30,601 nt of DNA from a virus. Lineage: Duplodnaviria > Caudoviricetes. The stretch covers positions 1 to 30,601 of IMG/VR virus record IMGVR_UViG_3300032239_000359; one strand, 5' to 3'. The notes below the pieces were generated by a model. That model was not told the origin of the DNA, searched no databases, and worked only from the letters and a program-made list of their open reading frames with translations. Numbering within the stretch: position 1 is the stretch's first letter; each line of letters starts with the position of its first letter. Positions 1 to 30,601 of this stretch are shown one piece after another. Position numbers and translations under genes: made by a program.

Positions 1-240
1 CGTAGGTCCTGTAACAGTTGAAGCTGCACCTGTTGCTCCAGTTGGACCCGTAGGTCCTGTAACAGTTGAAGCAGCACCTGTGGCTCCAGTTGGACCTGTA
101 GGTCCTGTAACAGTTGAAGCTGCACCTGTTGCTCCAGTTGGACCTGTAGGTCCTGTAACAGTTGAAGCAGCACCTGTTGCTCCAGTTGGACCCGTAGGTC
201 CTGTAACCGTACTTGCCGCTCCCGTTGCACCTGTTGGACC
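1..240. repeat. About five 48-bp tandem repeats encoding [16 protein letters not shown]
   Basis: gtaggtcctgtaac recurs at about 2, 50, 98, 146 and 194. Confidence 0.85.
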
Positions 241-1656
241 TGTAGGTCCTGTTGCGCCAGCAGTTCCAGTTGCACCCGTAGGTCCTGTAGGTCCTTGAAT
301 GCCTTGAATTCCTTGAATGCCTTGCGGTCCTGTTGCACCAACGGCTCCTGTTGCACCTGTAGCACCTGTAGGTCCAGTTGCACCCGTTGCTCCGGCTGAT
401 CCTGTTGCACCTGTAGGTCCAGTTGCACCAACTGCGCCCGCAGCTCCAGTAGCGCCTGTAGGTCCTGTTGCACCTGCCGCACCTGCTGCACCTGTGGCAC
501 CTGTAGGACCAGTTACGGTTGAAGCTGCACCTGTAGGTCCTGTTGCACCTGTGGCTCCAGTTGGACCTGTTGGACCCACACCGCCTGATTGCGCAAATGT
601 GATGTTATCTGTGCCGATAATGATGTAACCATTGGTGCCAGTGCCAGTATTATTTTGAATCCAGTTAGTAGCACCATTGACAGTTCCATTAACCACAAAA
701 AGAAAATCGCCATACTCGACTTGACCTGCAACTGAGTTGTTAAAATCTGTTGCACGAGTTAAAACATAGGGAGTTATGAAAGAACCAACGGTGCTTACAT
801 AATAAATACCATTTTGAGTTTGTGTTGTTTGATTCTTAACCAATAAACGATCATTGACTGCAAGAGAAAAACCATCAATTGAAATTGCACCATTAGATGT
901 TGCAGTAAGTTTTGCACCAATACCATAACCGCCACCTGCATCGGCAGTTCCTGCAGTATATGTTGTTGCAAGATTTGCAGTTGTCGCAGAGTGAGCAGAT
1001 GAATGTGCATTTACAGATGAAATCGGACCTGTCGGTCCTGTTGCACCTGTAGGTCCAGTTGCACCTGTAGGTCCTGTTGCGCCTTGTGATGCTGCCGCAC
1101 CTGTAGGTCCTGTTGCACCTGTCGGTCCTGTTGCACCTGTATTTCCAGTAGCACCTGTAGGACCAGTAACAGTTGAAGCTGCTCCTGTAGGTCCTGTAGG
1201 TCCTGTTGAACCTTGAGAACCTGTAGCACCTGTAGGTCCTGTTGCACCTTGAATACCCTGGATGCCTTGAATACCTTGAATACCTTGTGGACCTGTTGGA
1301 CCTATTGCACCTGCTGATCCTGTTGCACCTGTAGGTCCAGTTGCACCTGTATTTCCAGTAGCACCTGTAGGACCTGTAACAGTTGAAGCTGCACCTGTAG
1401 GTCCAGTAGCACCCGTCGGTCCTGTGGGTCCTGTTGTTAAAGAGATTGTGGCAATAGTTGTATCAACTGCATCAAGGCGAGCCTTAACCGATGCTTTTGA
1501 TCCCTTTGGATTAGTCCCAAGTTCGCCTTCAATAGCCTCAATCGCATCATTTGTATTTGCGTGTTGAGTCGCGTGGGGAACTGTTGCTGAATCTAAATAA
1601 TCTGTCGCAGTTGGATTGCTAAAATTATCAATTCCGCCGGGATAATTAGTTGCCAC
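1..1656 (-). CDS. Collagen-like (Gly-X-Thr) fibre/decoration protein, 3' end runs off the window
   Basis: Not in the ORF track because it has no stop in the window. GTG at 1656 with SD AGGAGA (1661-1666). Reads [23 protein letters not shown]..., then long GPTGATG/GIQ repeats, interrupted at about 590-1015 by a globular segment with the fibre-type motif [17 protein letters not shown]. Confidence 0.85.
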
Positions 1657-1680
1657 GGTTTCTCCTTAGTAATTAAGAGG

Positions 1681-1724
1681 GTGTAAGGGTTGAATATCAG
1701 GGGGGTAATATCCAACCCTTACAC
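1681..1724 (-). terminator. Intergenic stem-loop (terminator or processing hairpin)
   Basis: Perfect 12-bp inverted repeat gtgtaagggttg (1681-1692) / caacccttacac (1713-1724), extendable inward. No clear U-tract. Confidence 0.5.
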
Positions 1725-1725
1725 T

Positions 1726-2415
1726 TTAAGAGTTTTGGATGTGAAAAGGCTTGTGATGTCTATCATCAAGCCAAAATTCTTTACGATGAGGCAAAATTGC
1801 ACCTGTGTGGGCGTGAATCTTGTAACCCATTGAACGAATTTTACGAGAAAATAATAAATCTTCGCTAAACCAACGACCACCAATAGCACCATCAATAAAC
1901 CAAGCCCAATCGGGTCCTTGATTTGCGGTTGCTTCGATTCTCATTTGTTCTAATAATGAACGATGAATAAGCAAACAACCAGTTCCGGCTGCTGCAATTT
2001 CAACAATTGAATCATCTGGATAGTTATCCCAAGGCATTGGACCGTTATCAGTGTCTTGATAAATAACAGGCACTGGGCGTAATTCATCTTTATCAGTCCA
2101 AAATGCAGCAAAAATAAGGGCTGAAACTATGGGTCTTTCGGTTGAATTCGCTGCATTTATGAGCTTATCAAAGGCTTCAACTGACAAGATTTGATCTGTA
2201 TCCATCATTAAAAGCCATTGTGCATTAGTTTCATCAAGAAAATTCTTAACAATTACATTGCGTGAGCGAGTTAAAAGCGAGATATTGCCAATGCCAACAA
2301 TAGAATCAATGCGATCTAATCGCTTTCGATTGATTTCAACTAGATTTGTTGCAAATTCTGTGTTTACCGTTCCTGAATGTGGAAATGCAATGCAAATTTT
2401 ATCTTTTAGCTTCAT
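1726..2415 (-). CDS. GT-A fold (GT2-like) glycosyltransferase
   Basis: RSRN..V..FL, WLLMMDTD (DxD motif), AAGTGCLLIHR, SEDLLFS and C-terminal HRK motifs. Confidence 0.85.
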   Translation of the reverse strand: MKLKDKICIAFPHSGTVNTEFATNLVEINRKRLDRIDSIVGIGNISLLTRSRNVIVKNFLDETNAQWLLMMDTDQILSVEAFDKLINAANSTERPIVSALIFAAFWTDKDELRPVPVIYQDTDNGPMPWDNYPDDSIVEIAAAGTGCLLIHRSLLEQMRIEATANQGPDWAWFIDGAIGGRWFSEDLLFSRKIRSMGYKIHAHTGAILPHRKEFWLDDRHHKPFHIQNS

Positions 2416-2555
2416 CGTGTCTCCACATCAAGACCGAGCGCCGTTGTTTCCACTTGTCGTTCTTCAAGGGCTTCAATCAACCCATCAAGTGTTTGAAATT
2501 GTTTTCTATTTGCTAAATCACGAGCAACTTTTAACCCGTCAAGATAACTAAGCAT
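2412..2555 (-). CDS. Small hypothetical protein (47 aa) downstream of the capsid gene
   Basis: Manual translation MLSYLDGLKVARDL...DVETR. SD GGGGGAG. ATGA overlap with the next gene. Confidence 0.7.
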   Translation of the reverse strand: MLSYLDGLKVARDLANRKQFQTLDGLIEALEERQVETTALGLDVETR

Positions 2556-2583
2556 TAAAACTCCCCCTAAATAATTGTGTCAA

Positions 2584-2615
2584 AGACACCTGCCCCAATT
2601 AAGAGGCAGGTGTCT
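2584..2615 (-). terminator. Rho-independent terminator-like hairpin after the major capsid gene
   Basis: agacacctgcc / ggcaggtgtct 11-bp inverted repeat just after the capsid stop, with a short T run on the minus strand. Confidence 0.65.
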
Positions 2616-2628
2616 CCAACATTACAGA

Positions 2629-3972
2629 CTAGAAGCCTGAAGGTGCGACTGTACCAGTACCACTTATAGCACTGACTGCCTTCGCGTAACGATGAGCTAG
2701 TGCCATATATCCGTAAACTTGGAAGCGAACTGTTAGGTTTGCTGACAAGACATCTGGAAGAACACGAGTCTTAACGCCTGATTCAAATAGGTATGAATCT
2801 GAGAACTTACCAACAAGAATAGGAGACTGATTTGTGGCAGCTCCGTATGTCTTTGGAAGTGTTGCATCAACATAAACAGGTACTCCGTGGATTGTTCCAA
2901 CGAGTCCTGCTGGCGCTCCCGGAGCAGTAACTACACCGTTTGCATTGAATGGACCTGCGCCGACAGGCACGATGATTGGACGTGAATTTCCATCTGTGCT
3001 TGAAGCGAACCAGTACCACATTGATGGGTGCATAACAATTGCTTCAACTGCCTGGTAGCGGTTTGTTACAACCTTGCTAATGGCCTTTGAGATTGCTTGC
3101 AATCCGTTTACTGCAGTTGGTGTTGTTTCAGTCCAAGTTGTTGGGATACCGTTTGTAGTATCTGCACCAAGGTTAATGAAACCCTTGAGTGTTCCTGAAG
3201 TTCCATCGCCGTTACCTGTAACTGCGGTGTTAAGTGCAAGTGCGTAATCCTTCATCAAATCACCGAATACTAGACGATCAAGACCGCCTGCAAGTGGTGA
3301 TTGTTCCACTAATTGAATGGACACATTTTCATATCCAGAGATAGTCCGGACTGGTGCCGTGACCGTACTAGTGACCATATCGCGTGTGTTTGTAGCAGAG
3401 TTATCAGATGACTGGAACGCAACCTGTGTACCTGTAGTAACTGCCGGGATATTTATACTGTCGGTTCCTAATGGGAGTGCCATCGTTGTCGCTAAATCTG
3501 CGGTCACCCTTGCAGCTCTTGCGAATTCAGCATACTCATTGATTAGGTAAATTGGCGGCACAAAATCGCCGCCGGCTGTGTCTGTGCGTGAGATGTCGCG
3601 TGTTTCAACTGCAACTTCGCTCTGATGGCGGTTTAGGCGCTCCCAAGATGTTGCATCGTTGCGCATTGTTGCGTTAATCATATCGCGAACGAATGAGTTG
3701 CGACCATCTTTGTCGTATGTCATTGCTTCGCGTGTAACAGTTGTTCCACCAACGAATGGCTTTACACCTGATTCTTTGCGTGATTCAGCAATTGCTGCTG
3801 AACGTGCTTCTACTGCTTCTGACTTTGCAATGCGCTCATCGAGTGCTGCAATTTCATCGTGCTTTGCGGAGACAGTATCTAGGATTTCAGTTGTTACATC
3901 GCCTGCAAGCAGAGTATCTGCTTCGACTGCAACTGCATCCCGCTGCTCCTTGAGCTTTGATGTCAAAGACAT
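2629..3972 (-). CDS. Major capsid protein, HK97 fold with N-terminal coiled-coil delta domain
   Basis: 447 aa. Helical N-terminus, AGGDFVPP, GNGDGTSGTLKG, GTIHGVPVYV, GKFSD motifs. Follows portal and protease. Confidence 0.93.
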   Translation of the reverse strand: MSLTSKLKEQRDAVAVEADTLLAGDVTTEILDTVSAKHDEIAALDERIAKSEAVEARSAAIAESRKESGVKPFVGGTTVTREAMTYDKDGRNSFVRDMINATMRNDATSWERLNRHQSEVAVETRDISRTDTAGGDFVPPIYLINEYAEFARAARVTADLATTMALPLGTDSINIPAVTTGTQVAFQSSDNSATNTRDMVTSTVTAPVRTISGYENVSIQLVEQSPLAGGLDRLVFGDLMKDYALALNTAVTGNGDGTSGTLKGFINLGADTTNGIPTTWTETTPTAVNGLQAISKAISKVVTNRYQAVEAIVMHPSMWYWFASSTDGNSRPIIVPVGAGPFNANGVVTAPGAPAGLVGTIHGVPVYVDATLPKTYGAATNQSPILVGKFSDSYLFESGVKTRVLPDVLSANLTVRFQVYGYMALAHRYAKAVSAISGTGTVAPSGF

Positions 3973-4047
3973 TTATTTCTCTTTTCTTTTGGAGTGGGTT
4001 TGTGTAAAACCGCCGGGGCAGGATGCGCCGGGGGCAAATTTAATGTG

Positions 4048-5403
4048 CTACTTGCGCAGTTTGCGCTGAGCATTTTTCAAAATGAGCAACTTCTTGCGCA
4101 ATTCTAAATCTTCGTTTTCTTCTTCTGCACTACGCATACCGACAGTTGTTGAGTCATATGCTGGCAATGTGACTACTGAAACCTCATACAAATGCAAATC
4201 TGTAAGTGTGCGCAGTCCTTCTTCACGAATTTCCCCACCTGGCTCAACTGTAAAAGCAAATGACATCTTGTCCACATCGCCACGGCGAAGGGCAGATGCT
4301 AGTTCTTGAGCGCGTGGATTACTTGGATCAAGTTGTGCATCCATACGCAGACCTGTTGCATCTTCGCTCAGTGAAAGTGTGCCTGACTTGGTTGAAGCAA
4401 GCGGTAACTGCTCCATATCGTGATTGATAAGCAAGAACACTGGATTATCGGTAGCAAGAGTGCGTTTGAAGGCACCTGGAGCAATAACTTCGCGGAAATT
4501 CAATCCTGTAGCCTCTGAATTAAAGGTTGCAGCATATCCACCGATGCGTAATGTGCCATCTGTTGTATCCATTGTGCGTACTTCGGCAGTCATTGTAATG
4601 CGCTCTGCGGTTGCAAGTGCTTTACGCGCTTCAACTAATTCGTTATCTGCAGACTTCATTTCCATATCGGCTCCTTCTTCTGCCACTTCTTCAGGGCTTT
4701 CGGTTGTCAAATCTGTTGGTACAACTTCCATTCCAAGTGAGGATGAGAGCTGCCAGCGCCACATTTGATGTTTATCTAGGCGCTCGGCTAGGAAATTTGC
4801 AATACCTTGCTCGTTATATTCAGTTGCGCATTCAAAAGCATCTGCAATTCCACGGATAACAACATCGTTAGCACCAAGCAAGTCAATTGCTAAAGTGCGA
4901 GCATCTGTTGATAAGTCACCATCTGAAAGTGTGCGCAGTTCCATAAACTGTGTGAATTGGAATGGAGCCTGAACACCAATCTTGCGGATGTTTTCAGCAA
5001 GTGGATCAATGGAGCCATAAACATCTTCATAAATTGCATTAAACAATGCGTGATACTCAGCAAAGTCTGTTCCGATTACATTCCAATGAGCGCCGTGAGC
5101 GCGAAAGTAGAAGGTAATTGTGTCGGCGAGAAGCTCATTGAGTTCTTCACTAAGGTCGGGAGTTCCCTCGGTTATTGCCATTGCATCCTCCTCGGATGTA
5201 GTAACGACAGATGCACGTTTAGCAACCTTGTCGCAGATGTTGAATGCCCACATTCGACCATTACTAGCAGGCCAACTATCACGGATAGTTGCAACCTGCT
5301 CTAATGTCAAGGGCTTATTGTTACGGATTTCTTCTGCTACAGGTAGCAAAATCTTTTCAGCTTCTACTAAAACAGTTGGTGGAACACGATATGTCTCAGC
5401 CAT
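4048..5403 (-). CDS. Dps/ferritin-like domain fused to HK97-family prohead protease
   Basis: aa ~83-223: HWNVIGTDFAEYHALF...DPLAENIRKIG...HQMWRWQL (Dps). aa ~270-425: GYAATFN, FREVIAPGAF, LINHD (H328), KMSFAF (S381), LYEVSVVTLPAY (protease). Confidence 0.9.
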   Translation of the reverse strand: MAETYRVPPTVLVEAEKILLPVAEEIRNNKPLTLEQVATIRDSWPASNGRMWAFNICDKVAKRASVVTTSEEDAMAITEGTPDLSEELNELLADTITFYFRAHGAHWNVIGTDFAEYHALFNAIYEDVYGSIDPLAENIRKIGVQAPFQFTQFMELRTLSDGDLSTDARTLAIDLLGANDVVIRGIADAFECATEYNEQGIANFLAERLDKHQMWRWQLSSSLGMEVVPTDLTTESPEEVAEEGADMEMKSADNELVEARKALATAERITMTAEVRTMDTTDGTLRIGGYAATFNSEATGLNFREVIAPGAFKRTLATDNPVFLLINHDMEQLPLASTKSGTLSLSEDATGLRMDAQLDPSNPRAQELASALRRGDVDKMSFAFTVEPGGEIREEGLRTLTDLHLYEVSVVTLPAYDSTTVGMRSAEEENEDLELRKKLLILKNAQRKLRK

Positions 5404-6620
5404 TATTCAATAACTCCCATCAATGGGATTGAAGTATCTGAATCAACGCCCAAAGAAGAAACATCGCCACCGGCGGTGACTGTTCCTGCAAGTGCCTGAT
5501 TAAATACATCTCCACCATCATAAGGTTCTAAGCCTTCAATTTGACGAACTTCATTTGGTGTGCGAGCGCCAATCTGAACATTCAACATATTGACTTTAGC
5601 TCGTGTCAAAGCATCAGTGCGAAGCAATGATGATGTATCAAAGGCGATGTCGGTGCCATCAGGTAGAACTCTTGACAAACCAATTTCAACTCGACGAATC
5701 CAAGGTGTAATTGTGTGAGTCAAGAAATTTAATGATGCTTGTTCAACATTCTGATAGGTCTGTGTGTCTCCACCTGAAGCAAGAATGAGGTGAGCGGGAA
5801 TACGAAACACGCGGGCAATATCTCTAATAAGTTGCTCACGAGTTTCAATCATCTGTTGGTCGGCAGCCGATGTTGTAATTGGCTTCCATTTAAGTCCATC
5901 GGATAGAACTGCAGGACGGCGATGGCGCTTGTGAGTTGCTTCCCAAGTATTGCGAATAATTTGAGCCTGCTCATTAGTAAGTTTCTGATCAGTCTCAAGA
6001 ATAGACGAAGGAGTTGCACCTTCTGCATAGAACTGCCCTAAGTGACGGTCCATTGCCATTGCAAGACCGATAAGATTACGAGATTGAATCAAAGGTGAAA
6101 CACCAACAAGTGATTGTGGCGGTGTAAACCAACGCATATGAATCAAATCTTCGGCAGGAATCTCATTACCAAGGTGCAAATACTTGCGCCCTGTCTGATC
6201 ACCTGTAGGCAATACTTGCATTTGATAGACGTGCAATGGTACTAAACCAATTATTTCACCCTTTTTATCACGGTCAAGGTGAACATAAGCATTGCCGTGC
6301 AAAGCCATTGAAGCAACAATTTGATGCACTAATTCGTATTCATTAGAGTCAATGTCGGGTTGCTTAAGGATATATGGCAAATCTGTTGCTACTCGCTTGC
6401 CATTTTCAATTTTGAAAGTGCGAAGTGGCATTGATGCTACTGAATCTGCAAGCAATGAAATTGCGCTAATGACTGCAGAGATACCAAAGGCACTCCATTC
6501 ATCAATGCGTTCTCCTGCTGCAGATGTAATGTTGGTTTGTCCATAAAGTTGAGACAAAGGTGCAACGTAGTTGTTGTATTGAGGGTAGCGACCTGTTAGG
6601 CCACGTTTAATGATGCTCAT
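5403..6620 (-). CDS. HK97-family portal protein
   Basis: LHGNAYV, GVSPL, IARVFRIPAHLI, YQNVEQ, TPNEVRQIEGL motifs. Confidence 0.95.
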   Translation of the reverse strand: MSIIKRGLTGRYPQYNNYVAPLSQLYGQTNITSAAGERIDEWSAFGISAVISAISLLADSVASMPLRTFKIENGKRVATDLPYILKQPDIDSNEYELVHQIVASMALHGNAYVHLDRDKKGEIIGLVPLHVYQMQVLPTGDQTGRKYLHLGNEIPAEDLIHMRWFTPPQSLVGVSPLIQSRNLIGLAMAMDRHLGQFYAEGATPSSILETDQKLTNEQAQIIRNTWEATHKRHRRPAVLSDGLKWKPITTSAADQQMIETREQLIRDIARVFRIPAHLILASGGDTQTYQNVEQASLNFLTHTITPWIRRVEIGLSRVLPDGTDIAFDTSSLLRTDALTRAKVNMLNVQIGARTPNEVRQIEGLEPYDGGDVFNQALAGTVTAGGDVSSLGVDSDTSIPLMGVIE

Positions 6621-6760
6621 TCAGCCGCCAAATAGGAGCCAGCAATTACTAACAAGCCAGCAACGATAAGGGAGATGCCCCAACTGAAAACAATTCCAAC
6701 ACCAACAGAAATTAAAGCTGCGCCTATCATTTCTGCAACGGTTGTGATTTTCTCACGCAT
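6617..6760 (-). CDS. Small two-TM membrane protein between terminase and portal
   Basis: Likely start ATG 6760 (MREKITTVAEMIG...) with SD GAGGA. Hydrophobic sequence in a common position. Confidence 0.7.
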   Translation of the reverse strand: MREKITTVAEMIGAALISVGVGIVFSWGISLIVAGLLVIAGSYLAAE

Positions 6761-8303
6761 TAGGTTCCTCCATATTCCAAGGGTCAAAGATTGCGGGTAA
6801 GTACCCACCTTGAGATTGCCACCAAGCAGCTCTCTCTAAAGCCATTACTGCAGACACCGCCAAGTCAATACGGCGGGTTGAACCTCGCTTCTCTTTTGCT
6901 AAGCGAGAACCTCGTTGATCTACACGAAGGGTTGCATTCCCAACGTGCCTTGCCATTTTTACATCACCATCGTGAGTGATACTGCGGTTCACAACTGCTT
7001 CATAAAAGCGAGTTGTTGCAGGTGTCATACGAGATGCAGTTTGTGGGAATGTAACAACTGGCAAACCTTCTTCTTCTAACACCTGAAAAGTTCTAGCCCA
7101 TCGGTATGGGTCGCAAGCAATTTCCATTACTTCGTATTTCTTGCAAGCATTGCGCAAGGCATCTTCAACATCCATCACTGGCACTTGCCAATCGGCTCCT
7201 GCTTCGTCAGGTTTTTCCCATACTGCCAACGGCATAATATGAGGAACTTCATCAATTGATACTGCCACAATAGCCGTGCAGTCACCATTGAAAGAACCGT
7301 CAAAGCCAATCACAACTTTAGTGCCTTCTTCAATTTCTTTTTCATCGGCGATTGAATCCCAAGCACCGTGAGGTAGCCAGGCATCGGATGTAGATGTCCA
7401 AACATTAAGACGTTTGGTTTTGAATTCTGCTTCGGGTGTTCTTAATACTGCAGATGCAAAATCATCGGCTGAGCAAATATCACCAAAGCCGGGATTTGCA
7501 GATTCCCAAGTGGTTGGCAATCTAAAATCATCTTCGGGATTTGCTTCCCACCAAGAAAAGAAAAACGAAGGATCATCAACTTCCCCCGATGTAACTCGTT
7601 TGCCGTATTCATAGAGTGAATAGCAAATTGAATCTTTGCCACTGACATCTGTTTTAACACCGGCAGTTGTAATTGCCACCATAAGAGGTTCAGTTCTTGC
7701 ACCCATTGCAAGTGACATAACATCAAAGAGTTCACGATTAGGTTGCGCGTGTAACTCATCCATTGCAACGAAAGTAGGAGAAAGACCTTCCTTGGTAAAT
7801 GCTTCGGCAGAGAGCGCCCGATAGACCGAACCGGTCTTTGGGTTATAGATTGCATCTCGATATACATCAAGCAACTCTGATAGTTCAGGCTGCATCTCTA
7901 CCATTCGTTTGGCAGTGCCGAACACAATTTTTGCTTGTTCTTTTTCGGCTGCACACGAATATGTTTCCCCGCCTTGTGGTCCTAGCACTAAATGTTCAAG
8001 AGCAAGTGCAGACAACCAAGCAGATTTTCCTTGCTTGCGGGGCAGGCCGATAAGAGCAACTTTATGTTTTAACTTGCCATCGGCTTTGACTGCAAACAAA
8101 TTCTTTGTTAATTCTTTTTGCCAATCACGAAAGACTAAAGGCTCGCCAGCATTTCCTGCAACGGAATCTTTTGTAATCTTGCAAAGAGCTTCGGCAAAAT
8201 CAATTGTATTCTCGCCACGACTTCGTTTGTAATCGGCTGCTGAAACTTCGCTCAGATAGCGCGGAGGCCATCCTTTAATTTCTTTCTTTCCCCCGTTTGC
8301 CAT
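6753..8303 (-). CDS. terL: Terminase large subunit
   Basis: Walker A PRKQGKS, Walker B VAMDELH, ITTAG, nuclease motifs GFDGSFNGD and RIDLAVS. Confidence 0.96.
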   Translation of the reverse strand: MANGGKKEIKGWPPRYLSEVSAADYKRSRGENTIDFAEALCKITKDSVAGNAGEPLVFRDWQKELTKNLFAVKADGKLKHKVALIGLPRKQGKSAWLSALALEHLVLGPQGGETYSCAAEKEQAKIVFGTAKRMVEMQPELSELLDVYRDAIYNPKTGSVYRALSAEAFTKEGLSPTFVAMDELHAQPNRELFDVMSLAMGARTEPLMVAITTAGVKTDVSGKDSICYSLYEYGKRVTSGEVDDPSFFFSWWEANPEDDFRLPTTWESANPGFGDICSADDFASAVLRTPEAEFKTKRLNVWTSTSDAWLPHGAWDSIADEKEIEEGTKVVIGFDGSFNGDCTAIVAVSIDEVPHIMPLAVWEKPDEAGADWQVPVMDVEDALRNACKKYEVMEIACDPYRWARTFQVLEEEGLPVVTFPQTASRMTPATTRFYEAVVNRSITHDGDVKMARHVGNATLRVDQRGSRLAKEKRGSTRRIDLAVSAVMALERAAWWQSQGGYLPAIFDPWNMEEPNA

Positions 8304-8305
8304 TG

Positions 8306-8752
8306 TTACCTGTTCTGTCGTTTAGCAAGCAATTGATCAAGTGCGCTGACACGTTTTACTTCAGCAACACCTAACTTGGAACGCGATACAGGGTCAAAGC
8401 CAAGAGCTGAGAGTGAGTCGGTGTAAGACTTATTGATTTGCACTAAAGCGCGAAGGTCGGCGGCTTCAAGAGTGGCGTGGTATTTGGCGCGGGCAGTTGC
8501 CAATGTATCCGCAAGGCGAGCTGCGTTCTCAATCGCGTTGCGATCTGACGAAGGCGAGAGCCAAGTAATCGCCGCATCCCAAGCGCGATTCCATAATTCA
8601 GTGCCATTCTCACCAAGATTGGCAGGTGGCGCAGGTGTCTCGTGCGCCATCGGTAACACGCTAACAATTGAAAGTTCAGGAAGTTTTCTTTTTCCGGGAT
8701 TACCCGTTGCTCTTTTAATTTCAATTGGCTTTGGAGGTCTGCCCGCAGTCAT
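8306..8752 (-). CDS. terS: Terminase small subunit (P27-like)
   Basis: GRPPKP..K...GNPGKR N-terminus and LGFDPVSRSKL. Immediately upstream of terL. Confidence 0.9.
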   Translation of the reverse strand: MTAGRPPKPIEIKRATGNPGKRKLPELSIVSVLPMAHETPAPPANLGENGTELWNRAWDAAITWLSPSSDRNAIENAARLADTLATARAKYHATLEAADLRALVQINKSYTDSLSALGFDPVSRSKLGVAEVKRVSALDQLLAKRQNR

Positions 8753-8881
8753 TGGGTTCTCCTTTCGCGCATAAGTTATCCACAGGGTCCGAACTTGTAA
8801 TTTCGCGACTGTTTGTAAAGTGAGGGGGTGAGGGGTCTATGTGTGTGCGTACAGAAAAACGACCTACCACCACCCCTATGG
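8753..8881. other. Probable cos/packaging region
   Basis: Non-coding gap between the HNH gene and terS, with G-runs, a T-run and C-runs. This is the usual cos position in HNH-terS-terL phages. Confidence 0.5.
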
Positions 8882-9211
8882 TTATTTATTTTGTTTTTTG
8901 CTATTGCACGAGCGACAACACGCTGCTAAGTTGCTTGGCTGCAATCGCAGGTCATAGTTATCTTTGAAAGGAACGATGTGATCAACCGTTGCATCTAATC
9001 CATCTAACTTCTTGTTGCATAAGTAACAGACCCAACCATCGCGATCAAGCACGAGCCTTCTAATCTTTTGCCAAGAATAGTCGTAGCCTCTTTGCTGACT
9101 TGATTTCTTTTCAGGTCTTGGGTTATTTAATAAAATCATTTCACTACATCGTGAGCATCGTGATGTCCGTGATGGTGTTCCACATTCTAAGCAAGGTTTA
9201 CGCAATACCAT
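8882..9211 (-). CDS. HNH endonuclease (HK97 gp74-like terminase cofactor)
   Basis: VLDRDGWVCYLC, TVDHIVP, NLAACCRSCNSKK. Adjacent to terS. Confidence 0.9.
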   Translation of the reverse strand: MVLRKPCLECGTPSRTSRCSRCSEMILLNNPRPEKKSSQQRGYDYSWQKIRRLVLDRDGWVCYLCNKKLDGLDATVDHIVPFKDNYDLRLQPSNLAACCRSCNSKKQNK

Positions 9212-9572
9212 CTGTCGCTACCAAATATTCAATAGCCATTGAGAGCAGCGTTGTATCATCCTTGAAGTATCCAAGCCCAACATTGCAGTATGTGCATAAC
9301 AATCCCCTGACTTGCAATGTTTCGTGGTTATGATCAACGCTCAGTTCTTTATTCAATTCACTTGCATCAATGCCGCAAATAGCACACGCATTGTTTTGTT
9401 GCTCTAATAATCTTTCATAAACTTCTTTTGGTAAATGTGATGCTGCTCGGTGAAATTGTCTGCACTCAATGCAAGTAGTTCTTTTTTGATTGCTGGTTCT
9501 TTTATCTTTGTGAAATGAACTATAAGGTTTTTCTATTTTGCATTTTTTACAAACTTGCGTATTACTCGTCAT
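9198..9572 (-). CDS. Endonuclease VII-like HNH protein
   Basis: CKKC...C..C N-terminus, then QNNACAIC...LSVDHNHETLQVRGLLCTYCNVGLG. Confidence 0.88.
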   Translation of the reverse strand: MTSNTQVCKKCKIEKPYSSFHKDKRTSNQKRTTCIECRQFHRAASHLPKEVYERLLEQQNNACAICGIDASELNKELSVDHNHETLQVRGLLCTYCNVGLGYFKDDTTLLSMAIEYLVATDGIA

Positions 9573-9744
9573 CGTTCTCTAAAGAATTTTCATATTGTTC
9601 AATGCTGACAAAGTATTTATTGTAAGCCTCAAGGGTTGATGCAGTTGCTCTTGTTAATAGAGTTTCAATTGCATCAAATGATAATTGTTGATCAGTCATT
9701 ACTTCTGTTGAAACTTCACCAATACTAACTGCAATGTTTATCAT
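9562..9744 (-). CDS. Hypothetical protein
   Basis: 60-aa ORF overlapping both neighbours. Confidence 0.65.
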   Translation of the reverse strand: MINIAVSIGEVSTEVMTDQQLSFDAIETLLTRATASTLEAYNKYFVSIEQYENSLENDDE

Positions 9745-9890
9745 TTAGTTAGTTCCAATCTGCTATCAAGTAAATCGTCAATAAATTTATCAACGATGTG
9801 TTTCTTGCTATCTATTGATTGTTGGCGTGTGAGGATGGCGTGGGCTAATGCCTCATCAATTTCCTCGATAGTTTCAATGTCGCTATTCAT
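9741..9890 (-). CDS. Hypothetical acidic protein
   Basis: MNSDIETIEEIDEAL...; start uncertain (track extends to 9983). ATGA overlap with the next gene. Confidence 0.55.
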   Translation of the reverse strand: MNSDIETIEEIDEALAHAILTRQQSIDSKKHIVDKFIDDLLDSRLELTK

Positions 9891-9912
9891 ATCCTTTGTC
9901 CATATACGAAAG

Positions 9913-9941
9913 AAGCCCTTAACCGTGATTGGCAAGGGCTT
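9913..9941. terminator. Intergenic hairpin
   Basis: aagccctt (9913-9920) / aagggctt (9934-9941). Confidence 0.4.
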
Positions 9942-10005
9942 TATGAGATAGCGATATCTGTTACACGAAAGTGTAGCACACACGATTGCAATTGGTTGTC
10001 AAGTT

Positions 10006-10755
10006 TTACCTTGCTTTAATAATGTCCGCCAAGTTGTAGAGATTGCCACGACGTTCAATGTTGGCAACCTTAATAATGTTATAGACCTGACGTGGCTTAA
10101 TATTGAGCCAAAGTGAAATTGCCTCCACATCAAGATAAAACTTCTTTTCAGGATTGTTAATAGCCAAAGTCACAAGTCGGATAATGCTCCACGATTGTTT
10201 GCAACCAAAACAAGTGATTTCTTCACTTAAGCCATATTCGGCTAATCGGTGGGCATCAACAACAACCATTTGCTTACAGTCATCGGTTGGACAGGGGATG
10301 CGCCGTGGTTGCTCAACAAATTGCTTACACGCTGCAATCCCTTTTGCATATAACTGTGCTACTTCATCGGCAAAGTCTTTTGCCCACTCCTGATCTAATA
10401 TCCAATCAAGGTGAGCTAAATGAAACTTGCAACTAGCCTCAACTTCTAACTCTGTCGTTTTCTTTTTCTCCACCAGCGCCGGCGGTGTCAAATGCCGCCC
10501 TTGACGGATAAGAATCTCCCATCCGTGCAATATAGCCAGCAGCTCAGTTGCCATTGAAAAGTCAAGGGCTGAGACATTGATACCAATCGAGCGTTCGGCG
10601 CTGACTGAGCCATTGCCACCTCTACCTGGGGCAAGATATTCGGCTGCACTTACCTGCAAATCAGGCAGTTGGCTCAGATGTAAGACAATCTTAGAACGAC
10701 ACCTATAACACACACCTTCGAGCTTATGTGGCTTATCGCAAATGGAACAGTTCAA
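10006..10755 (-). CDS. Cys-rich Zn-binding protein with possible C-terminal HTH (putative late regulator)
   Basis: CxxC pairs at both ends (CSIC, CYRC, CPTDDC, CFGC). C-terminal helix-turn-helix-like segment. Lies between replication and packaging genes. Confidence 0.55.
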   Translation of the reverse strand: MNCSICDKPHKLEGVCYRCRSKIVLHLSQLPDLQVSAAEYLAPGRGGNGSVSAERSIGINVSALDFSMATELLAILHGWEILIRQGRHLTPPALVEKKKTTELEVEASCKFHLAHLDWILDQEWAKDFADEVAQLYAKGIAACKQFVEQPRRIPCPTDDCKQMVVVDAHRLAEYGLSEEITCFGCKQSWSIIRLVTLAINNPEKKFYLDVEAISLWLNIKPRQVYNIIKVANIERRGNLYNLADIIKAR

Positions 10756-11093
10756 AATGGCACTTCCTCACTTGTAATCAATTGGCTCTTTGCCCGATTC
10801 CAATAGTCAGGCGCCTGCTCACTAAAAATGGTCATTGGGTAACACTCGTGTAAGGCTAGGACAATGGGGTTGGCGGCATTGATGCGGGCGCCCATTCTTG
10901 GGGTTGCTTCAAATGAGATTGAGGTTCGATGGATTTGATAGGTGCGACCACCTGTGAGCATCCTGATAATCTCATCTTTAAGGTTGAGTCGGCCTGTATC
11001 AAGTTTGATGGGAATGCCTGAACTGCTCAATCCATCCCATACAAGATTTCCGCAGCTTCGGCAATCAATGGCTTGAAAGTGGAATGAGGTCAT
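10752..11093 (-). CDS. Hypothetical Zn-binding protein
   Basis: CRSCG...HEC. SD GAGGAG upstream. Confidence 0.7.
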   Translation of the reverse strand: MTSFHFQAIDCRSCGNLVWDGLSSSGIPIKLDTGRLNLKDEIIRMLTGGRTYQIHRTSISFEATPRMGARINAANPIVLALHECYPMTIFSEQAPDYWNRAKSQLITSEEVPF

Positions 11094-11104
11094 TTGATAG
11101 TCTC

Positions 11105-11237
11105 CTCTGTACCGAGAATGTGGGTGTACCTACTTCCGTATATATACATATACGGAACGGTACGCACACCGCACACGCTCATTTCTGCCTGTGTTCCCTT
11201 TTTGAAAAGGTACACAAAAGGTACGGTACGGAACACC
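11105..11237. promoter_or_regulatory. Putative replication origin: GG(T/A)AC pentamers in both orientations around an AT-rich palindrome
   Basis: ttccgtatat/atatacggaa (11134-11157), a second imperfect inverted repeat gtgttcccttttt...aaaaggtacac, and many ggtac/ggaac/gtacc copies directly downstream of the primase-helicase. Confidence 0.5.
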
Positions 11238-13349
11238 TCAGTTAGCCTTCAACTGGGTGATTTCGGCATCTAAAAGGTTGAAATGTGCTTTGCCCATATC
11301 GGTGGCATACAAGATAAATGAACGGTCATTGCCTTTATTCTCAATCCAACCGCCAGTAAGTAAATCGGCAATGCGATCACCAATGGCATCTTTTGACCCG
11401 GTAATGCCTTCTTGAATTAACCGACGGGTGGCACCGGGATGATTGTTGATAAATTCGACAATTTCCTTTGATTTCTTAAACTCTTTATTGGCCTCAATTT
11501 CTTCTTCAATGGCTGGTACGCAAATAACATATTTCATCACATTTGAGGTTGAGTCAATTTCGATAACTGCAGCTTCTTGAGTTCTATCTGATTTGCGCCA
11601 CATACCCGCTTTACGCCGAACTGAACCTGGACGGTCTTTAGTTACTCTTACTGTCAGCGCACCCGCACCGCCAGGGGCAAGGTTACGAAGTGGCTCAATC
11701 AGATAAGCAGCTCCGTCAATGGTCGCTAACTTTGCCTGACCGCCGATGGCAAAGCGCCCGCGAGTCTCAGCGTTCTTGGTGATGTGATCTACAAGGACAA
11801 CGGCAGCACCCGACTTTGCCAACGCTCTAGGAAACTCACGCATCCATTGGGTAATGTCATCATTTTCTTTAGTCTGCTTTTCCCACATTGTCAAGGCTTC
11901 GGTTACACCGTCAATGATGATTAAGGTGGCATTTCCTTCTTCAAGCAAAGATAGCCAAGCAGGGTCATCTAGTAAGTTACGGCGCTCAGGTCGTATATAT
12001 TTGAAATAGGCCATTGCTTCGGGCTTAGTTACGCCAAGAATTTTTAGGCGATTGGCTATATCTAAGGGATCAGATTCAAAATCAATATAGACAACCTTTT
12101 CATAGCTTTTGAGGACTTCAGCGCAAGCAATCTGTGCCAGCCACGATTTACCTGATTCAGATTCACCATAAAATGAATGAACCTTGCCTGGGTATAGTAA
12201 TCCTGCGCCATCTGTTCGCCTTAATAGGGTTGCCTCTTGAAGTGTAAATAAGCCATCAAAATAACCATCAAGGTTGATTGGCTCCCAACTTGTCAGAAAC
12301 TCGCTTAAATCGGCTTCAGTGCCATCTACGGGGTATTCCTGTAATTGTTTTGGCATTAGATTTTTTGATGCTATAAGCGAATTGAGGCTAGATTGCCCGT
12401 AGCCTTGATTTCTCAATGTGTTGGCAGCAATTCTAAAATCACCATTGTGCTTGAGATGAACATAGGCACCGAAGCGGTCATAAGAGCGTTCGGCATCAAA
12501 GGCGGTAGATGTAGAAAATACCCGCAGTTTGTCAGTGCCTCCAAAGTTAGTTGTTGCAGATATGCCAACGGTTTTACCTGGACGGCGCCAAGCGGTTTTT
12601 TCACCTTGAGTATAAACCTTACTCCAACCAAGTGGCTCTAATATCTGCTCCCAAGTTGTGCGGGCGTTGTAATCATCGCCTGGCGTTAATGTGCCATCTC
12701 GTTTAGTAGCCACATCTTGTTGGATTGCCTCAACCTTTGGCATCTCATCAAACATCTCAAATATCGTATGTAGTGCAGCTCGTTGAGCCATAGTAATAAT
12801 TGGGATTGTTTCAATGGAGCCACCGATAAGTTTCCATTCACCTCCGCTTGGGTGGGTGGCACCGGCAGATGGGGCGCAGATAGTAAAGCCACCTTCTGAT
12901 CTAGTCTCTGCCCATACATCTACGCCACCATTTTCACCTGGCTTGCGAGCTAATTTGCTGTTGCCAGGTAATGTGCCATCAGAAACTTTGTAGAGCCAAT
13001 GCAGACCGCCACTAGGAGTAATCTCGACATAGCCTGAGTTGAGTAATTGCCACAAATCCCCAAGACCTGAACTTTGTGCAATCTCTGCAATCTCTAAGTG
13101 CATCTTGGCGGCAACGGCGCGACCTTCAAGTTCTAACATCTCTAAGTTGCCCGAGATGGCACCGCAGATGACACCTACACCGTCAGGCTTATTGCTAAAC
13201 CATTGCAATAACTCATCGGGTGTCGGTTGGCGCTTTTGAAACTCCACCCACGATGACAGACCTGGGCGCTTGCTTCCATCGCCAGCGACAGGCACGGCCA
13301 CGATGCCTTGTGAGGCAAAGCGTAAGGCGGTTGTGAGTGTGTCAGTCAT
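11238..13349 (-). CDS. Bifunctional primase/polymerase fused to a RecA-like (AAA_25/RepA-type) helicase
   Basis: N-terminal prim-pol motifs (GVICG, TPSGGLHW, ETRSEGGF..CAPS). Walker A GESESGKS, Walker B IIIDG, VLVDH. Confidence 0.9.
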   Translation of the reverse strand: MTDTLTTALRFASQGIVAVPVAGDGSKRPGLSSWVEFQKRQPTPDELLQWFSNKPDGVGVICGAISGNLEMLELEGRAVAAKMHLEIAEIAQSSGLGDLWQLLNSGYVEITPSGGLHWLYKVSDGTLPGNSKLARKPGENGGVDVWAETRSEGGFTICAPSAGATHPSGGEWKLIGGSIETIPIITMAQRAALHTIFEMFDEMPKVEAIQQDVATKRDGTLTPGDDYNARTTWEQILEPLGWSKVYTQGEKTAWRRPGKTVGISATTNFGGTDKLRVFSTSTAFDAERSYDRFGAYVHLKHNGDFRIAANTLRNQGYGQSSLNSLIASKNLMPKQLQEYPVDGTEADLSEFLTSWEPINLDGYFDGLFTLQEATLLRRTDGAGLLYPGKVHSFYGESESGKSWLAQIACAEVLKSYEKVVYIDFESDPLDIANRLKILGVTKPEAMAYFKYIRPERRNLLDDPAWLSLLEEGNATLIIIDGVTEALTMWEKQTKENDDITQWMREFPRALAKSGAAVVLVDHITKNAETRGRFAIGGQAKLATIDGAAYLIEPLRNLAPGGAGALTVRVTKDRPGSVRRKAGMWRKSDRTQEAAVIEIDSTSNVMKYVICVPAIEEEIEANKEFKKSKEIVEFINNHPGATRRLIQEGITGSKDAIGDRIADLLTGGWIENKGNDRSFILYATDMGKAHFNLLDAEITQLKAN

Positions 13350-13486
13350 TGGCCTCTCGCAATCTTTGCCGCTTGTATTTGCATACCAATGGCATTATCT
13401 AATGATGCTTCAATTTTGATTGCTTCAATCTTTACTGCTATTTGCTCACGCAATTCTTTTAACTGAATTTCTACTGTTCTTTCCAT
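13346..13486 (-). CDS. Small hypothetical protein (46 aa)
   Basis: Manual translation MERTVEIQLKELREQIA...ARGQ. SD GGGGG. ATGA overlap with the primase. Confidence 0.65.
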   Translation of the reverse strand: MERTVEIQLKELREQIAVKIEAIKIEASLDNAIGMQIQAAKIARGQ

Positions 13487-13497
13487 CTGTTCCCCCT

Positions 13498-13887
13498 TTA
13501 TGGTAATGAAATTCTAAATGCGTGTTTTGTGTGAATCATCGTGACAATCTTTGAAACATTTGTGTTGTTCTCAAAATCAGTAGTCTGAGGCAGGTGCATA
13601 GTAATCCATTCGGGCTTCAAATGAATCAAATCAAAGAAATAGATATTCTCAGGTGTTGAGCAGACATACCAAGGCGATAATCCTAACTCCTGCCCCATCG
13701 TCATCATTGCATCGTATTTGGCTTGCTCTAGTATCAGCTCGTCATAATGTGTGCGCCGGCATTTGAGTTCAAAATAAGCATTAGTGGCAAGTGATACACA
13801 ATCCCACTTAGAATAAGGATGCGGGCTTGGAATTAGATCAGGCATTATTGTTGCCTTGAGATACATAAACAGAGTCTCTTCTGTCAA
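13498..13887 (-). CDS. PD-(D/E)xK-like nuclease-fold protein
   Basis: KWDC...YFELKCR. Likely TTG start at 13887 overlapping the mom stop, SD AAGGA. Confidence 0.6.
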   Translation of the reverse strand: MTEETLFMYLKATIMPDLIPSPHPYSKWDCVSLATNAYFELKCRRTHYDELILEQAKYDAMMTMGQELGLSPWYVCSTPENIYFFDLIHLKPEWITMHLPQTTDFENNTNVSKIVTMIHTKHAFRISLP

Positions 13888-14549
13888 TTGTTTTCCTTTG
13901 GATAAGGCTCTTGTTGCCATATACAAACAATTTTTTTATCAAGCAAATATAAATAACGATGCTTGCGCGATCTAGGTATCCATTTACCTTCAAATCCTTT
14001 AGATTTTCCTCTTGTTAATTTATGACCATCTGCAAATATAAAATCATTTTTTTGAGGAGATAAACCGTGATAAGTAAAATTTGCAGCTTGATAAACCGCA
14101 CCTATGTGACGAGATGAATCTGCATAACTTATGACGGCTTTTATGTTCAATCGTTTTAACTCACGCAAAGAACGTGCTATTAAATATGAACCATAGTTTG
14201 CACCGTTCAAAAATGGATTAAGCACTAATCGGCTCATTTCTAAAAATTCAGGATAATTGCCTCTTGGTAATCCAAAAGCTGAAGTTGCAGAATTAGGAAC
14301 CGACAAAGGCGAATAAACAACTGCACCTTGTAATTCATTTTCAATATAAAGCCCAAAAGAATACTGACCAATAAAACGTTTCGCGCCTAAATAATGAAAA
14401 GATTTTACCAAATCATATGCTTCACGGTATTTAATGCGTTGAACATTTTGGAGCGATGAAGTCGGAATTGAACCGCTATCTGATAGCTGGAACGCCATCT
14501 GTGTTGCCATTACACCATCATCGCATATCTTGTTAATCATAACACTCAC
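13884..14549 (-). CDS. mom: Mom-like (GNAT-fold) DNA adenine modification enzyme
   Basis: HYL, FGLY...GAVVY, LEMSRLVL, SYLIARSL, VISYADS..H.GAVYQAANF.Y.G, KHRYLY. GTG start overlaps the upstream stop (GTGA). Confidence 0.8.
   Translation of the reverse strand: MSVMINKICDDGVMATQMAFQLSDSGSIPTSSLQNVQRIKYREAYDLVKSFHYLGAKRFIGQYSFGLYIENELQGAVVYSPLSVPNSATSAFGLPRGNYPEFLEMSRLVLNPFLNGANYGSYLIARSLRELKRLNIKAVISYADSSRHIGAVYQAANFTYHGLSPQKNDFIFADGHKLTRGKSKGFEGKWIPRSRKHRYLYLLDKKIVCIWQQEPYPKENN
14449..14524 (-). tRNA. Non-canonical tRNA-Gly(UCC)-like element embedded in the mom-like CDS
   Basis: Acceptor stem GCGATGA/TCATCGC + T + CCA. D arm GTGT-AATGGCA-ACAC. Anticodon arm GATGG-CGTTCCAG-CTATC. T arm AGCGG-TTCAATT-CCGACT with a bulge. 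76 nt. Confidence 0.8.
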
Positions 14550-14716
14550 TTACTGCCACCCCAACCCTCACCTTTGAAGATGGAAAGAATGGGAGTGTAG
14601 ATGCGAATCAACGGTTTTTCGCAATCCTCGCAATAAGGCAAATCTCTGCTATCCATTGGCAAGTTCAGCTCGAATGTCTGAGCGCATTGCTCGCATTTGT
14701 AATCATAGTTCGGCAA
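14546..14716 (-). CDS. FmdB-like zinc-ribbon protein (56 aa)
   Basis: Manual translation MPNYDYKCEQC...CEDCEKPLIRIYT...FKGEGWGGSK. TTG start, SD AAGGGGG. Confidence 0.8.
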   Translation of the reverse strand: MPNYDYKCEQCAQTFELNLPMDSRDLPYCEDCEKPLIRIYTPILSIFKGEGWGGSK

Positions 14717-14742
14717 AACTTCCCCCTTAGTAATTATCTAAC

Positions 14743-14801
14743 TTGTGACATTGGTGGAATCGAACCACCGCACCGTCCCCCGTGCGCAAACCTGCAATGT
14801 C
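14743..14801 (-). ncRNA. Partial tRNA-like structure (acceptor-like helix plus perfect T arm)
   Basis: Minus strand GACATT...GGTGG-TTCGATT-CCACC-AATGTC-ACAA. Intergenic. Confidence 0.45.
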
Positions 14802-14841
14802 TCCTCTTTCCCGGTGGAAAGGTTAAGCCCCGGGGAAGTTT

Positions 14842-15288
14842 TTATTTAACTTGACTTGCTCCTAATTGTGCAAGCAAAGCTGCAACTTCGGGAGTAATAC
14901 CCGCAGCCGCCACTGGCGCTGCCGCAGGCGGTACAACTGCACCGATATAGGCATTTGCCTTGGCAACTGCTACCGCATCCCCTGTTGCATCGAGCAGAAT
15001 CCAAGGTGCGGATTTGCCAGGCTTGGCAACGCCTTGGCCTATGCGGGCTAGAACTTTGTGTCCAACTTTGGACTTTAATGAATTCTTGAGTGCAACATTG
15101 AAAAACAACACATTGTTGTGTTCAGTATTATCATCAAGATTAACGATGTTCACTTCGATTGCATCTGCATCGCCGTGGACGGTTGTTATGCCTGTCTTGT
15201 ATTCAACAGGTTCGATAATGAGCAACTTGCCGTTAAGGTCTGCGACTTTAACTGACTCAGTTGCCGTGCTTGGTGCTTCGAATGCCAT
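14842..15288 (-). CDS. Putative ssDNA-binding/recombination-associated protein
   Basis: Beta-rich core with an Ala/Pro tail, located after the Cas4-like exonuclease. Function inferred from context. Confidence 0.45.
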   Translation of the reverse strand: MAFEAPSTATESVKVADLNGKLLIIEPVEYKTGITTVHGDADAIEVNIVNLDDNTEHNNVLFFNVALKNSLKSKVGHKVLARIGQGVAKPGKSAPWILLDATGDAVAVAKANAYIGAVVPPAAAPVAAAGITPEVAALLAQLGASQVK

Positions 15289-15326
15289 TTGGCATCCCCC
15301 ATTTCTTTTTTGGTTTGGGTGTTGCT

Positions 15327-15440
15327 TTAGTTTGTTGGTGTATCCAACTCTGTGGGCGGTGTCATTTCCGCTAGTTCTTTGGCAATATCATTGATTGTTT
15401 TGGCAGGCATACCACAGGCGCAACCATCTCGCTCACACAT
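15327..15440 (-). CDS. Small hypothetical protein (37 aa)
   Basis: MCERDGCACGMPAK...; TGATG coupling to the upstream gene. Confidence 0.45.
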   Translation of the reverse strand: MCERDGCACGMPAKTINDIAKELAEMTPPTELDTPTN

Positions 15441-16177
15441 CATTTTGTATCTCCCGCACAAGCCTTTGATGGATCATCTGAAAATGGTCTAAAGTATGGA
15501 CAGTAATTACACAGGCGTGACGGCGCCGTTGGAATCATCGCCCACATATCAGGGTTTGCCTCAACATCTACTGTTGAAAGCAATGTGTAAATAGAATCAA
15601 GGCGAGAAAGAGCATCGAGTGCAATTTGCTCATCGTATGGATGCAGCTCCACATACATATCGGTAATTTGACCGCCTGTTGGTAGATAGACAAGGCCAAC
15701 GAAATTTACAGTTGCACCTTGTTGTGCTTTGCCATAGGCATAAAGCATTGTCTGAATAATGTTTTGATCTGTGGCACCTTCACGCTTTCGCACCTGTAGG
15801 TTTGATGGTGTAGTGGTTTTCCAATCTAGGACGGCTCCTAGTTCTTTGTCAAAGAGGTCAATGGTGCCTGATAGGTTGGCACGAATCTTTACCTTTTCTT
15901 CAACTTCATAACGCTCAGGCATCTTGCTAAAAATCTTTTCAAGATGTGAGTGAATTGCAGTTCCAACTTGAGATGCCCAGTTACCATTAGAACCTTCATT
16001 TACCTTATCCCACGCCAGCAGCTTGTAAGCCAATTTGCGCGTACATTTTTCGCCAACTTCACTAGGTCCAATATAAACCTGTTGTGAACGTGGCGCATAA
16101 ATGCCAGCATCGGTAATAATCTTGGCTAAATCTTTTCCAAGATTTTCTGCTGGCGTGGTCAAAGGTGTAAATGTCAT
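15440..16177 (-). CDS. Cas4/RecB-family PD-(D/E)xK exonuclease
   Basis: C...GTAIH, GTIDLFD, LDWKT, Q...YA and C-terminal CNYC...C (four Cys, Fe-S type). Confidence 0.85.
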   Translation of the reverse strand: MTFTPLTTPAENLGKDLAKIITDAGIYAPRSQQVYIGPSEVGEKCTRKLAYKLLAWDKVNEGSNGNWASQVGTAIHSHLEKIFSKMPERYEVEEKVKIRANLSGTIDLFDKELGAVLDWKTTTPSNLQVRKREGATDQNIIQTMLYAYGKAQQGATVNFVGLVYLPTGGQITDMYVELHPYDEQIALDALSRLDSIYTLLSTVDVEANPDMWAMIPTAPSRLCNYCPYFRPFSDDPSKACAGDTK

Positions 16178-16180
16178 TGG

Positions 16181-16498
16181 TTAGTCATCCTCATTTACAA
16201 GCGTGAATCTGCGAGAGATAGATGTTACCTCAAGTGCTTCGATTACTTGCGCGGGCAAGATTTCTCTTGCTCGCTTGGTGTCAAATCGTTTAGATTCAAC
16301 GTGTGTCCAACGAACAACAGGGCGATTGAGAAACATTCCAGTTTGGCAATCACCAAGGGCTTGCTCAAGATGCGCTCTAGCAACATCGGCAACCTCCTGC
16401 AATTCTTTTATCTTAGCCAGAGCTGATTTATATTGCTCCAACCAAGCGGCAGTATTGACATCAAAATCAATAACGCCCTTCTCGATTTCTACACTCAT
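16181..16498 (-). CDS. Hypothetical coiled-coil protein of the recombination module
   Basis: Likely start MSVEIEK at 16498 with SD GGGG. C-terminal RFDTK...SRRF. Confidence 0.65.
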   Translation of the reverse strand: MSVEIEKGVIDFDVNTAAWLEQYKSALAKIKELQEVADVARAHLEQALGDCQTGMFLNRPVVRWTHVESKRFDTKRAREILPAQVIEALEVTSISRRFTLVNEDD

Positions 16499-16509
16499 TC
16501 CGTTCCCCC

Positions 16510-16932
16510 TTAGTAATATGAGTGAGTTTTCCAAAACGACCAGGCGGCACACGGTCCACCTGATCCATACTTGCGCCCAATATATGCAAGTGCTGCTACG
16601 GTCTGAGCCACAGTAGATTTACTGCGTTTCATACCGAGATTGCGATAGGTACTATTCAACAATTGCCCAACACCTCGGGCATCACTTGTTGGATTTTTGT
16701 AATCCTTCCAATGACTTTCTCTGACCATAATGGCATCAAAGCATTTGAAGTCTTTAATTGTCAGCAGCTCTTTAGCCACTGCGCGAGCATCTACCTGCAT
16801 TAGCGGCGGGCGCTCTTTGTATATCACCAACTCTGGCACTGCCGGTGTCGGTGATAATACATTAGTAATAATTGCGGTCATAATGAGGATTCCGATGATG
16901 GTGAGGAATCTTCTTTTATCTCTTGGTGTGAT
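16510..16932 (-). CDS. Lytic transglycosylase-like (lysozyme-fold) protein with N-terminal membrane anchor
   Basis: RESHW, NPTSDARGVGQ, YIGRKYG...CAAW. Frame is open upstream of ATG 16881 to an ATC at 16932 preceded by SD AGGAGA. Confidence 0.75.
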   Translation of the reverse strand: MTPRDKRRFLTIIGILIMTAIITNVLSPTPAVPELVIYKERPPLMQVDARAVAKELLTIKDFKCFDAIMVRESHWKDYKNPTSDARGVGQLLNSTYRNLGMKRSKSTVAQTVAALAYIGRKYGSGGPCAAWSFWKTHSYY

Positions 16933-17333
16933 TGGATTTCTCCTTTTCTAGTTGCTCCATACTGAGACAGAATCTTTCGGACATAACCGACAGATGTGTT
17001 CAGCCTCGATGCAATTTCGGTAGCAGTAAATCTCCGTTCATTAAGATCAATGATGTTGTTGGCGATTTCACCAACAGGTATTCGGCGTGGTCTAACAATT
17101 ACCTCTCGCTCACGCGGAGTCTGACCGCCCCAAATGCCATACGGGATTTGCCTGCTTATGGCATATTCCAAACACTCCTTTCTGTGAATACAACTAGCAC
17201 ATAATGCTTTTAGTTGTGGCAGTCTTTCTGCCTCGTCGGTGCGACCATCGGGAAAGAACAAATCCTTATCCTCAATAGTTGCACAGACTGCTTGCGCAAA
17301 ATTAGGTGCATCGCAAAGAACATCTCTAATCAT
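16878..17333 (-). CDS. whiB: WhiB-family Fe-S transcription factor with C-terminal HTH extension
   Basis: C...DLFFP...CASCIHRKEC...YGIWGG, then TATEIASRLNTSVGYVRK. Start at the ATGA overlap, 17333. Confidence 0.9.
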   Translation of the reverse strand: MIRDVLCDAPNFAQAVCATIEDKDLFFPDGRTDEAERLPQLKALCASCIHRKECLEYAISRQIPYGIWGGQTPREREVIVRPRRIPVGEIANNIIDLNERRFTATEIASRLNTSVGYVRKILSQYGATRKGEIQSHQEIKEDSSPSSESSL

Positions 17334-17683
17334 CCTTTGCGCTCCTCTAACCATTGAGTTAAATCTTGTATAACCCAACTTTTTTCTATGCCAGCGTTTC
17401 TGCGCTTAACGATGACATAATGCAAAGGTGGCGTAGATAGACCACGAGCCTTCGCATAATTTTCTGCCTCAACTTCAGCTTCACGCCAAAATTGTGGCAA
17501 AGTTATTGATTTTCTATTCTTGAGTTCAAGGATGTAAGTTTTGCCCGCAATGACGGCAACTAAGTCACCTTCATCATTAGAGCCAGCTTTTACCAAACGT
17601 TCGCATAAAGCACCTGCTGCGCGAAGCCAACGCATAACATCGGTTTCATACAGTGCGCCTTTGCGACCATTTGGATTAGCCAT
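17330..17683 (-). CDS. Holliday junction resolvase (Hjc-like PD-(D/E)xK)
   Basis: KGALYE, DEGDL, ILELKN motifs. Confidence 0.8.
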   Translation of the reverse strand: MANPNGRKGALYETDVMRWLRAAGALCERLVKAGSNDEGDLVAVIAGKTYILELKNRKSITLPQFWREAEVEAENYAKARGLSTPPLHYVIVKRRNAGIEKSWVIQDLTQWLEERKG

Positions 17684-18051
17684 TACTTAACAATCCTCAA
17701 TCCCAATACTTGTTCACGGCGAGCATCACGCATATGGCGTGAGACTTTGATTGCTTTAATAATATCCTGAGCAAGATTGAGTGCTTCATCCTCAGTCATA
17801 TCAATTAACTTAATTGCACCTTGCTCAAAATTACTTCGGCAAGTTTCTAAGTTTTCAAAGTGATTTTCGGCTTTGACGGATTCATTGACATATCCTTGCA
17901 ATTCGCCAAGAAGTTTGTAATCCCATTGACTGACTACATCTTCTAAAACATCTTTAATGGCATCTTGTTCTTCTAAATACAAAGCAACGGCGCCGTCATC
18001 GGTTGTGTGAATTGAAAACAATGGATCGCGTGGCATTTTTTCAAAATTCAT
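17683..18051 (-). CDS. Hypothetical protein
   Basis: ORF track 17683..18063. ATG at 18051 is the more likely start. Confidence 0.65.
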   Translation of the reverse strand: MNFEKMPRDPLFSIHTTDDGAVALYLEEQDAIKDVLEDVVSQWDYKLLGELQGYVNESVKAENHFENLETCRSNFEQGAIKLIDMTEDEALNLAQDIIKAIKVSRHMRDARREQVLGLRIVK

Positions 18052-18127
18052 TATTGCTATCAATCAACAATAGTGCGTAGAAAATGCCCATAACTATGGC
18101 AATTCCTATAATAAATTCAACTAACAT
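18041..18127 (-). CDS. Tiny single-TM protein (28 aa)
   Basis: MLVEFIIGIAIVMGIFYALLLIDSNNEF with strong SD AAAGGAG. Confidence 0.55.
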   Translation of the reverse strand: MLVEFIIGIAIVMGIFYALLLIDSNNEF

Positions 18128-18203
18128 TTGGGTGTCTCCTTTTTCGTTTGGATAAGGATGACACACAATACACATCTTTGCGGGCTAAACACGCCCTGCG
18201 TGT

Positions 18204-18740
18204 CTAAATCTTTTTTTGTACCTCAATTTGAAAAGGCGCACAAGTATTGATGTCGTACTTGGCTGAGACATCTAAGGCTTGCAAGATTTCATCCTTGCCC
18301 ATTTGGTCTTTGATTGAAGCCATATAACCCATCCCATAGGGTGAGCCTGAGCCGATACCGTAAATGCCATCGGATGATTGCGAAATGCTCAGCTCATCGC
18401 CAATTTCAAAGATATTGCCGTTGAAAACCAGCAAGTATGAATAAGAAGCTGCATCTTTGGTGTAGTCATAGCCCTGCGCCTTAAAGATTGCAATAATGCT
18501 AGGAATTATCTTTCGACCCACAAACTTCACCGGGTCGGTGCCATCATAGGCAGGTGGCTTCCATAGGTACATAAGGATGTCACCTGGGCGGCAATCACCT
18601 GAGACTGCCAGCAAATATCTATTGATCTTGACAATCTTGGGAGTGCTAGGGCTAAGGATGCGCTTGTCGCCGTCTGTAATCTGACTGTCAGCCCCAAGGA
18701 TGGCAAAGTCTACCCCTTGATAGCCAATGATTGTCGTCAC
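18204..18740 (-). CDS. HslV/proteasome-beta-like Ntn threonine protease
   Basis: GTG at 18740 gives (M)TTIIG...GADSQIT...KI...GIGSGS...D..T, the N-terminal Thr nucleophile pattern. Confidence 0.85.
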   Translation of the reverse strand: MTTIIGYQGVDFAILGADSQITDGDKRILSPSTPKIVKINRYLLAVSGDCRPGDILMYLWKPPAYDGTDPVKFVGRKIIPSIIAIFKAQGYDYTKDAASYSYLLVFNGNIFEIGDELSISQSSDGIYGIGSGSPYGMGYMASIKDQMGKDEILQALDVSAKYDINTCAPFQIEVQKKI

Positions 18741-18932
18741 GGCTCTATGGTAACGCCAAAGGCGTGAAAACCCGCGACATTCCCCAATTACGCAGGCTTT
18801 CACGCCAAGCGTGAGCCTACGACACGCAGAAAGAATTTGTCAAAATTTGCCCTTTTGGTATGGACAAAGGGTGGACAGATGTTAAAGTTATCTCATTGGG
18901 AAACGAACGGTTCCCGAGAAAAGGATAGCAAA
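18741..18932. promoter_or_regulatory. Divergent control region
   Basis: Strand switch point. Long imperfect inverted repeat ggcgtgaaa...tttcacgcc (about 18761-18806). Plus-strand TGGACA-16nt-TAAAGT (18861-18888). Minus-strand TACCAT 6 nt before GTG 18740. Confidence 0.5.
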
Positions 18933-19115
18933 ATGAACGCAACAATTAAAAAAGCAATAAATCTTAATTTAGATGAAAATGAAATTTTATTGATTCTTTT
19001 AGCATTAGCAGAAGCTAAAGAATTTAGAAATGATTGGAATTATCGTTCAGACAAACAAGAACTTTATACAAGATTATTTAATGAATATGTAGATTTAACA
19101 AAGGCAGGTGCATAA
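18933..19115 (+). CDS. Hypothetical early protein (60 aa)
   Basis: ATG 18933 with SD AAAGGA. AT-rich. Confidence 0.65.
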   Translation: MNATIKKAINLNLDENEILLILLALAEAKEFRNDWNYRSDKQELYTRLFNEYVDLTKAGA

Positions 19116-19219
19116 TGCTTCACCATTGCCAATGCACTAATTGCGGTGCAACATTTTATGCAGTTGGAAAATTATATGAATGTCTAAATTGCTACGAAAC
19201 ACGATTGGGGTTGAACTAA
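19115..19219 (+). CDS. Micro zinc-ribbon protein (34 aa)
   Basis: MLHHCQCTNCGATF...ECLNCYE. TAATG coupling on both sides. Confidence 0.6.
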   Translation: MLHHCQCTNCGATFYAVGKLYECLNCYETRLGLN

Positions 19220-19359
19220 TGGAGCGTTATTGGTGTGTTTATTGCGGTTTTGATATGACCGCACTTGGTATGTGCGTTGATTGCAATGAATACAAAAGTG
19301 CAGTTACCTTTGAGGAATATGTTGAGATGAACGGCGTTGAGCCAAAGGTCTTTGCCTAA
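19219..19359 (+). CDS. Micro zinc-ribbon protein (46 aa)
   Basis: MERYWCVYCG...MCVDCNEYK. TAATG coupling. Confidence 0.65.
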   Translation: MERYWCVYCGFDMTALGMCVDCNEYKSAVTFEEYVEMNGVEPKVFA

Positions 19360-19565
19360 TGGATTACGCCGAGATGATTAAGGATTCACTCCTTGAGGTT
19401 TATCAGACACCTTCCAACATTATGAGTACCTCAGCGCAAAAGTTGATGGATGCTTCCGTCAGCACCGATTTAGAGTTTATTGAATCATCACTTATTGCAG
19501 TCAATATGATTACCAAAGTATGCCTACAAATCGTCAGAGAGGAATCAGTCAATGTCATTAACTAA
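19359..19565 (+). CDS. Hypothetical protein
   Basis: 68-aa ORF coupled to the upstream stop. Confidence 0.65.
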   Translation: MDYAEMIKDSLLEVYQTPSNIMSTSAQKLMDASVSTDLEFIESSLIAVNMITKVCLQIVREESVNVIN

Positions 19566-19722
19566 AAGAGGCAAGCAGGCACGGGCGGTGGCAATTGCCG
19601 TAGCCATATATGCAATCTTTCTTATTTCAGCAAATCTTTGGTGGGTCGGCATTGGCGCACCCACCGCCGATTTTCTTGGTTGGTGTTGGGGTTCAATGAC
19701 ACAATGCGTAGGTGGATTATGA
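19552..19722 (+). CDS. Small membrane protein (56 aa)
   Basis: MSLTKRGKQARAVAIAVAIYAIFLISANLWW...WCWGSMTQC. SD GAGGA. Confidence 0.65.
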   Translation: MSLTKRGKQARAVAIAVAIYAIFLISANLWWVGIGAPTADFLGWCWGSMTQCVGGL

Positions 19723-19847
19723 GAACCAAACATTCAGTTCGTGTGCCTGAAGATTTATGGGCAATGGCAAAAGTCAAAGCCAAATTAGAATATACATCCG
19801 TCACCGCCATTGTCATTCAAGCGTTGATGGATTATGTAAAAGATTAA
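19719..19847 (+). CDS. Ribbon-helix-helix DNA-binding protein (42 aa)
   Basis: HSVRVPEDLW..AK.KA....SVTAIVIQALMDYV. ATGA overlap. Confidence 0.75.
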   Translation: MRTKHSVRVPEDLWAMAKVKAKLEYTSVTAIVIQALMDYVKD

Positions 19848-19853
19848 AAAGGC

Positions 19854-19896
19854 GAAAAGCCCCGCACACTTGGAACGGCAAGTGGCGGGGCTTTTC
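19854..19896. terminator. Bidirectional rho-independent terminator
   Basis: gaaaagccccgc / gcggggcttttc between convergent genes. Confidence 0.8.
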
Positions 19897-19909
19897 TATG
19901 CAGTAAAAC

Positions 19910-20173
19910 TTACTCGGTTTGAATCTCACCTGCAATGGCAGCATATGCCGCCAAATCCACAAATGAATCTAAATGATTAGGTGTTTCAATCAATCTAGCA
20001 ACTTTAACTAATCCAAGCATAATTGCAGCTTGTGATGGTGTTACTTCCCATTCAAGAAAGATAGACCATAAACCCGCAATGCGGGCGTGATTGGTAATTG
20101 GCTTGCCGTAATTCTTATTTCTATCGCCGTGTGTAAGGCGGTCAGCCTCGGCGAGAATTTCCCCCCTGTCCAA
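19910..20173 (-). CDS. DUF6378-like (all-alpha nucleotide pyrophosphatase-related) phage protein
   Basis: IL.EA..L..GDRN..YG.P..N..RIA.LWS...M..VKVARL...H.DS.VD.A.YAA. Confidence 0.75.
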   Translation of the reverse strand: MDRGEILAEADRLTHGDRNKNYGKPITNHARIAGLWSIFLEWEVTPSQAAIMLGLVKVARLIETPNHLDSFVDLAAYAAIAGEIQTE

Positions 20174-20177
20174 CTAT

Positions 20178-20387
20178 TTAAGCCTTTGTTGTAAGAGTTA
20201 AATCGTGCTTTGGGTTAGCCCAAGCAATAATTACTGGAACAATTGCAAGCCAAATAGTATTGGCTGCGTGTTTCCAATCTGATCCTGCAAAATCTAATGG
20301 AGATTTGCCAATTACTACAACTGCAGTTAATGCGTTGCCGACAAACCACTTAGCCCACATTTCTAATACTTTATTGTTAAATTTCAT
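20178..20387 (-). CDS. Putative holin
   Basis: Two hydrophobic segments and a WANP tail. Directly after the endolysin. Confidence 0.65.
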   Translation of the reverse strand: MKFNNKVLEMWAKWFVGNALTAVVVIGKSPLDFAGSDWKHAANTIWLAIVPVIIAWANPKHDLTLTTKA

Positions 20388-20396
20388 TTTTGCTCC

Positions 20397-20888
20397 CTAG
20401 TCTTTGAATTTAGGTCTGCCAAACCCACTGATAAACGGCGTGAGATTGCGTTTGTTATTCTTTTTGTATGCCCGCACCTTCATACAAACTTCTCCCCCAT
20501 TTGCTTCGCTACCTGTTTTGCCGTCGGGGGTTGTATTACCTTCAACAGTTACTACAGTTCCATCAAGGTTATCTTTTACAACAATCCCAACGTGATCGGT
20601 TTTTTCACCGCCGGGAAAGTCAAAGAATACAATATCACCTGGCGCTGGCTTTGCCGTTTCAGGGTTAGACCATTGGCCTAGACCTTGAAAGGCTGAAACT
20701 CCCGCAGGGGTATAAACCACGCTAGGGATTTTTAAGGAAACGGCATTTGCGCACCAACCGACAAAACTTCCGCACCAAGGTTGCCCATCGTGCCCGCTCC
20801 ATTTGCCGTATTTGGTTTTGTTATTGGGTACCTCAACCGTGCCTATTTCAGCTCTTGCGGTTGCAACAAAATCTGCTTTTTGACTCAT
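20397..20888 (-). CDS. CHAP-domain endolysin
   Basis: PWCGSFV, PGDIVFF, HVGIV, VEGNT motifs. Confidence 0.9.
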   Translation of the reverse strand: MSQKADFVATARAEIGTVEVPNNKTKYGKWSGHDGQPWCGSFVGWCANAVSLKIPSVVYTPAGVSAFQGLGQWSNPETAKPAPGDIVFFDFPGGEKTDHVGIVVKDNLDGTVVTVEGNTTPDGKTGSEANGGEVCMKVRAYKKNNKRNLTPFISGFGRPKFKD

Positions 20889-21139
20889 TTATCCACCCTT
20901 GCTTTCATTACTTCTACATCAATTTTGATAGATTGTTGATTTTCTAACAATTCTTCAACTTTATTGATAAGGCCAGTTTTGCCATCATTGTAGAGAGCAT
21001 ATTCAATCCGAGATAATTTATCCTCAATATGTTCTGTGTGTTTCTTGATTGTATGCTTAGAAATAATGCTAAATGCAGTCAATACTCCTGCAAAAACAAA
21101 AAAATAAGAATAAACAATTGTGGCTACATCGGCTGACAT
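20885..21139 (-). CDS. Membrane-anchored coiled-coil protein of the lysis cassette
   Basis: N-terminal TM segment followed by a coiled coil. Upstream of the endolysin. Confidence 0.65.
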   Translation of the reverse strand: MSADVATIVYSYFFVFAGVLTAFSIISKHTIKKHTEHIEDKLSRIEYALYNDGKTGLINKVEELLENQQSIKIDVEVMKARVDK

Positions 21140-21162
21140 TTGGCGCCCTTTCGGGTTATGAG

Positions 21163-21285
21163 TTAGGTGGTAGGGTTTTCTTTCATAGCAAGGGTTGCTT
21201 TGAGGATTGCTATTTGTTGTGCTTGATCAGCAATTTGCTCGCGCAAATACTTAAGAACTTCATTGATTTCTATTTGTTCTTCCAT
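21163..21285 (-). CDS. Small coiled-coil protein (40 aa)
   Basis: MEEQIEINEVLKYLREQIADQAQQIAILKA. SD GGGGG. TAATG overlap. Confidence 0.6.
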   Translation of the reverse strand: MEEQIEINEVLKYLREQIADQAQQIAILKATLAMKENPTT

Positions 21286-21446
21286 TATTCCCCCTTGGCT
21301 TTAGGCTCATTGATATACAAAGCTGCTAATTGCTTTTTGGCATCGTTCTCGGTTGTGTGACAACCAATAACTTTGCCATCAGCATCCTTAACTACAGGAT
21401 AACCTTTGCAACCATATGAACCTTTTGCGCCTATGTGATATGGCAT
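21285..21446 (-). CDS. Small Cys/His protein (53 aa)
   Basis: MPYHIGAKGSYGCKGYPVVKDADGKVIGCHTTENDAKKQLAALYINE. SD GAGGGG. Confidence 0.7.
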   Translation of the reverse strand: MPYHIGAKGSYGCKGYPVVKDADGKVIGCHTTENDAKKQLAALYINEPKAKGE

Positions 21447-21447
21447 A

Positions 21448-23415
21448 TTATTTCCCCTCTAGTGCCAATAAACGATTGTTCAAGTCTTTAAGTGCTGGAA
21501 TTAAAGCTACGCCAACGCGATCATAATAAACTGAGTTTGGCTCACCTTCGGCATTATATTCCACAAGATAATCTTTAAGTACGGGAATTTGTGCCACATC
21601 TTCTGCAATTAAACCAATCCAGCGTTGCAAACCTTCTGTCGTTCCTTTTTCTTCTGATTCTACTTTGTCCACATAGGATTTAGGAGTTAAAGAAAAAATT
21701 GAAGCCCCGGGTATTGCTTGTTCTTCAATGGCTACTTTGTAGCGAGCAGATGATGAGGTATAAGCAATAAGACCACTTGAAGTATTGATACGCATATTGG
21801 CTGCGCCTGTAGTGCTTGGATACCCTGAATTGTATAAATATGCTTGAGCAGTCATATTACCTGTAGCAGTCACAGTTCCATAAAATCCTGAATCACCTTG
21901 AACGGCTAATTTATATGATCCAAGTGATCCACTGTTAATAGAAATGTAATTGTAATATAAAGTTCCAGTGCTTGATATATCGCCCGTAGAATAAATACTT
22001 ACATTGCCACTGTAAAGATAATTTGTTCCAATTGTAAATCCGCCAATAGTTCCACCGGCGGCATAAATAGTTCCAGTAAATGAACCCGATGTAGCGGTAA
22101 TTGTACCCGTAATAGTTGCACCTGTTGCAGTCAAATAACCGCTTGAATTGATGATTGCATTACCACCGATGTTAAGCGTTCCACCAGTAATTGTCACATT
22201 GTTAGATGTAAGCGTTCCTGTAATTGTGGCACCCGTTGCCGTAAGGACTCCACCCGATGTAACGGCAAAGGTTGAACCAATAGTCAGGGTTCCACCAGTA
22301 ATTGTCACATTGTTAGATGTAAGCGTTCCTGTAATTGTGGCACCTGTTGCGCTAAGAACTCCACCTGCAGTAACTGCAAAAGTTGAACCAATAGTTAAGG
22401 TTCCACCTGTAATAGTTACATTGTTTGATGTAATTGTGCCTGTAATAGTTGCACCTGTTGCAGTCAAATAACCGCTTGAATTGATGATGGCATTGCCACC
22501 GATGTTAAGCGTTCCACCTGTAATAGTTGCGCCTGTAACACTGCCTGAAAAAACTGCAGCTCCTGTTGATGCGGTTATTGAAAATGTTGCATTGTTGCTT
22601 GCATCGTATCCAGCAAGACCAGCAGAATTCATTACAACTCGAGCGCCGCTAGTTGCAGATGATCCTGAATATACTGTAATTCCATTACTTGCAATTGCGG
22701 TAATTTGATTGCTTGCATTTACAATTGTGTTTGCACTTGGTTGAAGCGAACCAATTGCTGCGGTGTAAGCAGTTCCAGCATTAGCAAGAGCAGTGTTTGC
22801 AGTTGATTGAGCTGCCACACCTTTAGCATCTGCAGTAGCCGCATTAGCAAGGGCAGTATTAGCAGTTGATTGCGCTGCCACACCTTTAGCATCTGCAGTA
22901 GCAGCATTAGCAAGAGCAGTATTGGCAGTGCTTTGAGCTGCCACACCTGTTGAATAAGCGGTGGCGGCGTTGGCAAGGGCAGTTGTAGCATCACTTTGTG
23001 CCGTAGCCGCAGCCGTTGCCGCAGATGAGGCTTGAGAAACGGCATTTATCACGGTGGCATTGTTGTCAATAATGCTACTCACATCACCGTCATTTGGACG
23101 ATAAGTAACTGTTTGTCCACCACTGTATTCATACTCGGTAGGGTCTGCCCAATACACATTGCCAGCCTGATCGGTAAGGGCAGTATTGGTGGCGTTTGCA
23201 ATTGTGAATGTATTAGTTGCAACGCTTGAAATAGTGTAGGTGCCGTTATAGCCGTCAGGTGCAAGTCCAGTAATAGTTACAATATTGCCAGCCGACAAAG
23301 TATGACCTGTAGCCGTGTAAGTAGCCGTTGAAGATGTATAAGAGACTGCGGTAATGTCAAAACTTTTGAATGTAATATCTTCAGGTGTGATAGTTATCTG
23401 TGGCGATACTGGCAT
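21448..23415 (-). CDS. Tail fibre/spike with C-terminal intramolecular chaperone (peptidase S74-like)
   Basis: Ala/Thr/Gly repeats. SSARYK...GLIAEDV...V.YDR..V.LI.A...L..RL..LE C-terminus. Confidence 0.85.
   Translation of the reverse strand: MPVSPQITITPEDITFKSFDITAVSYTSSTATYTATGHTLSAGNIVTITGLAPDGYNGTYTISSVATNTFTIANATNTALTDQAGNVYWADPTEYEYSGGQTVTYRPNDGDVSSIIDNNATVINAVSQASSAATAAATAQSDATTALANAATAYSTGVAAQSTANTALANAATADAKGVAAQSTANTALANAATADAKGVAAQSTANTALANAGTAYTAAIGSLQPSANTIVNASNQITAIASNGITVYSGSSATSGARVVMNSAGLAGYDASNNATFSITASTGAAVFSGSVTGATITGGTLNIGGNAIINSSGYLTATGATITGTITSNNVTITGGTLTIGSTFAVTAGGVLSATGATITGTLTSNNVTITGGTLTIGSTFAVTSGGVLTATGATITGTLTSNNVTITGGTLNIGGNAIINSSGYLTATGATITGTITATSGSFTGTIYAAGGTIGGFTIGTNYLYSGNVSIYSTGDISSTGTLYYNYISINSGSLGSYKLAVQGDSGFYGTVTATGNMTAQAYLYNSGYPSTTGAANMRINTSSGLIAYTSSSARYKVAIEEQAIPGASIFSLTPKSYVDKVESEEKGTTEGLQRWIGLIAEDVAQIPVLKDYLVEYNAEGEPNSVYYDRVGVALIPALKDLNNRLLALEGK
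22100..22530. repeat. Four 111-bp (37-aa) repeats inside the tail fibre
   Basis: Identical blocks at about 22178 and 22289 (111 apart) and at about 22121 and 22454 (333 apart). Confidence 0.8.
22780..22960. repeat. Three 63-bp (21-aa) repeats AQSTANTALANAATADAKGVA
   Basis: Visible in both the translation and the DNA. Confidence 0.8.
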
Positions 23416-23424
23416 TGTGACCCC

Positions 23425-24588
23425 TTATGGAAGCGTGACTCTTGTGGCTGAAATTGGACTTGTGTAGTAAGTAGTGCGCCAAGAAGTTGCAGTAATTGAA
23501 TGACGGAAACCTTCAATGACTAGATTAAAGATTAGATTTCGACCATCAACAGTGGTTCGCTTAACAATACAAAGGTCTTGAATTTCAGTTTCAAGAAAAT
23601 CAGGATATAAAGAACCAAGTGCTAAAGCATTAAAACTTACTCCTGCACACCAAGTCTTAGGGTTTTTTGTAAAAGTTGCATAATATTGAGCCAATTTGTT
23701 AGCCGTGGCAAGAGTCAAAATCTCTGTTTGAAATTCTTTAATTTTTAATCCGTATTTAGTTACAGATGGTGCATTTTTGAAAAGAATTTGAGGAACTTTG
23801 ACATTCTTAGGCTTAAAATTGACAAGAGCTGCATTGATGAAATTAAAGATACCGGGGTTGGTATCAATATCATCATATTCAACAGTATTTGCTACCTGCT
23901 GATCGTTGAATGTTAATTGAGTTGGACGAGAGAATTTATTGGTTAAATTTACAAAAGTTGCTTTACCATCGCGAGAAATATAAAAAGAACCTCCCTCGGC
24001 ATCTTCGCACTGATAAATGAAATCCATAATAGGAACAGGCGCATTGGCGCTCCCCTGAGTAGTTGCAGCCAATTGAACTGAGCCTGTTAGATTGCGCCAA
24101 CTGCTACCTGTACCCCATCCAGCATAGGTAAGCATCCGACCTACACGAGTTGAGGTTGTTTCGCCTGAAAATGATGAGGTCTTTAATACCGGCGCTGAAA
24201 AACGCCCAAGAATTGAAATTCCATCAACAAAAGTCATTGTGGCAGTTGCATCAAATCCTGCATCCAATTTTGTGTTTTCTAAATAACCCACATATAAAAC
24301 ATAAGATGTTCCCGACCAAGTAGCAACTATGCGGGCGCGAAGGTCAGCTCGAAGGGCGGTGACACCGCCTGAAACCCAAGGACCACTGAGATTGTCAGGG
24401 TCATAATTGCCTGAACGATTGTCTAAAACTGCAATCAATTGCCCTGCATCAATGTGTTGATCCGAACGAGTGCGACCTCGATAAATATCTAATGAACGCA
24501 GATCGGTAGTTGGAACATCGGTATATGAACCATTGAAAAAGAATTGAATCTTTATAGTTGGTGCATTGGTGCCGTCAAATGCTGGCAT
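23425..24588 (-). CDS. Minor tail/baseplate hub protein
   Basis: RGR...AG...LDN.SG.YDP.N pattern. Between tape measure and fibre. Confidence 0.75.
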   Translation of the reverse strand: MPAFDGTNAPTIKIQFFFNGSYTDVPTTDLRSLDIYRGRTRSDQHIDAGQLIAVLDNRSGNYDPDNLSGPWVSGGVTALRADLRARIVATWSGTSYVLYVGYLENTKLDAGFDATATMTFVDGISILGRFSAPVLKTSSFSGETTSTRVGRMLTYAGWGTGSSWRNLTGSVQLAATTQGSANAPVPIMDFIYQCEDAEGGSFYISRDGKATFVNLTNKFSRPTQLTFNDQQVANTVEYDDIDTNPGIFNFINAALVNFKPKNVKVPQILFKNAPSVTKYGLKIKEFQTEILTLATANKLAQYYATFTKNPKTWCAGVSFNALALGSLYPDFLETEIQDLCIVKRTTVDGRNLIFNLVIEGFRHSITATSWRTTYYTSPISATRVTLP

Positions 24589-24591
24589 TAT

Positions 24592-25998
24592 TTATACCCC
24601 CAAAATTGCTGGACTGATACCCTTACGGCGCAGCAATTGTGCCATATCATTACGAACACGAAGCGATAATTCTTTTTCTGTTACAACTGAACCTTGGATG
24701 TAATTGATGATGGTCACACCTAAGCCACCCTTGCCAAGTGGCACAATGGCTTCAGGTCCGGCTTCGCCAATCATTCCAATTGTAGGTCGGCTAACTATGC
24801 CACCTGAAGCAAATTTAGGAATACCCGGCAATGGCATTGATCCAAGTGTTGCTGAATTGAATGGTTTAGTTGGTGTTGGATTTAAGATAGTACCCTTTTT
24901 GCCCAAATCAGGTGTGATATTGCGATTTTTGTAAGCATTGTATGCAAAGTATCCAAGAGCTGCTAAACCGCCCACAACTGCAACACCTGCAAAGAATGGC
25001 GCCCACGCTGCGCTAATAGCAGCACCGCCTGTAGCCCCTGCAGCGCCAGCGGCAGCGGCAGCCTCACCGACACCTACAATGGCACCAATCAATTTAGCGG
25101 CTTGAAATAATTTGTAAGCGGCATTGATTGCCTTAATACCTATGGCAACACTTGCAAGGGCAATGCCCCAACCCTTGATTGCATCTTTATTTCTTTCAAC
25201 AAATGGTTCAACTTTGACAAGAAAATCAACTAAATCGTTCAAATAAGGCAGTAATAAACCACCAAGTGTTTCCTGCACATTATCCATTGCAAGCCTGAAT
25301 TGTTCTAACTTAAATGAACTTGTGCCACTTACTGCTGCAATTGATCCAGTAAAACTATCGCCCAAGCGCCCTAGATATGAATCAAGGCTTTCTGTAGCCT
25401 TCTTTGTAGCTCCCATACTCTTGGTGACGGTAATAATCTGACCGTTCATCACCTTCAGGCTTGAAGTATATTGCTTGTTTCCGCCTGTTGTCTTTGGAGC
25501 AATCTTAGTTAAATTGACAAGTGCCTTGTATTGACCGCGACTTGCTTTTGCCATTGCATCGGTGACTTCACTAACATCTACACCTTGCTTTTGTGCAATC
25601 TCTAAAGCAAGAGTCATCATCTTTTGAGACTTGGTGACATCTCCCGTTGCTCGAACAAGGGTGTCAAATGCAGGGCGAATCTTGTCATCGGCAACTGCTG
25701 CAAACATCTCAGATTTCTTGATGAATTTCTCAACATTGAGAATCTGTAATTCAGATGCACCTGCAACTGTCTTTAATGTATTTGCAAGGCTGACTGCACC
25801 TTTTTCATCATCTGCTGCAGCTTTAGCAAACTTAGCGGCGGCAGCACCTAAGCCAACAAGTAAAATGGATGATTTACGGCTTGCACTCTCTAAGACATTT
25901 GAGGTTGCAAAAGTGTTCTTTTTGATGCCATCTAAAGTGCGGTTGAGTGAGACATCGCGCCCGAAGAAGCTAACCGTTAAAGATTTGTTCTGCGCCAC
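24592..25998 (-). CDS. Tape measure protein (short, 468 aa)
   Basis: Ala/Gly-rich helical protein with a hydrophobic stretch and C-terminal FASGGIV..PT..MIGEAGPEAIVPL. Follows the chaperone genes. Confidence 0.85.
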   Translation of the reverse strand: MAQNKSLTVSFFGRDVSLNRTLDGIKKNTFATSNVLESASRKSSILLVGLGAAAAKFAKAAADDEKGAVSLANTLKTVAGASELQILNVEKFIKKSEMFAAVADDKIRPAFDTLVRATGDVTKSQKMMTLALEIAQKQGVDVSEVTDAMAKASRGQYKALVNLTKIAPKTTGGNKQYTSSLKVMNGQIITVTKSMGATKKATESLDSYLGRLGDSFTGSIAAVSGTSSFKLEQFRLAMDNVQETLGGLLLPYLNDLVDFLVKVEPFVERNKDAIKGWGIALASVAIGIKAINAAYKLFQAAKLIGAIVGVGEAAAAAGAAGATGGAAISAAWAPFFAGVAVVGGLAALGYFAYNAYKNRNITPDLGKKGTILNPTPTKPFNSATLGSMPLPGIPKFASGGIVSRPTIGMIGEAGPEAIVPLGKGGLGVTIINYIQGSVVTEKELSLRVRNDMAQLLRRKGISPAILGV

Positions 25999-26474
25999 CT
26001 ATTGCCTCATTTCATCAATTTGTTTTTGCAAACCTTGTTGTTGTTTTTCTGCTACCGCTAAAAGACCAAGCATTGTTGTTGCTTCAATTTGCCAAATATT
26101 AAGAGGCGTGATGCCGGGATAAGTTTGGCAGATTAGAGCAAGGTTCTTATTTATTCGATCTCGGTAGCGACTTCTTTTGGGTCAATATCTTCTTCTCCTT
26201 CAAAGGCAATATCTCCTGCAGCGGTGTCCTTGAGGACATCTGCAATTGATACAACCTCGCCTGAACGAGTGCGACAAACCCACGCTAGAGAATACAAAGC
26301 CTTTGCCAAGGTGTAACCCTTGGGTGCTTTGTCAGGATTTTCTAGCGCATTAAACAATCTCAAACCATCTACTTCAAAATGATCTTCAATTGCCATTAGT
26401 TCTTCACCGAGAAGCTGAGGTGTACCGTTCTCACCCGGTGCTACATACTTCGTACCTTTTATGCTGATTGGCAT
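25999..26474 (-). CDS. Tail assembly chaperone G (26151-26474) and G-T product via -1 frameshift
   Basis: Slippery C-CCA-AAA at 26175-26181. The -1 frame reads RSRYRDRINKNLALICQTYPGITPLNIW...EMRQ* and ends at 25999, abutting the tape measure start. Confidence 0.85.
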
Positions 26475-27020
26475 TTATTCCCCCTGTTGTTGTTTGTATA
26501 TTTTTGTATTGGTTAAAACGCTCAAGCCATCTTCAACTGCAAGTGCTAAAGCATTATAGACAATATCAACATTTCGTGGCTTGTAAGCCGTTACTGCTAA
26601 GTATGGATGTGCTTCTTGATCTACCCAATTTTTCTTGTTGCCAAAAACAGGGTGTCTCCATCTGCGCTTGCGACCTTCAAGATAATAAGGCAAGGTGCGG
26701 GGTCTGCCCGAGATTGCCATAAAGTCAGTTGTTGAAACTCTTATCTGCAAGACACCGCCCTTGCCGGTTCCGTTAAATCGAGACTTAACAGAACTGGCAA
26801 CGGCACGGCGCAAACTAAATAAATTTTCATATCCTTGTTGAGTTTTGCTTGATTCTACCTTTGATGGCAAAGATAATGCAGCTTGCTTGATGTCTGCCAC
26901 AATAGGTTTTGCAGCAACATTCAAACGCTTTCGCATTGACTTTTGAATCTCAGGACTGACGGCACCAATTGACTTATAGAACGAGATGAACTCTGAGCGA
27001 TCAATCATTGGTGCGGTCAT
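26475..27020 (-). CDS. HK97 gp10-like neck/tail-completion protein
   Basis: Basic protein with WRHPVFGN..NWV.Q...PYL. Likely ATG start at 27020. Confidence 0.65.
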   Translation of the reverse strand: MTAPMIDRSEFISFYKSIGAVSPEIQKSMRKRLNVAAKPIVADIKQAALSLPSKVESSKTQQGYENLFSLRRAVASSVKSRFNGTGKGGVLQIRVSTTDFMAISGRPRTLPYYLEGRKRRWRHPVFGNKKNWVDQEAHPYLAVTAYKPRNVDIVYNALALAVEDGLSVLTNTKIYKQQQGE

Positions 27021-27033
27021 TGGCAAACCTCAA

Positions 27034-27963
27034 TTATGCAACAGGTGTATAGACGATTGTAAGTGGCTGATCTGTTCCATTATCGTATGCTTGGAATGTA
27101 AAGTTGATGTCAATAACTTCAGGACCGCCTACTTGTGGCGCATCTCCATCAAACTTAACCGCTGGCAAGGTGATAGATAGGACTGAAGAACTTGGACCTG
27201 AAAAGGTTAAGACAAGTGCTGCAGATGTATCTGCTAAGAACTTTGCAAGCAATGTTGTGTCTGTAAATTCTGCAGTAAGGCTGCCAGTGATTGCACGGAA
27301 ACCATTGATAATCTGTTCAGCCTTGACACCTGCAGAACCTAGATTAAAACGGTCAGTTTTCAATACATTATCTACAGACAAGGTGAAATCCTTGATGTTA
27401 GCAACAGATGAACCATCAACAGTTATTGCACCTTGAGCAAAGTGGAAAACTGAATTACCAGATGGGAAAGATGCGGTTGCAAGTGATGTTGAAGTTGTAA
27501 AAGATGCGCCATCAATAGTGAAGCGACCCGTTGCAATTGCACTCTGAGCTGCTGAGATTTCAAAAGATGAAATCTTGCAACCGGCGATTGTCTTAGGCGT
27601 TACTGTGCCGCCGTATTGTGGAACGCCAACTTGGGCAGTAAATGACTTGCCATAGACATCGCCGAGAGTATAAGTACCGCTTGTTTGAACGGTTCCTCCC
27701 ATTGCGTATGAAAGCAATAATCCTAAGCCCTTTGTTGGAAGGTCAAGGTTAATGTCACCTGTTGCATCTGAAGTAGTAACTACACGGCGCCCTGAGCGAG
27801 CAACCTGACCACCTGCACGAAGTCCTAAGCCAACTGAGATGTTCTTGTGGTAGTTAATGTTTTCATTGGTGAACTCGTAAAAGGTCGAAACCGCTACGGG
27901 TGTGTTAAATGTTGTTTCAGTTGCGATTCCAAGTTGGGAACCAATACCTGAGCCGATAGCCAT
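27034..27963 (-). CDS. Major tail tube protein
   Basis: GSQLGIATETTF.T N-terminus, beta-rich, 309 aa, upstream of the chaperones. Confidence 0.85.
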   Translation of the reverse strand: MAIGSGIGSQLGIATETTFNTPVAVSTFYEFTNENINYHKNISVGLGLRAGGQVARSGRRVVTTSDATGDINLDLPTKGLGLLLSYAMGGTVQTSGTYTLGDVYGKSFTAQVGVPQYGGTVTPKTIAGCKISSFEISAAQSAIATGRFTIDGASFTTSTSLATASFPSGNSVFHFAQGAITVDGSSVANIKDFTLSVDNVLKTDRFNLGSAGVKAEQIINGFRAITGSLTAEFTDTTLLAKFLADTSAALVLTFSGPSSSVLSITLPAVKFDGDAPQVGGPEVIDINFTFQAYDNGTDQPLTIVYTPVA

Positions 27964-27965
27964 CT

Positions 27966-28160
27966 TTATTCTCCTATTTCAGTTGTTGCAGGGGTTACTG
28001 AGACTGCGGCTTTATCGGCTGCCGCCCAGTTGTCGGTCTGTGCTAAAAGTGATGCTGCAGCCTCATCGCTTACTTCAATGATTGCCCCCGCCTTCACTTC
28101 AATATCAAGGCTAGGAATAATGAGATCGCCTAGCGGTGAAACATTCTTAATTTTTGCCAT
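27966..28160 (-). CDS. Small virion-associated hypothetical protein
   Basis: 64 aa, SD AGGAGA, within the tail operon. Confidence 0.7.
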   Translation of the reverse strand: MAKIKNVSPLGDLIIPSLDIEVKAGAIIEVSDEAAASLLAQTDNWAAADKAAVSVTPATTEIGE

Positions 28161-28169
28161 TTTTTCTCC

Positions 28170-28628
28170 TTATGTTCTTGCCTTGTAATAAATGGTGAAA
28201 ACGATTTTTACTTCAGCTCCGGATGTTGTTTGATTGTAACTCAAGGTTTGACTGTCCAACCCTGAAAAAAGAACTGTTCCACTAAATGATGGATCGGCTC
28301 TAATAACTGTATCAACTGCCGAAATGTATTGCCGTGCTTGTGTGCGAAGGCTTGAAATATTGGTATCGCCATTCCAAACATCTAGCACACAATTGACATA
28401 ACCTTCTTCAAACATTGACTTTGCGCCAAGTTGCTTATACTCATTTTTTGCATTGAAAGCCACAACTTCGCCATCTTCAGTTCCATCGTGACCTACCGCA
28501 AGCCAAATAGATGGATCGGAAGAATCAATCTCAGGACCGTCAAAGATTCGAACGGCTGACAAAGATGATGCAGCTTTGAAAGCGGCTACCATTGCATCAA
28601 TAAAACCTTCGGCTGCTGAAGTTGCCAT
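28170..28628 (-). CDS. Putative tail terminator
   Basis: 152 aa between the adaptor and tail tube genes. Assignment is by synteny. Confidence 0.6.
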   Translation of the reverse strand: MATSAAEGFIDAMVAAFKAASSLSAVRIFDGPEIDSSDPSIWLAVGHDGTEDGEVVAFNAKNEYKQLGAKSMFEEGYVNCVLDVWNGDTNISSLRTQARQYISAVDTVIRADPSFSGTVLFSGLDSQTLSYNQTTSGAEVKIVFTIYYKART

Positions 28629-29474
28629 TTATGCCATACCCGGCAAACTCATCTGATCTAGCAACTCCATACAACGGCGTGGCAATGAATAGGTAGCGGT
28701 TGTATAGAAATCATCACCTGATTGATTGCGACCTACAACTGCAGTTGGACCGCGTTGTGTCTGCCATAGGTGACGGATAATTTCAAGAACACCTTGTTTA
28801 GCAGCAGCAGGAGGATTGATAAAACCTGAAACATAAGAAATCTTGATGTTGTTAGCGCCAGGTGCCCAAATGCCGAAGTAATTAGGACCTGCAATTGAGC
28901 CTGTAGTAATACGAGAAATGCGCTGACCTGTAGGATCAACTGCATAATTGCTTGCAGTTAATAATGTTCCACTTTCATAGATTGAAGTAATACTCAATGC
29001 TCGTGGATTGCGAAGGCGAATTATATCTGTATTGCCATCGTAGAGTTCATCGGTAAATACTTGGCGCCCAAGAACGCAACCGACATAGTTTTCAGCCAAG
29101 TCACTTGCAGCATCTACGAAACGGCGAAGTTCCTCATCTAAATCTGTATTGGTAGCGGGAATGTTAAGGTGAGCCTTAACCTCATCAAGTGCCACAATAG
29201 AAAGATGTGTTGAATCGCGAACAGTAAAATCATCTTGATAGGCGCTTGCATTAGTACCCGTTGCTACCCAACGAATTATGTAACGGCCTGAAGTTGTCGG
29301 CGTGTAGCTGACATCGTAAAGACCTGTTCCTGAATTAGTAACGCTAGGAGTTGATGTTGTTCCATCGGGTGCGGTGATGGTTGCAACAACGGCAGTTGCA
29401 TTAGCAGGTGTGCCTGTAGCATCGGTGATTGTTACTCCAAGAGCAGCAACATCGCCTAAATCATAAACTGCCAT
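28629..29474 (-). CDS. Head-tail adaptor (gp6/gp15-like) with N-terminal Ig-like domain
   Basis: N-terminal beta domain (PDGT, G.Y...Y.P...GRY..RW), then LDEVKAHLNI...D.EL...AA...AENY, and ..HLWQTQR. Confidence 0.8.
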   Translation of the reverse strand: MAVYDLGDVAALGVTITDATGTPANATAVVATITAPDGTTSTPSVTNSGTGLYDVSYTPTTSGRYIIRWVATGTNASAYQDDFTVRDSTHLSIVALDEVKAHLNIPATNTDLDEELRRFVDAASDLAENYVGCVLGRQVFTDELYDGNTDIIRLRNPRALSITSIYESGTLLTASNYAVDPTGQRISRITTGSIAGPNYFGIWAPGANNIKISYVSGFINPPAAAKQGVLEIIRHLWQTQRGPTAVVGRNQSGDDFYTTATYSLPRRCMELLDQMSLPGMA

Positions 29475-29671
29475 TATCTACCTCTCATCATTGGTGTTGC
29501 TATTGTGCGCAAAATCGCATTTCCTCGATTTGAAAAATAATTATATGTGACAAGTGGTTCATTGTATTTGACCTGTGGCTCGTTGTATCTATAATGAGAA
29601 ATGGTTGCATCTGTAGATATGCGAGCAAAAATTTGAGCAGTTGCAACATTTCTTGGTTTCATATTAACCAT
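29474..29671 (-). CDS. Hypothetical protein
   Basis: 65 aa with YNEP repeats, overlapping both neighbours. Confidence 0.55.
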   Translation of the reverse strand: MVNMKPRNVATAQIFARISTDATISHYRYNEPQVKYNEPLVTYNYFSNRGNAILRTIATPMMRGR

Positions 29672-30601
29672 TTATTGCTCCTTTGTAATGCTCTAAGTTT
29701 TCTTTCAAACGCTCAATCCACGGTGCAAGTTCAAGCGCCTTTTGCCCCTGCTCTAACGCCTCTTTGTAATTGCCTAAATTGTACGCCGATATTGCAATTA
29801 AATCGTGTGGCAGGTATCCCCAAGCATCTGATTCTACCAAGTATTCAAGCGGTTGCTGAGTTATTTTCAAGGCAGAATAAGCAATTGCATAACAATCTAG
29901 CCATTGACCTTTTGAATAGTAATACTCAGCCAAATCAACTCGTGGTTCACGACTAATTGGTGATTCTGCTATTGCTCGCAACAACCAACTTTCCTGATTA
30001 TCGTGATCCATCTTTGCCAAATAACGCATTGAAGCAGCTCGTTCAGGTTTCCATACTGCCTTCGGTAAGGCTAAATGGCGGTTAAATTGTGCGATTGCCT
30101 CGGTGTAGTGATTGTTAAAAAATAGTTCGCGAGCATAATAAAAAGCATTTCGGTCATTATCAGGATCCTCTTGAATTGCAAGGCGCAACAATGGGTAATA
30201 CTGACCACGAGATTTGCTTTCATCGGGATGGTGATGAATTTCCAAATCAATCCACGCCTGAGATTCTTCACCGCTTGGTGTCAATGTCTCGTGAACAGGA
30301 TGCTTCCAACGATAACCTGTCCGAGCGTGAATCTTATCCCCACCGTATGTAAGCCCCGTAGAGCCGTCGGGATTCCAGCTCCAAGTATATTTGTACCGTG
30401 GGCGAGTTATGTCCTCAGAAGTGGCTTCTAGGGCTTTACGCCAGCCTTCTTGCAACTGCTCATCCATATCTAAAGCGATACACATATCCACATCGCTAGG
30501 CAAGGCAGCAAGAGCTGCGTTGCGGGCATCGTCAAAGCGCCACGGCTTGATTGCTATCTTGATGACATTGATGCCCAAATTTTCGGCGTACTTGACTGTC
30601 A
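29664..30601 (-). CDS. GT2 glycosyltransferase with C-terminal TPR repeats, 5' end outside the window
   Basis: Frame is open to the edge (TVKYAENLGINV). FDDARNAAL, LDMDE, W..PVHE, HHPD..KSR..Y, then TPR-like helices. Confidence 0.88.
   Translation of the reverse strand, partial: TVKYAENLGINVIKIAIKPWRFDDARNAALAALPSDVDMCIALDMDEQLQEGWRKALEATSEDITRPRYKYTWSWNPDGSTGLTYGGDKIHARTGYRWKHPVHETLTPSGEESQAWIDLEIHHHPDESKSRGQYYPLLRLAIQEDPDNDRNAFYYARELFFNNHYTEAIAQFNRHLALPKAVWKPERAASMRYLAKMDHDNQESWLLRAIAESPISREPRVDLAEYYYSKGQWLDCYAIAYSALKITQQPLEYLVESDAWGYLPHDLIAISAYNLGNYKEALEQGQKALELAPWIERLKENLEHYKGAING

Follow-up and report, generated by a model that had tools for sequence, protein, structure and literature searches.

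A Dps mini-ferritin domain within the prohead protease polyprotein of a tailed phage: architecture, relatives and possible roles

The prohead protease of phage HK97 is specific for lysine, and fusions to this protease are encapsidated through a C-terminal segment; the study of HK97 protease fusions is reportedly that of Duda from 2013. Nested genes for protease and scaffold are known in phages lambda (C/Nu3) and Mu (I/Z). Encapsulins carry ferritin-like cargo in HK97-fold shells. The iron sites of Dps proteins form between subunits, and the Dps 12-mer has a size of about 9 nm.

The HK97 prohead pathway is described in the available parts of PMC10275583 and PMC4235213, and the available part of PMC9958956 presents the T4 prohead protease as an enzyme built into the prohead, where it trims proteins that are kept inside the head. 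The fusion described here would be a variant of the head-packaged accessory proteins, represented by T4 IPI-III and Alt (PMC9958956) and by the MuF and portal fusions (PMC5512222, in part), whose extra domains enter the head, where the prohead protease trims them, or are fused to head proteins. It differs from them in that the protease itself would be the anchor, with a predicted cage-forming iron protein as the cargo. Free-standing Dps or ferritin auxiliary genes of phages (PMC6802176 and PMC8008677, both in part; phrog_3636) likewise encode a ferritin-like domain and are read there as a protection against oxidative stress. Ferritin, present in 114 phages, is the commonest oxidative-stress domain of a large freshwater phage set (Table S5 of PMC6802176), and Dps has been reported in gut phages (PMC8008677). 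In contrast to those genes, the domain studied here is part of a morphogenesis polyprotein. The main texts of PMC6802176 and PMC8008677, as far as available, mention no fusion to head proteins (in PMC6802176 both “protease” and “fused” have 0 occurrences), and “Dps” has 0 occurrences in the available main text of PMC5512222. In the openly available literature, to which most subscription papers do not belong, no paper on a Dps-prohead protease fusion was found; the fusion is real and widespread, and apparently undescribed in print.

The protease gene and its genomic setting

The window, i.e. the whole stretch of DNA analysed, is a virus record of 30,601 bases with a CheckV completeness of 93% and about 44% G+C. 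Its DNA was found in sequencing runs that are for the most part metagenomes of aquatic, freshwater, wastewater or biofilm origin. All recognisable genes lie on the minus strand and encode the terminases, portal, protease, HK97-fold capsid protein, tail tube, tape measure, a primase-polymerase and WhiB. The WhiB gene suggests an actinobacterial host. In one actinobacterial order, which is not necessarily that of the host, PF00210 is present in 64 of 151 genomes. The features of the locus are as follows (a slash marks a predicted cleavage site):

4048..5403, minus strand: prohead protease polyprotein of 451 aa, composed of module A, Dps, acidic linker, S78 protease and C-terminal helix; ORF open throughout
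5212..5403, minus strand: module A in its short form (aa 1-64), a folded helical domain (pLDDT about 87) ending at the predicted site R63/A64
5179..5193, minus strand: internal Shine-Dalgarno sequence and in-frame ATG (M75), where a 377-aa form with Dps and protease is predicted to start
4726..5163, minus strand: Dps mini-ferritin domain (aa 81-226) with H106, W107, H118, D133 and E137, by profile and model
4624..4725, minus strand: acidic low-confidence linker (aa 227-260, net charge -9) with K250/S251, by charge and full-length model
4663..4676, minus strand: second internal Shine-Dalgarno sequence and ATG (M247), where a 205-aa form with the protease alone is predicted to start
4123..4587, minus strand: Peptidase S78 domain (aa 273-427) with H328 and S381, flanked by R276/T277 and R424/S425
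4051..4131, minus strand: C-terminal helix (aa 425-451; helix 426-450 in the model), acidic then basic, a candidate capsid-binding tail
5403..6620, minus strand: HK97-type portal gene, by profile matches; its stop codon overlaps the protease ATG
2629..3972, minus strand: HK97-fold major capsid protein with an N-terminal extension of about 125 aa, at the end of which lies the predicted cleavage site R125/D126
6753..8752, minus strand: terminase large and small subunits, by profile matches

The fusion ORF is located between the portal and major capsid genes. An earlier note on this DNA had read it as a complete HK97 protease joined through an acidic linker to a domain with the Dps signature, and all three elements were recovered together with every residue named for them. 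The Pfam profile Ferritin matches aa 86-223 (E 4e-14; 53 bits at a cut-off of 24.5); Peptidase_S78 matches aa 273-427 (E 8e-41), TIGR01543 scores 118 bits against a cut-off of 59, and the catalytic H328 and S381 are invariant in 58 sequences. In the full-length model (pTM 0.40), module A, Dps and the protease form three folded units connected by low-confidence linkers (66-81, 233-254 and 414-431). The C-terminal helix may bind the capsid, a role taken over from HK97.

No stop codon or frameshift, either of which had been named as a refutation of the fusion, was found between the domains, and the ORF is unbroken in contigs of two sequencing runs. The spanning contig of run X1 is identical to the window and is possibly its source; that of run X2 differs by 15 substitutions and 0 gaps, the 13 substitutions listed inside the ORF being all synonymous. 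Contigs of runs X4 and X5 cover the gene only piecewise. The survey of viral databases that the earlier note had proposed retrieved, with the Dps region as query, 639 proteins of 248-790 aa; among the best 120 listed, Dps and protease occur in one chain in 113, and seven have no protease match, one of these being a tandem Dps. A frameshift or assembly artefact is ruled out by the intact spanning contigs and the 113 fused relatives.

The gene shares with HK97 gp4-type proteases (Peptidase S78, TIGR01543) the portal-protease-capsid order, the catalytic His and Ser and the N-terminal extension (delta-domain) of the capsid protein. It differs from them in possessing a 270-aa modular arm with a swappable slot, predicted nested starts and a predicted specificity for Arg instead of Lys. 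While an encapsulin operon comprises a shell gene without portal, terminase or tail, the window contains a portal, both terminases, a tail tube and a tape measure; the terminases indicate a true packaging phage.

Several other elements were noted in the window. A long collagen-like (G-X-T) ORF at 1-1656 (minus strand) runs off the contig end. A Mom-like DNA-modification gene, an HslV/proteasome-like peptidase and two glycosyltransferase genes are found near head or tail genes (13884-14549, 18204-18803, 1726-2415 and 29664-30578), and a tRNA-like element with an unreadable anticodon loop lies at 14449-14524 (minus strand).

The Dps domain and its phage relatives

The AlphaFold2 model of aa 81-226 (pLDDT 95) is a four-helix bundle with a short BC helix. 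It superimposes on solved Dps structures with TM scores of 0.89-0.92 (0.91 and an rmsd of 1.3 A for 3iq1), and the closest solved relatives of the domain are Dps proteins (8ff9, E 3e-19). With cellular Dps of Pseudomonas aeruginosa (PA0962, 8ff9), Vibrio cholerae (3iq1) and Listeria (1qgh/2iy4) it shares the fold including the BC helix, the His-His-Asp-Glu ligands and the adjacent Trp. It differs from them in being fused to a protease, in forming a separate clade with 20-29% identity, in its acidity and missing basic tail, in changed second-shell and C-D loop residues, and in falling below the NCBIfam cut-offs for the cellular Dps equivalogs (38 vs 170, 34 vs 114 and 27 vs 300 bits).

The ligands H106, H118, D133 and E137 align with invariant columns of 76 cellular Dps sequences. 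All four are intact in 120/120 HK97-fused, 54/55 otherwise fused and 120/120 free phage domains (294/295), as well as in all 103 long and all 43 short cluster representatives. An invariance of at least 99% in the 295 domains is reached by only 16 of the 145 columns, the four ligands included. Median pairwise dN/dS in 46 genes is 0.10 for Dps and 0.15 for the protease. Judged by these comparisons, the phage Dps domain is under purifying selection.

The Asn reported at the place of Listeria D47 (in the numbering of the Listeria ligands) is indeed present as N122, but it is not special to this protein, as the site varies across the clade: Glu is found there in 64 of 76 cellular sequences versus 24 of 103 long and 9 of 43 short phage domains. 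Compared with cellular Dps, the clade carries the substitutions R138 to N and D203 to N. The second-shell acidic residue of cellular Dps is thus replaced (N122), as is an acidic residue of the C-D loop (N203, where 71 of 76 cellular sequences have Asp; E198 is kept), and the activity may be weaker or different. The changed residues are common to free clade members and are therefore not a decay caused by fusion. The clade has conserved residues of its own, namely D127, K141, Q199, D210 and W215.

A role of the N-terminal lysines of Dps in DNA binding is described in the available part of PMC9250271. The phage domain has a net charge of -15, acidic flanks and no basic tail of the E. coli type, which makes DNA condensation unlikely, and likewise a protection of DNA by direct binding; protection would be conceivable only through removal of iron.

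Fused and free phage domains form one branch apart from cellular Dps (SH-like 95) in a FastTree tree of 117 rows and 149 columns, the deep forks of which are poorly resolved. Two patterns of the clade match about 1,900 IMG/VR stretches, while GenBank phages contain no clade member (best identity 26.5%). In GTDB (30 of 64 parts; best 80 of 574 matches), the four best matches are on short contigs with phage-like genes and the others are at most 39% identical, by which a recent host-derived Dps is ruled out within these parts. UniProt holds such long proteins under the names Dps or prohead protease, and eight of the 12 best viral structure matches have at least 290 aa.

A profile search over representatives at 50% identity gave 281 matches at E<=1e-30; 146 new ones were listed, 103 of them longer than 250 aa. 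These 103 comprise 32 with S78, three with S78_2, one with a Mu-type protease, one with MuF and 15 more with a PHROG head family. A head or packaging family is therefore present on 52 of the 103, and modules found on those recur in 29 of the other 51, in a census whose query of protease-fused domains biases it towards fusions. No tail or replication family was detected among the 103. Dps is N-terminal, C-terminal or tandem on different protease families, and also occurs in head polyproteins of 1,700 aa. Free-standing clade Dps genes are found in 62 of 83 loci; for a part of these loci (59 ORFs), about 11 adjoin portal, capsid or virion genes and the neighbours of the rest are mostly unknown ORFs.

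Further arrangements were observed in the collected loci and proteins. Free clade Dps genes directly adjoin portal or capsid genes in L200, L204, L205, L208, L216, L219, L227, L231, L234 and L237. Tandem Dps-Dps with linkers of 16-22 aa, possibly single-chain ferroxidase dimers, is present in the protease polyproteins P0002, P0122 and P0123. HAD phosphatase, AAA_33 kinase and zeta-toxin-like domains lie beside Dps in the head polyproteins P0320, P0353, P0370, P0338, P0319 and P0359. In L188, L211, L212 and L215, Dps is followed by a Cys-rich stretch and small modules, with no recognised protease in the ORF.

A modular arm with predicted internal starts and cleavage sites

The earlier note mentions neither the folded module A (aa 1-65) nor the internal starts, nor that the arm is modular and flanked by Arg. 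According to profiles built from the matches, the order of the arm is fixed: module A, Dps, an optional module C (about 125 aa), an optional Tudor domain (PF11160) and the protease. Module A exists in a long form of about 107 aa (phrog_2859) and a short form of about 62 aa, the latter being a deleted version of the former (hhalign probability 96.6%). In cultured phages from GenBank, module A occurs within capsid, portal or protease proteins; the proteins with module C mostly bear the annotation maturation protease, MuF-like fusion or portal, and the remainder are hypothetical.

In order to avoid selection for Dps, loci were picked by their portal (best 80 of 239); 13 with the protease gene cut off were left out, and the remaining 67 include near-duplicates. 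The slot behind module A holds Dps in 45 of these proteases and another module, hairpin E, in 22, with both in 0 and neither in 0; as E was defined from the 22 Dps-less proteins, the absence of a “neither” class partly follows from that definition. Of the 67, 33 have module C and 48 have Tudor, and 13 architectures occur among them. The shuffling of several domains within a single polypeptide, encoded amid packaging genes, is shared with the polyvalent head-linked proteins (cf. the available part of PMC5512222).

Hairpin E is a hydrophobic, Ala-rich two-helix module of about 55 aa, of no known family, with invariant Asp and Gln positions and without His ligands. It gave no Atlas match at >=0.9 and none among GenBank phages, and its interpretation as a degenerate half-Dps was rejected because the two are unrelated by hhalign (0.6%). 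Loci with E are L033, L036-L044, L051-L057 and L104-L156 (e.g. L036:3063-3248). In two independent checks, no Dps-bearing protein of the collected set matched E, and in 53 loci picked by E, a set overlapping the portal-picked one, E is inside the protease in 53/53 and Dps in 0/53. On the portal tree (45 rows), well-supported branches force at least three slot swaps, one of them among phages whose portals are more than 90% identical to that of the window.

Module A is also found outside the protease. In L084:3413-4195 and L085:3440-4222, an ORF of its own, located between the portal and protease genes, encodes module A joined to an ADP-ribosyltransferase (PF03496, E 6e-19). This is a natural split, as the A-ADP-ribosyltransferase ORF stops and E-Tudor-protease is an ORF of its own; such a fusion hints at a role of A in directing proteins to the head. 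A portal-like protein with module A at its C-terminus was seen in L027 (minus strand 6288-8471, reverse numbering) and L197:425-2275. The major capsid gene of relatives contains small group I introns (L049:3062-3257 and L056:5455-5653; Rfam RF00028, two scanned), and inserts resembling them are present in L048, L064, L066, L088 and L021, at more than one site of the capsid gene.

The Shine-Dalgarno sequences preceding M75 (nt 5181) and M247 (nt 4665) are strong and surpass that of M1. A Shine-Dalgarno/ATG pair precedes Dps in 26 of 29 unique linkers versus an expected 8.4 when the linkers are recoded synonymously (maximum 15 in 400), and precedes the protease in 18 of 46 versus 3.3 expected. 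The control linkers before C (0/25) and before Tudor (0/35) have no start signal, and the frequency before E (6/14 versus 4.6 expected) is not significant. Since dS to most close relatives is about 0.7-1.0, the signal is probably maintained and not passively inherited. The conserved pairs at M75 and M247 predict nested products, for which lambda C/Nu3 and Mu I/Z provide a likeness in their in-frame internal starts and shorter products with a shared C-terminus. The difference is that the short forms predicted here retain the protease and lose the cargo modules, whereas in lambda and Mu the protease is dropped.

Arg stands at a fixed distance before C (22/22), Tudor (22/25), the protease start (60/60) and the protease end (65/65) in 66 representatives of less than 80% identity, and is mostly followed by Ser or Ala. 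Linkers with an Arg site number 153 of 177 versus 61 expected from shuffles, a contrast that is not a p-value because the linker sequences are related. The junction of the capsid extension reads E[TSL]R/D in 61 of 67 relatives. In the window, the predicted sites are R63, R276 and R424 of the protease, with K250 where many relatives have Arg, and R125 of the capsid protein. On this pattern, the module borders carry Arg sites resembling the predicted cleavage site of the capsid protein.

Some observations qualify the prediction. Of the 29 linkers from Dps to the protease, only 19 contain an Arg site, R276 lies within a predicted strand of the full-length model, an upstream Arg site is present in only two of nine distant Arg-type proteases, and Arg-Ser/Ala pairs inside Dps (88 versus 52 expected) mean that Dps could be nicked. 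In other protease families the borders are Lys- or Ala-type by eye, with small tests. Motif enrichment over whole proteins is modest: 1.49 for the Arg-type, 1.49 for one Lys-type group, 1.10 for two others and 1.64 for the giant (Ala-type) proteins. A flank test across families, covering 18 of 103 proteins that are not independent, counted 22 Arg vs 9 Lys motifs in 12 Arg-type and 0 vs 6 in three Lys-type proteins. A co-variation of cut site and protease family may be taken as a lead.

Possible roles of the fused Dps domain

The explanation preferred here, with a probability of about 0.5, is that Dps is an iron-binding head cargo which is co-packaged and then released, the protease being its likely tether. 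The loading of Dps into the virion, as the earlier note had supposed, is well supported as regards the prohead, if indirectly, by the repeated fusions to head proteins and the invariant ligands. Translation from M1, M75 and M247 would yield nested products of 451, 377 and 205 aa; the protease and tail are present in each of them, Dps in two. The products from M1 and M75 would co-assemble inside the prohead, as HK97- and T4-type proteases do. Arg-specific cleavage within the arm (R63, R276 or K250, R424), alongside that of the capsid extension at R125, would free an acidic Dps piece of about 21-24 kDa. The freed Dps would form at least dimers, because the iron site is inter-subunit, and probably 12-mers too large to leave the shell. 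The oligomer would then stay in the head, trap iron and lower Fenton damage to the packaged DNA; as 22 of 67 close relatives are without Dps, iron trapping would be dispensable. Oligomerisation of Dps may also cluster the proteases, hairpin E doing the same job in Dps-less relatives.

A broader version is put forward tentatively, with the odds leaning against it. In abundant lake phages, the prohead protease would serve as a multi-start platform from which cargo can be cleaved, and a working mini-ferritin cage would exist inside the mature virion. This would be an encapsulin-like iron compartment in a true virus, acquired repeatedly by several protease families and protecting the particles in sunlit, peroxide-rich water, and the virions would be small iron carriers. 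The likeness to encapsulins is the proposed ferroxidase-type protein inside an HK97-fold shell; the differences are a DNA-packaging phage with portal, terminase and tail, loading by protease fusion instead of a cargo-loading peptide, and a four-helix Dps as the cargo.

It is rather unlikely that the slot is mainly structural, with Dps and E as exchangeable hubs of oligomerisation through which the proteases and their capsid-binding tails are clustered while the head assembles, the metal mostly holding the Dps oligomer together and the piece possibly being destroyed at maturation. The slot census speaks for such hubs: exactly one of Dps or E is present in 67/67 proteases, whereas C and Tudor come and go, E-picked loci never have Dps, the swaps on the portal tree are well supported, and E is small, hydrophobic, unrelated to Dps and without His ligands. 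The scaffold option of the earlier note gains support from the same Dps-or-hairpin alternation (45 vs 22). However, E was defined from Dps-less proteins and exclusivity could come from recombination between shared flanks; free-standing members with the same invariant ligands are left unexplained, and the capsid protein has an N-terminal extension of its own.

An action of Dps in the infected cell, late in infection, is less probable again. The head operon would then be a strong expression slot only, and the form entering the head would be degraded or be the protease-only product of M247, for which the strong internal start offers a Dps-free source. Free-standing clade members are common, and the available part of PMC6802176 reads ferritin in these lake phages as a defence of the host against ROS. 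On the other side, there is no stop between Dps and protease in the 45 Dps-bearing portal-picked genes, the fusion partners of known role are all head proteins, and release would need the protease, whose activity is normally confined to the prohead (for T4, PMC9958956, in part).

Least probable is an ejection of the freed Dps with the DNA into the next host, where it would buffer iron or blunt a redox-linked defence early in infection like T4 IPI or Alt, since a folded Dps oligomer of 12-mer size can pass the tail tube only if it unfolds, tens of subunits count for little in a whole cell, and neither a PADLOC match nor a known anti-defence link was found, even though head polyproteins carry phosphatase, P-loop kinase and zeta-toxin-like domains of types acting in cells, module A is joined to an ADP-ribosyltransferase in two loci, and MuF and portal fusions are read as injected in the available part of PMC5512222. 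Of the roles proposed in the earlier note, prohead loading and scaffolding are strengthened, DNA protection by way of binding is unlikely and delivery to the host has no direct support. The four explanations, i.e. head cargo, structural hub, action in the cell and ejection, are not fully exclusive.

If the cargo explanation is true, a metal-handling cage would exist inside a phage head, as a living parallel to the loading of encapsulin cargo, and nature would have provided a design by which folded proteins can be loaded into HK97-type shells. A handle for separating the iron role from the assembly role is offered by the swap between Dps and hairpin and by the start signals at silent sites. Many “ferritin genes” of lake phages would be virion cargo and not host stress genes, if the loading is true; and should many such ferritin domains be head cargo, they would serve the survival or assembly of the particle, and counts of auxiliary genes would have to be revised.
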